DNA from: Desulfosoma sp.
GTDB taxonomy: Bacteria; Desulfobacterota; Syntrophobacteria; Syntrophobacterales; DSM-9756
DNA: 64,000 nt
Direction of reading: 5' to 3'
Assembly: GCA_037481835.1 (NCBI GenBank)
Contig: JBBFKW010000017.1
Coordinates: 1 to 64,000, forward strand
Positions within the stretch are counted from its first letter, which is position 1; each line of letters opens with the position of its first letter. Both the position numbers and the translations under genes were made by a program. Below, piece after piece: positions 1-64,000 of the stretch. The notes beneath the pieces were generated by a model. The model saw only the letters and a program-made list of their open reading frames with translations, was not told the origin of the DNA and made no database searches.

Positions 1-85
1 AATGGTGCTCAGGAAAGAGGGAAAAGCTTAAAAATGCTTAAGTCAACAGCATTGGCCTACGCCGGCCCCCGGGCCGAGGTGCGGC

Positions 86-595
86 TCACGATCCCGGGGC
101 GTCCCCGGGATCGTCCGGGAGCCGCTGGATAAAGCGAAGCACCCTCTCGCGGTGCCTGAGTCCCAGGGGCGTCAGCAGCTTGGTGGCGTGCTCGCCGAAA
201 AAGTCCTGGAGAAACGCCTTCAGCTTGGCCGCATCGCGCGCCAGGCTCTGGTGCTTTTCGATCCACCGGCCCACTGCCGACTCTAGGCTTCGAACCTTTT
301 CCTCCGCGGCTCGCTGTTGTTCCTCCACCTCCCGTTGGATCTCCTGGAAGGCCTCCGCGAGCCACTCCGCTTCCCGGCGGAAAGTTTCCACCCCCTGAGC
401 CATCATGGCCGCTTGGGCCTCCATGTGCCGTCCGTATTTTTCCCACTCGGCTCTTCCCCGAAGGGCGGCTTCCAGTTTTTGTTCCAGCCGGCGCGCGTAG
501 GCTTCCACCCGGGCCACGTATTCGGCCGCGTCCCGATGGTGACATTCATTGATCCAATAGCCCATGAGGGCCATCTGAAACGGATGAGGAAACAT
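86..595 (-). CDS. Hypothetical coiled-coil protein (169 aa), second gene of the ARPP-1 operon
   Basis: AGGAGG RBS overlaps the TAG stop of the upstream gene; E/A/R/Q-rich helical sequence (EAYARRLEQKLEAAL...EIQREVEEQQRAAEEKVRSLE); no family recognised. Confidence 0.75.
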   Translation of the reverse strand: MFPHPFQMALMGYWINECHHRDAAEYVARVEAYARRLEQKLEAALRGRAEWEKYGRHMEAQAAMMAQGVETFRREAEWLAEAFQEIQREVEEQQRAAEEKVRSLESAVGRWIEKHQSLARDAAKLKAFLQDFFGEHATKLLTPLGLRHRERVLRFIQRLPDDPGDAPGS

Positions 596-607
596 GATCC
601 CAACCTC

Positions 608-1633
608 CTATTCGCCCCGGTTGCGACGGTTGAAGGACCGACGACGATCCGCCGCCGAAAGCCTTCGAACACCCCGGGAGGAATCCGGACGGCGGCCGGA
701 AAGTTCCTTGGGAAAGCAGGAAAAGTGCACGAGCCGCTCGTTCCACACCAAACCGGACCCGATGAGGCGGCGACTTTCCAGGCGCACATCCCGACCGGCC
801 CCCGGCGAATCAAACACTTCCACGGGCGTCTCGAGCACCGAATCCCACCACCCTTGGACTGACTTCCGGCGCCGGCGCACCTCGACCTCCGAAAAGGCCA
901 CCTCGAAGGCGAAGCTCTTCAGGATCTTTTCGAACGCCTTTTGAAAGAGCCCGGCGGATCCCAAGAGCTCGCATCCCAGAACCCCCTGTGGACCATAGAA
1001 CACGGCGCCCACCTGGGCTTCAACGGGCCTCAGGCCGTCCACGTAGCCTCTCATGTGTTCGTCCGCCCGCTCCCTCGCCGACCGGAAATCCCGCGTTCGG
1101 GATTCCGCCCCGGCTTCGGCCAAGGATTCGTCCACTTCCCGCCAGACGGCGTGCTGATCGCTGAAAAAAGCCCTCTCCCGGCGCAGGCTCTCCGTGACGC
1201 TCTCCTTGTGGCTCACGCGGGACTTGGCACGAAAGACCGCACGGCCCGCTTCGAAGTCGGCCCGGCTCTGACGCCACCGGCCCGCCTCCATGCAGGAAAC
1301 CGGGATGGTGATCTCCCGGCCCGCCGGCACCAGGATGGTGGTGTTGACGATCCGGTTTTGATTGCCGCCCACAAGCTCTTCCCCGTCCAGGATGAGCACC
1401 GGGGATTCCCCTTCGTTCACGACCCGAAGGAAAGGCACCTGGCCCGATGCGCCGGTTTCCGTGATGTGAAAGAAACCCGCCTGGATCGCCTCTTCCACGA
1501 GCAGGATGCCGGAAAGGGACGGGACGGACCGCCCTTCCAGGATGGGGACCATCCCCAAAGCCTGGTGCGTTCTCGGGTCCCCCCAGACGAGATCTTCGGG
1601 AACAATGCTGTGAGCCGTAAGTCTTTTTTCCAT
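608..1633 (-). CDS. ARPP-1 / DUF6569 family protein
   Basis: Family-typical VPFLRVVNEGESPVLILDGEELVGGNQNRIVNTTILVPA...IPVSCMEAGRW and QHAVWREV motifs; strong RBS AAAGGAGG; Arg-rich C-terminal tail. Confidence 0.85.
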   Translation of the reverse strand: MEKRLTAHSIVPEDLVWGDPRTHQALGMVPILEGRSVPSLSGILLVEEAIQAGFFHITETGASGQVPFLRVVNEGESPVLILDGEELVGGNQNRIVNTTILVPAGREITIPVSCMEAGRWRQSRADFEAGRAVFRAKSRVSHKESVTESLRRERAFFSDQHAVWREVDESLAEAGAESRTRDFRSARERADEHMRGYVDGLRPVEAQVGAVFYGPQGVLGCELLGSAGLFQKAFEKILKSFAFEVAFSEVEVRRRRKSVQGWWDSVLETPVEVFDSPGAGRDVRLESRRLIGSGLVWNERLVHFSCFPKELSGRRPDSSRGVRRLSAADRRRSFNRRNRGE

Positions 1634-1734
1634 GGCGTCCTCCTTTCTCCCTCCGGCCGCCGGGCCCGCTTCACCCCGGCCGACTCCGGATCGGCCGCGG
1701 GACCGTGAAACCGAGGGGCTGCGTTGTTAGGGTG

Positions 1735-1768
1735 AACCTACCCTGACCCCCTGTCATTTCGTGTCAGG
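1735..1768 (-). promoter_or_regulatory. Candidate WYL-activator-type promoter (TGACA-N5-TGACAG-N10-TAGGTT)
   Basis: Minus strand reads CCTGACACGAAATGACAGGGGGTCAGGGTAGGTT; spacing matches the PafBC-type TGTCGG-N10-TAnnnT layout; no canonical -35. Confidence 0.4.
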
Positions 1769-1994
1769 CCGTGAACATTTTCTTGAAAAATTTATTCGTC
1801 ATGGCATTTCAGGCGGTTATCGGACCCAAAGGCGGGGAGGAGGCGTGGGTGGGAGGGATTTTTTTCTCAAGGCGAAACCTTTTCCGGCCGAATCCCGGAC
1901 CAGAGAAGGACTATAACGTTTTCCTGAACGGGATAATCGCCGGGCACCGTCCGCGTGGTTGCGGGCCGCATTCGTGCGACCAAGAGGTCGCGGC

Positions 1995-2067
1995 GGGCGG
2001 GGATAAACCCCGCCCCTACTCCAAAGGCCCCATCGGCTCTTGCAGGGGCGGACTTCGTGCACGCCCC
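1995..2067. repeat. GTAG-type REP pair (GTAGGGGCGGGGTTTATCCCCGCCC on minus strand plus degenerate partner)
   Basis: Palindromic GGGCGGGG-ataaa-CCCCGCCC followed by CTAC; related copy at 63887-63908. Confidence 0.65.
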
Positions 2068-2128
2068 GCGTCCATCCCGTGGCCGTCTCTTCAGGCCCGG
2101 GGCGCCTTCTCCGCTTTGATGCACTGGG

Positions 2129-2420
2129 TCACGCCAGCGAAAACAGGTTCAACACCACCCTGCCCACGAACGGGATGCGGTAATCCACCATCCACAGCAT
2201 GCCCCCCACGGCCGGGATCACCACGGCGGCGATGTTGTTGATGGTGAATCCCACGGGCATGCTGGGGGCGACATCCTTCGGGTCCGCAATCTTCTGGAAA
2301 TAGGTGCGGATAGCGATAGCGAAATTGTAGAAGATGTGATCCAGCACGTCCAGGGCGCCGGCCACCAGGGGGTTGCCGGTCAGGGCGTAACCCGGGAAGA
2401 TAAAGGCGATGACCGCACAT
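2129..2420 (-). pseudogene. C-terminal fragment of an MFS transporter
   Basis: Hydrophobic ...LDHIFYNFAIAIRTYFQKIADPKDVAPSMPVGFTINNIAAVVIPAVGGMLWMVDYRIPF...; N-terminus missing, replaced by IS debris. Confidence 0.7.
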
Positions 2421-2725
2421 TCTACTGGCGTTGAGCTGCTGGAGACCGTCCACGGTCCCGTAACGGAGCTTCCTACGGGCGACGTGGCTCTGGACGTGGA
2501 TGTTTTTCGCGTGGACAATTCCAAGACCCAAAAAGAGGGCGTTTCTTGAACCTCCCAGGGCTACGACGGCTATGCGCCCATTGGGCCCTCCCTGGGATCG
2601 GAGCGATGGTGCCTCGGAGGGGAGCTGCGGGAGGGAAGTCAGCATTTCAAGAACGGGTTTGTGCCTTTCTTGCGAGGGGTTTTGGGCAACGCCCGCCGAT
2701 TGACCGAAAAACCCCTTCTTGTGAA
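2421..2725 (+). mobile_element. IS1380-family transposase remnant (internal stop; absent from ORF track)
   Basis: Frame from 2421 reads ...ALDVDVFRVDNSKTQKEGVS*TSQGYDGYAPIGPSLGSERWCLGGELREGSQHFKNGFVPFLRGVLGNARRLTEKPLLV, resembling the IS1380 DDE N-terminal region. Confidence 0.7.
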
Positions 2726-2744
2726 CGTAGCGTCACTCCAGGAC

Positions 2745-2952
2745 TTTCATCCTTTGTTGTCTCGTCCAGCGTGATTTCATAATTTCTTGCCTCCTTGGAT
2801 CTAGATCTGAGTTGGGGTTCGCTTCGCTCACCCCAACCTACGAGTTTATTCCAGGATGTTGGACGGCGAATGTGGGATGGGGTGAGCGCAGCGTACCTCA
2901 ACAAAAATCGAGGATGCGGTTGCGTGTCGCGGTGTCGCAACAAAGGATGAAA
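2745..2952. repeat. MITE-like element with 15-bp terminal inverted repeats enclosing a GTAG-type REP doublet
   Basis: TTTCATCCTTTGTTG (2745-2759) / CAACAAAGGATGAAA (2938-2952); internal REPs at 2811-2841 and 2872-2902. Confidence 0.7.
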
Positions 2953-3035
2953 CTCGAACCCCGGGGGCAGCTTTGGCATTATCGGTTGTAGGAGACGGAT
3001 TGGGATTGCTCCCGCGGCAAAGGCCTTGATTTTCT

Positions 3036-3112
3036 TGGCGCGCCTGGGAGGATTCGAACCCCCGACCCGCGGATTAGAAGTCCGCTGCTCTGTCCTCCTG
3101 AGCTACAGGCGC
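3036..3112 (-). tRNA. tRNA-Arg (anticodon TCT)
   Basis: Reverse complement GCGCCTGTAGCTCAGGAGGACAGAGCAGCGGACTTCTAATCCGCGGGTCGGGGGTTCGAATCCTCCCAGGCGCGCCA; cloverleaf with encoded CCA. Confidence 0.97.
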
Positions 3113-3160
3113 CCGGTGGTGGGAAAAGGCGATGCGTCTTATGAAAACAACGCCTGCCCT

Positions 3161-3188
3161 ACTTTACGGAAAGCCCGGGCCGTGTCAA
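3161..3188 (-). promoter_or_regulatory. Sigma70 promoter of tRNA-Arg
   Basis: TTGACA-N16-TAAAGT on the minus strand about 50 bp upstream of the tRNA. Confidence 0.6.
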
Positions 3189-3445
3189 TAGCCTTGCCCG
3201 GAAAAGCCTTAGGCATGGCCCCCGCCCTTGAGCTTCCCTGGTTCCAGGAGTTCTCGGACAAGCTCCCCCGAGCTCGAATCCCTACGAAGGGAGAACTTCC
3301 CCAGCCGAGTCCGGAAAGGGCCAGGCGGGGCCCTTTTTCTTTGCCAACCGGGGCGGAAATCGGTAAATCTCGCCGAGAAAAGCGATCGGGAGGCGACGGC
3401 CTTAAAGGGACAAAGGCACCGGAAGGTGTTTGGGGAGGATGGGTC

Positions 3446-3610
3446 ATGACGCGCAGCACCGCATGGATGTGCCTCGGCGGCGGGGTGATTCTTTTCGGGA
3501 TCGGGGTGCAACGCCTGTGGCACCACGGCGATTGGGCCCTTTTGATTCTCAGCATCCTCATCGGCGCCTTCAGCATTTCCGCCCTCATAAAACTCAAGAA
3601 CCGGCCGTAA
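3446..3610 (+). CDS. Small 54-aa two-helix membrane protein
   Basis: GGAGG RBS; MTRSTAWMCLGGGVILFGIGVQRLWHHGDWALLILSILIGAFSISALIKLKNRP with two hydrophobic segments and basic tail. Confidence 0.6.
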   Translation: MTRSTAWMCLGGGVILFGIGVQRLWHHGDWALLILSILIGAFSISALIKLKNRP

Positions 3611-3638
3611 CCGCTCTATCATCCGGCATGGTCCGTGC

Positions 3639-3667
3639 TTGACGCCGAGACGCAAATCAACTACGGT
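3639..3667 (+). promoter_or_regulatory. Possible sigma70 promoter of lysS and the envelope operon
   Basis: TTGACG-N17-TACGGT upstream of lysS. Confidence 0.4.
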
Positions 3668-3732
3668 TCTTGCGCATTTTCGGCCCGCCTGTGCGGCCGG
3701 TCATCGCTTACCGGGAAAGGACATTCGTCTTC

Positions 3733-5223
3733 ATGGAGGAACTGAGCCAGGTTCTGCGCGAGCGCCTTGCGAAAGCGGAAGAGATGGAACGGGAGGGCAT
3801 CCGCCTCTACCCGAACGGATACCGCGTCGATCATGCCATCGGCGACATCGTCAACGACTTTTCCCACAAGAGCAAAGAGGAACTGGAGGCCGATCCGCCG
3901 TCTTTTGTCGTCGCAGGCCGCATCCTGGCTCTGCGCTCTTTCGGCCGATCCGTCTTCATGCACATTCAGGACGGATCCGGCCGCATTCAGATTTACTGCC
4001 AACAAAACACCCTGGGCAAAGACGCCTACGCTCTGGTCAAGAAGTTCGACCTGGGGGATATCATCCGCGTGGGCGGCACCCTGTTCCGCACCAAGACGGA
4101 CGAACTGACCCTCCTCGCCCAGGACATCGTGCTCCTGACCAAGAACCTCCGCCCGCTCCCGGAAAAATACCACGGCCTCAAAGACGTGGAGACCCGGTAC
4201 CGGCAGCGTTACGTGGATCTCATCGTCAATCCTTCGGTTCGCGAGACCTTCATCAAGAGAACGCACATTGTTCAAGCGGTGCGGCAGTTTCTTTCCGAAA
4301 GGGGTTTTCTCGAAGTGGAAACGCCCATGATGCAGGTCATCCCTGGTGGGGCCACAGCCAAGCCTTTCAAGACCTTTCATAACGCCCTGGGCATCGACCT
4401 GTATCTCCGCATCGCCCCCGAACTCTACCTCAAGCGGCTCCTCGTGGGGGGATTCGAGCGCGTCTTCGAACTCAACCGAAACTTCCGAAACGAAGGCATT
4501 TCCACCCAGCACAATCCCGAATTCACCATGCTGGAATTCTACCAGGCCTATGCCACCTATGAAGACATGATGCAGCTCACCGAGGAGCTCTTTGTCCACG
4601 TGGCCGGGCAGGTCAACGGCGGAAGCCTCCAGGTCGTCTATCAGGGCCAATCCATTGATCTCAGCCCTCCATGGCGGCGCTACCGCCTCTCAGAAGCCCT
4701 CACCCAAATCGGCGGCATTCCGGCCGAAGCCGTGGTCGACCCCGAACGAGCGGCGGCCGTCGCCCGCTCCTTGGGCCTTCCCGTGGAAAAGTACGAAGGT
4801 CACGGCAAGCTCCTGACGAAGATCTTCGACCTCGTGGTGGAACCCAAGCTCGTGCAGCCCACCTTCATCACGCACTACCCGTTGGAGGTCTCTCCCCTTT
4901 CGCGAAAAAACGACGACGAACCCCACCTGACCGACCGGTTCGAACTGTTCATCGCCGGGCGGGAAATGGCCAACGCGTTTTCCGAACTCAACGACCCTCG
5001 GGATCAGCGGGAGCGGTTCCGCCGCCAGGTGGAAGCGCGGGAAGCCGGGGACGAGGAAGCGCACCTCATGGACGAAGACTACATCCGGGCGCTGGAATAC
5101 GGCATGCCCCCGGCCGCCGGGGAGGGAATCGGCATCGACCGGATGGTCATGCTGTTTACCGACTCGCCGAGCATTCGGGACGTGATCCTCTTTCCGCACC
5201 TTCGCCCGGAAAAGAAATCGTAG
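3733..5223 (+). CDS. lysS: Lysine--tRNA ligase (class II)
   Basis: YRQRYVDL, LYLRIAPELYLKRL, FRNEG, HNPEFTMLE, GMPPAAGEGIGIDR motifs. Confidence 0.98.
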   Translation: MEELSQVLRERLAKAEEMEREGIRLYPNGYRVDHAIGDIVNDFSHKSKEELEADPPSFVVAGRILALRSFGRSVFMHIQDGSGRIQIYCQQNTLGKDAYALVKKFDLGDIIRVGGTLFRTKTDELTLLAQDIVLLTKNLRPLPEKYHGLKDVETRYRQRYVDLIVNPSVRETFIKRTHIVQAVRQFLSERGFLEVETPMMQVIPGGATAKPFKTFHNALGIDLYLRIAPELYLKRLLVGGFERVFELNRNFRNEGISTQHNPEFTMLEFYQAYATYEDMMQLTEELFVHVAGQVNGGSLQVVYQGQSIDLSPPWRRYRLSEALTQIGGIPAEAVVDPERAAAVARSLGLPVEKYEGHGKLLTKIFDLVVEPKLVQPTFITHYPLEVSPLSRKNDDEPHLTDRFELFIAGREMANAFSELNDPRDQRERFRRQVEAREAGDEEAHLMDEDYIRALEYGMPPAAGEGIGIDRMVMLFTDSPSIRDVILFPHLRPEKKS

Positions 5224-5233
5224 CGGAGCGGCC

Positions 5234-6484
5234 ATGCACTTCGAGCTTTTCGTCAGCCTCCGCTACCTCTTGGCCAAAAGGCGGCATGCCTTCATTTCCC
5301 TCATCACTTTGATCTCCGTTGCGGGCGTCGCCGTGGGCGTCATGGCGCTCATCGTGGTCTTGGCGGTCATGAACGGGTTTCAGCAGGACCTCAGGGACCG
5401 AATCCTCGGGGTGACATCCCATGCCGTCATCGGCCATTTTCAAGGAACCTTCGGAACGTACCGCGAAGTCCTGAAGGACATCGAAGAGGAAGAGGGGATT
5501 GCCGCCGCGACGCCTTTCGTACTCACCCAGGTCATGATGAATTCCGGAAAAGCCATCTCCGGAGCCATCCTGCGCGGGATCGACCCGGACAGCGCCCCCA
5601 AGGTGACCCGGCTGGAACAGAGTCTCCTTCAAGGAACGCTGTCGTCTCTGCTGGGAACTCCCCCTGCGGAGGCTTCCTCTACCGAAAGGTCCTCCCCCGG
5701 CATCATACTCGGGGTGGAACTGGCATCGCGGCTCGGGGTGAACGTCGACGATTACGTGACTTTGGTTTCCCCGACGGGCCTCACGACGCCGGCGGGGCGC
5801 GTTCCCAAAAGCCAGCTCTTCCGGGTGGTGGGTCTTTTTAAATCCGGCATGTACGAGTATGACAACACCTTGGCCTACGTCCACGTGCGAGACGCCCAAA
5901 GGCTTTTGGGGATCGGCGATGCCGTCAACGGCATCGAGGTCAAGGTCATCGATATCTACGCCGCGGCTCAGGTGGCTGAAAAGCTCCAGAAGAAGCTGGG
6001 CTATCCCTACTGGGTGCGCGACTGGATGCAGATGAATCACAACCTGTTTTCGGCGTTGAAGCTGGAAAAGGTCGTCATGTTCATCATCCTGACCTTGATC
6101 ATCCTGGTGGCGGCTTTCAACATCGTCAGTTCGCTCATCATGATGGTCATGGAGAAGACCAAGGACATCGCCATTCTGAAAGCCATGGGGGCGACGACCC
6201 ACAAGGTGCGACGGATTTTCGTCTACGAAGGGCTTTTGATCGGCGTTGTGGGGACCGTGCTTGGCCTTGCGGGGGGCTTCGGCCTGTGCGAGCTCCTCAA
6301 GCGCTACCAGTTCATCGAGCTGCCCCGGGACGTCTATTACATCTCCACCTTGCCCGTACGCATGGAGCTTCTGGACGTGGTCATCATCGCCACGGCGGCC
6401 GTGGCCATTTGTCTTGCGGCCACGTTCTACCCGTCCAAGCAGGCCGCCAAACTTCATCCGGCGGAGGCGCTGCGCTATGAATGA
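5234..6484 (+). CDS. lolE: Lipoprotein-releasing ABC transporter permease LolC/E
   Basis: [47 protein letters not shown]. Confidence 0.93.
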
Positions 6485-7181
6485 TCGGCCGCAGGGCCTG
6501 CACATCCACGCCGTGGGCATCTCCAAGATCTTCAACAACGGGCCGCAGCGGGTGGAGCTTTTCCGGGACCTGGAACTCACCGTCGCTCGAGGAGAGATGG
6601 TGGCCGTGGTCGGCGCCTCCGGCGTGGGCAAATCCACGCTCCTGCATATCCTCGGCACCTTGGATCGGCCGACGGCGGGCAAGGTGCTTTTCGGAGGCAA
6701 CGACGTCTTCCTGTGGTCGGACGCCAAGCTTGCGGAATTCCGCAATCGTCATATCGGTTTCGTCTTTCAGTTCCATTACCTCTTGCCGGAATTCACGGCA
6801 CTGGAAAACGTCATGATGCCGGGCCTGATCGCCGGGCTTTCCAAGAGGGAGATTCGGGCCAGAGCCGAGGACCTCCTGGAGAAACTCCAGCTGGCGCACC
6901 GACGCCACCACAGGCCGGCGGAGCTTTCCGGCGGTGAACAGCAGCGGGTGGCCATCGCCCGGGCCCTGGTCATGGGACCGTCCCTTCTTCTGGCGGACGA
7001 ACCCACGGGGAACCTGGACACTCGCACGGCCCGCCGCTTTCATGAACTGTTGGTCGCCTTGAACAACGACCTGGGCCTGACCATGGTCGTGGTGACCCAT
7101 AACCAGGAACTGGCCGCCATCATGCACCGGACCCTGCAGCTCTCCGACGGGCAGCTCCGGCCTGCAGGGTCGACCCATTGA
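6477..7181 (+). CDS. lolD: Lipoprotein-releasing ABC transporter ATP-binding protein
   Basis: Walker [10 protein letters not shown], LolD motif [27 protein letters not shown]. Confidence 0.95.
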
Positions 7182-7225
7182 AGGCGCGGTAGGGTTTTTT
7201 CCAAACACACATGAGGAGAATCATA

Positions 7226-9880
7226 ATGCTCAAGAGGTTCGGCTGTGCATTGGGAATTCTGCTGGTGTGGGCCCTCGCCGTGCAGGCGCAGGAATCGGCG
7301 ACATCCGAGCGGCCGGTGGTGGCTGTGGCGCCTTTCGCCGTCCATACGGCCCAGCCTCAGCCCCAACTCAGTACAGGCGTGCAGGAACTGGTGGCCCAAA
7401 GCCTCCTCAACCTCGGCGTGGAACTGGTCCCGCTGCCCGAGGTGCGGCGTGTGACGGGAAGCCAACCCGTGACCAGCGAAGATCGGGCCGCAGAAACGGC
7501 CCGGCGCCTCAAAGCCCGGTACATCATTTGGGGAAGTGTGACTCAGCTCGGCGAAAAAGCCAGCCTGGACGGCCGGCTCGTGGACGCCCAAGGGCTCGCC
7601 CCGCCTCGAGTCCTCTTCGCCGAGGGGGACTTGGCCAATCTTGCCGATGCCGCTCAACAGCTGGCTCAACAGGTGACGGTCCACGTGCTGGCCAAGGCCG
7701 TGGTGGCCGATGTGGAGGTGCGCGGCACCGAAAGGATCGAACCCGACGCCGTCCTCGTCCAGTTAAAAACCAAAAAAGGCGACCTGCTCCAGGACGATAC
7801 GCTCCAGGAGGACATCCGCACCATTTACAAGATGGGCTTCTTCGAAACCGTGGCGGCGGACGTGACGGACACCGACAAGGGCAAGAAGGTGACCTTCGTC
7901 GTGAGGGAAAAGCCGTCGGTTGTGGAAGTGAAAATTCAAGGGAACGACAAGGTCAAAGAAAAGGACATCCTGGCGGCCATTTCCACAAAGCCCTTCACGG
8001 TGCTCCGCAAAAACGTCGTGAACGACGACGTCAACCGCATTGTGAAGCTTTACCATCAGAAGGCCTTTTTCAACGCCGAAGTGACCCCGTCCATCGATTT
8101 CCCTCAAGATCCCCGAAAGGCCGTGGTCACCTTCAAGATCAAGGAAGGGAAGAAGATCTATGTGAAGGGCATCGATTTTACAGGAAACGAGCACTTCTCG
8201 GACCGGAAGCTCCGCGGAGCCATGGAAACCAAGACCCGTGGCTTTTTTTCCTGGTTTTCGGACAAGGGCGTCATGGACCGGGAAGTGCTGGATACCGACC
8301 TGGATCGGGTGACCGCTTTTTACCACGACCACGGCTTCATGGACGCTCGAGTGGGCACACCTACGGTGGAAAAGAAAGAAGACGGCTTTTACGTGACCAT
8401 CCCCGTGGTGGAAGGGCAAAGGTATCGGGTGGCCTCTGTGGACGTTCAAGGAGACGTGTTGGAGACGACCCCTTCCGTGGCCAAGCATCTGGAACTCAAG
8501 AAGGAAAAATATTTCAGCCGGGAAAAGCTTCGCAAGGACTTGGACACCTTGACCAAACACCTCATGGACGCCGGATACGCCTATGCGGAGGTCACCCCCA
8601 ACGTCTCCAAGAATCCCGAAGCCCACACCAGCGACGTGGTCTATCAGCTGCGGAAAGGGCCCATGGTCCACATCGAAAAGATCACCATTTCCGGGAACAC
8701 GAGAACGCGCGACAACGTCATCCGCCGCCAGATCCAACTGGCCGAAGGAGACCGCTTCAGCGCTTCGGCCATGGAACGCAGCCAGCTGAATTTGCGGCGG
8801 GTGGATTACTTCGAAGAGGTGGACATCCAGACCTCGGAAGGATCCACCCCGGAATCCATGAATTTGAACGTCAAGGTGAAAGAAAAGCCCACGGGGGCTT
8901 TGAGCGTCGGCGGAGGTTATTCCTCGGAAGACGGCGTTTTCGTCGGCGGCAACATTATGCAGCGCAACCTTTTCGGCCGCGGCCAATACCTGGCCCTCAA
9001 GGCCTACCTGGGCGGCGAGACATCGCGCTACAGTCTGAGTTTTACGGAACCCTGGCTGTTCGATACCCCCCTTTCGGCCGGCTTCGACATCTACGACTGG
9101 TATCGGGAATACAACGACTTCAACAAGGACGCCACGGGCGGGAAGCTGCGGATCAGCCACCCCTTCGGGACCTGGAGCCGCTGGCATTTGGCGTATGTGT
9201 TCGAAAACGCCAAAGTCTCCGATGTGGACGAGGACGCGGCGCTCATCATCAAAGACCAGGAAGGGCGCCAGATCAAAAGCAGTATCATCGCCTCGGTGGA
9301 GCGGGACAGCACGGATCATCCGTTCCTGCCCACCCGGGGATCGCTCCACACCGTGACCGTGGAATACTCCATCCCCTACCTGGGAAGCGATTCGGATTTC
9401 GTGAGCGTCGTCGCCGGTATAGGCAAGTACTTTCCCCTGTGGTGGAAATTCGTCGGGTTCGCCCACGTCAAGGGCGGCTACATCTTCGAGCTGGACTCCG
9501 ACAAACCCGCCCCCATCTACGAGAGATTTTTCCTGGGCGGCATCAATTCCATCCGGGCCTTCGATTGGGGCGATGTGGGGCCCAAAGATCCCGAAACCGG
9601 GGACTCCATCGGGGGGATCAAGTTCGGACAAGTGAACCTGGAACTGCTCTTTCCTCTGGTGGAAAAAATCGGCATGCGGGGAGTCGTCTTCTTCGATGCG
9701 GGCAACGCCTTCGACGACGGGGAAGATTTCCGCATCGACGACTTTCGCACGGCTGCGGGCGCCGGTGTGCGCTGGAATTCCCCCATGGGCCCGCTGCGCA
9801 TCGAATGGGGCTACAACCTGGATCGAAAGCCGGGTGAAGATTCGAGCAACTGGCAATTTTCCATGGGCGTCTTTTTCTAA
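7226..9880 (+). CDS. bamA: Outer membrane protein assembly factor BamA with an extra N-terminal domain
   Basis: Signal peptide, POTRA repeats, FFLGGINSIRAF, SPMGPLRIEWG, terminal F; GAGGAG RBS before ATG 7226. Confidence 0.96.
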   Translation: MLKRFGCALGILLVWALAVQAQESATSERPVVAVAPFAVHTAQPQPQLSTGVQELVAQSLLNLGVELVPLPEVRRVTGSQPVTSEDRAAETARRLKARYIIWGSVTQLGEKASLDGRLVDAQGLAPPRVLFAEGDLANLADAAQQLAQQVTVHVLAKAVVADVEVRGTERIEPDAVLVQLKTKKGDLLQDDTLQEDIRTIYKMGFFETVAADVTDTDKGKKVTFVVREKPSVVEVKIQGNDKVKEKDILAAISTKPFTVLRKNVVNDDVNRIVKLYHQKAFFNAEVTPSIDFPQDPRKAVVTFKIKEGKKIYVKGIDFTGNEHFSDRKLRGAMETKTRGFFSWFSDKGVMDREVLDTDLDRVTAFYHDHGFMDARVGTPTVEKKEDGFYVTIPVVEGQRYRVASVDVQGDVLETTPSVAKHLELKKEKYFSREKLRKDLDTLTKHLMDAGYAYAEVTPNVSKNPEAHTSDVVYQLRKGPMVHIEKITISGNTRTRDNVIRRQIQLAEGDRFSASAMERSQLNLRRVDYFEEVDIQTSEGSTPESMNLNVKVKEKPTGALSVGGGYSSEDGVFVGGNIMQRNLFGRGQYLALKAYLGGETSRYSLSFTEPWLFDTPLSAGFDIYDWYREYNDFNKDATGGKLRISHPFGTWSRWHLAYVFENAKVSDVDEDAALIIKDQEGRQIKSSIIASVERDSTDHPFLPTRGSLHTVTVEYSIPYLGSDSDFVSVVAGIGKYFPLWWKFVGFAHVKGGYIFELDSDKPAPIYERFFLGGINSIRAFDWGDVGPKDPETGDSIGGIKFGQVNLELLFPLVEKIGMRGVVFFDAGNAFDDGEDFRIDDFRTAAGAGVRWNSPMGPLRIEWGYNLDRKPGEDSSNWQFSMGVFF

Positions 9881-9935
9881 GGGACGTCCCATGGGTTCGG
9901 CACACTCAACTGTTTTCCCAAAGGAGGTTTTTTCG

Positions 9936-10463
9936 ATGATGAAAAAGCAGTTCGTGACCATGATCCTGTGCATGCTGGCCGTTGTCGTCTGGAGCGCACC
10001 GTCCCACGCCGCTGACGTGAAGATCGGCTACTTCGATTTGCAGGCCGTCTTGGACCGTTCCCAGTGGGGACAGGAAGTCAAGAAAGAGTTCAACGCCAAG
10101 AAGGCTCAGCTTGAGGCGGAAGTTCAAGCGAAGGCCAAGGAGTTTCAGGAATCCAAGCAGTCCTACGAAAAACAAGAAAAGATGATGGACGAAAAGTCCA
10201 AGAAACAAAAGGCGCAGGAACTTCGCCAAAAACAGATCGAAGGCGAAAAACTCCTCATGGAAAGTAATGCGGAACTCAACAAACTGTCGCAGCAGCTGAG
10301 CAAACCCCTCATCGACAAGATCATGGATATCGTCCAGACGATCGGAAAGAACGAAAAATACGACTACATTTTTGAAGTCCAGAAAGCCGGATTGGTGTAC
10401 GCCACGGAAAAGACCGACCTGACCCAGACCGTCATCAAGGAACTGGACAAGGTCAAGCGTTAA
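9936..10463 (+). CDS. skp: Periplasmic chaperone Skp/OmpH
   Basis: Signal peptide, KIGYFDLQAV, coiled coil, DLTQTVIKEL; located after bamA. Confidence 0.92.
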   Translation: MMKKQFVTMILCMLAVVVWSAPSHAADVKIGYFDLQAVLDRSQWGQEVKKEFNAKKAQLEAEVQAKAKEFQESKQSYEKQEKMMDEKSKKQKAQELRQKQIEGEKLLMESNAELNKLSQQLSKPLIDKIMDIVQTIGKNEKYDYIFEVQKAGLVYATEKTDLTQTVIKELDKVKR

Positions 10464-10486
10464 AATCAGGGGAAAGGCCGCGCCGC

Positions 10487-11572
10487 GTGGAAAAGAGAAG
10501 CTACCGTCTCTCGGACCTGTCCCGCCTCCTGGATGTCCCTTTCAAGGGGGACGGCACCGTGGTCATCGACGGGGTCGGCCCTCTGGAAACGGCGGGACCC
10601 ACGCACCTGAGCTTTCTGGCCAATGCCAAGTATCGGCCGAAGCTTGATACTTCACGCGCCGGCGCCGTGATCGTGGATCCCAGTCTGGAGGACGTGGGGC
10701 GGCCCATCCTGGTATCCTCCAATCCCTACTGGACCATGGCCAAGGCGGCGCAGCTCTTTTACGATCCGCCGCCCTTGGACCCCGGCATCCACCCCGCCGC
10801 CGTGGTGTCTTCCGAGGCGTCCGTGGCCCCGGACGCCGCCCTCGGGCCGTGGGTCTACGTCGGCCCGGGAGCGTCCATCGGATCGGGCTCGCGCCTCTAC
10901 GGCCACATCTACGTGGGGCGGGGCGCCAGCATCGGCCGGAACTGCCTGATCTACCCTCACGTGACGGTTCTCGACGGCTGCCGTCTGGGCGACCGTGTGA
11001 TCATTCATTCCGGGACGGTGATCGGCAGCGATGGGTTCGGATTCGCCCAGGACGCCCAGGGGCGCTCCACCAAAATTCCCCAGACGGGGATCGTCCAGAT
11101 CGACGACGATGTGGAAATCGGCGCCAACTGCACCGTGGATCGGGCGACCTTCGGCAAGACGTGGATTCAGGAAGGCGTCAAGATCGACAACTTGGTCCAG
11201 ATCGCCCATAACGTGACCATCGGGCGGCACAGCATCATCGTCGCCCAGGTGGGCATCGCCGGGAGCGTCACCCTGGGCAACCACGTCGTCTTGGGAGGCC
11301 AGGTGGGCATTGCGGGGCATCTGACCGTGGGCGATCGCGTGCGCATCGCCGCCAAGTCGGCCATTTCCCATTCGGTGGAGCCCGGCCAGGATCTCATGGG
11401 CGTCCCCGCCATGCCTCAGAGGCAATGGATGCGCCATTACGCCGCCTGGCTTCGCCTCCCCCGGTGGCAGCAGGAAATGGCGTCCTTGAAGGAACGCGTG
11501 CGGCACTTGGAGGAAACCTTGGCCCGAACCCAGACCCCAACCGAGGACGGAAGCCATGGAAATGAATGCTGA
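10487..11572 (+). CDS. lpxD: UDP-3-O-acylglucosamine N-acyltransferase
   Basis: Hexapeptide repeats, IGSDGFGF, KIDNLVQIAHNV. Confidence 0.97.
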   Translation: MEKRSYRLSDLSRLLDVPFKGDGTVVIDGVGPLETAGPTHLSFLANAKYRPKLDTSRAGAVIVDPSLEDVGRPILVSSNPYWTMAKAAQLFYDPPPLDPGIHPAAVVSSEASVAPDAALGPWVYVGPGASIGSGSRLYGHIYVGRGASIGRNCLIYPHVTVLDGCRLGDRVIIHSGTVIGSDGFGFAQDAQGRSTKIPQTGIVQIDDDVEIGANCTVDRATFGKTWIQEGVKIDNLVQIAHNVTIGRHSIIVAQVGIAGSVTLGNHVVLGGQVGIAGHLTVGDRVRIAAKSAISHSVEPGQDLMGVPAMPQRQWMRHYAAWLRLPRWQQEMASLKERVRHLEETLARTQTPTEDGSHGNEC

Positions 11573-11984
11573 AGAAATCCTCAGGAAACTGCCCCATCGC
11601 TACCCTTTTCTCCTGGTGGATCGCATTCTGGAAATGGGCGACGATGAAATCACGGGCCTCAAGAACGTCACCCTCAATGAGCCCTTCTTTCAGGGCCACT
11701 TTCCGGGCCATCCCGTCATGCCCGGGGTGCTCATCATGGAAGCCCTGGCTCAGACGGGGGGCGTTTTGGCCTTCGCCCTCGGGCAGGCGGATTCCAGCGG
11801 CCCGGTTTATTTCATGGGCATGGACAAGGTGCGTTTTCGCCGACCCGTTCGACCGGGAGACCAGCTCATCCTCAAGATGAAGCTCCTGCGTCGCAAGGGT
11901 TCCGTTTTCAAGATGAAAGGCGAAGCCTACGTGGGCGACGAATTGGCCGCCGAAGGCGAACTGTTGGCCACCATCGAACCCTAG
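11556..11984 (+). CDS. fabZ: 3-hydroxyacyl-ACP dehydratase
   Basis: LPHRYPFLLVDR, FFQGHFPGHPVMPGVLIMEALAQ. Confidence 0.98.
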   Translation: MEMNAEEILRKLPHRYPFLLVDRILEMGDDEITGLKNVTLNEPFFQGHFPGHPVMPGVLIMEALAQTGGVLAFALGQADSSGPVYFMGMDKVRFRRPVRPGDQLILKMKLLRRKGSVFKMKGEAYVGDELAAEGELLATIEP

Positions 11985-12014
11985 ATCCCTTGGAAAGGAG
12001 GATCCCTCCCTCTC

Positions 12015-12788
12015 ATGGACATTCATGCGACAGCGATCGTCGATCCGAAGGCGGAACTGGCCGACGACGTCATCATCGGCCCCTATGCGGTCATCGGGCC
12101 TCACGTGCGCATCGGGTCGGGCACAACCGTCGGCTCGCACACCGTTATCGACGGCTGGACGGAAATCGGGTGCAACAACCGCATCAGCTCCTTTGTCTCC
12201 ATGGGCTTCCCGCCGCAGGATTTGAAATACAAAGGAGGGCCCACCCGGCTCGTCATCGGCGACGGCAACACCATCCGCGAATACGCCACCATCCACCGCG
12301 GGACGGAACACGGGGGCGGAATCACCCAAATCGGCAACCACAACCTCATCATGGCCTACGTCCACGTGGCTCACGACTGCATCCTGCACAATCGCGTGAT
12401 CATGGCCAACGCCGCCATGCTGGCCGGCCACGTAATCATCGAAGACGACGCCGTGATCGGCGGCCTGGCGGCCATCCACCAGTTTTCTCGTATCGGCACG
12501 CACGCCTACATCGGGGCGAAGGCGGGCATCAAAAAAGACATCCCCCCGTACATGCTGGCCACCGGATACCCGGCCAAGCTGTACGGTCCCAACACCGTGG
12601 GTTTGAAGAGGAAGGGTTTTTCCAGCGAAGCCATCCAAGGCTTGAAGAAAGCCTACAAGATCATTTTTCGCAGCGGCCTCACGTTGCCCGAGGCCGTGGA
12701 AGAAACCCGCCGCGAAGTGGGAACCATTGCGGAAGTGGCGAACCTGCTGCGATTCATCGAAGGAACCCAGCGGGGCTTGACACGCTGA
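12015..12788 (+). CDS. lpxA: UDP-N-acetylglucosamine acyltransferase
   Basis: IHATAIVDP, PQDLKY, IREYATIHRGT, HVAHDC, IHQF. Confidence 0.97.
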   Translation: MDIHATAIVDPKAELADDVIIGPYAVIGPHVRIGSGTTVGSHTVIDGWTEIGCNNRISSFVSMGFPPQDLKYKGGPTRLVIGDGNTIREYATIHRGTEHGGGITQIGNHNLIMAYVHVAHDCILHNRVIMANAAMLAGHVIIEDDAVIGGLAAIHQFSRIGTHAYIGAKAGIKKDIPPYMLATGYPAKLYGPNTVGLKRKGFSSEAIQGLKKAYKIIFRSGLTLPEAVEETRREVGTIAEVANLLRFIEGTQRGLTR

Positions 12789-12833
12789 GCCCCAAACCGA
12801 CGAAACGGAGCGGCGGCACAACCAGCAAAGATC

Positions 12834-14720
12834 ATGGCGGACGACACACTCATCGGACTCATTGCCGGGGGCGGGCAGTTTCCGCTCCTTTTTGCTGAAG
12901 GGGCCAAGGAAGCGGGATACCAGGTCGTTGCCGTCGGCTTCGACGGCGAAACCGACCCTTCCCTTGCGGCTCACGTGGCTGCCTTTCACCTCCTGAAGCT
13001 GGGCCAACTCGGTAAACTCATCCGCGTCTTTCAAAGAGCGGGTATCCGGCGGGTGGCCATGGCCGGATCCATCAACAAGACCCGGCTTTACACCCGGATC
13101 CGCCCTGACTGGCGGGCCTTCAGGCTGCTGACGTCCTTGCGGAACAAGAAGGACGACCACATTCTGCGTTCTTTGGCCGGGGAATTGGAAAAGGAAGGCA
13201 TCCGGGTGGAGCCGTCCACGCTGTTTCTTCCCGGGTTGTTGGCGCCCGAAGGGGTGCTGACCCGCCGTCATCTCAACGCCCGGGAAAAGCGCGATGTGGA
13301 TTTCGGCTGGGAAATGGCCAAGGCCGTGGGCCACCTGGACATCGGCCAATGCCTTGTGGTCAAGGACCAGGCCGTGCTGGCCGTGGAAGGCATGGACGGC
13401 ACCGACGAAACCATCGTGCGCGGAGGCCGCCTGTGCCGTGAAGGGGCTGTCGTCGTCAAGGTCAGCAAGCCCATCCAGGATCTGCGGTTCGATGTCCCGG
13501 CGGTGGGACTCCAGACCATCGAAACCATGCGGTCCGTAAAGGCCCGCGTCCTCGTTGTGGAAGCGGGGAAAACGCTCCTCTTCGATCGGGACAAGGTCTT
13601 GGAAGCCGCCGACCGCTACGGAATGACCATCGTCGCCGTCTCCGATCCTCAGAAAACGGCGGAGTCGCCAACCGCCGAAGATACCGCCGTCCCGAAGGGC
13701 ATTGCCGTTTCTTCCACGCTGAAACCCTTCGCCGTCATCCGTCGCGCCGACCCTGGAGCGGTGCGCACCGCCGTCGTTGGTGTGGGCTATCTGGGCACCT
13801 ACCATGCGGAAAAATACGCACGCCTCAAGGAAGCCCATCTGGTGGGCGTGGTCGATATCGATCCGAAGCGGGCCGAGGCCGTGGCGGCCCGGTTCGGCTG
13901 CGCCGCCTACACGGACCATCGGGCTCTTCTGGGTGCCGTGGATGCGGTGAGCGTGGTGACACCGACGACGGAGCATTTTTCGGTGGCGCGGGATTTTCTT
14001 CAGGCCGGCGTGCACGTCCTCGTGGAAAAACCCTTCACCCAGTCGCTGGATGAAGCCCGGGAACTGGTGGATCTGGCGGAAGCCAAGGGGGTGCGCCTTC
14101 AAGTGGGCCACCTGGAACGATTCAACCCGGCCTTCAAGGCCGTCGAACCCTTGGTGTCCAACCCGCTCTTTCTGGAAGCCCACCGCCTGGCCCTTTTCAA
14201 CGAACGCGGCCTGGAAGTGGACGTCATCCTGGACCTCATGATCCACGATATCGACATCGTCCTCCATCTGGTTCGATCCCCTCTGGCCTCCTTTTCAGCG
14301 TCCGGCGTCCCGGTGCTCACTCGGCTGCCGGACATCGCCAACGCTCGCTTGGAATTCGAAAACGGCGCCGTCGCCAACCTCACAGCCAGCCGCATCTCGG
14401 TGAAAAATATGCGGCGCCTTCGCATCTTTCAGGAGAATCGTTACCTGGTGGCGGACTACGGCAACCGCCGCGCCTTCGCTTTCGTCAAAGAAGCCGATGC
14501 GGACGAAGACGGCTATCCTGAGATCTCCACGGAAGAACTTGAGGTGGACAACCGGGACGCCTTGGAAGAAGAAATCCAATCCTTCCTGGAAGCCGTGCGT
14601 ACGGGGGCGCCTCCCGTTGTGGACGGCCGCCAAGGCATGGACGCGGTGCGCGTGGCCCTGGCCATCTCCGATCAGATCCGCGCTCGAATGGAAGCCTCAC
14701 GGCCCAGAGGCGCCCCATGA
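12834..14720 (+). CDS. lpxI: Fusion: LpxI (UDP-2,3-diacylglucosamine pyrophosphatase) plus Gfo/Idh/MocA oxidoreductase (GnnA-like)
   Basis: N-terminal ~270 aa: GLIAGGGQFP, LDIGQC, AVEGMDGTD, QDLRFDVPAVG. C-terminal: VVGVGYLGTYHA, HVLVEKP, VGHLERFNP, DLMIHDID. Single uninterrupted frame. Confidence 0.88.
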   Translation: MADDTLIGLIAGGGQFPLLFAEGAKEAGYQVVAVGFDGETDPSLAAHVAAFHLLKLGQLGKLIRVFQRAGIRRVAMAGSINKTRLYTRIRPDWRAFRLLTSLRNKKDDHILRSLAGELEKEGIRVEPSTLFLPGLLAPEGVLTRRHLNAREKRDVDFGWEMAKAVGHLDIGQCLVVKDQAVLAVEGMDGTDETIVRGGRLCREGAVVVKVSKPIQDLRFDVPAVGLQTIETMRSVKARVLVVEAGKTLLFDRDKVLEAADRYGMTIVAVSDPQKTAESPTAEDTAVPKGIAVSSTLKPFAVIRRADPGAVRTAVVGVGYLGTYHAEKYARLKEAHLVGVVDIDPKRAEAVAARFGCAAYTDHRALLGAVDAVSVVTPTTEHFSVARDFLQAGVHVLVEKPFTQSLDEARELVDLAEAKGVRLQVGHLERFNPAFKAVEPLVSNPLFLEAHRLALFNERGLEVDVILDLMIHDIDIVLHLVRSPLASFSASGVPVLTRLPDIANARLEFENGAVANLTASRISVKNMRRLRIFQENRYLVADYGNRRAFAFVKEADADEDGYPEISTEELEVDNRDALEEEIQSFLEAVRTGAPPVVDGRQGMDAVRVALAISDQIRARMEASRPRGAP

Positions 14721-15847
14721 AGCCCCTGCGGATTTTCGTGAGCGCCGGGGAAGCTTCCGGAGACCTGCACGGTTCACGGCTGGTGGAGGAAATCCTCAAG
14801 CGAAACCCCGCGGCCCGGGTGGACGCCATGGGGGGATCGGGCTTGCGCGGGGCGGGCGCGAACATTGTGGTGGACTACCGGGATCTGGCCCTCATCGGGG
14901 TGGTGCAGGTCGTGCCCAAGGCCCGCACGATTTACCGAGCCTGGAGAAGGCTCCGCGGCCACCTGGAGACGCAAAGGCCGGATCTCGTGGTGCTCATCGA
15001 CTTTCCCGACTTCAATTTCCTCCTCGGCCGGGCGGCCCGCGCCATGGGGCACAAGGTTTTCTACTACATCAGTCCCCAAGTGTGGGCTTGGCGTTCGGGC
15101 AGGGTGCGATCCTTGAAGCGCTTTACGGACGCCATGGCCGTCATCCTTCCCTTCGAAGAGGCGTTTTACCGGCAACGGGGCATGACCGTGCGTTTCGTCG
15201 GGCACCCCCTCGTGGACGAAGTGCGCTCGGTCGAAGACCGATCCGCCTGCCGGCGCCTTCTGGGCCTGGGCGACGAGCCCGTAATCTGTCTCTTGCCCGG
15301 AAGCCGCCAAGGGGAAGTGCGCACCTTTTTGCCCATCCTTTCGGATGCGGCCGCCCTCATCAAACACGCCTGTCCGTCCGCTGAAATGCTCGTCGGGGTC
15401 GCGCCCGGTCTGGACTTCGACGGGATGGCTTCTCTCGTCCGCAAGGCGCCGGTCCCGCTGCGATGCATCCGCGCTGACACCTATCGGGCCATCCGGGCCG
15501 CCGACGCGGTCATGGCCGTTTCGGGAACCGTCACCCTGGAATCGGCCTTGCTGGGCACGCCATTGGTGGTCGTTTACAAGGTGTCCCCCGTGGAATATCA
15601 TCTCGGCCGGCGGCTCATCCGCGTCCCGCACATTGCCCTTCCCAACGTCATTCTCGGACGACGGGTGTGCCCCGAGCTCATCCAGCGCGAGGCGTGTCCC
15701 CAACGCATCGCCGAGGAGGTCTTGGAATTGATCCGAAATCCCGAAAGCGCCGCCGAACAGCGCCGGTGGTTCGAACGGCTCGGCCGCATGCTAGGAGAAC
15801 CCGGGGCGGCGGCTCGTGCGGCAGCCATGGCTTTGGACCTATGCTGA
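14717..15847 (+). CDS. lpxB: Lipid-A-disaccharide synthase
   Basis: AGEASGDLHG, IDFPDFN, YYISPQVWAWR, LLPGSR, SGTVTLE. Confidence 0.97.
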   Translation: MKPLRIFVSAGEASGDLHGSRLVEEILKRNPAARVDAMGGSGLRGAGANIVVDYRDLALIGVVQVVPKARTIYRAWRRLRGHLETQRPDLVVLIDFPDFNFLLGRAARAMGHKVFYYISPQVWAWRSGRVRSLKRFTDAMAVILPFEEAFYRQRGMTVRFVGHPLVDEVRSVEDRSACRRLLGLGDEPVICLLPGSRQGEVRTFLPILSDAAALIKHACPSAEMLVGVAPGLDFDGMASLVRKAPVPLRCIRADTYRAIRAADAVMAVSGTVTLESALLGTPLVVVYKVSPVEYHLGRRLIRVPHIALPNVILGRRVCPELIQREACPQRIAEEVLELIRNPESAAEQRRWFERLGRMLGEPGAAARAAAMALDLC

Positions 15848-17586
15848 AACCAGACTCTCCCGCACGCATCGCCTTGCATCGCATGGTGGGGCTGCTGCGG
15901 CCTCATTGGAGACGGCTGGCCCTGGCGGTCCTGTGCATGCTCATCGTCTCCGGCTCCACGGGACTCACGGCTTACCTCATCAAACCGGCCATGGACGACA
16001 TCTTCATCAAAAAAGATGTGGTCATGCTGGCGCTGCTGCCGGGTCTCTTTTTGCTGGTTTCCCTGGTCAAGGCTCTGAGCGACTGGGGCAGCACCTATTT
16101 TCTTCAATCCGTCGGGCTTCGCGTGGTGGCCGGCCTGCGGCAGGAGCTGTTCGACCACATTCACGGCCTGTCCCTGTCCTTTTTCGACAAGGCCAGCACG
16201 GGCACCCTCATGAGCCGCATCACCAACGACATCAAAGAAATCCAGGTGGCCGTCAACAACGCGGTTTCGGGCTTGGTCAAAGACACGGTGACCATCGTGG
16301 GCCTCATCTTCGTCGTCTTTTATCAAAATTGGAAGTTGGCCAGCATCGCCGTGGCGGTCCTGCCCCTGGCCTTTTTCCCTCTGGTGCACTTCGGGAAAAA
16401 GCTGCGCACACTCGCCCGCAAAGGGCAGGAAAAGGTCGCACACCTCAGTGTGGTGCTTCACGAATCGTTCACCGGAGTGCGCATCGTCCAGGCTTTCGGG
16501 ATGGAAGAGCACGAAAAGAGGCGCTTCGCCCGACACAACACGGCCGTTTTGGAAAACCAGCTCAAGGCCCTTCGCATCGACGCCCTCTCCAGTCCCCTCA
16601 TGGAATTCATCGGCGCCATCGGCATTTCCGCCATTATCGCCTACGGCGGCTACCAGGTCGTGAAGGGAACGTCCACGCCCGGCACCTTCTTTTCCTTCCT
16701 TGGGGCTCTGATCATGCTCTACAAGCCCGTCAAGAGCCTGAACAAGCTGAACAGTACCCTGCAAAAGGGGATCGCGTCCGTGCTTCGCGTCCAGGAAGTG
16801 CTCAGCCAAAAAAGCGACATCGTGGAACGGCCGAACGCCTTGGAACTCACACGCGTTCAAGGGGCCGTGGAATTTCGCAACGTCTCCTTCGCCTACGACT
16901 CCATTCCCGTGCTTCGCAACATCTCCATCAAAGTCAACCCGGGCGAAGTGGTGGCCTTGGTGGGAAGCAGCGGCGGAGGCAAGACCACCCTGGTCCATCT
17001 CATCCCCCGATTCTACGACGTGACCGAAGGGGCGATCCTCATCGACGGCGTGGATGTGCGGGACATCACGGTGCGGTCCCTTCGCCGGCACATCGCCATG
17101 GTCACCCAGCACAGTTTTCTTTTTAACGATACGGTGCGGAACAACATCGCCTACGGCGACCCGTCCAAAACCGAAGAAGACATCATCGCAGCGGCCAAAG
17201 CGGCCTATGCCTACGATTTCATTTGCCGGCTGCCCCACGGGCTGGATACGGTGGTCGGCGAACAAGGGGTGATGCTTTCCGGAGGACAGCGCCAGCGCAT
17301 TTGCATCGCTCGAGCCCTCCTCAAGGACGCTCCCATTCTCATCCTCGACGAGGCCACATCGGCCCTGGACAGCGAAGCGGAACAGGAAGTGCAGCGGGCT
17401 TTGGAAAACCTCATGCAAGGCCGCACGACCTTCGTCATCGCCCACAGGCTCTCCACCGTAAAGATCGCCCACCGCATTCTGGTCATCAGCCACGGGCGCA
17501 TCATCGAAGAAGGATCCCACCACAGCCTCATGGAACGCCACGGTGAATACCGGCGTCTCTACGACATCCAGTTCCAGCAGGCTTGA
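15841..17586 (+). CDS. msbA: Lipid A export ABC transporter MsbA
   Basis: TM domain plus GSSGGGKTT, LSGGQRQR, LDEATSALD; lipid A operon context. Confidence 0.9.
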   Translation: MLKPDSPARIALHRMVGLLRPHWRRLALAVLCMLIVSGSTGLTAYLIKPAMDDIFIKKDVVMLALLPGLFLLVSLVKALSDWGSTYFLQSVGLRVVAGLRQELFDHIHGLSLSFFDKASTGTLMSRITNDIKEIQVAVNNAVSGLVKDTVTIVGLIFVVFYQNWKLASIAVAVLPLAFFPLVHFGKKLRTLARKGQEKVAHLSVVLHESFTGVRIVQAFGMEEHEKRRFARHNTAVLENQLKALRIDALSSPLMEFIGAIGISAIIAYGGYQVVKGTSTPGTFFSFLGALIMLYKPVKSLNKLNSTLQKGIASVLRVQEVLSQKSDIVERPNALELTRVQGAVEFRNVSFAYDSIPVLRNISIKVNPGEVVALVGSSGGGKTTLVHLIPRFYDVTEGAILIDGVDVRDITVRSLRRHIAMVTQHSFLFNDTVRNNIAYGDPSKTEEDIIAAAKAAYAYDFICRLPHGLDTVVGEQGVMLSGGQRQRICIARALLKDAPILILDEATSALDSEAEQEVQRALENLMQGRTTFVIAHRLSTVKIAHRILVISHGRIIEEGSHHSLMERHGEYRRLYDIQFQQA

Positions 17587-17608
17587 GGCCGACGGACCGA
17601 CGCGTCTT

Positions 17609-18895
17609 ATGGAACCGTGGCAGGTTCTCTACAACGTGGTTTTGAGCGCTTCATGGCCGCTGTTCTGGCTTTTTTACCGCATCGAAGAAAGAACCACGGG
17701 GAAATATGCCGCCTCCTATCCACACCGGCTCGGGCTTCGCCTTCCCGACCCGTCACCGGCGAATTCTCGGCCCGTGTGGATCCACGCGCTGTCCGTGGGC
17801 GAAACCCTTTCCACGCTGCCTCTCGTGCATCGGATCAAGGCTCTTCGACCCGATGTGCCCCTTTGGTTTTCGACCGCAACGGACAAAGGATACCGCGTGG
17901 CGCGAAAGGATTTGGGGACCGTGGCCGAAGCCGTCTTCTTTCTTCCGCACGATCACCTCTGGAACATGACCCGATTGGTGGCCCGACTGAATCCCGCCGT
18001 TTTCGTGCTGGTGGAAACGGACCTGTGGCCCAATCTCTTGTGGGTTCTCAAGAAAAGGCATGTTCCCGCCTTCATGGTCAACGCCCGGCTCTCCCCCCGT
18101 TCCTTTTCGCGCTACGCCCGACTGGCGAGCCTGGGACGCCGGATTCTTGATTCTCTGGACAGGATCTATGTCCAATCACAGGAAGACGCCCATCGATTCG
18201 CCCGGTTGGGAGTGCCGCCGGATCGTTTGCGGGTCGCCGGCAACTTGAAATTCGATTTGGCCGTCCTCCAAAAGGAAAAGTTTTCCACAGGGCGCGACGG
18301 CTTTCGGCTGCTGGGAGCACGGCAGCGGCCTGTATGGATCGCCGGAAGCACCCACCACGGCGAAGAAGGCCTCGTCCTCGATGCCCATCGGGGAATCCTC
18401 CGCCAAAACCCGGACGCTCTGCTGATTTTGGCGCCGCGACACATCGAGCGGACACCCGCCATCACCAGGCTGTGCGACGAAAGATCCCTTCGATGGGAAC
18501 TCAGAAGCCGAGGCCGGCCGATTGGCGACGCCCATGTCTTTGTGCTGGATTCCATCGGGGAGCTGGCGTCCTTCTATCCCATGGCGCGAGGGGCCTTCAT
18601 CGGAGGCAGTTTCGTTCCTCTGGGCGGGCACAATCCTTTGGAAGCCGCCGTTCATGGTGTTCCCTGTTGTTGGGGCCCTCATCTTTATAACTTTCGGGAA
18701 ATCGAGGCCTTTCTCGTCAAGGAAGGCTGCGGTCGGCCGGTCGGGAACGGGGATGCGTTGAGCGCGTTTATCTTGGAAACCATGGCGGATGCCCTGTGGG
18801 ATCCTCAACGGCGCATGGACTGCGCGCGGAAGGTCTGCGCCCAGGCCGGGGCGGCCTCCATGCTCGCCCGAGACATCACCGCTTTGTTGGCGTAA
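17609..18895 (+). CDS. waaA: Kdo transferase
   Basis: WIHALSVGE, ETDLWPN, GNLKFD, AGSTHHGEE, APRH, GGHNPLE. Confidence 0.95.
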   Translation: MEPWQVLYNVVLSASWPLFWLFYRIEERTTGKYAASYPHRLGLRLPDPSPANSRPVWIHALSVGETLSTLPLVHRIKALRPDVPLWFSTATDKGYRVARKDLGTVAEAVFFLPHDHLWNMTRLVARLNPAVFVLVETDLWPNLLWVLKKRHVPAFMVNARLSPRSFSRYARLASLGRRILDSLDRIYVQSQEDAHRFARLGVPPDRLRVAGNLKFDLAVLQKEKFSTGRDGFRLLGARQRPVWIAGSTHHGEEGLVLDAHRGILRQNPDALLILAPRHIERTPAITRLCDERSLRWELRSRGRPIGDAHVFVLDSIGELASFYPMARGAFIGGSFVPLGGHNPLEAAVHGVPCCWGPHLYNFREIEAFLVKEGCGRPVGNGDALSAFILETMADALWDPQRRMDCARKVCAQAGAASMLARDITALLA

Positions 18896-18993
18896 TGCGG
18901 CACGGCCGTTGACTTCCCATCGCCCTTGTGCTAAGAAGCCGTCGCAGCTTCGGAAGGGATGATCAGCAGCGAACGGAGGCACTCTGAAAGTCG

Positions 18994-19266
18994 GTGGCCG
19001 AAGTCGAGCAGGATTTCATCGTTCCCAACAAATTGGGTTTCCACGCACGGGTTGCAGCCAAAATCGTCAAGGTAGCCACCCAATTTCAGGCCGACGTTCT
19101 GATCGCCAAAGATCACACCGTCGTCAACGGGAAGAGTATACTTGACATTCTGAGCCTGGAATGCCCGAGAGGGACGAAAGTCAAGGTGATTTCCCGGGGT
19201 GAGGACGCCGAAGACGCACTCAGGGCTCTCGCGCACCTTTTTCAAAGCAACTTTGGGGAAACGTAG
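18994..19266 (+). CDS. ptsH: Phosphocarrier protein HPr
   Basis: GFHARVAA (His15) and NGKSILDIL (Ser46). Confidence 0.95.
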   Translation: MAEVEQDFIVPNKLGFHARVAAKIVKVATQFQADVLIAKDHTVVNGKSILDILSLECPRGTKVKVISRGEDAEDALRALAHLFQSNFGET

Positions 19267-19285
19267 AACCTGGACCGCACAACCC

Positions 19286-19381
19286 TCCGACGGCGCACGC
19301 CACTGACCGAGACGACCACCGAGCAAGGGCCAGCCCGTAAGGCTCAGAGGTCTCCTCGGTTTTTTAATGCGCGGCGTCGGA
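19286..19381 (+). other. Nested stem-loop element between ptsH and ptsI (possible attenuator or structured RNA)
   Basis: TCCGACG-GCGCA (19286-97) pairs with TGCGC..CGTCGGA (19368-81); ACCGAGACGACC (19306-17) with GGTCTCCTCGGT (19349-60), followed by a T-run. Confidence 0.5.
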
Positions 19382-19411
19382 TGGCCGACCCGTCGAGCGT
19401 CAGGTAACGGC

Positions 19412-21235
19412 ATGGACAAAGAACCCATTCGGTTGAAAGGCTTCGGGGTTTCCCCGGGGATTGCCATCGGAAAAGCGTTTCTTGCGGAAGAAAACCACAT
19501 TTCCATTCCTCTCCACACGCTCCACGGGGATGAAGAAATCGAGCAAGAATGCGCCCTTTTGCAGGAAGCCATTGAAAAGGTGGAGCAAGATCTTGAAAGA
19601 ACCAAGCAGGGCATCCCTGCCGATCTCAAGGATCATGCCCACATCCTCGACGCCCACCAGCTCATCTTGCGTGATCCCCTGTTCTTCAATCAGACTCTTC
19701 AAACCATCCGCAGGGAACGCCTCAACGCCATGCAGGCCTTGAAGCGGTCCATCGGGCGCATTTCGGAACTCTTCGCCGCCATGGACGACGATTATATCCG
19801 CAGCCGGGCCGCGGACGTCCGCAGCATCGGCCATCGGATCCTGCGCTATCTGGCGGGCCAGAAGGCAAGCAGTTTCGACGAGATTCGCGAGCGGGTGATC
19901 ATCGTCGCACGAGACATCTCCCCTGCCGATGCCGCGCAAATCCAATTGGAAAAGACCCTGGGCTTCATCACCGACACGGGCGGCCAAACGTCTCATACGG
20001 CCATCATTGCGCGAGCCCTGGGCATCCCGGCCATTGTGGGGGCGGAAAGGGCGTCGAAGACCATCCGCACGGGGGATCTCGTGATCGTGGACGGAGCCAG
20101 CGGGCGGATCATCGTCCACCCGACGGATGAGCAGATCGCCTTCTATTACGAACTCCAGGACGCCCTGGAAAGCTACCTCAAGGAAATCACGCGCAAGGCC
20201 CACCTTCCGGCGGTCACCCAGGACGGATACAAGATCCGCGTGGAAGCCAACATTGAGCTCATCGAGGAGGTGGTGGCCGCCAAAGACCACGGGGCGGAAT
20301 CCATCGGCCTGTACCGCACGGAATTCTCCTATTTGAATCGTGAATCCCCGCCGGACGAGGAAGATCTCTATCAGGAGTACAAAGAACTCGCAGAGCTCAT
20401 GGCACCTGCTTTCGTCACCGTTCGGACCCTGGACCTGGGGGCCGAAAAGCTGGGAACCTGGATGGCGCCCATCGACCAGGAAAACCCTGCGCTCGGCTTG
20501 CGCGGAATCCGTTTGTGTTTGCAAAACAGGGAATTCTTCAAGACCCAGCTGCGGGCCATTCTCAGAGCCGGCGCCGTCGCCCGTAACATCCGCGTGATGC
20601 TCCCGATGATTTCCGGGACGGGCGAACTGCGGCAGGCCAAAGCCGTTTACGAGGAAGCGAAACAGGAATTGCGCCGGCGCAGGGTTCCCTTTGACGAAAC
20701 CATGCCCTTCGGGATCATGATCGAGGTGCCCTCCGCGGTGGCCGTCGCCGATGTGCTGGCCCGGGAAGTGGACTTCTTCAGCATCGGCACCAACGATCTC
20801 ATCCAATATACTCTGGGCATCGACCGGGTGAATCGGCACGTGGCCCACCTGTACGATCCGCTGCATCCGGCGGTGATCCGCCTTATCCGGCAGGTGGTTG
20901 GCACGGCCCACGAGGCCGGCATTCCTGTCACGATTTGCGGGGAAATGGCCGGGGAACCCCTCTATGTCCCCCTTCTGCTCGGCCTGGAATTGGACTGCCT
21001 GAGCATGAACCCCCAGGCCATCCCGAGGGTCAAGAATCTGGTCCGCCGCTCGACCCTGGAAGAATGCCGCCGATTCGCCCGCACGGCCTTGGCGCTCACA
21101 ACCGCCGCGGACATCCGGGATGCGTTGCAGGAGCTCGTCGTGCGAGTTTTTCCCGAGGAATTCAAGTTTTTCGATCCCCAGGCCGTCAAGCCGAATCACC
21201 GCAGCGGCGATTGGGGAACAAGGTTTTCCCGATGA
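19412..21235 (+). CDS. ptsI: PTS enzyme I (PEP-protein phosphotransferase)
   Basis: [51 protein letters not shown]. Confidence 0.97.
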
Positions 21236-21720
21236 AGAAAGCACCGGCCGCCGTCAAGAACGGCATCAAGATCGTCTGCCAGAACAAAAAGGCCTTCCAC
21301 GATTACGAAATCCTTGAGACCCTGGAAGCCGGGATGGTCCTTACGGGCACCGAAGTGAAATCCCTTCGGGAAGGCCGGGCAAACCTCAAGGACAGTTACG
21401 CCCGGATCAAGGGCGGCGAAATCTGGCTTTACGATTTCCACATCAGCCCTTATCCGTGCGCGTCCTACAACAACCACGAGCCCGAAAGGACGCGCAAGCT
21501 CCTCATGCACCGTCGGGAAATCCGGCGCCTTGCCGGCAAGACCCAGGAAAAGGGCCTCACCCTCGTGCCCTTAAAAGTCTATTTTTCCAAGGGCAAGGCC
21601 AAGGTGGAAATCGCCCTGGCCCGCGGGAAGAAAGACTATGACAAGCGCGAACGCATCAAGCAAAAAGAGGAAGCGCGGGAAATGGACCGGCTCCGCAAGA
21701 AGTACAACATCTCTTCCTGA
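21232..21720 (+). CDS. smpB: SsrA-binding protein
   Basis: [46 protein letters not shown] overlap with ptsI. Confidence 0.98.
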
Positions 21721-21765
21721 CCGGCTTTCGCTGTGAGCCGTTGCGCCAAGGAACCCGAGTTTTCC

Positions 21766-21794
21766 TTGACAGAATGCGGGCCCGTTTTTAATAT
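21766..21794 (+). promoter_or_regulatory. Sigma70 promoter of tRNA-Leu
   Basis: TTGACA-N17-TAATAT ending 11 bp before the tRNA. Confidence 0.8.
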
Positions 21795-21805
21795 GGCCTC
21801 GCTTC

Positions 21806-21893
21806 GCCGGAGTGGTGAAACAGGTAGACGCGCTGGACTCAAAATCCAGTGGGCCTCGAGCCCGTGAGAGTTCGAGTCTCTCCTCCGGCACCA
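21806..21893 (+). tRNA. tRNA-Leu (anticodon CAA)
   Basis: GCCGGAGTGGTGAAACAGGTAGACGCGCTGGACTCAAAATCCAG...GTTCGAGTCTCTCCTCCGGCACCA; long variable arm. Confidence 0.97.
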
Positions 21894-21905
21894 GAAAATG
21901 CGAGC

Positions 21906-21938
21906 GGGGGTGTGGATGTTCCCACACCCCCTTTTTTT
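21906..21938 (+). terminator. Rho-independent terminator
   Basis: GGGGGTGTGG-atgttc-CCACACCCCC followed by T7. Confidence 0.9.
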
Positions 21939-22023
21939 GGCTCTCACGAGATCGGATTTTCGCCGCCTTAGTCTTTGCCCGCTATTTATTCTGCAAGGCT
22001 CCCCAGCCCAACCCTATGCAGTA

Positions 22024-22065
22024 GTAAGCGTCCGGCGAACCCCACCTTCCCCAGTCAGCCAAGAT
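22024..22065 (+). mobile_element. Isolated IS66-type terminal inverted repeat
   Basis: GTAAGCGTCCGGCGAACCCCACCTT resembles IS66-family ends; no transposase attached. Confidence 0.5.
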
Positions 22066-22494
22066 GGTCTATTGTGGACCCCAAAAATGAGACACCATGT
22101 TAAGGTGTGTTTTCCTAGGAAAGGGGGGTCCGATGAAACGGAAAAGATTCAGCAAGGAATTTAAGGCGAAAGTGGCCCTGGAAGCGCTCAAAGGCCAGCG
22201 GACAGCGATCGAGCTGGCTCAGGAGTTCGGGGTCCATGTCAATCAGATCAATCTGTGGAAGAAACAGCTGATTGAAAACGCGGCAGAGCTCTTTGACCGG
22301 CGGGAGGCCAAGAAGGAAAAGAAGAGAGAAAAAGAACGCGAGCGGCTTTACCAGAAGGTTGGTCAGTTGCAGGTGGAGGTGGACTGGTAAAAAAAAACGA
22401 CCGGATTGCTCGACTGAGTGTGGCCGAAAAGCGGGCGAGGATCGAACCCGATCATCCCGAACTGAGTGTGAGCCGCCAATGTGAGCTTCTGGGG
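22066..22494 (+). mobile_element. IS3-family remnant (orfA 22133-22390, A-run frameshift site, first ~25 codons of orfB)
   Basis: MKRKRFSKEFKAKVALEAL...LYQKVGQLQVEVDW*; A9 run; orfB start RARIEPDHPELSVSRQCELLG then truncated. Confidence 0.85.
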
Positions 22495-22938
22495 GAAGTG
22501 GACCCTCTCAGTTGCCCCCGGTGCCACCATGAGATGAAGATCATTAGCCTGATCAATCAACCCGAGGTGATCGAGCGCATCCTCCGCCATCTCGGGCTGT
22601 GGAAACAGCAAACGGCTCCATCCGGGAGGAAAGAAAAACCACCGGAACATGGGCCGGTTGTCATGGAGGATTTCGACGACGGGTGGCCCGGGTATGAACA
22701 ACCCGCCATTGTTTATCACTAGACTTCGGCGCTGGAGACAGTCCCCGCAAGCCGCCACGGGAGCGGTTTGCCCGCATGTCTGCCCGTCCCCTCCACACAA
22801 AGAAGCCACCCTCGCGAGCGACTTACCCCAACACCCTTCTACCTTGTCGGAAAATCGAGACAAAAACGTGCCGACAATGTGCTTGACACCCCCCAGCATC
22901 CCTGCTACTCAAAAACCGTCTGAAAGCGATTTCTTATC
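22495..22938 (+). mobile_element. IS91/ISCR-like rolling-circle element 3' remnant with oriIS-like end
   Basis: EVDPLSCPRCHHEMKIISLINQPEVIERILRHLGLW is typical of the C-terminus of IS91-like transposases; ends at GAAAGCGATTTCTTATC (22922-22938). Confidence 0.6.
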
Positions 22939-23584
22939 ACTCCGTTCGCTCTTCTCCAAATACGATCTGCTGGCCAACCCCCCCGGCGCTGGATTTCCGG
23001 AACCCTGGCGGCTCCCTTGCGCCTGCTGGGAATCCTCAAGGGCTCTCCCTATCCGGGAAGGCGCGAGTCGCTGGAACGTGTCGCGGTTTTCCCGCCGGGT
23101 TCTGGAAGAGTCCCTGCAGGGAAAGGAAGAGAGCCGACTTTATCTCGCCATTTTGGATCGGGGCGCCGTCCTCCGCCCGCAGGAGGTGGTGGAGTTTGTG
23201 GACCGGGAGCAGGAAAAGCTCATCGACTGGCTCCAGTCGGTCTTTTCCGACCTGGCCGAGGGACTGCCCAAGGGGAAGGACTGGGGGATCTATTCCACCT
23301 CCGTCTTGTGGGGCCTTCTGATCGTCAGCCTGGAAACGGTCCTGGGCGGCGGGTTCACCATGGTGGACGCCGTGCTGGAGGCGGCCGTCGCCCCCTACGG
23401 AACCAAGGAGGCCGTGGAGCTTTTCGCCTATCGGGAGATCCAAAAGATCGCCCGGGAGCTGTCCGAACGCTACCGCGCCGGCCTGACGGCCGTGATCGAC
23501 GAACAGCACCGGCGCTTCCTGGCCTGCCTGGAAGAGGTGAGCCCAGGCCCGGAGCTGAGGGAGGCGGTAACAAACGAGCTGTAG
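22939..23584 (+). pseudogene. C-terminal fragment of a larger protein (possibly GTPase/dynamin-like)
   Basis: Protein-like frame (WGIYSTSVLWGLLIVSLETVLGGGFT...AVELFAYREIQKIARELSERY) with no credible start, beginning at the IS91-like end. Confidence 0.5.
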
Positions 23585-23634
23585 CGACAGGGCACCATGC
23601 GTTCGTGAAGGGCGACTTTTGTATAGGAGATTTC

Positions 23635-23883
23635 ATGACCGAATACCAGTTTTCAGAGCATGCTTATGATATGCTTAGAGAGAGGCAAATACGGGAGGAG
23701 TGGGTCAACTTGGCGATAGAAGACCCTGACAAAGAAGAAGTCAAGGAGGATGGAACGGTTCACTATATTCGCGCAATTCAAGATCATGGCGGGCGTTATC
23801 TGCGCGTTGTTATAAATCCTCACGTCCAGCCCCGAAGAATAGTTACCGTCTTCTTTGACCGCAGGATCAGGAGGTTGGGATGA
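23635..23883 (+). CDS. DUF4258 family protein, putative RelE/BrnT-like toxin
   Basis: AGGAGA RBS; FSEHAYDMLRERQI...GRYLRVVIN...IVTVFFDRR. Confidence 0.85.
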   Translation: MTEYQFSEHAYDMLRERQIREEWVNLAIEDPDKEEVKEDGTVHYIRAIQDHGGRYLRVVINPHVQPRRIVTVFFDRRIRRLG

Positions 23884-24080
23884 GACTCAAAGTAGATCAC
23901 AAAAATGATGCCTTATATCTGCGCCTTGACGAATCAGCTATTGTGGAGTCCGAGGAAATCAAACCGGGCGTGATTCTTGACTACGACGCAAACGACAACG
24001 TGGTGGGCATTGAGATACTTGGCATAAGCTCGCGCGTTCCCATCGAGATGCTCAAGAGCTTGCACTTTGAAACGGTGTGA
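23880..24080 (+). CDS. DUF2283 family protein, putative antitoxin
   Basis: DALYLRL...SEEIKPGVILDYDANDNVVGIEIL; ATGA overlap with the DUF4258 gene. Confidence 0.88.
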   Translation: MRLKVDHKNDALYLRLDESAIVESEEIKPGVILDYDANDNVVGIEILGISSRVPIEMLKSLHFETV

Positions 24081-24117
24081 GCTGGTGAAATCTTCTCCCG
24101 GCAACCGATGGCGATAG

Positions 24118-25385
24118 GTAAGCTCTCACAGAGTAGATTTTTTGCTGGCGACCTCGGCTGATTTTGGGTCCGGTCCCTCCATCATCAAACGGAGGGAAAC
24201 CGTTGCCGGAAAAATCCTGGACCATACGGGGTCGCCCCATCGGAGAAGCCGAACTCGATGGCATCCGCGCCACTTTCGCAAAGCACTGGGACAATCGGCT
24301 GCCGGGATGCCTTTATCGGCTGGGACCCTGCCACCCGCGAGGCCAACCTTCACAAGGTGGTCAACAATGTCCGATTCCTTATCCTCCCCTGGGTCCGAGT
24401 GACCCACCTGGCCTCGAAGCTCCTGGCTGCCAATGTGAAGCTCCTGGTTCGCGACTGGCACGATCACTATCGACAACCCCTGGCCCTGCTGGAAACCTTC
24501 GTCGAGAAGGACTGCTTTGAAGGCACCTGTTACAAAGCGGCCAACTGGCTCAAAGTGGGGCTCACCAAAGGCCGGGGAAAATACGACCAGCACACCTACT
24601 CCAAGCCCGTCAAGGCCGTTTTCCTCTACCCCCTGCGCAAAGATTTCCGGGAGATGCTTCATGCCTAATCTTAAGGACATGGAGATCAACAGAGCCATCC
24701 TGGAAAAGGCGTCCAGGGAAACCCTTATCCAAATCATCGAGTTTCAGGCGGCACGGATAGCCCAACTGGAAGCGCGCATTGAAGAGCTTGAAGCCCGGAT
24801 CAACCAGAACTCCTCCAACTCCAACAAGCCGCCTTCCTCCGAACAGGTTATGGTCCCCGGCTGTCCGCCCTGATCGCCGAACTGAGCGGCATCGACGGCG
24901 CCGGCAGGGAAACCATCCAGACCTTTCTCGCGTCAGTGCTCGGGGTCCCCATCAGCCAGGGAGCGATCCAGAAGGTGATCGATCGAGTGTCGCGGGCCAT
25001 CGAACCTCACTATGAGGCGATCCAGGAAGCCGCCCGGTCGTCGCCCATCAACCACCTGGATGAGACCCCGTGGTCCGATGGCGGTAAGCTCAAATGGCTT
25101 TGGGTCATGGCCAACCACGCGGTGGCCTTCTTCATGATCCACTCGCGGCGTTCCAAAAAGGCCTTCGAGGCGCTGATCGGCGCCTGGGTCGGCATCCTGG
25201 TCAGTGACAACTATGCCGTCTATCAGAAATGGGCCCACCAAAAGCAGACCTGCCTGGCTCACCTCATCCGGAGCGCGATCGGCCCGGCCGAACGGCGCGA
25301 TCCGCACCTGAGCCGTTGCGGAACCTGGGCGGCCAAGGAACTGCGGCGTTTGTGCCAGTGGAACAAGGATCCTCCCACCCTATGA
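24118..25385 (+). mobile_element. Degenerate IS66-family element with DUF4338 partner gene
   Basis: GTAAGCTCTCAC left end; internally deleted DUF4338 gene (~24203-24668: RFLILPWV, GTCYKAANW); transposase pieces NQNSSNSNKPPSS (24661-), HLDETPW, LVSDNYAVY, QTCLAHLIR; 3' truncated. Confidence 0.82.
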
Positions 25386-25501
25386 GCCTGCCCGAGAATG
25401 GCATATTCCTGGGAGCGCGGGCGTCTCGCCCGCTTCTCGTGCAGGCCGGAGGCCCGCGCTCCCAGGAGAAGAGGCCTTCGGGTTCGTTCTCAGACAGCCT
25501 C
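25384..25501. repeat. Small MITE/REP element abutting the secF stop codon
   Basis: Imperfect TIR GAGCCTGCCCGAGAA / TTCTCAGACAGCCTC (12/15) around a perfect 16-bp stem TCCTGGGAGCGCGGGC (25407-22) / (25452-67). Confidence 0.65.
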
Positions 25502-26566
25502 CTAGGCGCTGCGCTTGGCGGCCCCTTTGCCCGCCGTCCAATCCTCGTAGAAGATCAGAAGAGGGCTGGCGATGAAAATGGACGAATAAGTCCCCACGAT
25601 GATGCCCACGAGCAAGGCGAAGGCGAAATCGTGGATGACCGTCCCGCCCAGAAGAAACAAGAACACGATGACCAGCAAGGTGGTGCCCGAGGTGAGCAGG
25701 GTGCGGCTCAGGGTCTGGTTGATGCTTCGATTGATCAGGTCTTTGAAATCGCCTTTCCGCGATCCGCGCAAGTTTTCCCGGATGCGGTCGTAGACGATGA
25801 TGGTATCGTTCAAGGAATACCCCACGATGGTCAGAAGCGCCGCCACGATGGTCAGGTTGAATTCCTTGTTGAGCAGGGCGAAAATCCCCACCGTGATGAA
25901 AACGTCGTGGATCAAGGCCACGACGGCCCCCAAAGCGTAAGGGAGCTTCAAGATCCAGCACAGCACCAGCGTGATCACCAGCGCTCCGATGATGAGGTAG
26001 GTCATGGACAATCCGGTGAGCCCCAGGAGATAGACGCCCAGGAGCAAGGCCGCCGCCATGACCCCGCTGGTCCCCCACTTCAATTCAAACCGGCCGGAAA
26101 TGTAGAGGGCGATGAAAAGCAAGGCGTAGTAAATGGCGAGCAAGGCCTTTTGGCGCAGGTCCTCCCCCACCTTGGGGCCCACCATTTCCACCCGCAGGAT
26201 GGTGGCTTTCCCGGGGCCGTAGGCCTGATCCAGTCGTGCCTGGATATCGTCGCTGACCCGTTTGGCTTTTTCTTCGCTGATCTCCGAACGGACGATGAAC
26301 TCATTGTCCGAGGCCGCCCCCACCTGCTGGATGGCGCTCCGGCCGATGCCCAGATCCTTGAGGGCGTCCCGGATGGCGTCAGGCGTCGTGGCTTCCGAGA
26401 ATTTCACCTGGATGAGGGTGCCTCCCGAAAAGTCCACGCCCATGTTGAGTCCGCCCCGAAAGACAATGGCCAACGCCCCGAGAAGGATCAGCAGGACGGA
26501 AAGACTCACGGCCTTGACCCGCATGCCCACAAAATTGATGTTGATATCCGGTCTGATGAATTCCAT
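25502..26566 (-). CDS. secF: Protein translocase subunit SecF
   Basis: GLNMGVDFSGG, VGPKVGEDL, VGYSLNDTIIVYDRIREN, GTYSSIFIA. Confidence 0.97.
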   Translation of the reverse strand: MEFIRPDININFVGMRVKAVSLSVLLILLGALAIVFRGGLNMGVDFSGGTLIQVKFSEATTPDAIRDALKDLGIGRSAIQQVGAASDNEFIVRSEISEEKAKRVSDDIQARLDQAYGPGKATILRVEMVGPKVGEDLRQKALLAIYYALLFIALYISGRFELKWGTSGVMAAALLLGVYLLGLTGLSMTYLIIGALVITLVLCWILKLPYALGAVVALIHDVFITVGIFALLNKEFNLTIVAALLTIVGYSLNDTIIVYDRIRENLRGSRKGDFKDLINRSINQTLSRTLLTSGTTLLVIVFLFLLGGTVIHDFAFALLVGIIVGTYSSIFIASPLLIFYEDWTAGKGAAKRSA

Positions 26567-26588
26567 AGGCGGTCCCGATCTGCCCCCG

Positions 26589-28184
26589 TTAGATGCTCAG
26601 TGTTTTCATGCGCCTTTCCACAAACAGGTAGTCGAAAATCACCCGCGTCACTACGATGGCCGTAAAAAGACTGGCGACGATGCCGATGCTCAACGTTACG
26701 GCGAAGCCCTTGACCGGCCCCGTGCCGAACTGGAACATGACCAGGGCCGCAATCAGCGTCGTGATGTTGGCATCCAAGATGGTCAATGTCGCCCGGGCGT
26801 ATCCGGCGTCCAGAGCCGCTTTGGGCGTCTTGCCCATGCGCATCTCCTCGCGGATGCGCTCATAGATGAGCACGTTGGCGTCCACGGCCATGCCGATGGT
26901 CAGGATGATGCCCGCGATGCCGGGCAGGGTGAGGGTGGCTTGGAAAGCGGCAAGCCCGGCCATGATGAGGATGACGTTCAGGATGAGCGCCACATCGGCG
27001 ATAACTCCTGAAAAGCGGTAGTAGATGATCATGAAGAGCACCACCGCCACCGATCCGACCACCATGGAAAGGAATCCCTTGCGGATGGAGTCCGCGCCGA
27101 GCGAGGGTCCCACGGTTCGTTCTTCCAGGATCACCACGGGGGCGGGAAGCGCCCCGGCTCGAAGCACGATGGCCAGGTCTCTGGCTTCTTCCATGGTAAA
27201 GGAGCCCGTAATGCTCGCCCTTCCGCCGGAGATTTTCTCCTGGATCACCGGCGCTGAATAGACCACGCCATCCAGCACGATGGCCAGCTGTTTTTTGACG
27301 TTTTCGCCGGTGATGCGTTCGAAAATCCGAGCTCCTTGCGGGTCGAATTCCAAGGCCACGTAGGGGGTGTTGTACTGGGTGTCGATGCGCACGTTGGCGT
27401 TGGTGATGTATTCGCCCGTGAGCAGCGTTCGATCCTTCAAGGCGATTTTACCTTCCACGGTCCTGCCTGTGCTGGGATCGAATCGGCGCATGGGATAGAC
27501 CTTGACACCGGCCGGCAACGAGGCGGGATCGGTGTGGGGATCCACCCCTTCGGCCACCAGCCGAAATTCCAAAACGGCGGTTTTGCCGATAAGATCCAGG
27601 GCGCGCTTGGGATCTTTGATGCCGGGCAGCTGAATGAGGATACGGTTTTCTCCCTGCGGCCGAATGTCGGGTTCACTGACGCCGAACTGGTCAATGCGGT
27701 TGCGGATAGTTTCCAGCGCTTGACTGACAGCCAACTGGCGGATGTGGGCCGCTTCCTTTTCCTTCATGCGGCACACCGCCCGGAACCCGTCCGGCGTCTC
27801 CGCTGCTTCAACCCATTCCACGATGGGAAATTCCTTCTCCAGCACCTCCCGAAGCCGATCCCGGCGGCTCCCGTCAGGAAGTTGGATCACCAGGTGCCCG
27901 GCCTGATTCCGTTCAACGGAGCGAAAGCCGATCTTTTCCTTGCGAAGAAGCTCCTTCACCTCATCAATCAGGCGGTCCAACGTCGTCTTGACCGCTTCGT
28001 CGGCCTGGACTTCCAAGACCAGATGCATGCCGCCCTGGAGGTCCAATCCGAGATGGATCTTATCGTCCGGCAAGGTGCCATGCCACCATGCCGGCAGCGG
28101 CACGTTCAAAGACGGCAACAGGTAAACGACGGATGCAACAAGCACCAAAGCGATAAGGATGGCTCGCCATTTCAGGCCCTTCAA
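26589..28184 (-). CDS. secD: Protein translocase subunit SecD
   Basis: LGLDLQGG, RIDQFGVSEP, LRAGALPAP, GMAVDANVLIYERIREE; TTG start after GGAGGA. Confidence 0.97.
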   Translation of the reverse strand: MKGLKWRAILIALVLVASVVYLLPSLNVPLPAWWHGTLPDDKIHLGLDLQGGMHLVLEVQADEAVKTTLDRLIDEVKELLRKEKIGFRSVERNQAGHLVIQLPDGSRRDRLREVLEKEFPIVEWVEAAETPDGFRAVCRMKEKEAAHIRQLAVSQALETIRNRIDQFGVSEPDIRPQGENRILIQLPGIKDPKRALDLIGKTAVLEFRLVAEGVDPHTDPASLPAGVKVYPMRRFDPSTGRTVEGKIALKDRTLLTGEYITNANVRIDTQYNTPYVALEFDPQGARIFERITGENVKKQLAIVLDGVVYSAPVIQEKISGGRASITGSFTMEEARDLAIVLRAGALPAPVVILEERTVGPSLGADSIRKGFLSMVVGSVAVVLFMIIYYRFSGVIADVALILNVILIMAGLAAFQATLTLPGIAGIILTIGMAVDANVLIYERIREEMRMGKTPKAALDAGYARATLTILDANITTLIAALVMFQFGTGPVKGFAVTLSIGIVASLFTAIVVTRVIFDYLFVERRMKTLSI

Positions 28185-28385
28185 CCCGTATCCTCCCGCA
28201 CTCTGCTCAGTTCCCTGGAAAAAAGCGGGACCAACTTCAGCGCCGATCCCGCCTCCAAAGCGTCTCCCGCCTGGCTCTTGGCCGAGGTCCCAACGACCCC
28301 GAAAGTCATCCGGCACCGGGGCGCCGGTTTTCCGAGGACACGGCGCCCCTCCGGTCGCCCAGCGCTCCCTGGGCCGGAAAGGTCC

Positions 28386-28745
28386 TTAATCCTTTTCTTC
28401 GCCTTCCTCTTTCGCTTCGCCTCGGGACACCAAACCGGCGATGTAGCCCCGCTGCACTTTGACCCGCACCTTATCGGCGATTTCCAGAGTGACCACGGAA
28501 TCGGTAAGCCCCGTAATGCGGCCGTGGATGCCCCCTTGAGTCAGCACCACATCGCCTTTGCGCAGATTCTGAAGCATCATGCGATGCTCTTTTTGGCGTT
28601 TTTGCTGAGGACGAATGAGAAGGAAATAAAAAATCACCACCATCAGGATCAAGGGAAGAAAAGCCGCCAAGCCGCCTCCGGCGCCCTGGCCGCCCCCGCT
28701 CTGCCCGGCCGTTCCCATCGCGTGGGCCATGGTCACCCAGTTCAT
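28386..28745 (-). CDS. yajC: Preprotein translocase subunit YajC
   Basis: FYFLLIRPQQKRQKEH, LRKGDVVLTQGGIHG. Confidence 0.96.
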   Translation of the reverse strand: MNWVTMAHAMGTAGQSGGGQGAGGGLAAFLPLILMVVIFYFLLIRPQQKRQKEHRMMLQNLRKGDVVLTQGGIHGRITGLTDSVVTLEIADKVRVKVQRGYIAGLVSRGEAKEEGEEKD

Positions 28746-28830
28746 CGATTCCTCCGTTTCGGTTTTCCGTTGTGTGGACAAAAATCCCCTTAAGACAATC
28801 GAGCCTTTAAACGATATTTTCCCGCCCTTG

Positions 28831-31021
<2,191 letters not shown>

Positions 31022-31219
31022 TTACCGCACTCCATGCCGCCGCCCCAAAAACACCAGCAAAAGCCCGACGACCATGAGGGCGCCACCGATGAGGCGCAGC
31101 TGCCCGGACGGGAGTCGAAGGATCTCCTCCAGCCAGCGCTTCGTGCGTTCGGGAGAAGCGAAATACGGCAATCCCTCGAGAAAGAAAACGAGGCCAACGG
31201 CCGTGAGGAAGAAATCCAT
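31022..31219 (-). CDS. DUF2065 small membrane protein
   Basis: AVGLVFFLEGLPYFASP...LRLIGGALMVVG. Confidence 0.85.
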   Translation of the reverse strand: MDFFLTAVGLVFFLEGLPYFASPERTKRWLEEILRLPSGQLRLIGGALMVVGLLLVFLGRRHGVR

Positions 31220-31396
31220 ACCCCCATACTCCTCCTGTCGGGTCGAGCGCGCGTTTCAGGGAACATCTTGGCACCACGGCCGGGATCGCCTATCATGTTG
31301 TTTCAGTTCTGTAAAGGGGCTGGGTTTTTATGAAAGTCCGAGGCGCGGGATGGACCTTCCAAAAGGGGGCGTTGATGTCCGCGTGGGGAGGAGTGC

Positions 31397-32527
31397 ATGG
31401 CGTTGAACTGGGTGGAAATTGATTTAGCGGCCTTGCGGCACAATTTCCTTCAGGTGCGAAACCGTGTGGAGCCTCGAGCCGGGATCCTCGCGGTCGTAAA
31501 ATCGGACGCCTACGGCCACGGTATGATTCCCGTGGCTCAAGAATTGGCGGCGGCTGGAGCCGATTTTTTCGGGGTGAGCAAATGCTGGGAAGCCCTTAGA
31601 CTGCGCTCGGCCGGCATCGCCCAGCCCATCCTCATCCTGGCGGGAATCGAACCCGAAGATATTCATCATGTCCTTGAAAAGGACTTCCGCCCCGCCGTCT
31701 ACCGCCTGGATCACTGCCGGATGCTGAATGAGGCGTCCCGCCGCGCGGGAAAGCGTGCCCGGATCCATCTGAAAATCGACACGGGCATGGGCCGCCTGGG
31801 AATTCCGGACCGGGAATTGGCACCGTTCCTCGACCAACTGGCCGGGCTCCGAGACCTGGAAATCGAGGGCGTCTTTTCCCACCTGGCCACATCCGACGAA
31901 TCGGACAAGACCTTCAGCCACGAACAGCTCCAACGGTTCCGAACGGTGCTCCAAATGTTTCACGACCGAGCCATCCCCTTCCGGTATGCGCACATCGCCA
32001 ACAGCGGCGGCGTCTTGGATATCCCGGAAGCCCACCACCAGCTGGTCCGCCCCGGCATCATGCTCTACGGCTCTTCACCTTCCGACGAAATCCGCGATCC
32101 GGCTCCCCTGCGGCCCGTCATGGCCTTCAAAACAAAGATCCTCCAGATCAAACGGGTCCCGGCGGGCCAAAGCATCGGCTACGGAAGGACCTTCGTCTGC
32201 CCCCGGCAGATGCGCATCGCCACCGTCGCCGCCGGCTACGACGACGGCTATCCCCGGGTGCTTTCCAATCGGGGTGAGGCTTTGGTGCGCGGCGCTCGCG
32301 CCCCCATCGTCGGGCGGGTTTCCATGAACCTCATCACCCTCGATGTGACCCATATTCCCGAAGCCGCCGAAGACGACGAGGTCGTCCTCCTGGGCGCTCA
32401 AGGATCCGAAAGAATCACGGCCGAAGAAATCGCCCAGAAGGCCGGAACCATCAGCTATGAAATCTATTGCGCCGTCGGGAAGAATCCTCAGCGCCTTTTC
32501 CGCAACCGGACCAACGGGCTTGCGTGA
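31397..32527 (+). CDS. alr: Alanine racemase
   Basis: AVVKSDAYGHG, HLKIDTGMGRLG, VRPGIMLYG, GYDDGY, ISYEI. Confidence 0.97.
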   Translation: MALNWVEIDLAALRHNFLQVRNRVEPRAGILAVVKSDAYGHGMIPVAQELAAAGADFFGVSKCWEALRLRSAGIAQPILILAGIEPEDIHHVLEKDFRPAVYRLDHCRMLNEASRRAGKRARIHLKIDTGMGRLGIPDRELAPFLDQLAGLRDLEIEGVFSHLATSDESDKTFSHEQLQRFRTVLQMFHDRAIPFRYAHIANSGGVLDIPEAHHQLVRPGIMLYGSSPSDEIRDPAPLRPVMAFKTKILQIKRVPAGQSIGYGRTFVCPRQMRIATVAAGYDDGYPRVLSNRGEALVRGARAPIVGRVSMNLITLDVTHIPEAAEDDEVVLLGAQGSERITAEEIAQKAGTISYEIYCAVGKNPQRLFRNRTNGLA

Positions 32528-32601
32528 GCCGGCACGGCGCATTATAAAGGCACGCTTTACAGAGGATTCGCCATGTTTTTCCGTTGAGGAGGACAACCGT
32601 C

Positions 32602-34275
32602 ATGAGTCTCGTTCGATCCCGACTGCACGCCATGATTCATCGGGCGGCACGATCGCTCTTGCAGGATCAGGGCATTGGCAACGAAGAAGACCTTGTGCTG
32701 GAACTGGAAATCCCCAAGATCGCCGACCACGGCGATTATGCCACCAACGCCGCCATGACCCTCACCCGGCTTCTTCGCAAAAACCCCAGAACCATCGCCC
32801 AGGATCTCGTCGAACGCATGGACGGCCGGGACGATCTTTTGACAAAAATGGAGATCGCCGGGCCCGGCTTCATCAATTTCTTCGTGCGCCCCGAACTCTG
32901 GAGCGATATCCTGCGCACCATCCATGCCGAAAAGGACATTTTCGGCCGACAGGATTTCGGGAAAGGCACACGGGTCCAGGTGGAGTTTGTGAGCGCCAAC
33001 CCCACGGGCCCGCTCCACATCGGCCACGGTCGAGGGGCCGCCGTCGGGGACGTGCTCGCCAACATCCTGAAAACCTGCGGCTACACGGTCGATAAGGAAT
33101 ACTACATCAACGACACCGGAAAACAGATGGACACCCTGGGCCGCAGCCTCTACCTGCGCTATTTGGAATGCCTGGGTCGGGTTGTGAATTTTCCCGACGA
33201 CCATTACAAGGGCGACTACATGAAGGATTTGGCCCGGGAGGTTGTGGAGCGCTTCGGGGACCGATACCTGGACGTTGCCGAAGAGGAGGCTCTCCCCTTT
33301 TTCACGAAGTATGCGGGGGATCGCATTCTGGAAGGCATCCGGGAAGATCTGGAAGTTTTCGGGGTCAAACACGACATTTGGTTCAGCGAACGGACGCTCC
33401 ACGAAGACGGCGCGCTCATGAGAACCATCGAAGCGTTGGAACAAAGCGGAATGATCTACGAACAGGACGGGGCCAAGTGGTTTCGCAGCACGGCCTACGG
33501 GGACGAAAAGGACCGCGTGGTGGTGCGGGCCAACGGTGTAACGACCTATTTCGCCGCGGATCTGGCCTATCACAAGAATAAATATGAACGGCACTACGAT
33601 CTGGTCATCGACATCTGGGGGGCGGACCATCACGGCTATGTGCCGCGAATGCTGGCGGGCGTTCAGGCTCTGGGCCGTCGTGCGACGGATCTGCGCATCA
33701 TCCTCGTGCAGCTCGTGAACCTGCTGCGCGGAGGAAAGCCTGTGGCCATGTCCACGCGAGCCGGCGAGTTCGTCACGCTGCGGGAAGTGGTGGACGAGGT
33801 GGGAAAAGACGCCGCCCGATTCATCTTCCTCACCCGCCGCTCCGACAGTCCCCTGGATTTCGACCTGGAAACGGCCAAAAAACACAGCAACGACAACCCC
33901 GTCTATTACGTCCAGTATGCCCATGCGCGGCTGTGCAGTGTCTTCGAAGTGGCCAAAGAGCGCGGCGTGCCCACATCATGGGACGTGCCCCCGAACTTAA
34001 GCCGGCTCACCGAACCCGCCGAATGGGACCTCATGAAGCAGCTGGGGGAATTCCCTTACGTTTTGGAAACCGCGGCCCGCAATCTGGAGCCGCATCGGGT
34101 TCCCTACTACCTGACGGATCTGGTTTCGGCTTTTCACAGCTATTACAACCATAACCGGATCTTGAGCGAGGATGCGGAACTGACCCAGGCTCGCCTTTAC
34201 CTCGCCGACGCCCTGAGAACGGTCATCCGAAACGGGCTCGCCGTGCTCGGGGTTTCGGCGCCGCAAAAAATGTGA
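32602..34275 (+). CDS. argS: Arginine--tRNA ligase
   Basis: VEFVSANPTGPLHIGHGRGA, WGADHHGY, MSTRAG, YYVQYAHAR. Confidence 0.98.
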   Translation: MSLVRSRLHAMIHRAARSLLQDQGIGNEEDLVLELEIPKIADHGDYATNAAMTLTRLLRKNPRTIAQDLVERMDGRDDLLTKMEIAGPGFINFFVRPELWSDILRTIHAEKDIFGRQDFGKGTRVQVEFVSANPTGPLHIGHGRGAAVGDVLANILKTCGYTVDKEYYINDTGKQMDTLGRSLYLRYLECLGRVVNFPDDHYKGDYMKDLAREVVERFGDRYLDVAEEEALPFFTKYAGDRILEGIREDLEVFGVKHDIWFSERTLHEDGALMRTIEALEQSGMIYEQDGAKWFRSTAYGDEKDRVVVRANGVTTYFAADLAYHKNKYERHYDLVIDIWGADHHGYVPRMLAGVQALGRRATDLRIILVQLVNLLRGGKPVAMSTRAGEFVTLREVVDEVGKDAARFIFLTRRSDSPLDFDLETAKKHSNDNPVYYVQYAHARLCSVFEVAKERGVPTSWDVPPNLSRLTEPAEWDLMKQLGEFPYVLETAARNLEPHRVPYYLTDLVSAFHSYYNHNRILSEDAELTQARLYLADALRTVIRNGLAVLGVSAPQKM

Positions 34276-34326
34276 CGGGGCGAAAGGAGCGCGCATTAGG
34301 GCGCCGCATGTCGAGGAGTGCCGATC

Positions 34327-35079
34327 ATGAGCCGCCTCAAGGATCGCATCCATCAATACGAGGAAGAAAACGAACCCCGCCGCATACGGGTGCAGTTGAC
34401 CGGGGTGCAGGCCTTTGTGTGCGTCCTTGTTTTCTTCTTTTCTTTGACGTGCGTGTTCGTGGCCGGCGTTTTGACGGGTCGCGGCGTTTCGAGGGAAGCT
34501 CGGGAATCCACCACGGTCCAGGGCGCGCTGTACCGCCTTTTGGGGCTGCGCCCGGCAGTGGAAGAACCCGTGGACAACGCCTCCGAAACCTGGATCCCTG
34601 CAGAAAAGATTTTGGCCACCTTGGAATCGGAAAAGGAACTCGCGACGGTCCAGAAACCGGGGTCGTCCAAGACTGCGCCGACGGCCCTTCCGGCTTCCCC
34701 GGCCGGAAAACCCCCGGCTCCTTCTCCGAGTTCCGAAACCCCGAACTTCGCGGAACAACCCCCGCCCCTTTCGGGGCAGGAAGAGCCGCCGGAGACGGCC
34801 CTGCCCACACCGCCCGCTTCCGGATCCTATGCTTTGATGGTGGCTTCCATGCGCCGCCAGGAAAACGCCGTCGCCCTCCTGGACCGCCTCAAGAAAAAAG
34901 GCCATAAGGCGGCCATGGAACGGATCGCCGTCAGCGACCAGGACGTGTGGTATCGCGTGATCCTCGGCGGGTTCGACACCCGGCAAAAAGCCCTGGAATA
35001 CGCCGCCCGCCTCAATAAGGAAGAAAAACTCGAAGCCATCGTCATCCGCCGGGAGTCCTCCGGCACCACGGACAACTAG
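34327..35079 (+). CDS. SPOR-domain membrane-anchored protein (FtsN-like)
   Basis: Single TM, Pro-rich linker, C-terminal YALMVASMR...WYRVILGGF; follows argS. Confidence 0.85.
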   Translation: MSRLKDRIHQYEEENEPRRIRVQLTGVQAFVCVLVFFFSLTCVFVAGVLTGRGVSREARESTTVQGALYRLLGLRPAVEEPVDNASETWIPAEKILATLESEKELATVQKPGSSKTAPTALPASPAGKPPAPSPSSETPNFAEQPPPLSGQEEPPETALPTPPASGSYALMVASMRRQENAVALLDRLKKKGHKAAMERIAVSDQDVWYRVILGGFDTRQKALEYAARLNKEEKLEAIVIRRESSGTTDN

Positions 35080-35122
35080 GAGCTTATCCGATAAGGGTAA
35101 ATTCCCATGGGCCGACCTCTTC

Positions 35123-35193
35123 CGTCATCCCCGCGAAAGCAGGGATCCAGAATTGTCAGCACCTTGTGGACCCCCGCTTGCGCGAAAGTGACG
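35123..35193. repeat. CGTC-type REP doublet
   Basis: CGTCATCCCCGCGAAAGCAGGGATCCAG ... TGGACCCCCGCTTGCGCGAAAGTGACG. Confidence 0.65.
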
Positions 35194-35275
35194 GTTTGAC
35201 GGGGTCTCGAGCAGGCGGGTCTCGAGTTCCCCCCTTGTCGTGACAGCGCGACACGTGAGCGCGCACGCCATTTGT

Positions 35276-35429
35276 GTTGGGGTTCGCTGCGCTCACCCCA
35301 ACCTACAGCCAGCCAACGTCCTTGAATAAACTCGTAGGTTGGGGTGAGCGAAGCGAACCCCAACCCACATTCGCTGGCCAACGTCCTTGAATAAACTCGT
35401 AGGTTGGGGTGAGCGAAGCGAACCCCAAC
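35276..35429. repeat. BIME-like cluster of three GTAG REPs (GTAGGTTGGGGTGAGCGAAGCGAACCCCAAC)
   Basis: Inverted copy 35276-35306; 53-bp identical direct repeats 35312-35364 and 35377-35429; same REP at 2811 and 63611. Confidence 0.85.
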
Positions 35430-35630
35430 ACAGACCTGGATCCGGCGAGACAACGAAGAATTAAAATTATGTAATTCCGGTCTGTTACAGAGACTCTCTT
35501 ATAAAACCCCCATCACGGGCAGCCCGTGACAACGAAGGATGGAACTCTTGTAGTTCGGGTATCTTACATAGACTCTCATATAAAAGCGGCCGATTGGCCG
35601 CTGTCCCACACGCTTAAAACCCCACGCCTT

Positions 35631-36767
35631 TCAGCGGATGAGCCGCCCCCCTTCCTCCGGGGGCGGCCCTCCGTATCGGCCGAGAATGGAATGGGCCGTG
35701 CGGGTTTCTTCTTCCCCGTAAAACTTGATGTAGTGCTGCACCGAGGTGGTTTCAAAGCCGCGGTACGTCTTGTGTTCCCCCCCGAAGCCCGGGTCGAGGA
35801 CCTGGATCCCCTGGGCGATGGCATAGCGGATGGGCTGGTAATAACAGACGGCGAAGTGGAGAAAGGGGACCTGATCGTAGCTTCCCCAGTAGCGGCCGTA
35901 GAGGTGATCCCCTTTGCGATAAAAGAGGGCCAGAGCCAAAAGATCGCGACCTCGGTGAGCGACTGAAAAAAGGATCCGGTGCCGAAACAGGCGCCCCAGC
36001 GTGCGGAAAAACTCCCTGTTGAGAAACGGGCGCACCTCGTCGCCCATGTACTTTTTCCAGGTCAGGCCATACAGGTCGTATATGACGTCGTAATAATCTT
36101 CCGGGGCGTCTTCTCCGGCTACCATCGCCAAACGAATGCCTTCCGCTTCGATGTCTCGCATTTCCCGGCGAATCTTGTGCCGCCGCGGGGATCGAAAATC
36201 CTGGAGGAAATCGTCGAAAGCCCTGTAGCCTTTGTTGCGCCACAGACAATAATCGCTTCGCAGGCCGACGAACCCTTTGAGCAGCAAGGCTTCGTGGAGG
36301 CCCGGGGCGGGATCGCAAAAGAAGTAGATCCGACACGTGGCAAACCCGCGAGTCTCGCACACGAAGTCCACGTATTCCCCGACAATGCTATAGACTTTCA
36401 CGGGATCGTGTTCGGAACCGTACAGGAACTGGTAGGCCGGCACCGGCGTCAAGGGCACCGTGGCCATGAGTCCCACGTAGTAGGGATAGCCGGTCAGTTC
36501 CCCGAGGAAGCGCAACAAGCCGCCGTCGCCGAATTCCACCCACGGGCGCACCCGTTCGTAAAGCGGCGCGATGGCCATGATCTTTCCGTCTTCATAGGCC
36601 AGAATGTGACGCGGCACAAAGCCCCGTTCCGGGGTCAGCACGCCGGAACGTTCCAGGCAATACAGGTATTCCCACTCCATCATGGGAGCGGCGTTTCGAC
36701 TCAGGCGGTTCCACACGGCCGGATCCACCCTCTCGACACCGGAAACCATTTCAAAGCGCACAGCCAT
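35631..36767 (-). CDS. GNAT/FemAB-like (DUF482) acyltransferase
   Basis: RRHKIRRE, LYGRYWG, FLHFAVCYYQPI, GGEHK..RGF. Confidence 0.85.
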   Translation of the reverse strand: MAVRFEMVSGVERVDPAVWNRLSRNAAPMMEWEYLYCLERSGVLTPERGFVPRHILAYEDGKIMAIAPLYERVRPWVEFGDGGLLRFLGELTGYPYYVGLMATVPLTPVPAYQFLYGSEHDPVKVYSIVGEYVDFVCETRGFATCRIYFFCDPAPGLHEALLLKGFVGLRSDYCLWRNKGYRAFDDFLQDFRSPRRHKIRREMRDIEAEGIRLAMVAGEDAPEDYYDVIYDLYGLTWKKYMGDEVRPFLNREFFRTLGRLFRHRILFSVAHRGRDLLALALFYRKGDHLYGRYWGSYDQVPFLHFAVCYYQPIRYAIAQGIQVLDPGFGGEHKTYRGFETTSVQHYIKFYGEEETRTAHSILGRYGGPPPEEGGRLIR

Positions 36768-36935
36768 CGCTCCAAGCCCCTCCGTGTCGGCCCTTATGGT
36801 GCGCCGATCCTATTCCAGGAGCCTGCTCAGGTCAACGGACAGGAAGGTTCTTTGCGAAGCGGCCAAAAGATTGTATGGTGCGTCCCGGCCTGTTTCGGCT
36901 CATGAAAAAGACCGTGCCCACAAGGAGCAACCCCG

Positions 36936-38318
36936 ATGAGTCTGACGGACATCTTCCAAAAGATCGATTCCAACCACGACCGCTACGTGAGGGAACTCAA
37001 GGAACTCCTGGCGATCCCCAGCGTCAGCACGTACTCCCACCAGCGGGGTGACGTGCGCCGTGCCGCCGAATGGGTGCTCAACCACTGCAAAAGAATCGGC
37101 CTCGAAGCCCGTCTCCACGACACCGGAGGCCACCCCGTGGTGCTCGCATCCCGGTGCCCCCACCCGGGCCGTCCCACCCTGCTCATCTACGGCCATTACG
37201 ACGTGCAGCCTGCGGAACCGGAGGAAGAATGGAACACGGCGCCTTTCAAGCCCACCGTGCGCGACGGGTTCCTCTACGCCCGAGGCGCCAGCGACGATAA
37301 AGGGCAGTTTTTCACTTATCTCAAAGCCCTCGAGGTCATCCTGGCGGTCAAAGGGGATCTTCCCATCAATGTGAAGATCCTCGTGGAAGGGGAAGAAGAA
37401 ATCGGCAGCCCCCATCTGGGCGCGTTTCTGGAAAAGAACCGCGAGGAGCTGCGCGCCGACGCCATCGCCATTTCCGACGGCTCCCAGTTTTCCGAAGACA
37501 TCCCGGCCATCACCTACGGCCTTCGCGGCCTTTCTTACGTCCAGCTCAACGTTCAGGGGCCTCGAACGGATCTCCACTCCGGATCTTTCGGCGGCATCGC
37601 CCCCAATCCCGTCAACGGCCTGGTGTCCATCTTGGCTCAATTGAAAAATCCCGACGGAACGGTCGCCGTGCCCGGGTTCTACGACACCGTGGCGCCCTTG
37701 GAACCCTGGGAGCGGGAGGCCATGAAGGCTTTGCCCTTTGACGAAGAAAGGCTCAAAGCCTATCTCGGTCTGGAAAGCCTCTGCGAAGAACCGGGATACA
37801 GCGCTCTGGAATCCAAAACGGCGCGGCCGACCCTAGACATCAACGGCATCTCGGGCGGGTTTTCGGGAGAAGGCGCCAAGACGGTCATTCCGGCCAAGGC
37901 GGGGGCCAAGGTGAGCATGCGGCTGGTGCCCAATCAGAAGCCTCAAGAAATCGCCGCCCTTTTTACCCGCTACGTCATGGAACTCTGCCCCCGCGAAGTG
38001 CGCCTCCAGGTGGAAGCCCTCCACGGCGCCGAACCCGTGCTCGTCTCCCGCGATCTGCCTCAGATGCAGGCGGCCGTTCGCGCGATCCGGGCGGGCTTCG
38101 GGGTCGCCCCCGTTTTCATCCGCGAAGGGGGATCCATTCCCATCGTCAATCTGTTCAAGGAAATTCTCGGCTTGGAGGCGATTCTCTTGCTGGGCTGGGG
38201 ACGCCCTGACGACGGCGCTCACGCCCCCAATGAACGATTTTCTCTCGAGGACTTCAAAAAGGGAATCCGTTCCGCCGCCGCCCTATTCTTCGAATTGCAC
38301 GCGTGCTGCTGCCCTTGA
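36936..38318 (+). CDS. M20 family dipeptidase (ArgE/DapE-like)
   Basis: YGHYDVQP, ARGASDDKGQ, EGEEEIGS, DLHSG, HAPNE. Confidence 0.92.
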   Translation: MSLTDIFQKIDSNHDRYVRELKELLAIPSVSTYSHQRGDVRRAAEWVLNHCKRIGLEARLHDTGGHPVVLASRCPHPGRPTLLIYGHYDVQPAEPEEEWNTAPFKPTVRDGFLYARGASDDKGQFFTYLKALEVILAVKGDLPINVKILVEGEEEIGSPHLGAFLEKNREELRADAIAISDGSQFSEDIPAITYGLRGLSYVQLNVQGPRTDLHSGSFGGIAPNPVNGLVSILAQLKNPDGTVAVPGFYDTVAPLEPWEREAMKALPFDEERLKAYLGLESLCEEPGYSALESKTARPTLDINGISGGFSGEGAKTVIPAKAGAKVSMRLVPNQKPQEIAALFTRYVMELCPREVRLQVEALHGAEPVLVSRDLPQMQAAVRAIRAGFGVAPVFIREGGSIPIVNLFKEILGLEAILLLGWGRPDDGAHAPNERFSLEDFKKGIRSAAALFFELHACCCP

Positions 38319-38321
38319 GGG

Positions 38322-38615
38322 CTAGTGGCGGTCGCCGTCGTGGAGCACCAGGGGTTTTTGATCGCCGTAGGCGACGCGGATTTCTTCCAGGAGCTGGTTC
38401 GTCGCCTGCTCGATGCGCGTGACGTCCTGCTCGCTGACGTTTTCGTCCGACACGTGCCTGAGCGATTCCTTGAGGCGAAGGAACTGCTTGATGACTTCCG
38501 GGCGGATTTTCCCTTCTCCCAAGTGGTTATTCAACTCAAGGATGGTATTGACACAGCTTTCCACCCGCGCTCGAAAATGTTTCGAGCGCTGGGAATCCCC
38601 CCCACGACGGAACAT
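38322..38615 (-). CDS. Hypothetical protein (97 aa, helical)
   Basis: Fits between neighbours, co-oriented with the hisS-hisD operon; no motif recognised. Confidence 0.65.
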   Translation of the reverse strand: MFRRGGDSQRSKHFRARVESCVNTILELNNHLGEGKIRPEVIKQFLRLKESLRHVSDENVSEQDVTRIEQATNQLLEEIRVAYGDQKPLVLHDGDRH

Positions 38616-38635
38616 CCGAGTCCAGGATTTGCGGA

Positions 38636-39295
38636 TCAGAGCTGCCCCCTTTCTTCCAAGGCTTCCTTAAAGAGACGATAAAAGCTGCGCGCGCTCTTGA
38701 GTTCCCTGTGCAATACCGGCTGCATTTTCACCAAGTCATCCGTGTGGATGACCAGATCCACCTCTTTTCGAAAAGCGGCCAAAGAATCCATGGTGCGCTC
38801 TCGAGGGCTCACGAGGCAGGTGAAAAGGGTGCGTCGTTGCGTCATGGGCAGGGCCTTCAGGAAATCGACGAGGACATGGCGGCGGTCCTTGTCGTCGAGA
38901 GGTTCTCCCATCACGAGCACCTCGTAGGCCCCCTGGCGCAGCCTTCGCACCGCGCGATCAGGATCGTCTTCCACGTAGGGCTGAAAGCCCATTTCTTTAA
39001 GTTCTCGGACGACGGTGGCCTGATGCCCGGCGTCGGCAAGACAGACAAGCGCCGCTCTCACCCCGCCTTCCAGGACGTCCAGGAAGGTCTCGTCATCGTC
39101 CGCGCTCCTTTCCGCCGTGAGCACCTCATCGAGCGGCGGCGGGGCCGAGTCAGCCTCTTCCGGTGCGGCTGTGCGCACCACAATCGCATGGCGGCATCGG
39201 GGGCACTGGACGCGGAAGGACTTGACCTGAGGGATCTTTTCATCGGGCAGGTTGAGGGACGCTCGGCATTGTTCGCACGTAATCTTCACGGGCAT
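38636..39295 (-). CDS. Zinc-ribbon (MJ0042-type) protein with C-terminal receiver-like domain
   Basis: ITCEQC...VQCPRC; then ALVCLAD...YEVLVMGE; AAAGGA RBS. Confidence 0.8.
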   Translation of the reverse strand: MPVKITCEQCRASLNLPDEKIPQVKSFRVQCPRCRHAIVVRTAAPEEADSAPPPLDEVLTAERSADDDETFLDVLEGGVRAALVCLADAGHQATVVRELKEMGFQPYVEDDPDRAVRRLRQGAYEVLVMGEPLDDKDRRHVLVDFLKALPMTQRRTLFTCLVSPRERTMDSLAAFRKEVDLVIHTDDLVKMQPVLHRELKSARSFYRLFKEALEERGQL

Positions 39296-39505
39296 CGGTC
39301 CTTTGCTTTCGGATGGAAGAGCCCTCCAAACCCTACACGTCTGTTGTGTTTTTATGCGAAATGCCGCCCTCGGGTCAACCCGCTCTTGTTCGGCCGCCAC
39401 CCCCCAGAGAGACCACACCCCCAATCTCGTTTCACGGTCGCCGAGGGCTCCGTCGAGGCGGTTTCGCCCTCGATTCGGATCGAGGGGAAGGACGATGGGC
39501 GGTTT

Positions 39506-40828
39506 TCAGGCCGACGGGCGGTTTCGCGCGCCCATGCGGACGTGGACGGACCGGGCGTGGGCATCCAGCCGTTCCAAGGCCGCCAGGGCCGCCACAGCCG
39601 ATGCGTCCCGGGCGAAAGCCTCCCGGGTGTAGGCGAGAACCGTCGTCTTTTTGACAAACGTTTCCACGCCCAAGGCTGAGGCGAATCGGGCCGTGCCGCT
39701 TGTGGGCAGCACGTGGTTGGGCCCGGCGAAGTAGTCCCCCAGGGCTTCGGGCGTGTGAGCCCCCATGAAGACGGCACCGGCGTTATGCACCCGCGGCAGG
39801 AGCGCCCAAGGGTCTTCCACGATCAGTTCCAGATGTTCCGGAGCCAAGCGGTTGGTCACCTCCACGGCTTCCTCCAGGTTTGTCGTCCGGATGACAGCCC
39901 CGTAGCGGGAAAGGGCCTCCCGAGCGACCTCCTGCCGGGGAAGTTCTTTCGTTTGGGCGTCCAAGGCCGCCAGGACCCCCTTGACGAGCTCGGCGTCATC
40001 GGTGAGGCACACCGCGCTGGCCATGGGGTCATGCTCCGCCTGGCTCAAGAGATCCGCCGCGACGACGTTCGGATCCGCCGTCCTGTCCGCGATGACCACC
40101 ACTTCGCTGGGGCCGGCCAACCCGTCGATTCCCACGCGGCCCGAAACCATTTTTTTCGCCAGCGTCACGTAAATGTTTCCCGGCCCGACCACAACATCCA
40201 CGGGAGGAACGCTTTCCGTGCCGTAGGCCAGAGCCGCCACGGCCCAGGCGCTCCCCACCTTGTGAATGCGATGAACCCCGGCCTCCTTTGCGGCGACAAG
40301 CAAATAGGGGTTGAGCGTCCCGTCTCGGCGCGGCGGAGTCACCATGGCGATGTCAGAGACCCCGGCCACCACGGCAGGCACGGCGGTCATGAGCACCGTG
40401 GACACCAGGGGCGTCTCGCCGCCTTGTCCTCCAGGCACATAGAGTCCCGCCGCCGATACCGGCCGCACCATTTGGCCCATGTAGCAGCCATCGGAACGGG
40501 TCATGAACCAGGACGACGCCCTCTGGTGCTCATGAAAACGGCGAATGTTGTCTCGAGCCTTTCGGATGACGTCCACGAGTCCGGGCTCGACGGTTTCGTA
40601 GGCTTTATCGATCTCCTGGGCGCCTACCCCAATCCCGGTCTTGGTGAAATCCGGCGCGTCGAACCGCCTCGTAAAATCCACCAAGGCCTCATCGCCGTCC
40701 CGTCGAACCGCCTCCAGGATCTCTCGGACCCGGTTTTCCAGGTCCGGGTCCACAACCACCTGCCGCTCCGTCACCGCGCTCAGAAACCGCTCGGCCTCTG
40801 CGGACGGATAGATCAAAACCGGCACCAT
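39506..40828 (-). CDS. hisD: Histidinol dehydrogenase
   Basis: GLYVPGG, GPGNIYV, AGPSE, DLLSQAEHD, APEHLE, GPNHVLPT. Confidence 0.98.
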   Translation of the reverse strand: MVPVLIYPSAEAERFLSAVTERQVVVDPDLENRVREILEAVRRDGDEALVDFTRRFDAPDFTKTGIGVGAQEIDKAYETVEPGLVDVIRKARDNIRRFHEHQRASSWFMTRSDGCYMGQMVRPVSAAGLYVPGGQGGETPLVSTVLMTAVPAVVAGVSDIAMVTPPRRDGTLNPYLLVAAKEAGVHRIHKVGSAWAVAALAYGTESVPPVDVVVGPGNIYVTLAKKMVSGRVGIDGLAGPSEVVVIADRTADPNVVAADLLSQAEHDPMASAVCLTDDAELVKGVLAALDAQTKELPRQEVAREALSRYGAVIRTTNLEEAVEVTNRLAPEHLELIVEDPWALLPRVHNAGAVFMGAHTPEALGDYFAGPNHVLPTSGTARFASALGVETFVKKTTVLAYTREAFARDASAVAALAALERLDAHARSVHVRMGARNRPSA

Positions 40829-40829
40829 C

Positions 40830-41636
40830 TCACTGCCCCTCCAAAGCGATCACGAAGGCATCGCGATAGCCGTTGCGTTGCAAGGTTTCCATGGACTGCA
40901 TCGCGCGGTCCAGATCGGGGAAGGCCCCCAGCTGCACCCTGTAGAAGGCCGTGCCGTTGATCAAAGCCGTGCGCACGGCGGCCGAGCCATATCGCTTGTC
41001 CATTTCTTTTTTCAGGCGCTGGGCGTTATCGGCGTTTTGAAAGGATCCCACCTGGACGACGAAAGGCCCTTGCCGATAGGGGCGCACAGGGTCCACCTGC
41101 CATGACGGACCCGATCCGGCAACCATCACGGGGGTGGTTACGCGAACCGCTTCCACGACCACCGGAGCGAGCCCGTCGTTATGGATGCCCAAAGCGCGCG
41201 CCGCCTCATAGGACAAATCGATGATGCGGCCCGCCACGAAAGGCCCGCGATCGTTGATCCGCACGATGATGGAGCGCCCCGTCCTTTTGTCCGTCACTTT
41301 GACGTGCGTCCCGATGGGAAGGATCTTGTGGGCGGCCGTCATGGCGTACATGTCGAAGGGTTCGCCGCACGCCGTGGCCCGGCCGTGAAAATCCCGGCCG
41401 TACCAACTGGCGTAGCCTTCTTCCCGGAACCCTTCGGCGCTGGGGATGGGGTAATACCACACGCCGTTGATCTGATACGGTCTTTGCGTGCCCAACGGGG
41501 GGGGAGTCCCCGGAGGAAGGGTGCCGGGCGAGGGAGGTTTTTTGGACGCACAGCCCGCACCCAACACGACCACGGCCACAAGGACCGCCACGGCCGCCGC
41601 CGAAGCCGCCCCGTTTTTGGGTGTGTTTCGCCCCAT
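40830..41636 (-). CDS. rlpA: Septal ring lytic transglycosylase RlpA (lipoprotein, DPBB plus SPOR)
   Basis: Lipobox [31 protein letters not shown]-terminal VQVGSF. Confidence 0.93.
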
Positions 41637-41657
41637 CCCCTCCCCCGTGATTCGGTC

Positions 41658-43496
41658 CTAGACGCGGCCGTTCTTTTCCATCTCTTCCATTTTGGCCAGA
41701 TCTTCAAAGCGGATGTCGATACCCAAGATGCCCACGATTTCTTCAAAATCGTTTCGGATGGGCGCCGATACCGTGATGCACAAGGCCCCGGTGTAGCGGG
41801 ACGTGTAGAAATCAGTCACATGGACCTTGCCGTCCCGCATGGGTTCGATGAACCACGGGCGGTCGGAAAGGTCTTCTCCCACTTGGGCCGACTCGTACTT
41901 GGCCCGGTCCGTGATGTGGGTGATGTTGCGGGTGATCTTTCGCCCTTCGGCGTCCGTCACGTACACGTATTGGATGAACGGGTTGAGTTCCAAAAGGGTT
42001 TGCAGGACGGGTTCCTGCAACGAAGGATCCATGCTCTTGACGGCCGCGTTCTCCACCACTTCCGCCACCAAATGGGCCGCCAGGGACCGGGCGCGTTTTT
42101 TGAGCCGATCGAATTCGCTCACGAAGTACTCGGGCAGGTAGCGTCTCGCCCACCGCTCCAGCTCCTCGTTGGAAATGGACGTGGTGCGCCCCGCCGCATA
42201 TTCTTCCATGACGCGCTTGTGAATTTTCACAATGCCCGGATGGCGCTTGTCGAGCCTTTGCTCGCCGCTCAGACGCAGCCGGTTGTTCACCCAGTAGGCG
42301 ATGCCGGCCACCCCGGACTTGTCCGTGATAATGACGCTCACGGGCCGTTTCAGGAGCCGCTTGGTATCGAAAATATTATAGATTTCTTCGTCCTTGACGA
42401 GCCCGTCGGCGTGAATGCCCGCCTTCGTGGCGTTGAAGTCTTCACCCACGAAGGGATAATTGGGCGGAATGCGATAGCCCAGCTCTTTTTGAAAGTATTC
42501 GGCGGCATCGGTGATGGCCGTTGTATCAATGCCGTCCATGGACCCTCGAAGGCCGATGTATTCCATGAGGAGGCCTTCGATGGGGGCATTGCCGGTGCGT
42601 TCCCCGAAGCCCAAAAGGGTGCCGTTGGCGCCGCTGCACCCATAGAGCCATGCCGTGGCGGCGCACACGAGCACCTTGTGGAAATCGTTATGGCCGTGCC
42701 ATTCCAGCAGATGCCCGGGAACGCCCGCTTCATCGATGAACGCCCGCACCAGTTTGGGGACGCTGCGAGGCAGTGCGGCCCCCGGATAGGTCACCCCGAA
42801 GCCCATGGTGTCGCACAGGCGGATCTTGATGTCGATGCCGCTTTCTTCCCGAAGTTTCATGAGTTCGATGGCAAAAGGAATGCAAAACCCATAAGTGTCG
42901 GCCCGAGTCACGTCTTCGAAATGGCAGCGTGGAACGATCCCCTTGTCCAGGGCCGCTTTCACGATGGCGAGATATTTTTCCAGGGCTTCCTTGCGGGAGA
43001 GCTTCATCTTGAGGAAGATGTGGTAGTCGGAAACCGAGGTGAGAATGCCCGTTTCCTTGAGGCCGGCATCCACCACCAGTTGGAGGTCGGCGGCCACGGC
43101 CCGCACCCACCCGGTGATCTCCGGATAGCGATAACCCTTGGCGAGGCAGGCTTCCAAAGCCCGTCGGTCCTTGTCCGTGTAAAGGAAAAATTCCGACTGG
43201 CGGATGACGCCCCTGGGCCCCGCCATGCGATGGAGGAATTCGAAAATCCTCTCGATCTGCTCCACCGTGTAGGGCGGCCGCGCCTGCTGCCCGTCCCGGA
43301 AAGTGGTGTCCGTGATGAAGATGTCTTCCGCCGGGTCGATGGGGAGCAGCTTGTGGTCGAAATCAATCCGGGGCACTTCCACATAGGGGAAGACATTGCG
43401 CATCAGGTTGGGTTCCGGAATGTCCACGAGCCGGTGGTGCCAAAACCCTGAGTGCTCGTGGTCCAGAACGCGTTTCTTTTCGTTCCATCGGGCCAT
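41658..43496 (-). CDS. DRE-TIM metallolyase, probable (Re)-citrate synthase, with C-terminal Cache-like domain
   Basis: ITDTTFRDGQQ, PRCHFEDVTRAD, HGHNDF, GERTGN; C-terminal YVYVTDAEGRK...DLSDRPWF...TDFYTSRYTGALCITVSAPI...GILGIDI. Confidence 0.8.
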   Translation of the reverse strand: MARWNEKKRVLDHEHSGFWHHRLVDIPEPNLMRNVFPYVEVPRIDFDHKLLPIDPAEDIFITDTTFRDGQQARPPYTVEQIERIFEFLHRMAGPRGVIRQSEFFLYTDKDRRALEACLAKGYRYPEITGWVRAVAADLQLVVDAGLKETGILTSVSDYHIFLKMKLSRKEALEKYLAIVKAALDKGIVPRCHFEDVTRADTYGFCIPFAIELMKLREESGIDIKIRLCDTMGFGVTYPGAALPRSVPKLVRAFIDEAGVPGHLLEWHGHNDFHKVLVCAATAWLYGCSGANGTLLGFGERTGNAPIEGLLMEYIGLRGSMDGIDTTAITDAAEYFQKELGYRIPPNYPFVGEDFNATKAGIHADGLVKDEEIYNIFDTKRLLKRPVSVIITDKSGVAGIAYWVNNRLRLSGEQRLDKRHPGIVKIHKRVMEEYAAGRTTSISNEELERWARRYLPEYFVSEFDRLKKRARSLAAHLVAEVVENAAVKSMDPSLQEPVLQTLLELNPFIQYVYVTDAEGRKITRNITHITDRAKYESAQVGEDLSDRPWFIEPMRDGKVHVTDFYTSRYTGALCITVSAPIRNDFEEIVGILGIDIRFEDLAKMEEMEKNGRV

Positions 43497-43502
43497 GGAG
43501 GG

Positions 43503-45329
43503 TTACCTCCCCTCTTTTTCCACCTTGATGCACAGCTCCAGGAGCTGGCTCACGTCCGGCTCCGACGGCGCTCCGCTCATGAGGCAGGTGGCTTTTTGCG
43601 TTTTCGGGAACGCGATGACATCCCGAATGGAAGAGGCGCCCGTCATGAGCATGACCAAGCGGTCGAAACCGAAGGCAATCCCGCCGTGGGGCGGTGCGCC
43701 GTATTGCAGGGCATCGAGCAGAAAGCCGAACTTTTCCCGAGCTTCCCGCTCTCCGATGCCGAGGGCCGCGAAGATCCTTTTCTGGACGTCTTCGCGGTGG
43801 ATGCGGATGCTTCCCCCGCCGATTTCCGTGCCGTTGAGCACCAAATCGTAGGCTCGGCTGCGCACCTTGAGGGGATCCGCTTCCAGAAAATCCATATCCT
43901 CTTCCAGCGGGGATGTGAAGGGATGATGCACCGCCACATAGCGTTTTTCATCCGCATCCCATTCGAGGAGCGGGAAATGGGTGACCCAGCAGAACCGATA
44001 TTCTCCCTTGGGAATGAGGCCGATCTGCTGTGCGAGCCGTGTGCGCACGTTTCCCAGGGTTTCATGCACCACGGCGCTCTGATCGGCCACAAAGAAAAGG
44101 ATGTCCCCGGGCCGGCCTTCCATTTTTTCCGTGACGGCCTCACGTACGGACTGGGGAAGGAACTTGGCGATGGGCGACTGCCATCCGTCGGCTTGCAGCT
44201 TGGCCCACGCCATGCCCTTGGCGCCGAATTCCTGGGCGTATTGAACCAGATCGTCCAGATCCTTCCGGGATAGCCGTCCCCCATCGGGAAGGCGAAGACT
44301 TTTCACCACACCGCCTCGTTCCACCGCGTCCCGAAAGACGCGAAATTCGCAGCCTTTGACGATCTGGGTGAGGTCCGTGAGCTCCAAGCCGAAGCGCAGA
44401 TCGGGCCGATCGGTGCCGTAACGGTCCATGGCTTCCCGGTACGGAAGGCGCGGAAACGGCACGGGAACATCCAGTCCCAAAAGGTCCCGGAACAAAACGG
44501 CGATCCACCCTTCGATCAGCGGGTAGATGTCCTCTTCCTCGATAAAGCTCATTTCCAGGTCCAGCTGCGTGAATTCCGGCTGCCGGTCCGCCCGCAGGTC
44601 CTCGTCTCGAAAGCACTTGACGATCTGCATGTAACGTTCGAAACCGGCCACCATGAGCAGCTGTTTAAAGAGCTGGGGGGACTGGGGCAGGGCGTAGAAC
44701 TTGCCGGGGTTGACGCGGCTGGGCACGAGGTAGTCCCGGGCTCCTTCCGGCGTGCTCTTGGTCAGCACCGGAGTTTCCACTTCGATGAAGCCCCGCTCGG
44801 CGAAATAGTTGCGGGTGAGAAAAGCGGCTCGATGCCGCAGCCTCAAATTGGCCTGCATGGACGGCCGCCTGAGATCCAGGTATCGGTATTTCAACCGCAC
44901 GCTTTCGCTGGCTTCCGTGTCATCTTCGATGAGGAAAGGCGGCGTCTTGGACACGTTGAGGATTTTGAGGGCATGCACGAGAACCTCGATCTCCCCCGTG
45001 CGCAGTTTGGGATTGGCCATGCCCTCCGGACGCGCGCGCACCGTTCCTTGAACGGCGATGACATATTCGCTGCGCAAGGCGTGGGCCGTCTCATGCGCCT
45101 CGGCATCGGCCTGCGGGTCGAAGACGATCTGGGTGATTCCGTCTCGGTCCCTCAGGTCGACGAAGATGAGGCCGCCGTGGTCGCGGCGCCTTTGGACCCA
45201 GCCCATCAAGACCACCTGTCGGCCCACGTGTTCGAGCCCAAGGCCGCCGCACTCATGGGTGCGGCGCCAGCCGTTTAAGGATTCCAGAACGATCGACGGG
45301 GATTCCATGTGTTTCGCTTCTTGATCCAC
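43503..45329 (-). CDS. aspS: Aspartate--tRNA ligase (likely non-discriminating)
   Basis: [49 protein letters not shown]. Confidence 0.98.
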
Positions 45330-45367
45330 TGCGCGCTCCTATCCGTTCGACGCCCGCCCCCCTGGGT

Positions 45368-46675
45368 TCATCTCGAGGAGGGTGTCGGGCCGAACCCCGG
45401 GGTTCGGCCCCGGGAGGACACGATGTGCCCTTTGAAATATTCCACAAGATCCGACAGAGAGACTTCCGTCTGCGACTTCTCTTTCATGTTGCGTACGACG
45501 GCCACACCCTTGGCGAGCTCCTCCTCGCCGAGGATGACCACGTGGGCGGCGGCCAGTTTGTCCGCACGGCGCATTTGGCTCTTCAGGCTCCCGCCGCCGT
45601 AGGCCATTTCCACGGCAACGCCGGAGCGCCGAAGGGCCTGGACAGCACGAAAGGCTTCCAAAACGGGCTTTTCGCCCAGCACGGCCACGAAGACGTCCGG
45701 CGCCCCGGCTTCAAGGCTCCGCCCTTGCTGGAGTAAGAGGATCAAGCGTTCCATGCCGATGGCAAAGCCGATTCCCGGAAGATCCGGCCCCCCGAGATCC
45801 CGCATGAGGCCGTCGTAACGGCCGCCGCCGCCTACGGCGTTTTGCGCCCCCAAACGGTCGGTGACGACTTCGAAAGTCGTCCTCATGTAGTAGTCCAAAC
45901 CGCGCACCATGCGGGGATCAACAGTAAAAGCCACATCGAGCCCCGTCAAATATGCTCGAACCTTTTCGAAATGACGGGCGCAGTCCTCGCACAAGTACCG
46001 GACCAATTCGGGCGCCCCCGCAAGCGCCTCCCGGCACCGATCCACTTTGCAGTCGAAAACCCGCAGAGGGTTCACGTGACGGCGCCGATCGCAGTCGGGG
46101 CAGAGTTGCGGGGATCGCTCGTGCAGGAATTTTTTCAAATCGTCCCGAAAAAGGGGACGGCATCGGGGACAGCCCAAGGAGTTGATATGGAGCCCGACCC
46201 CTTGGAGGCCGAGGCGCTGGAGAAAATCGCACAACATGACCATGACCTCGGCGTCCAAAAGGGGATCGTCGATCCCGAACACCTCGGCGTCAATCTGATG
46301 AAACTGACGGTATCGGCCCTTCTGAGGCCGCTCATGCCGAAACATGGGGCCGATGGTGTAGAATTTTCGAGCCAGCGGGTCCGCCTGAAGGTTGTGTTCA
46401 ATAAAGGCACGGACCACGGACGCCGTCGCTTCGGGCCTCAGCGCCAGCCACTGGCCTTTGCGATCCGCAAAGGCGTACATTTCCTTTTCCACGATATCCG
46501 TGCTTTCGCCGATGCTGCGCGCGAAAAGCTCCAACTTCTCCACAACCGGTGTTCGGATCTCCCGGTACCCGTAAAGCTCCAGGACGTCCCGCGCCGTCCT
46601 TTCCACCATCTGCCACCAATGGACGGCGTCGGGCAAAATGTCGTTCATCCCCCGGATCGCTTGCACTCGTTCCAC
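45368..46675 (-). CDS. hisS: Histidine--tRNA ligase
   Basis: LRPEATAS, FRHERPQKGRYRQFHQ, VRGLDYY, GGGRYDGL. Confidence 0.98.
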   Translation of the reverse strand: MERVQAIRGMNDILPDAVHWWQMVERTARDVLELYGYREIRTPVVEKLELFARSIGESTDIVEKEMYAFADRKGQWLALRPEATASVVRAFIEHNLQADPLARKFYTIGPMFRHERPQKGRYRQFHQIDAEVFGIDDPLLDAEVMVMLCDFLQRLGLQGVGLHINSLGCPRCRPLFRDDLKKFLHERSPQLCPDCDRRRHVNPLRVFDCKVDRCREALAGAPELVRYLCEDCARHFEKVRAYLTGLDVAFTVDPRMVRGLDYYMRTTFEVVTDRLGAQNAVGGGGRYDGLMRDLGGPDLPGIGFAIGMERLILLLQQGRSLEAGAPDVFVAVLGEKPVLEAFRAVQALRRSGVAVEMAYGGGSLKSQMRRADKLAAAHVVILGEEELAKGVAVVRNMKEKSQTEVSLSDLVEYFKGHIVSSRGRTPGFGPTPSSR

Positions 46676-46868
46676 TACCCCATCCTCATGGTTCCAAGCC
46701 GAGAGCTCCAAACCTCCCGGGCTCCACCGAGCCTCTTGCCCTGAAAAACCTTCACATCCCCCGAATCATAAACGGTTTCTAGTAGAAAAGGGCCATGATA
46801 AAGTCAAGCAAAACCTCGGAAGGCCTCAGTATTGCGGCGTTCTATGGGGGCCGCCGGCGCCTTGTGAC

Positions 46869-46905
46869 GTCAAAGTCTTGACTGCAAATCAAAATCCTTT
46901 ACACT
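46869..46905 (+). promoter_or_regulatory. Sigma70 promoter overlapped by a GTCAA-N4-TTGAC palindrome
   Basis: GTCAAAGTCTTGAC (46869-82) overlaps TTGACT-N16-TACACT (46878-46905). Confidence 0.55.
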
Positions 46906-46961
46906 GCGGGACAGTGGATGCCTGGCAACCCGAACACGCCTTTCACAACAGGGAGCGGCGG

Positions 46962-48356
46962 ATGGACACACGGGCCCCTCTGAGCGAGATCCTGGTGGTG
47001 GATGACACGCCCGAGACCCTTCAGGTGGTGGTGGAAGGGCTCCAAGAAGAAGGCTATCGAGTGGACATGGCCTCGAGCGGTCTCGAAGCCGTCAAGAAAG
47101 CGTCCCAACACGTCTACGACATCGTTCTGACGGACCTCGTCATGCCGGGCATCGACGGCTTGCAGGTGCTCGCCCATTTTGCCGAACACCATCCGGAAAC
47201 CGTGGTGATCGTCCTCACCGGCTATGCGACCATCGAAACGGCCGTGGAGGCCATGAAGCGGGGAGCCTTCGATTACCTCACCAAACCGGCCAAGTTGGAC
47301 GAAATCCTCGTGGTCTTGGAAAAAGCTCGGGAATTCATCGCGCTGCGTTCCGAAAACGATCTCCTGAAATCCCAGCTTCAGGCCCGATACGGATTCGATA
47401 AAATCATCGGCCAAAGCCAGGCCATGCAGTCCATCTATCGCATCATCGAGCGGGTCGCACGAACGGAAACCACCGTGCTCATCACGGGGGAAAGCGGCAC
47501 GGGCAAGGAACTTATCGCCAACGCCATCCATTACAACAGCGAACGGCGCGATAAGCCTCTGGTGCCCATCAATTGCGGCGCCATTCCCGAAGAACTCCTG
47601 GAAAGCGAGCTTTTCGGCCATGAAAAGGGGGCCTTCACGGGAGCCCTGCGCGACCGCAAGGGGCGTTTCGAGCTCGCCCATCAAGGGACCGTGTTCCTGG
47701 ACGAAATCGGGGATATGAGCCCCAAGCTCCAGGTGAAGCTCTTGCGGTTTTTGCAAGAGCGCAAGTTCGAAAGGGTGGGAGGCTCCCGCACCATCGAGGT
47801 GGATGTGCGCATCATCGCCGCCACCAACAAGGATCTGGACAGCGCCGTGAGAAACGGCTCATTTCGCGAAGATCTCTATTTCCGGCTCAACGTCATTCCC
47901 ATCCATGTCCCGCCCTTGAGGGAGCGGGAAGGGGACATTCCCCTGTTGATCCAGCATTTTCTTCGCCTCCACTGCCAGAAGAAGAACCTCCCTTTGAAGA
48001 AAATGGAAAAGGACGCCATCCGCTGCATGGAATCCTACGAATGGCCGGGAAATGTCCGCGAGCTGGAAAACCTCATCGAACGCCTGGTGATCCTCACGGA
48101 AGGAGACGTCATCCAGATTCAGGACCTTCCGGAGCGCATCCGCAAGGCCGCCCCCAAACCCGCCGCTCCCGCCGTGGAAATCGGGGAGGAAGGTATCGAC
48201 CTCAAGCAGATCCTTGAAGATTTGGAAAATAAACTCATTCTGGACGCCTTGAGGAAAGCCGGTGGCGTCAAAAACCAAGCGGCCAAACTCCTGGGCTTGA
48301 ACCGCACCACTCTCATCGAAAAGCTCAAGAAAAAACAGCTCCAGATACCCCTCTGA
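46962..48356 (+). CDS. Sigma54-dependent response regulator (NtrC family, FleQ/FlrA-like C-terminus)
   Basis: REC (VVDD, TDLVMP), GESGTGKE, GAFTGA, WPGNVREL, Fis HTH AAKLLGLNRTTLIEKLKK. Confidence 0.93.
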   Translation: MDTRAPLSEILVVDDTPETLQVVVEGLQEEGYRVDMASSGLEAVKKASQHVYDIVLTDLVMPGIDGLQVLAHFAEHHPETVVIVLTGYATIETAVEAMKRGAFDYLTKPAKLDEILVVLEKAREFIALRSENDLLKSQLQARYGFDKIIGQSQAMQSIYRIIERVARTETTVLITGESGTGKELIANAIHYNSERRDKPLVPINCGAIPEELLESELFGHEKGAFTGALRDRKGRFELAHQGTVFLDEIGDMSPKLQVKLLRFLQERKFERVGGSRTIEVDVRIIAATNKDLDSAVRNGSFREDLYFRLNVIPIHVPPLREREGDIPLLIQHFLRLHCQKKNLPLKKMEKDAIRCMESYEWPGNVRELENLIERLVILTEGDVIQIQDLPERIRKAAPKPAAPAVEIGEEGIDLKQILEDLENKLILDALRKAGGVKNQAAKLLGLNRTTLIEKLKKKQLQIPL

Positions 48357-48813
48357 ACCCGCCCCACAGCCCCAACCCATGGAGGTGCCGGTTGGGGGAG
48401 CGCAGCGAGGCCCAATAATCAATAAAGCCCAACGCGCGTTGAATCGGGCCGTGGCTTTCCCGCATGGTCCAAAGAGGGCCCTTGTCCGGACGCCATCCGA
48501 AACCGGATATCGGCACACGGCCAACCAGGCCGCGGCGGGGCAAACGAGGCCGTGTCCGGCGGAGTTGGTGCGCCCCTCCGGGGCTGGGGGATGCGGGGGG
48601 CCGCGGAGCCAGGGCTGCGCCCTGGGCTTTAATCCCGCGATCCTCCGGGGCCTCGCCCGCGGTGGAACCCCACCGGTGCCCATGGCGTTTTCCCTTCTTG
48701 GTTTGCGAGGGCAATGGGTGTATAGATCCCCTCTTCCGAAGAAGGAACGCATCATCCGGCCGTTCATGTCTTTGTGTCGCAGGTGAGCGCCTTTTCGTTA
48801 AAGGAGACCGTCC

Positions 48814-50040
48814 TTGCAGACCGCCATCATCGCCGTGTTCGTCATCGCTTACATCGGGGTGGCCCTTGGGCGAATTCCCGGGCTCGCCCTGGATCGGACG
48901 GGAATCGCGCTCCTGGGGGCCATGATCATGGTGGCCATCGGCACCATGAGCACCCACGAAGCGCAAAATGCCATCGATATCCCGACAATCCTTCTGCTCT
49001 ACGGCCTCATGATCCTTTCCGCCCAGTTCCGACTGGCGGGCTTCTACACGTGGACGGCGCTCAAGATCACCCGATGGCTGGACCATCCCTTGCGCTTTCT
49101 CCTGGTTTTGATGCTGACCACCGCCCTTTTTTCCGCCGTGCTGGCCAACGACATCGTCTGCCTCGCCTTCACCCCCGTGCTCACGGTGACCCTGGCCCGA
49201 AGGTCCCTCAACCCCGTCCCTTTTCTCATCGCCGTGGCCGTTGCCAGCAACATCGGATCGGCGGCCACCATCATCGGCAACCCTCAAAACATGCTCATCG
49301 GCCAGGTGGGAAAATTGGATTTTCTGAACTTTTTCCTCTGGAACCTCCCGCCGGTCCTGGTTTCTCTCGTGGCCGCCTACGGCCTGATCGTCGTCCTGTC
49401 CCGAAACCGCAGGGTCTTGGACCCCGGGAAACCCGCCACCATCATTGAAGGACACTGGCCGTCCTTCGACCGGCATCAGACTCGAAAGGGGCTGTTCTAT
49501 ACCATGCTTCTCATCGTCCTTTTCTTTTCGCCCATCCCTCGTCATGTGACGGCTCTTGGTGTGGCGGGATGTCTGTTGTGCAGTCGAAGGATGAAAACGC
49601 GATCCATCCTGGGCCTTGTGGACTGGCATCTCATCACGCTGTTTTGCAGCCTCTTCATTCTGGTCGCAGCCGTTGAAAAGGCGGGACTTCCCCGCATGAT
49701 CATGGGCGAACTCAACCACCACGCCCCGCACGTCACCGACCCCTATGGGCTGGCTCTCGTCTCTGTGGTGCTGTCCAACGTGACGAGCAATGTTCCAGCC
49801 GTCATGCTCCTGTCCAAATTTCTCCCACTGGGCCATGAGACGCTTTGGTACGTCTTGGCCGCTTCCAGCACCTTTGCCGGAAACCTGGTGACCATCGGCA
49901 GCATCGCCAACCTCATCGTGATTGAAGAAGCCGCCGCCCACGGCGTCGGCATCTCCTTCCGGGAACACGCCCGATATGGCATTCCCGTCACGGTGGTGTC
50001 CATGGCCGTCTTGTGCCTGTGGATTTTTTTCAGCCGGTAA
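48814..50040 (+). CDS. ArsB/NhaD (SLC13-like) anion transporter
   Basis: LDRTGIALLGA, ASNIGSAATIIGNPQN, SNVPA, AGNLVTIGSIANLIV; TTG start after AAGGAG. Confidence 0.88.
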   Translation: MQTAIIAVFVIAYIGVALGRIPGLALDRTGIALLGAMIMVAIGTMSTHEAQNAIDIPTILLLYGLMILSAQFRLAGFYTWTALKITRWLDHPLRFLLVLMLTTALFSAVLANDIVCLAFTPVLTVTLARRSLNPVPFLIAVAVASNIGSAATIIGNPQNMLIGQVGKLDFLNFFLWNLPPVLVSLVAAYGLIVVLSRNRRVLDPGKPATIIEGHWPSFDRHQTRKGLFYTMLLIVLFFSPIPRHVTALGVAGCLLCSRRMKTRSILGLVDWHLITLFCSLFILVAAVEKAGLPRMIMGELNHHAPHVTDPYGLALVSVVLSNVTSNVPAVMLLSKFLPLGHETLWYVLAASSTFAGNLVTIGSIANLIVIEEAAAHGVGISFREHARYGIPVTVVSMAVLCLWIFFSR

Positions 50041-50162
50041 GGGCTTGGGCCGGAAAAGAGCAGTGCCCTCGTTTCCCGAAACGCCGGCCTTCGGCCCGCG
50101 AAAAGGACGGGCACGACGGCGGCGTTTCCCAGGGAAGGGCCGTGATCCGAGGGATCCTTGTT

Positions 50163-50732
50163 TCAGAATCGTTTCAAAATGGGCAGGGCCTTGCGAAACT
50201 GCGCCGTTCCGGCGCGGTTTAACCACTCGAAACAAACCATTTCCGTGGACGTGATCACGGCGCCGGCGCGATCGAGCCTCTGGAGGCCGATCTGCCAATT
50301 GTGCTCGCTGCGGCTCGTGACGGCATCGCTCACCACATGCACCGTATAGCCCAAGCGCACCCCGTGAGCCCCCGTGTGGAAGATGCACACGTGGGACTCG
50401 ATTCCGGCCAAGACCAGCGTCTTTCGCCCCGACCCTGACACGGCTCGGGCCATGGCCTCGTTTTCGAAGCAACTGAATTCCACTTTGTCCAAAATGACGG
50501 GATCGGCGACTTTGGCCGTGAGTTCGGGCAGAAACCCACCCAGTTTTTCCGCGTTGTGCTGGGAAAACAGCACGGGGATGTTCAGCACCGCGGCCATATC
50601 CAGCAGGGCGACGACATTGTTGACGACCCGATCTTTGTGGACGCACAAATCCAACATGACGCTTTGAAGATCCACGAGAAAGAGCAGGCTTTCTTCCGGA
50701 CGGATAAAACGGCCGTGCAGGTTTTGGCTCAT
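50163..50732 (-). CDS. Isochorismatase-family (YcaC-like) hydrolase
   Basis: LVDLQ, KVEFSC, GIESHVCIFHT, DAVTSR. Confidence 0.9.
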   Translation of the reverse strand: MSQNLHGRFIRPEESLLFLVDLQSVMLDLCVHKDRVVNNVVALLDMAAVLNIPVLFSQHNAEKLGGFLPELTAKVADPVILDKVEFSCFENEAMARAVSGSGRKTLVLAGIESHVCIFHTGAHGVRLGYTVHVVSDAVTSRSEHNWQIGLQRLDRAGAVITSTEMVCFEWLNRAGTAQFRKALPILKRF

Positions 50733-50769
50733 GGTGTCTCCTGTGTGCTGCGCCGTGGGGCGGAAAAGG

Positions 50770-50797
50770 GAAAGCCTGGAGAGCTCTCCAGGCTTTC
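50770..50797. terminator. Perfect 28-bp palindrome after fadL (terminator/stabiliser)
   Basis: GAAAGCCTGGAGAG-CTCTCCAGGCTTTC. Confidence 0.65.
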
Positions 50798-50821
50798 ATT
50801 TCGACCACCCCCGGCGATGTT

Positions 50822-52180
50822 CTAGAACTTGTAGGAAGCGCTGATCCCGATGAGGTGAGCGTCCCCGTTTTCAAACTTGGATTGATAGACGCCGTCGGCA
50901 AGGCGCGGCTCCACCGTACGTTCTTCGATCATGAGATACGTGTAGGAAAGATCCAGAGTCCATGCGTTCCAGTGGAAGCCGGTCCCGATGCCGAACATGT
51001 GCCGGTCGTTGGCCGGCACCAGGTAGTCCACCGTGGAATCGGGGATGGGCGATTCATCGAAAATGTAACTCGCGCGAAGGTCGAACCAATCGGTCACTTT
51101 ATATTCCGCCCCGATGCTCAGGCGCCACACGTCCATCCAGTTTTTCGCCTTGGTCACGCTCGTCACGCCCGGCAAAATGGCTTCGTCGTACTTGATGGTC
51201 AGATCTTTATAACTGCTCCAACCGGTCCAGATGGCTCCCAGCTCGATAAGCAGTCGGTCCATGGGGCGAATGCCCGCACCCAAAAAGAGCATATCCGGCA
51301 GCATGACACTGCCTTCGGCTCCGGTGTCGTTAAACCATGTGGCCGTGGCGGCAGCGAGGGGACCGGAGGTGAGGGCCGCTGGCTTGGTGAAATCGGCGTC
51401 CCCGTCGATGTGTTGTTTCACGTTGCTGTGATAGGACGCGCCCAGAGAAAGCCAGTCCGCCGGTTTCACGTGGAGCCCCAACGTGAAGCCGTACCCGAAG
51501 GTATCCCCCGTGAGCTTGCTCTTGACATCGAGGGCGCTCGTGGTGGGATCATTGATCCTCGTGGAATAGCCCAAAGCCGCCAAGGTCGAGCCCGCTCCGC
51601 CTCTGACGAAAGGCGCCGTGGCATCGATCTTCTGCTCCAGGGTGAGATCGAACCACATGACTTCGACGCCGGCGGCAACGGAGACCATGTCGTTGAGCTT
51701 CACCGCCACGTTGGGATTAAAAGACAGGGTTTGAATGACGGCGTTATAGTTGTTGTAGCGGCCCCACCAGTTCTTGTCGAATTCGGTGCCCAAGCCGAAG
51801 CGGGAATAAAGACCCGCCCCGAACCACAGTGCGTCCGAAAACTGATAGCTGGCATACAAGTGGGGCGGGATCCACACGTTGCTTTCCGCCGACTTGGTGT
51901 TGCTCTGCCCGGAATAGGGATTGACCGTCGTCACATCCGTCATGGGTGCAATAAAGGTGGCGCCGGCCATGACCTGTACGCCGGGAAGCTGCGTGATCCC
52001 CGCCGGGTTGAAAAACAAGGCCGAAACATCGTCAGCGCTTCCTGTGAGGTTTCCGCCCAAAGCATTGCCGCGGGCGCTGCCTTCATAGAGGGCAAAACCC
52101 GCCGCACCGGCCTGGGAGGCCACCATGAGGAGCAGCGCACCGAGCCCCAAAAAAGCCGCACACCAACGCTTTCCTTTCAT
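50822..52180 (-). CDS. fadL: FadL/OmpP1 family outer membrane transporter
   Basis: Signal peptide then AGFALYEGSA, FFNPAGIT, terminal SYKF; strong RBS. Confidence 0.9.
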   Translation of the reverse strand: MKGKRWCAAFLGLGALLLMVASQAGAAGFALYEGSARGNALGGNLTGSADDVSALFFNPAGITQLPGVQVMAGATFIAPMTDVTTVNPYSGQSNTKSAESNVWIPPHLYASYQFSDALWFGAGLYSRFGLGTEFDKNWWGRYNNYNAVIQTLSFNPNVAVKLNDMVSVAAGVEVMWFDLTLEQKIDATAPFVRGGAGSTLAALGYSTRINDPTTSALDVKSKLTGDTFGYGFTLGLHVKPADWLSLGASYHSNVKQHIDGDADFTKPAALTSGPLAAATATWFNDTGAEGSVMLPDMLFLGAGIRPMDRLLIELGAIWTGWSSYKDLTIKYDEAILPGVTSVTKAKNWMDVWRLSIGAEYKVTDWFDLRASYIFDESPIPDSTVDYLVPANDRHMFGIGTGFHWNAWTLDLSYTYLMIEERTVEPRLADGVYQSKFENGDAHLIGISASYKF

Positions 52181-52607
52181 CTCCTCCTCCTCGAAATGCC
52201 TAGAAGTTTCCGCAAAAGCCCCCTCTTCCCTTGGGAAGCCCGCCCAAGTCGGTTTGTCCTTTTTCGGACGAACTCCCACACCGTAAATCGCGCTCTCACC
52301 CCCTTTCCCTGAGGATCTCCCTTCTTCGGCCGATTCCCATAAAGCCCCAAGGGATCTCCGAGGACAAGGCCCGCTGCCCGCCACCCCGTGCCCCATCCGC
52401 CGTCGGGGTTGTCAACGGGCTCATTTTCGATCACATTGGAAGCCGTTGGCCCGGTGCGCTGCGGTGACATTGAAAGAAGAGGAACCCACGGACTTTTCGA
52501 CTACCGGGCAGAATCACCCTATCGAAGGCCTCAAAGGCGGTCAATGGGAAAGTGAAGAAAAGAACGCATCAAAGCCGGCGTTGTTCGCCAAAAATCAAGG
52601 AGAGGTC

Positions 52608-53978
52608 ATGACAAGAGCCGCTGGGTTGGCCCCTCGACCTTACCCCTTGAAAAATCCCATCCGCCACTACGACTGGGGAGAGCGGGGCCCATCGGCCTTT
52701 ATCGCCAAGCTCCTGGGCATCTCGGACCCGAAGCCGATCCCCTATGCGGAACTTTGGGTAGGAGCCCACCCGTCGGCACCGTCGCTGATCGTGCGGGATG
52801 AGGCGGATTTCATTACATTGAACGACGGGGTCCGGCTCTGGCCTCTCCAGATCCTGGGCCCTCGGGTCTCCGGCACCTTCAAAGAACAGTGGCCTTTCCT
52901 TCTCAAAATCCTTTCCGCAGCCGAAGCCCTGTCCATCCAGGCGCATCCGGACCGTTCCTTGGCCCCCCTCCTGCACGCCCAAAACCCCGATCATTACCCC
53001 GACGCCAACCACAAGCCGGAAATCGCCGTGGCCTTAGGGCGTTTCCAGGCCGTTGCGGGTTTTAAACCCGTGGACGGCTGGCAGGCCGTCTTAACCGCCT
53101 TTCCGGAAATCGCCGCCTTTATGGGCTGTGACATCCCCGCCCTGAAGGCCATGATGCCGAAAACCGCGTCGAAAGCCGAGGCGCCACCATGCGTTCCGGA
53201 TGGGTGTTCCGCCGAAACGTTTTGGCAGACCCCCAAAGCCTCCACGCTCCGAGAGGCCGAAGAATCCAAGGAAGCCCCTCGATCGCCATCCGCCGCGGAC
53301 TTCGTGAAAAACGCCTTCTCCCGCCTGCTCTTCAGAGCCTTAAAAGACCCCAAGGGGCTCGCTGACACAATTCATGCCACGGCACGGCGGATGGGTGACG
53401 CCCCGGAACCCTTTTCGGCCATGGCCGATCTTTTCCACGAACTCCTCGCCAAATACGGTCCCGAAGACGTGGGGCTTCTCGTGCTCCTCTTTCTCAATCC
53501 GGTGGAGCTGCTCCCGGGGCAGGCCGTCTTTCTCCCGCCGGGCCTTCCCCATGCGTACCTTCGGGGAAACATCGTGGAATGCATGGCCAATTCCGACAAC
53601 GTGGTGCGTCTCGGCCTGACCCCCAAGCACAAAGATTTCCACGCGATTCTTCAGGTTCTGCACTTCGATCCCGTGCTCCCCCCGGTGATGACGCCGCCCG
53701 AGCACACCCATACGGTCTATTCCGCCCCGTGCGCGGAATTCCAGGTCCACCGCTGGATCATCCAAGCCGGGCAAAGCCTTTCCATGGCCCGTTCCGACGG
53801 GCCGGAAGTGATCCTTGTCATCGAAGGGCGGGGGACGATCTTTTGGGGAGGAAGTGACCCCCCCAAGGAGCAGCGCTACGACAGGGGACAGAGCTTTCTC
53901 ATCCCGGCCTTGCTCACGGATTACGGCCTGGAGGCCCAAACGCGCACCCTGGCCTTCAGCGTGCGCGTTCCCCCATGA
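52608..53978 (+). CDS. manA: Mannose-6-phosphate isomerase, class I
   Basis: YDWG, AELWVGAHP, LSIQAHP, NHKPE, HAYLRG, ECMANSDNVVRLGLTPK. Confidence 0.92.
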   Translation: MTRAAGLAPRPYPLKNPIRHYDWGERGPSAFIAKLLGISDPKPIPYAELWVGAHPSAPSLIVRDEADFITLNDGVRLWPLQILGPRVSGTFKEQWPFLLKILSAAEALSIQAHPDRSLAPLLHAQNPDHYPDANHKPEIAVALGRFQAVAGFKPVDGWQAVLTAFPEIAAFMGCDIPALKAMMPKTASKAEAPPCVPDGCSAETFWQTPKASTLREAEESKEAPRSPSAADFVKNAFSRLLFRALKDPKGLADTIHATARRMGDAPEPFSAMADLFHELLAKYGPEDVGLLVLLFLNPVELLPGQAVFLPPGLPHAYLRGNIVECMANSDNVVRLGLTPKHKDFHAILQVLHFDPVLPPVMTPPEHTHTVYSAPCAEFQVHRWIIQAGQSLSMARSDGPEVILVIEGRGTIFWGGSDPPKEQRYDRGQSFLIPALLTDYGLEAQTRTLAFSVRVPP

Positions 53979-53985
53979 GCCCCCC

Positions 53986-54579
53986 TCAGGTTTTGACCAT
54001 GCCGTAGAGGAAAAGGTCGGCGATTTCCTGGGCGACCTCTTCCAAGGACAAGGATCCATGGGGCTTGAACCAGAAATAAAGCCAGTGGAGAGAACTGATG
54101 ATCGAAAAGGTCATCACGGTGGGGTTGATCGGCCGGATGATGCCCTGATCCATCAAGGAAAGGAGAAACGCCCGCAATTGGTGGACGTTTTCCTTTTCCT
54201 TGTCCAGAATGATGCGCTTCTTGTCTTCCGGCAGATACTCCATGTCGTGAAAGAGGATTTTGTTGAAGTTTTCGTTTTTGAGGTAGGTGCGCAGGTATTC
54301 GATGAGAATATCGGTGAGTTGCTCTTTGAGCGGCTTTCCGGAGCCGACGTTTCGAGCGATGGCCCGGCGCATGTTGCCCACCAGTTCGTCCGCCGCCTCC
54401 AGGCAGATCTTGAAAAGGATCTCCTCCTTGTTTTTGAAATGATGGTACAAGGCGGCCTTGCTGATCCCGACCCGCGCGGAGATCTCTCGAGTGCTGGCCG
54501 CCTCGTAGCCTTTTTCGTAAAAGAGCTGACGGGCGGCCTTGAGAATTTCGGCCGCCGTGTCCTTCCTTTCGTCTTTCAC
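53986..54579 (-). CDS. TetR/AcrR family regulator (KstR2-like C-terminus)
   Basis: ILKAARQLFYEKGYEAASTREISARVGISKAALYHHFKNKEEIL; WLYFWFKPHGSLS. Confidence 0.92.
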   Translation of the reverse strand: MKDERKDTAAEILKAARQLFYEKGYEAASTREISARVGISKAALYHHFKNKEEILFKICLEAADELVGNMRRAIARNVGSGKPLKEQLTDILIEYLRTYLKNENFNKILFHDMEYLPEDKKRIILDKEKENVHQLRAFLLSLMDQGIIRPINPTVMTFSIISSLHWLYFWFKPHGSLSLEEVAQEIADLFLYGMVKT

Positions 54580-54604
54580 CCGACGCCCGCCTTGTCGTGG
54601 AGGG

Positions 54605-55756
54605 TTAGCCCTTGGTGTGTTCCTTGAGCACGATCTTGGCGATCGTGAGTTTTTCCGCTTCCTTGGTTCCCTCGTAGATTTCCAGGATCTTGGCATCTCG
54701 GTAGTAGCGCTGCACGTCGTATTCGTCGATATAGCCGTAGCCGCCGTGCAGTTGCAAGGCCTTGTCCGCCACCCACACGGCCGTTTCCCCGGCATAATAC
54801 TTGGCCATGGCACTGAGCTTGGGATCGATTCGCCCCTGATCCACCAGCCATGCGGCCTTGTAGGTGAGCGTGCGGGCGAGTTCGATGCGGGTGGCCATTT
54901 CCGCCAGCTGGAACTGGACGCCTTGGAAATTGGCCAGAGGCTGGCCGAAAGCGGTGCGTTCCTGGACGTACTGCGCGGCCTTGTCCAAGGCCCCCTGAGC
55001 CAGCCCGACCCCTTGACCGGCCACCATGGCCCGGGTGGTGTTGAAAAAGTCCATGAGCTGGTAGAAGCCGTTGCCTTCCTGGCCCACGAGGTTTTCCACC
55101 GGAACTTTTACGTCTTCGAAGCTGATTTCCGCCGTGTCGCTGGCGCGGATCCCCATCTTGCCGTGAATCTTGTTGCGGGTGATCCCGGGGGATGAGGCGT
55201 CCACGATGAGCAAGCTGAAGCGCTTATGGCGCGGCGCGTCCGGATTGGTCACACAGAAGACGCAGAAATAGTCGCAGATGGTGCCGTTGGTGATGAACAT
55301 CTTTTGACCGTTGAGGATGTAGTGGTCGCCGTCGCGCACCGCCCGCGTGCGGATGCCGGCCACGTCCGTGCCCGCATTGGGTTCCGTGTAGGCGCCGGCG
55401 AAAATGATTTCGCCGCTGACGATCTTGGGCAGGTACGTCTTCTTTTGCTCTTCGGAACCGTAGAGATAGATGTTTTCCGATCCGAAGCCGGCGGCCGTGA
55501 TGAGCCCGATGCCCATGTCGATCCGGCTGAACTGTTCCGTGATGATGGTGTTGCCCAAAAAGCCCGCGCCCGGTCCCCCGTATTCCTCGGGAACCCAGGC
55601 TCCGATGAAACCATATTCGCAGGCTTTCTTCCACACCTCGCGCGGATACTTCTCTTCTCGGTCGCATGCCTTGGACACGGGCGTGAATTCCCGCACGGCG
55701 AACTTGTAAGCCTCTTCTTTCAAAATCTTCAGTTCCTCGGGCAGATCGAAATTCAT
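54605..55756 (-). CDS. Acyl-CoA dehydrogenase
   Basis: TEPNAGTD, NGQKMFITNG, QLHGGYGY, IYEGT catalytic Glu. Confidence 0.95.
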   Translation of the reverse strand: MNFDLPEELKILKEEAYKFAVREFTPVSKACDREEKYPREVWKKACEYGFIGAWVPEEYGGPGAGFLGNTIITEQFSRIDMGIGLITAAGFGSENIYLYGSEEQKKTYLPKIVSGEIIFAGAYTEPNAGTDVAGIRTRAVRDGDHYILNGQKMFITNGTICDYFCVFCVTNPDAPRHKRFSLLIVDASSPGITRNKIHGKMGIRASDTAEISFEDVKVPVENLVGQEGNGFYQLMDFFNTTRAMVAGQGVGLAQGALDKAAQYVQERTAFGQPLANFQGVQFQLAEMATRIELARTLTYKAAWLVDQGRIDPKLSAMAKYYAGETAVWVADKALQLHGGYGYIDEYDVQRYYRDAKILEIYEGTKEAEKLTIAKIVLKEHTKG

Positions 55757-55775
55757 AGGGGCCTCCTTGGAAGAT

Positions 55776-56921
55776 TCAAATGAGCTGCATGCGCTTGGCG
55801 ACAATGAGCTTCATCACTTCGGTCGTCCCCGCGAAAATGGGGATGGGCCGAACATCCCGGTAGAAGCGGCTGATGGGGTATTCCTCCATGTAGCCGTAGC
55901 CGCCGTGGAGTTGGACGCACCGGTAGGCCACCCGGTTGGCCATTTCCGCAATCCAGGCCTTGCCCATGGACACATCGGTGACGATATCCTTGCCGGCCAT
56001 GTGATCCGCAACAAGCCGGTCCAGGAAGGTGCGGCCCAGCTTCACTTCCGTGGCCATGTCCACGATCTTGAAGGCGTTGTGCTGGAAAGAGGCGATGGGG
56101 CGGCCGAATGCGGTGCGGCCCCGGGCGTACTCGATGGTCATGGCGAGCATGGCTTCGGCCATGGCCTGGGCCATGATGCACGCCATGAGCCGTTCCTGCT
56201 GCAGGTGGTCCATCATGTGGTAAAAACCGCGGTTGAGATGGCCGAGAAGGTTTTCTTCAGGGACTCGGCAGTCATCGAAAATGAGCTCCGCCGTGTCTTG
56301 CGCGTGCAGGCCCATCTTCTTTAAATTCCGACCCCTGTGAAAGCCCGGAGCCCCCCGCTCCACAGCGATGAGGCTGATGCCCTTGGCCCCCGAGTCGGCT
56401 GATCCCGTGCGGCACGCGACAATGACCACATCCGCCAGGATTCCGTTGGAAATGAAAGTCTTTTGGCCGTTGATTACCCAATGGTTTCCATCCTTTTCGG
56501 CTCGGGTGCGGATCGCGGCCAAGTCGGAACCCGTGTTGGGTTCGGTCATGGCCACCGCCAAGATGATCTCCCCCCGGGCCGCTCCGGGAAGCCACCGCCT
56601 TTTTTGCTCTTCCGTCCCCAAGGCAGCGATGTAAGGGGCCACAATGTCGCTGTGAAGCGGCGCCATGAGGCTCACCGCACCCGCTTTGGCCAATTCTTCC
56701 GCGATAATCACCGAATAGAGAAAGTCGGCGCCACTTCCGCCGTATTGTTCAGGAACCCACGGGCACAAGAAACCCGCTTCCCCCATGGCCCGCCACACAT
56801 CCCGGGAAACGATCCCCTCTTCTTCCCATTGGTCCATGTGCGGCACAACGTGGCGATCCACGAAGCGCCGGAACGACTCCCGGAAGATGTGGTGCTCTTC
56901 CCGATAAAAATCCGCCATCAT
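55776..56921 (-). CDS. Acyl-CoA dehydrogenase (LCAD-like)
   Basis: AMTEPNTGSDL, LQQERL, QLHGGYGY, IFAGT (catalytic Glu at the LCAD position). Confidence 0.94.
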   Translation of the reverse strand: MMADFYREEHHIFRESFRRFVDRHVVPHMDQWEEEGIVSRDVWRAMGEAGFLCPWVPEQYGGSGADFLYSVIIAEELAKAGAVSLMAPLHSDIVAPYIAALGTEEQKRRWLPGAARGEIILAVAMTEPNTGSDLAAIRTRAEKDGNHWVINGQKTFISNGILADVVIVACRTGSADSGAKGISLIAVERGAPGFHRGRNLKKMGLHAQDTAELIFDDCRVPEENLLGHLNRGFYHMMDHLQQERLMACIMAQAMAEAMLAMTIEYARGRTAFGRPIASFQHNAFKIVDMATEVKLGRTFLDRLVADHMAGKDIVTDVSMGKAWIAEMANRVAYRCVQLHGGYGYMEEYPISRFYRDVRPIPIFAGTTEVMKLIVAKRMQLI

Positions 56922-56959
56922 TGCCCCCTCGACCTGCCCAGCGCCCCCCCTTATGCCTT

Positions 56960-56974
56960 ACCGGACGCTCGTTC
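56960..56974. promoter_or_regulatory. Candidate TetR operator 2
   Basis: ACCGGACGCTCGTTC, 13/15 identical to 63431-63445; overlaps a minus-strand TTGACG. Confidence 0.45.
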
Positions 56975-57022
56975 GTCAACGCACGAATCCTCAACCGAAG
57001 CTCCCATCATCCCTTCGCGATC

Positions 57023-57859
57023 CTAGACCACCTCGGCCAGGGCGTGAGAAAGGACGATGGAGCGTTCCGTGGCCGCTTCGATGGCGTATCGGCCGTCTTC
57101 CAAGAGCCAACCGCGCGTGGTGATGGTATCCCCCGGATAGACCACGTCGGCGAACCGCACCTGAAACGCCTTGAAGCGCGACACGTCCCCGCCGCACGCC
57201 CCTTGGAGGATGGCTCTGACGGCAAACCCGAAGGTGCACAGCCCGTGAAGGATCGGTCTCGGAAATCCCGCAGCTTCCGCCGCCTTGGGATCGATGTGGA
57301 GTGGGTTCACATCGCCGGAGAGGCGATAGAGGGCCGCCTGGTCTTGGGTCGTCTTGTAAGACACCTCAAAATCGGGACTCCTGTCCTTGGGCACCGGAAC
57401 CGCTTCCGCCTTGGGACCAGGGTCGCCCCCCCATCCCCCGAGACCCCGGCAGAAAAGGCTCATGCGCGTTGCACACACGAGAGCGCCTTTTTCGTCCGTG
57501 CTTTCCGTTTCCAAGACCACCAGAGCCGCTTTTTTCTTGTCGTAAATCCCGGCGACTTTCACCGTGCTCAAAAGCTTTCCCCGGGAAGGCAGGGGCGCGT
57601 AAAGCCGGACGGCTTCCTCCCCGTGCAGCACCGTTTTGAGATCGATCTTGAGTTTTTCCAGGACCTCGAAAAACGGGTGAAACACGGGGATCACCGCATA
57701 GGACGGGCAAACCTTGAGGCCTCCTTCCGCACGTTCGTAGACGTAATCCAGATCCGAAGCGCCGAAACCAATTCCAAGATGATACAGGATAATGTCGCGC
57801 CAATGCATCCGGTGTTCGAAAGGCCCAATGGTAAGGCCCACTTGGTTGACGTCGATCAT
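57023..57859 (-). CDS. MaoC-type (R)-specific enoyl-CoA hydratase 2 (double hot-dog)
   Basis: VLHGEE, hydratase-2 motif YRLSGDVNPLHIDP, ILHGLCTFG. Confidence 0.92.
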   Translation of the reverse strand: MIDVNQVGLTIGPFEHRMHWRDIILYHLGIGFGASDLDYVYERAEGGLKVCPSYAVIPVFHPFFEVLEKLKIDLKTVLHGEEAVRLYAPLPSRGKLLSTVKVAGIYDKKKAALVVLETESTDEKGALVCATRMSLFCRGLGGWGGDPGPKAEAVPVPKDRSPDFEVSYKTTQDQAALYRLSGDVNPLHIDPKAAEAAGFPRPILHGLCTFGFAVRAILQGACGGDVSRFKAFQVRFADVVYPGDTITTRGWLLEDGRYAIEAATERSIVLSHALAEVV

Positions 57860-57965
57860 ATCACTCCCCCTTTCTCTCTTTGACTGAAGAGGCTCGCAGG
57901 CCGCGGAGCCCCCCCTCCCGTAGCGACCTGCCATGGCCGCGCCCTCGCGACACCCCCCAGCCTTC

Positions 57966-58037
57966 TTTTTACGAAGGTCGCGGCCCGAATCTGGGAGGGC
58001 AGGACTTTCATGCTTCGCTGTCTCGCCCCGCGCGATC
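57966..58037. repeat. Partial copy of the dispersed MITE-like repeat
   Basis: AGGGCAGGACTTTCATGCTTCGCTGTCTCGCCCCGCGCGAT matches 63565-63600 and 63657-63690. Confidence 0.55.
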
Positions 58038-58080
58038 CGGGTTATGGCCAGCGCCCGATCCCCGCCTCGCGACCTTCCTC

Positions 58081-58905
58081 CTACCATCCTCCGGTCACCT
58101 TGATCACCTGCCCGGAGACGTAATCCGATAGGGGCGACGCCAAAAACAGCATGACCCGGGCGGCTTCTTCGGGCGTTCCCGGCCGTCCCAGGGGGATCAT
58201 CATGCGAAAGGCCTCCAGTTGGTTCTTGGGCACACCGATGGCGATCTTCTTACCGTCCTTTTCCAAAACCGTGTCTTCCGCCTTCGGTTGGGTGAGCCGC
58301 GTCTCGATCCAGCCGTAGGCCACGGCGTTCACGTTCACGTTCAAACGGCCCCATTCCTTGGCCAAGGTCTTCGTAAAGCCCAGGATGCCCGATTTGGCCG
58401 TCGAGTAATTGGCCTGGCCGGCGTTGCCGTCCGTTCCGGCCACAGAACTCACGTTAATGATCTTGCGCATGACGACGCGGCCTTGTTCCGCTTCCTTCTT
58501 GGCGTTTTCGCGGATGTAGGGTGCCGCCGCCCGAATGATTCGAAAGGGCGCCGTACAGTGCACCTTGAGCATGGCCTCCCATTGTTCGTCGGTCATCTTG
58601 TGCACCACGCCGTCCCAGGTGTAGCCGGCGTTGTTGACGATGATGTGGATGTCCGGCCCGAAGGCGTCGACGGCCGCTTGGACGAACTTTTCCGCAAAGC
58701 CGTCGGCGGTCACATCCCCCACCACGGCAACGGCCTCCCCGCCTCGATCCCTAATGTTCTGCACCACTTCGTGCACCGGGCCGGGATCCAGATCGCTCAA
58801 AACCAGCTTGGCCCCTTCCGCCGAAAAAAGCAACGCCGCCGCGCGGCCGATCCCCCGGCCCGCTCCCGTGATCAGACACACCCTTCCTTCCAGCATCTTC
58901 TCCAT
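58081..58905 (-). CDS. SDR family 3-oxoacyl-CoA/ACP reductase
   Basis: TGAGRGIG, VNNAG, NVSS, GQANYSTAK. Confidence 0.93.
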   Translation of the reverse strand: MEKMLEGRVCLITGAGRGIGRAAALLFSAEGAKLVLSDLDPGPVHEVVQNIRDRGGEAVAVVGDVTADGFAEKFVQAAVDAFGPDIHIIVNNAGYTWDGVVHKMTDEQWEAMLKVHCTAPFRIIRAAAPYIRENAKKEAEQGRVVMRKIINVSSVAGTDGNAGQANYSTAKSGILGFTKTLAKEWGRLNVNVNAVAYGWIETRLTQPKAEDTVLEKDGKKIAIGVPKNQLEAFRMMIPLGRPGTPEEAARVMLFLASPLSDYVSGQVIKVTGGW

Positions 58906-59030
58906 GGATTCTCCCTCCTTGTTCGACCCCAATGATGCTCCTTTCACTCCAAGAAGCATTCATGTGGGGTCGGCTCATCGAAAAATGACGCAGATTTTTG
59001 TTCGCGGTCAGAGCCTCCCTGCATAGCCGC

Positions 59031-60686
59031 TTAAGCTCCGATCTTTTTTCGGATGTCCCGGCGCAGTTCTTTTTTGAGAATCTTCCCCACGGGGTTTCGC
59101 GGGATGGCCTCCACCACCTCCAACCGTTCGGGCAATTTGTACGTCGCCACCCCCTGTTCCCTCATGTAGGCCGTGATGCTTTCCATCGTGACCGTCTGGC
59201 CGGGTTTGGGCACCACATAAACGCAGGTGCGCTCCCCCAGGTTTTCGTCGGGCATGCCCACCGCCGCCACATCCTGGACGGCGGGATGCGCCAAAAGGAC
59301 GTTTTCCACTTCCTGGGCGCTGATGTTGTAGCCGCCTCGGATGATGATGTCCTTGGCCCGTTCGAAAAACTTCAGGTATCGGTCTCCGGCGATCTGGAAA
59401 AGATCCCCCGTGCGGAAGTAGCCTTCCGCATCGAAAGCCTGGGCGTTCAGATCCGGCCTTTTGAAGTAACCGGGGATCACGTTGGGGCCGCGGTAGAGCA
59501 GCTCGCCCACGGCGCCGTCTTCGCTCAGTTCCGACCCGTCGGGACCCACCACCTTTGTTTGGACGAACCGGGCCATGGGGGTGGACCATTCCACGCCGGG
59601 AGCCCCGTATCGGGGCAGGTGGTCGACGCGGATCTTCATGTCCGGCACTTCCCGAACCCCGGAAACCAAGGCGGTGCCTTCGTTTTGGCCCCAGATGTTC
59701 CCAATGTCCACGTTCCAGCGCCTCTTGAATTCTTCCATGGACCACAGGGACGGCGGCGCGGACCCCACAGTGATGACACGGACGGAACTGAGATCCACCC
59801 CTTGGGCGGCCGGATGCTTGAGGATGAGGTTCACCACGGCGGGCACGAGCAAGGTGTACTGGATCTGTTCCTGCACCATCTGCTTCAAGAGCAGCTGGGG
59901 ATCGAAGGGATGGTGCAGGATCACCGTGCCGCCGAAGCGCAGCCACGGCACGTAAACCGTCCCGACGGAGGCCATATTGACCAAAGGGCCGGCCGTGAGC
60001 ATGACATCGCCGGGCTCCATGCCGCTGGCCAGAGCCACGGCCGCCTGGCATCGCCAGTTGTTGTGGCTCAAGGGACAGCCTTTGGGCTGGGCTTCGGTCC
60101 CCGACGTCCAACAGAGCGTGAAGATGTCGTCCGCATCCACGCGGATTGCGCTGAGAGCGGGATCCGGCTTTTCTTGGATCATGCGCCGCACATCTTCGTA
60201 GGTGTAGATTTTCTTTAAGGTCGGCACCTTCCGGGCGACCTCTTCGGCCATGGCCCGATGGCCGAAGCCGTGAAACGTGTTCACCGTGATCATGGCCTTG
60301 GCCTGGGTCAATTCGGCGACGTAGGTGATTTCCTTGGCGCGCCATTGCATGGGCATGGGGGAAATCACGGCGCCGGCCCGAGCGACGGCGAGGTAGAGCA
60401 TGGCCAGTTCCCAGCAATTGGGAAGCTGCACGAGCACGATGTCGTCCTTGTCGATGCCTTCGGCTCGCAATGCTGAAGCCGTCGCTTCCACAGCCCTGTC
60501 GAAATCGGCGTAGCGCACCCGTTCCGGAGCCGTCCCGACGAGGGCTTCCTTATTGAGGGGGTCCACGACGGCGGTGCGTTCCGGTGTCGTGCGGGCGTGC
60601 TGCTTGAAGTCGTCCAACAGCGCGCGGGCGCCCCAGCATCCCTTGGTGGTGTATTCCAAGATCCGTTCGGGAGAAGCGAGAATCAT
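59031..60686 (-). CDS. Class I adenylate-forming acyl-CoA ligase
   Basis: WTSGTEAQPKG, WGQNEG, YFRTGD, IIRGGYNIS, PVGKILK. Confidence 0.93.
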   Translation of the reverse strand: MILASPERILEYTTKGCWGARALLDDFKQHARTTPERTAVVDPLNKEALVGTAPERVRYADFDRAVEATASALRAEGIDKDDIVLVQLPNCWELAMLYLAVARAGAVISPMPMQWRAKEITYVAELTQAKAMITVNTFHGFGHRAMAEEVARKVPTLKKIYTYEDVRRMIQEKPDPALSAIRVDADDIFTLCWTSGTEAQPKGCPLSHNNWRCQAAVALASGMEPGDVMLTAGPLVNMASVGTVYVPWLRFGGTVILHHPFDPQLLLKQMVQEQIQYTLLVPAVVNLILKHPAAQGVDLSSVRVITVGSAPPSLWSMEEFKRRWNVDIGNIWGQNEGTALVSGVREVPDMKIRVDHLPRYGAPGVEWSTPMARFVQTKVVGPDGSELSEDGAVGELLYRGPNVIPGYFKRPDLNAQAFDAEGYFRTGDLFQIAGDRYLKFFERAKDIIIRGGYNISAQEVENVLLAHPAVQDVAAVGMPDENLGERTCVYVVPKPGQTVTMESITAYMREQGVATYKLPERLEVVEAIPRNPVGKILKKELRRDIRKKIGA

Positions 60687-60711
60687 GGTGTCCTCCTTGG
60701 CGAGGAAACGT

Positions 60712-61908
60712 TTAGAGGCCGAAAATGCCCACACTGCACACGCTGAAGGATGGGATCCCGCCCAGGTTGTGGGTGAGGCCCAGCTTGGGGTCCTGAATCT
60801 GACGCGGCCCGGCCCGATGGAGCAGCTGGGTGTAGACTTCGTAAATCATGCGGATGCCGGACGCCCCGATGGGATGGCCGAAGCACTTCAGGCCTCCGTC
60901 GGACTGGCACGGTATCTTGCCTTCCAAATTGAAGAACCCATCGTTGATGTCCCGGATGGCCCGGCCTCGCTCGGAAATCTGGAGATCCTCGTAGGTGACG
61001 AGTTCCGTGATGGAAAAGCAATCGTGCACCTCCAGAACGCTCAGCTCGTCCCGCGGCCGCGTGATGCCGGCTTCCGCATAGGCCCGCTTGGCCGCTTCCG
61101 TCGTGGTCTTGAGATAGGTCCCGTCCCAGCGGGTCGTCACCATTTCCTCACCCGATGTGGCGGCGATCTGCAGCGCCTTGACGAACACCGGAGTCTTTCC
61201 CAAACCTCGGGCGACGTCCGGCGTCGTCACAATGGCCGCCGCCGCTCCGTCGCTCACGCCGCAACAGTCGAAAAGCCCCAAGGGCCAGGCGATGATGGGG
61301 GCTTTGAGGACCTGTTCCGGGGTGATTTCTTTTCGCAAGTGCGCCTTGGGGTTCATGGCCCCGCAGCGGTGGCTCTTGGCGGAAATCTTGGCCAAGGCCA
61401 TCTTGCCTTCTTCTGGGGAAATGCCGTACTTGGCAAAATAGCGCGTGGCCATGAGGGCGAAGCCGCCCGGGGCCGTAAAATTGGGCAGGATGAACCGATT
61501 GAGGGTTCCCATGGCCGTGTCGAAACCCGGAAGACCGCCGTAGCCCGTGTCCTTGAGCTTTTCCACGCCGAGGGCCAAGGCGATGCGGCAGGCGCCCGAA
61601 GCCACCGCATAGCAGGCGCCGCGAAAGGCTTCCGTTCCCGTGGCGCAGAAATTTTCCACCCGCGTCACCGGAATGTTGGGAAGTTTCAATGCCTGGGCCA
61701 AAGGAATGGCACTCTTGCCGATGTTGACCTCATCGAAACACGTGCCCAACCAGGCCGCATCGATCTCTTTCTTTTCAATCCCCGCATCCTGCAAGGCTTC
61801 CTGGAAGGCCTCCACCATGAGGTCTTCGGCCCCGTCGTTCCACCGCTCCCCGAACCGGGTGCACCCCATCCCGATGATCGCCACCTTGTCCTTGATTCCC
61901 GTCGCCAT
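60712..61908 (-). CDS. SCP2/archaeal-type thiolase (acetyl-CoA acetyltransferase)
   Basis: VENFCATG nucleophile, EVHDCF, GHPIGASG, HNLGG (no CxG). Confidence 0.92.
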   Translation of the reverse strand: MATGIKDKVAIIGMGCTRFGERWNDGAEDLMVEAFQEALQDAGIEKKEIDAAWLGTCFDEVNIGKSAIPLAQALKLPNIPVTRVENFCATGTEAFRGACYAVASGACRIALALGVEKLKDTGYGGLPGFDTAMGTLNRFILPNFTAPGGFALMATRYFAKYGISPEEGKMALAKISAKSHRCGAMNPKAHLRKEITPEQVLKAPIIAWPLGLFDCCGVSDGAAAAIVTTPDVARGLGKTPVFVKALQIAATSGEEMVTTRWDGTYLKTTTEAAKRAYAEAGITRPRDELSVLEVHDCFSITELVTYEDLQISERGRAIRDINDGFFNLEGKIPCQSDGGLKCFGHPIGASGIRMIYEVYTQLLHRAGPRQIQDPKLGLTHNLGGIPSFSVCSVGIFGL

Positions 61909-61920
61909 GGGCTCCCCTCC

Positions 61921-63381
61921 TTATCGTCCCGCCGATTCCACGGGCACGGCCTTCCAGAAATACGTGTGCACGCCCCGCTGGGGGTCGTGGTATTTTCGCC
62001 GAAGATGCAGCTCCACAGGCTGATCCACCCGAATGGACTCCAACGCGCAGTCGGTGAAATCCAGCATCATTCGCCCGCCCCCTTGGAAGTCCACGATGCC
62101 GTAGATCTGAGGCGGATCCAGCGAAAAGGCCAGGTTGTCTCCCGTGTAGCTGAAGATCCGAGCCGGCTTGTCCGAAAAGAGGTAGGGTTCCGTCTCGTCC
62201 ACGGCTTGGCATTCGCCGACGGCACAGATCCTTTGCGGCGGAAACTGCGGGGTGCCGCACCGCCGGCACCGAGTGCCCTCCAACCCCAAGATGGCCCGCC
62301 GATACCGCCATTGGACCGATAGAGGCGTTTCCGCTTGAAATTCCCCCCGAAGGCCTGTTTCCACGGGAATGAGCTCCCGGAAGGCCGCCGCTTTTTCATA
62401 GGGGGCGAGCATGGCTTTGCGCGCAGCAAGGGCATCGAAAGTCCAGGCGGGCTTAAAAGAAGGTGCAGCCTCGGTGACGCGGAAATGGAGGACGTCCACG
62501 CCGCTTCCGTACCCCACAACGAGGATGTGGGACCCGGGGGAAGCGGATTCCAGCGCCCTGCACAGCATGAGGAGCGGGTGAGCGGCGCCGGTGTCGCCCA
62601 CCTGGGCCGCCAAGGGATCGGCGATCCGATCCGGGGCCAAGCCCAGCCTGGCACCGATGACGGCATGCTCCCGTGGGTACGGGCAGGGGTATATCACCGT
62701 GGAAAAGGCGTCCAGGGGCATCTGGGCTTGAGCGAGATAGTTCTGGACGGCCTTGGGGATGAGGGAGAGATACCCTTCGTCACGCATCCAGCGCTCTTCC
62801 CAAGACCGAGGGAGCTTCTTCTCGTTTTCCCGAATGGGGCCCGGAAAATCGGCACTGAGGGAGTAGGACCCGACGAGCTCGGCAAGAATCCCGTCGCGGC
62901 CCATGAGGAGCGCCGCGCCGCCGTCGCCGTACAGGAGTTCTTCGGCGCTTCCCATTTTGGCCCGTCGGGCATCGGAGGCCACGGCCAGGGCCTGGGTCGA
63001 AGCGCCGGAAGACACCTGAGCGGCCGCCGCCAGGACGGCCGATGTCCCCGCCCGCGTCGATCCCGTGACATCCACGGCCAGAGCGCCTTCGGGAAGACTG
63101 AGCGCCTCCCGGAGAATCGCCGCATTCTGGCGTTCCGCGTAGGGAAAGTTGGACGATCCGGCGAAAAGGGCCGTGCAGGCGGACTCGACCCGGAAACGAC
63201 AGGCATTTCGACCCGCCGCCGCGGCCAGGGTGATGGCGTCTTCGTCCGCCCCGGCCACGGCCTTTTCCCCGCCGGCAAGTCCCCATGCGGCGGGGTTGAT
63301 CCAGGCCATGGCTTTCGCCACCATTTTCCTTTCCAGCCGATATCGCGGCAGATACGCACCATAGGCAACAATGCCGACCAT
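61921..63381 (-). CDS. HMG-CoA synthase/FabH-like domain fused to DUF35 (Zn-ribbon plus OB fold)
   Basis: GIVAYGAYLPRYRL, EKAVAGADEDAIT, GDTGAA, VGYGSG; C-terminal CRRC..PPQRIC....C and OB fold ending YFWKA. Confidence 0.88.
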   Translation of the reverse strand: MVGIVAYGAYLPRYRLERKMVAKAMAWINPAAWGLAGGEKAVAGADEDAITLAAAAGRNACRFRVESACTALFAGSSNFPYAERQNAAILREALSLPEGALAVDVTGSTRAGTSAVLAAAAQVSSGASTQALAVASDARRAKMGSAEELLYGDGGAALLMGRDGILAELVGSYSLSADFPGPIRENEKKLPRSWEERWMRDEGYLSLIPKAVQNYLAQAQMPLDAFSTVIYPCPYPREHAVIGARLGLAPDRIADPLAAQVGDTGAAHPLLMLCRALESASPGSHILVVGYGSGVDVLHFRVTEAAPSFKPAWTFDALAARKAMLAPYEKAAAFRELIPVETGLRGEFQAETPLSVQWRYRRAILGLEGTRCRRCGTPQFPPQRICAVGECQAVDETEPYLFSDKPARIFSYTGDNLAFSLDPPQIYGIVDFQGGGRMMLDFTDCALESIRVDQPVELHLRRKYHDPQRGVHTYFWKAVPVESAGR

Positions 63382-63430
63382 GGAAACCTCCTTGCTTTCA
63401 GGGGAATGGAACCGAGGGACACGCAACCTA

Positions 63431-63445
63431 ACCGAGCGCTCGTTC
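63431..63445. promoter_or_regulatory. Candidate TetR operator 1
   Basis: Palindromic core CGAGCGCTCG 50 bp upstream of the first cluster gene, downstream of a minus-strand TTGACA (63471-76). Confidence 0.5.
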
Positions 63446-63531
63446 AGTTCCTGACAGAGCCGACGGCTCATGTCAAGCAAAAGATGAAGCTTGGGCGTGA
63501 GGTCGCTCTCGAGTTAAACTGGTTTCGTTGC

Positions 63532-63690
63532 CTTTGTATATGAAAGTCGCCTTCGAAATCTGAAAGGGCAGGACTTTCCTGGTTCGTTGTCTCGCCGGAT
63601 ATGGATCCGGGTTGGGGTTCGCTGTGCTCACCCCAACCTACGAGTTTATTCAACGAGACTTTCATCCTTCGTCGTCTCGCCCCGCGCGAT
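63532..63690. repeat. MITE-like repeat with GTAG REP (63611-63641)
   Basis: GTTGGGGTTCGCTGTGCTCACCCCAACCTACGAGTTTATTC matches 2811-2851 and the 35.3-kb cluster; flanked by TTTCATCCTTCGT-type ends. Confidence 0.75.
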
Positions 63691-64000
63691 GGGGGGTATT
63701 GCTGGCTCGGACCGAGACGGCGGTCCTAGTGCCCGCCGGTTCGCGGCGAACGATGGGGAAGGCCTCTCATGGGCGAAGGAGCAATGGGGGGTGCAGTCTT
63801 CGGGGGCGCTGAGCTCACCTCAGCGGCCCTCTCGATCCATCGCGCTGAGAATTGGACGGGGCCGACGCAGCCGTGATTTTCGCGGCCGGGGATAAAGCCC
63901 GCCCCTGCCGTGAAAGGCTTCCCCCATCTCCCGAGCGCGACTCATCGCCATGATGGATGGGGCAGTGCGGTTTTCATTGGAAAGGGCTTGAAGGACGAAT

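Follow-up and report, generated by a model that had tools for sequence, protein, structure and literature searches.

The two minus-strand genes at positions 86 to 1633 of the window, the whole 64,000-nucleotide stretch of Desulfosoma DNA analyzed here, are the first two of six genes in an operon, its first third, and in related loci this operon runs in the order ARPP-1, coiled-coil gene 2, peptidase, ORF-A, ORF-B, and ARG-HEAT. With a probability of about 60%, the local pair is the remnant of a conflict operon centered on an ADP-ribosylglycohydrolase (ARG), damaged in this genome by an IS element and by deletion of ARG-HEAT. We infer the function of the operon from gene context alone. An ARG gene ends the orthologous operons, so the link to ADP-ribosyl processing that an earlier, sequence-only reading of the pair had proposed is borne out. 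The self-contained two-gene operon of that reading gives way to six genes in the relatives, and no finding here points to damaged RNA, which it had also named as a target.

Gene 1 (positions 608 to 1633, minus strand) is a full-length open reading frame of 341 amino acids and codes for ARPP-1 (PF20208, DUF6569). This assignment had been made from motifs and is upheld by a Pfam profile search that aligns residues 16 to 307 end to end with positions 3 to 297 of the 297-position profile (E value of 2.4e-78; 263.9 bits against a cutoff of 27). The quoted motifs LDGEELVGGNQNR, VSCMEAGRW, and QHAVW and the Arg-rich tail (residues 308 to 341) are all found in the product. The gene is preceded by a GGAGG ribosome-binding site (RBS) at 1639 to 1643, 5 nt before the ATG at 1633, in the context AAAGGAGGA. 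An alignment of 60 ARPP-1 homologs contains 36 invariant columns, among them C114, C306, Q92, N93, R94, Q160, and Q207, and the window protein carries all 36. Residues 323 to 332 form a conserved basic tail, RR[AL]S[AV]xxRRR, set apart by a variable linker. The AlphaFold2 model is confident (pLDDT of 87, pTM of 0.85) and predicts strand-rich regions at residues 21 to 133, 207 to 224, and 270 to 308 with helices in between. We found no solved structure that the predicted whole chain resembles: Foldseek against the PDB gives no match at an E value of ≤0.001, and VIA-align against 48,161 chains gives none at a Z score of ≥5, the best reaching 4.3 over 41 residues. The BFVD viral library likewise yields no match to the whole model at an E value of ≤0.001, and the defense-system models of PADLOC-DB 2.0 include no family for ARPP-1. 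Literature searches found nothing for DUF6569, only the unrelated ARPP-16/19 for ARPP-1 with rhodanese-phosphatase, and no published experiments on ARPP or ARG-centered systems; PMC13069673, in its accessible part, deals with another ARG and not with that of these systems.

Gene 2 (positions 86 to 595, minus strand) encodes a 169-residue coiled-coil protein. Its GGAGG (604 to 608) lies 8 nt before the ATG at 595 and shares base 608 with ARPP-1, whose stop codon TAG (608 to 610) has its G there; from this overlap, gene 2 is predicted to be translationally coupled to ARPP-1. Both reading frames and both RBSs, including this overlap, had been read correctly from the letters. The same 12-nt gap between the two genes is found in the metagenome loci L040, L042, and L043. 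The two ends of the protein are conserved, with MFPHPFQMALMGYW as the N-terminal motif and AKLKAFLQDFFG..LLTPLG..VLRFIQRLPDDP as the C-terminal module, and the helical middle differs in length across the family. The AlphaFold2 model (pLDDT of 88) shows one predicted helix over residues 5 to 133, followed by two short C-terminal helices. Pfam, NCBIfam, and PADLOC return only subthreshold coiled-coil noise, and PHROGs return nothing at an E value of ≤0.001. The weak similarity to JetC, ZorA, and DndD in PADLOC-DB 2.0 (best E value of 5.6e-4) is of the coiled-coil type and covers the helical middle only, and an atlas search gives a top feature score of 0.87 with no usable match. Gene 2 had been called an orphan; it belongs instead to a small unannotated family, with nine relatives outside this genome at 51 to 89% identity and 26 cluster representatives (E value of ≤1e-3) among 1.84 billion proteins. 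A pattern search of the genome contigs for gene 2 gave 126 pattern matches, none of them confirmed.

Close relatives of gene 2 adjoin ARPP-1, as co-occurrence of the two would have it, in all six judgeable loci: the window, a second copy on contig C32 of the same genome, the congener G002, and L040, L042, and L043. L041 is left out of this count because it begins within gene 2. The order is inverted in G002, where the gene 2 relative lies between ARPP-1 and a WYL-WCX regulator. ARPP-1 is absent from all seven loci of more distant family members, and gene 2 therefore need not have ARPP-1 as its partner; in G479, relatives of gene 2 and ORF-A are neighbors of each other and of genes for a KAP NTPase and a Prim-Pol, with no ARPP-1. 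A complex prediction for ARPP-1 and gene 2 (score of 0.00, mark of 0.32) is uninformative both ways.

The operon runs on past ARPP-1 and gene 2 in L040, L042, and L043. In all three same-order loci with ARPP-1 from other samples, the peptidase, ORF-A, and ARG genes then follow on the same strand, and ORF-B is detected in two of the three. Gene 3 codes for an M28/M20-like dizinc peptidase of the MH clan of ∼245 amino acids. Its atlas features (score of 0.98, 232 of 256 in common) and a TM score of 0.87 to an M28 cluster agree with a match to a PHROG peptidase family (E value of 4.5e-23); the Pfam M28 model gives 17.7 to 20.6 bits, under the cutoff of 21.3. The motifs HADTV, GADDRAG, TDGEEKG, and EHS, which we take to carry the zinc ligands, line up with their counterparts in peptidase T (3gb0). 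The protein resembles a short phage-borne branch of the peptidase T/M20-M28-M42 enzymes in having HxD, GxDD, EE, and H, presumably the motifs for metal binding and catalysis in the MH clan, and in matching phage peptidase families, but unlike the dizinc peptidases of this clan it has no lid or dimerization domain. Gene 4 (ORF-A) codes for ∼126 residues and gene 5 (the zinc-ribbon ORF-B) for ∼212 residues with four CxxC pairs. Gene 6 (ARG-HEAT) codes for ∼1056 residues comprising an ADP-ribosylglycohydrolase domain and HEAT repeats.

The ARG gene is found downstream in L040, L041, L042, and L043, and the ARG domain of the orthologs scores 127.5 to 128.8 bits with the Pfam model PF03747 (cutoff of 26.2). 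No ADP-ribosyltransferase or sirtuin occurs among the scanned neighbors in the orthologous loci, and in L042 and L043 the ARG stands without such a coupled gene. The hydrolases nearest to the ARG domain of L043 are DraG (TIGR02662, 69 bits) and Tri1 (NF041672, 50 bits). However, their equivalog cutoffs of 337 and 490 are far from reached, ARG-HEAT is three times longer, and the ARG gene is missing from the operon copy in this genome. The scanned open reading frames of the window, L040, L042, and L043 include no Nudix or WYL repressor. Phosphatase and the vWA, SseB, and TY chaperones have no Pfam matches in L040, L042, and L043, TY-Chap being without a testable Pfam model, and no locus has a rhodanese-phosphatase by Pfam, with ∼600 residues of ARG-HEAT unassigned.

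In this genome, the operon copy is degraded, being split by an IS and deleted for ARG-HEAT apart from 74 codons. The window begins at a contig end because an IS4-family element is inserted 20 nt after the stop codon of gene 2, in intergenic DNA. The last 54 nt of the element occupy positions 1 to 54, with the right 18-bp terminal inverted repeat at 37 to 54, and contig C38 and the terminal part of contig C10 carry the remainder. The element measures 1545 bp, has perfect 18-bp inverted repeats, and encodes a transposase matching NF033592 (IS4 family, 175.6 bits against a cutoff of 115) and DDE_Tnp_1. An 11-bp target-site duplication, GCCTACGCCGG, is found at positions 55 to 65, and its partner copy (C10:172143-172153) directly precedes the left end of the IS. 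The same IS elsewhere in the genome, at the contig pairs C2/C18 and C13/C11, likewise has matching 11-bp duplications. Contig-end overlaps of 50 nt connect the end of C10 to C38 and C38 to the start of C17; the C10-IS-C17 join is deduced from these assembly ends, no single read or contig running across it. Assembled contigs of four DNA runs cover the stretch, one of them (2516 nt) spanning positions 26 to 2200 with the IS end included; among these contigs there is no demonstrated bridge to the C10 side, and an uninterrupted form is neither seen nor excluded.

The partner genes that had been suspected to the left of the window are found at the end of C10. Genes 3, 4, and 5 are intact there, with 76 to 78%, 72 to 73%, and 57 to 58% amino acid identity to L042/L043, and nucleotide homology to these loci extends to ∼4 nt from the duplication. 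ARG-HEAT is reduced to a 74-codon remnant, in which only residues 334 to 407 are matched, and an AcrB-like gene on the opposite strand comes next. The 99.4%-complete assembly contains no further ARG-HEAT ortholog, and the remaining two ARG genes both lie elsewhere in the genome (C21:474-1295 and C10:34648-35475). The intactness claimed for the pair thus holds for the two open reading frames and fails for the operon. The insertion and the deletion would also be expected if the locus were a dead relic whose open frames have not yet decayed. Two decayed pieces of ARPP-1 elsewhere in this genome (C20:45105-45551 and C14:123846-124130), the truncated gene 2 on C32, and the IS and repeat debris around the locus fit such a relic, as does the small divergence between the two ARPP-1 copies, in which selection is not demonstrable. 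Five of the six genes are, however, full length with all conserved motifs, ARPP-1 is intact in two copies, and the insertion is intergenic; we regard a dead relic as unlikely but credible.

The second copy corresponds to window positions 308 to 1914 (minus strand). Contig C32 matches positions 417 to 1914 at 98.2% and positions 308 to 363 at 92.9%, with 42 bases fewer between the two pieces. ARPP-1 is retained on C32 with three amino acid differences; the copies differ at six codons (three synonymous, three not), too few to show selection between them. Gene 2 of C32 is truncated to 115 amino acids. Upstream of ARPP-1, a 19-nt element, CTGACACGAAATGACAGGG (TGACA-N5-TGACA), is located at positions 1749 to 1767 (minus strand), 116 to 134 nt from the start codon, and is present in all four aligned loci (window, C32, L040, and L043). 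More copies in this genome lie upstream of an ArdC-like gene and two AAA+ ATPase genes, and the element may act as an operator or within the promoter. A sigma-54 promoter pattern and a sigma-70 scan give no site upstream of ARPP-1, and a terminator scan gives two terminator-like matches, both within genes and fewer than in shuffled sequence.

The retention of the upstream region and the 19-nt element in both copies favors another reading, in which ARPP-1 and the coiled coil form a self-contained working module, induced by stress or invasion through this element and in no need of ARG or the downstream genes. The intact and apparently coupled frames agree with it, and the IS is located past gene 2, so that expression of the first two genes need not be affected. 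PF03747 is absent near ARPP-1 in all nine relatives' loci (71 of 117 picked open reading frames scanned), and ARPP-1 therefore need not work with ARG. In these loci the neighbor of ARPP-1 is a WYL-WCX regulator (four of nine) or a sigma-54 activator (three of nine), and a two-gene ARPP-WYL neighborhood is given in the accessible part of PMC9503650. The self-contained module is nevertheless improbable: the peptidase, ORF-A, and ARG genes follow the pair in every same-order locus and ORF-B in two of three, the truncation of gene 2 beside a kept ARPP-1 on C32 means that the two genes are not kept as a pair, and this genome has no adjacent regulator gene. WYL, ARG, macro, or AAA genes had been suggested as telling neighbors; no WYL, macro, or AAA gene adjoins the pair here, the closest WYL-like match in this genome being on contig C12. 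WYL or sigma-54 regulator genes flank ARPP-1 at seven of the nine relatives' loci.

The distribution of the genes is patchy, as the earlier description of accessory DNA implied. PF20208 is present in 14 of 61 relatives and in one of three congeners and absent from all 14 control genomes, and gene 2 has a credible match in 2 of the 61 relatives. The only congener with both genes is G002, where the chromosomal context differs. A tRNA-Arg(TCT) gene at positions 3036 to 3112 (minus strand) places ARPP-1 and gene 2 on its 3′ side, with repeat and IS debris in between (∼1915 to 3035). In this genome, the genes found beside tRNA-Arg in G001 and G002 are on contig C18; there is no synteny with the congeners in the tRNA-Arg flank, and the locus is accessory, not core. 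A core role for the pair, in housekeeping or in the general stress response of the lineage, is extremely improbable given these counts and contexts, since nothing beyond the position near lysS and tRNA-Arg speaks for it. No repeat of at least 13 nt of the tRNA-Arg gene, as expected of attL/attR, is found in window positions 1 to 3030 or the C10 tail, and no integrase is seen. The labels MFS and IS1380 given to the neighboring DNA are not confirmed: two open reading frames there, at 2129 to 2524 and 2091 to 2645, match no Pfam family at an E value of ≤0.01, and the only IS that could be typed (window 1 to 54 and C38) belongs to the IS4 family.

The six-gene operon is a variant of the ARPP-containing, ARG-centered conflict systems that Iyer, Burroughs, Anantharaman, and Aravind have predicted (Viruses 2022;14:1977; PMC9503650), as these are described in the accessible part of that paper. 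There, a Nudix- or WYL-type one-component repressor is optional (∼42% of systems), a coupled phosphatase occurs in ∼55%, and vWA, SseB, and TY-Chap1-3 are given as peptide-binding chaperones. Measured against this partial description, the shared features are the invariant Cys and Gln of ARPP-1, orthologous operons with a same-strand ARG and no ADP-ribosyltransferase or sirtuin among the scanned neighbors, and a patchy distribution with varying accessory genes in a mobile or defense-island setting. In contrast to those systems, again as far as the accessible text goes, the same-order loci have no detected Nudix/WYL repressor, phosphatase, or TY/vWA/SseB chaperone, the ARG carries a fusion of ∼700 more residues with HEAT repeats, and the copy in this genome is ARG deleted and IS split. 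The coiled coil, the M28/M20-like peptidase, ORF-A, and the zinc-ribbon ORF-B are not named in section 3.8 of PMC9503650. The ARPP-WYL neighborhood of the same partial source has its likeness in the four of nine relatives' loci, G002 among them, in which WYL-WCX adjoins ARPP-1, but the window copy has no nearby WYL gene. Antiphage activity, which the sequence-only reading had raised as possible, may be expected by analogy with the accessible part of this computational paper.

Under the preferred reading of a damaged ARG-centered operon, the intact system would remove or process ADP-ribose adducts placed by invaders. ARPP-1 would bind or attack the ribose or ADP-ribose moiety through the pocket of the invariant Cys114, and the gene 2 product would probably serve as a dimeric adaptor, its synthesis keeping pace with that of ARPP-1. 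Lacking the ARG, the copy in this genome would at most sense or bind the modification and not reverse it. A far-reaching extension would make the system a decoy-based sensor of foreign ADP-ribosylation. In it, the ARPP-1 tail RR[AL]S[AV]xxRRR would serve as bait for ADP-ribosyltransferases of invaders, and the Cys114/Gln pocket of the same protein would read or capture the ADP-ribose. The coiled coil and ORF-A would be a portable adaptor pair, used for other mobile-element modules as well, and the 19-nt element would place the operon in a regulon with the mobile-element ArdC-like and AAA+ genes. Taken jointly, the bait tail, the adaptor pair, and the shared regulon are very improbable.

ARPP-1 is widespread and has an invariant Cys and Gln, and the literature search found no tested function for it. 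For annotation, the locus shows clearly how an IS within a conflict operon can break a contig. The local pair is recognized as one piece of a larger operon of six defined genes, intact versions of which, L042 and L043, could be cloned and tested. Four unannotated partner families, namely, the coiled coil, a short phage-type M28/M20-like peptidase, ORF-A, and ORF-B, are added to the predicted ARG-centered systems, and the conserved upstream element, common to other mobile-element genes, could lead to the regulator.

Two minus-strand genes of the window, encoding an ARPP-1 protein (gene 1, 608-1633, 341 amino acids) and a coiled-coil protein (gene 2, 86-595, 169 amino acids), form the head of a six-gene operon variant centered on an ADP-ribosylglycohydrolase (ARG), and the copy in this genome is split by an insertion sequence (IS) and has lost its ARG. 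The assignment of gene 1 to ARPP-1 in the sequence-only reading was sound and correct: the protein matches the whole Pfam profile PF20208 with 263.9 bits (cut-off 27; E 2.4e-78) and has no family in NCBIfam, PADLOC or PHROG. The region AAAGGAGGA, five bases 5' of the ATG, contains its ribosome-binding site. Alignment with 60 homologues (40-82% identity) shows that 36 of 36 invariant columns are retained, among them E59, G84-E85, Q92-N93-R94, P111-V112-S113-C114, R119-W120, Q160, W164 and C306. C-terminal to the Pfam domain, a variable linker leads to a basic tail with the conserved pattern RR[AL]S[AV]xxRRR, in which R324 is kept in 55, S326 in 43, R330 in 56 and R331 in 52 of the 60 homologues; the Arg-rich tail noticed earlier is therefore characteristic of the family. 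The AlphaFold2 model is confident (pLDDT 87, pTM 0.85), and as a whole it finds no match in the PDB with Foldseek (E <= 0.001), none among 48,161 chains with VIA-align (Z >= 5) and none among the BFVD viral models (E <= 0.001).

Gene 2 follows ARPP-1 after a gap of 12 nt, with one base of its GGAGG (604-608) shared with the TAG stop codon of ARPP-1. Searches of Pfam, NCBIfam and PADLOC with the protein return sub-threshold coiled-coil noise only, and PHROG gives no match at E <= 0.001. The structure model consists of a single helix over residues 5-133, followed by two short helices. The protein had been described as an orphan, which does not hold: a word-indexed search yields 11 proteins, namely, itself, a truncated second copy and 9 relatives from elsewhere with 51-89% identity, one of them a Desulfacinum infernum record, and a profile search against 1.84 billion representative sequences finds 26 proteins with E <= 1e-3, of which 5 have E <= 1e-10 and 2 have E <= 1e-30. 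About fifteen of these 26, with lengths of 153-176 amino acids, align end to end and keep M-x-P-H-P-x-x-M-A at the N terminus and L-P at the C terminus. In the gene 2 alignment, the N-terminal motif MFPHPFQMALMGYW is invariant and the C-terminal module AKLKAFLQDFFG..LLTPLG..VLRFIQRLPDDP is conserved; the helical middle varies through insertions, deletions and a tandem duplication. The family is real, though rare. Of 96 genomes of the order, 9 show a match at E <= 1e-6.

The extent of the operon can be seen in four metagenome loci that encode close relatives of gene 2. In the three loci with upstream DNA (L040, L042 and L043), an ARPP-1 of 341-355 amino acids precedes gene 2 with the 12-nt gap kept, and a protein of 245-280 amino acids is encoded downstream on the same strand, so the pair in the window is not the two-gene module that had been proposed. 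The 245-residue protein is identified as an MH-clan dizinc peptidase domain. In the Atlas it reaches a features score of 0.98 (232/256 shared) and a TM score of 0.87 to an M28 cluster, and the neighboring clusters are mostly phage borne; it also matches the PHROG family "peptidase" (E 4.5e-23) and, under the cut-off of that family, the NCBIfam PepT-like family (E 7e-8). Its motifs HADTV, GADDRAG, TDGEEKG and EHS, which we take to be the carriers of the metal ligands, align with their counterparts in peptidase T (3gb0; E 0.003). Next on the same strand is ORF-A (∼126 residues), with the N terminus MWIFTEDGFLSVVRHR and a strong ribosome-binding site, and then ORF-B (∼212 residues), with four CxxC pairs and a start that overlaps the stop of ORF-A; L040 showed no ORF-B. 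Neither ORF belongs to a Pfam, NCBIfam or PHROG family. In L042 and L043, the same strand then encodes an ARG of 1,056-1,059 amino acids (ARG-HEAT), which combines an ADP_ribosyl_GH domain (127.5-128.8 bits; cut-off 26.2) with HEAT repeats at its C terminus. The ARG gene of L040 is fragmented, and the fourth locus, L041, shows the order gene 2, ORF-B stub and a 323-residue ARG.

In the genome under study, the downstream genes are found on another contig, C10. Nucleotides 1-54 of the window, which comprises the first 64 kb of contig C17, are the end of a 1,545-bp element with perfect 18-bp inverted repeats and a 435-residue IS4-family transposase. Contig C38 forms the body of this element; it shares ∼50 nt at its start with the end of C10, and its own end overlaps C17 at the beginning of that contig. 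The 11 nt GCCTACGCCGG are identical on the left (C10:172143-172153) and right (C17:55-65) of the element. Outward from the element, C10 carries intact genes for the peptidase (C10:171231-171998; 76-78% identical to L042 and L043), ORF-A (C10:170838-171218) and ORF-B (C10:170203-170841), and nucleotide homology to L042 and L043 starts ∼4 nt from the duplication. The junction together with this homology therefore places the element in the spacer between gene 2 and the peptidase gene, 20 nt past the gene 2 stop codon. We infer the join of C10 and C17 through the element from assembly ends and not from a read that crosses it; in four public DNA runs, the stretch is covered by contigs, one of which enters the end of the element, and a connection to C10 was shown by none of them. 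The 11-bp duplications of C2/C18 and of C13/C11 match these contigs to each other in the same manner. Of ARG-HEAT, only 74 codons matching residues 334-407 are left on C10; the next gene is AcrB-like and has the opposite orientation. No further ARG-HEAT ortholog was found in the 99.4% complete assembly, in which two other PF03747 genes lie in unrelated contexts. As a separate observation, at least four assembly breaks (the ends of C2/C18, C13/C11, C10/C17 and C6) are copies of the same IS4-family element, and pairing three of them via the 11-bp target duplications would allow the assembly to be scaffolded.

Additional copies and remnants occur in the same genome. Contig C32 matches window positions 417-1914 with 98.2% identity and 308-363 with 92.9% identity; its ARPP-1 differs in 3 residues, and its gene 2 has an internal deletion followed by divergence, leaving 115 amino acids. 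In one public DNA run (X1), the summed contig depth over window positions 297-1924 is ∼130-300, compared to 44-50 in the flanks (three to six times), and the C32-type copy is thus commoner than the chromosome; it may be multicopy or derive from another strain in the bin. Decayed ARPP-1 fragments are located at C20:45105-45551 and C14:123846-124130. The latter, a C-terminal fragment, is joined to a decayed ARG-HEAT fragment (C14:123846-124644) on the 3' side of tRNA-Arg(ACG) (C14:124911-124987), so debris of the same system lies at two tRNA-Arg genes. The other, tRNA-Arg(TCT), adjoins lysS in 5/5 relatives; its 3' flank in the congeners G001 and G002 holds other genes, found here at C18:5463-12403. 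Neither a tRNA-derived direct repeat nor an integrase was found. Two repeats also occur in the window. The stretch at 2426-2724 recurs with ∼90% identity on C16 and C1 (∼300 nt) and with 87% identity over 195 nt on C13, adjoining an IS end; it probably represents a piece of some other mobile element, and the labels "IS1380" and "MFS" given to this area were not confirmed. The short repeat at 2797-2973 (core 2811-2842) resembles a MITE or REP-type element, with well over 100 full or partial copies, often clustered, on most contigs.

Alignment of the ARPP-1 upstream regions of the window, C32, L040 and L043 reveals an island of identity in all four, CTGACACG(A/G)AATGACAGGG, with the form TGACA-N5-TGACA. 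The 19-nt element CTGACACGAAATGACAGGG lies at window positions 1749-1767 on the minus strand, 116-134 nt 5' of the ARPP-1 ATG, and further copies are found at C33:1989-2007, C33:4395-4413, C30:3325-3343 and C32:906-924. An exact copy on C33 precedes a gene for an ArdC-like zincin, and copies with one and with three mismatches (C33 and C30) each precede a gene for a double-AAA+ ATPase of 755-758 residues; C30 and C32 are adjacent in the assembly graph. In 3.6 Mb, chance alone would not be expected to produce an exact 19-mer. The sequence upstream of ARPP-1 fits neither the sigma-54 nor the sigma-70 consensus, and the element may be an operator or an unusual promoter common to mobile-element cargo.

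Of 61 related genomes, 14 contain PF20208 (13 with scores above the cut-off); it is present in one of three congeners and in none of 14 control genomes. Credible gene 2 matches among the related genomes are limited to the genome under study and the congener G002, in which a relative with 31% identity over residues 1-159 lies upstream of ARPP-1 within a WYL-led gene row at a different chromosomal place. In that row, the gene for a 391-residue coiled-coil protein (L033:5404-6579) separates the WYL regulator from the relative of gene 2. This protein shows sub-threshold DUF1664 and DUF16 matches, and the genome under study contains seven or more paralogous matches to it (C6, C21, C24, C15, C1, C14 and C9). 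Nine loci of relatives with a full or split ARPP-1 were compared, with 71 of 117 picked ORFs scanned. A WYL-WCX regulator is divergent to or precedes ARPP-1 in four of the nine (L032, L033, L035 and L036), and a sigma-54 activator is divergent to it in three (L028 of G007, L030 of G057 and L031 of G037), with a DUF2130 gene downstream in two of these three. The N-terminal 200 residues of this enhancer-binding protein match no Pfam family. PF03747 is absent from the scanned ORFs of all nine loci; neighbors include SIR2_2, PLD, SNF2, Cap4 nuclease, microbial PARG, AbiEii and transposases.

Seven loci of the wider gene 2 family, from six other genomes and 7.6-13.5 kb each, contain ARPP-1 in no frame, with positive controls detected; the tight link between gene 2 and ARPP-1 therefore holds for the close subfamily and not for the whole family. 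Among the 49 of 86 picked ORFs scanned, neighbors include Prim-Pol, KAP NTPase, DUF3987, DNA methylases, SNF2-NOV_C helicase, ROS/MucR regulators and one ARG. For three distant or intermediate members, the longest contig equals in size that of an ARPP-1 match (95967, 33237 and 6712), which hints at, and does not prove, coresidence. In genome G479, a full-length gene 2 relative (hhalign 95.7%) and an ORF-A relative (35% identity; E 7e-16) are divergently oriented, and the coiled coil may thus form a portable pair with ORF-A. This locus (L054, G479:C1:3715000-3728500) lacks ARPP-1, and the two relatives have a KAP-family NTPase and a Prim-Pol/PriCT gene as neighbors.

Iyer, Burroughs, Anantharaman and Aravind (Viruses 2022;14:1977; PMC9503650) defined ARPP and noted that its Cys and Gln are absolutely conserved and that it is without relatives. 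According to those authors, the predicted ARG-centered systems often contain Nudix or WYL repressors, rhodanese-type or other phosphatases and peptide-binding chaperones, plus variable extras including ARPP, and two-gene ARPP contexts involve HIRAN, WYL or a deacetylase; the divergent pairing of sigma-54 activator and ARPP-1 is not among the contexts in section 3.8 of that paper. They predict that ARPP acts on ribose moieties, perhaps through an SRAP-like covalent link, and that ARG-centered systems reverse ADP-ribosylation by viral enzymes. The ARG of PMC13069673 is a DarG variant. Literature searches returned no experiments on ARPP, with only the unrelated eukaryotic ARPP-16/19 surfacing, and no papers for DUF6569.

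The kind of system was thus already predicted, and the additions made here are modest: four partner families that had no annotation, together with a candidate operator. An intact operon would process ADP-ribose adducts, with ARPP-1 engaging the sugar via Cys114 and the coiled coil serving as an adaptor that would be produced in step with it. From the local operon copy, ARPP-1 and its coiled-coil partner may still be made, but the ARG step is no longer possible.
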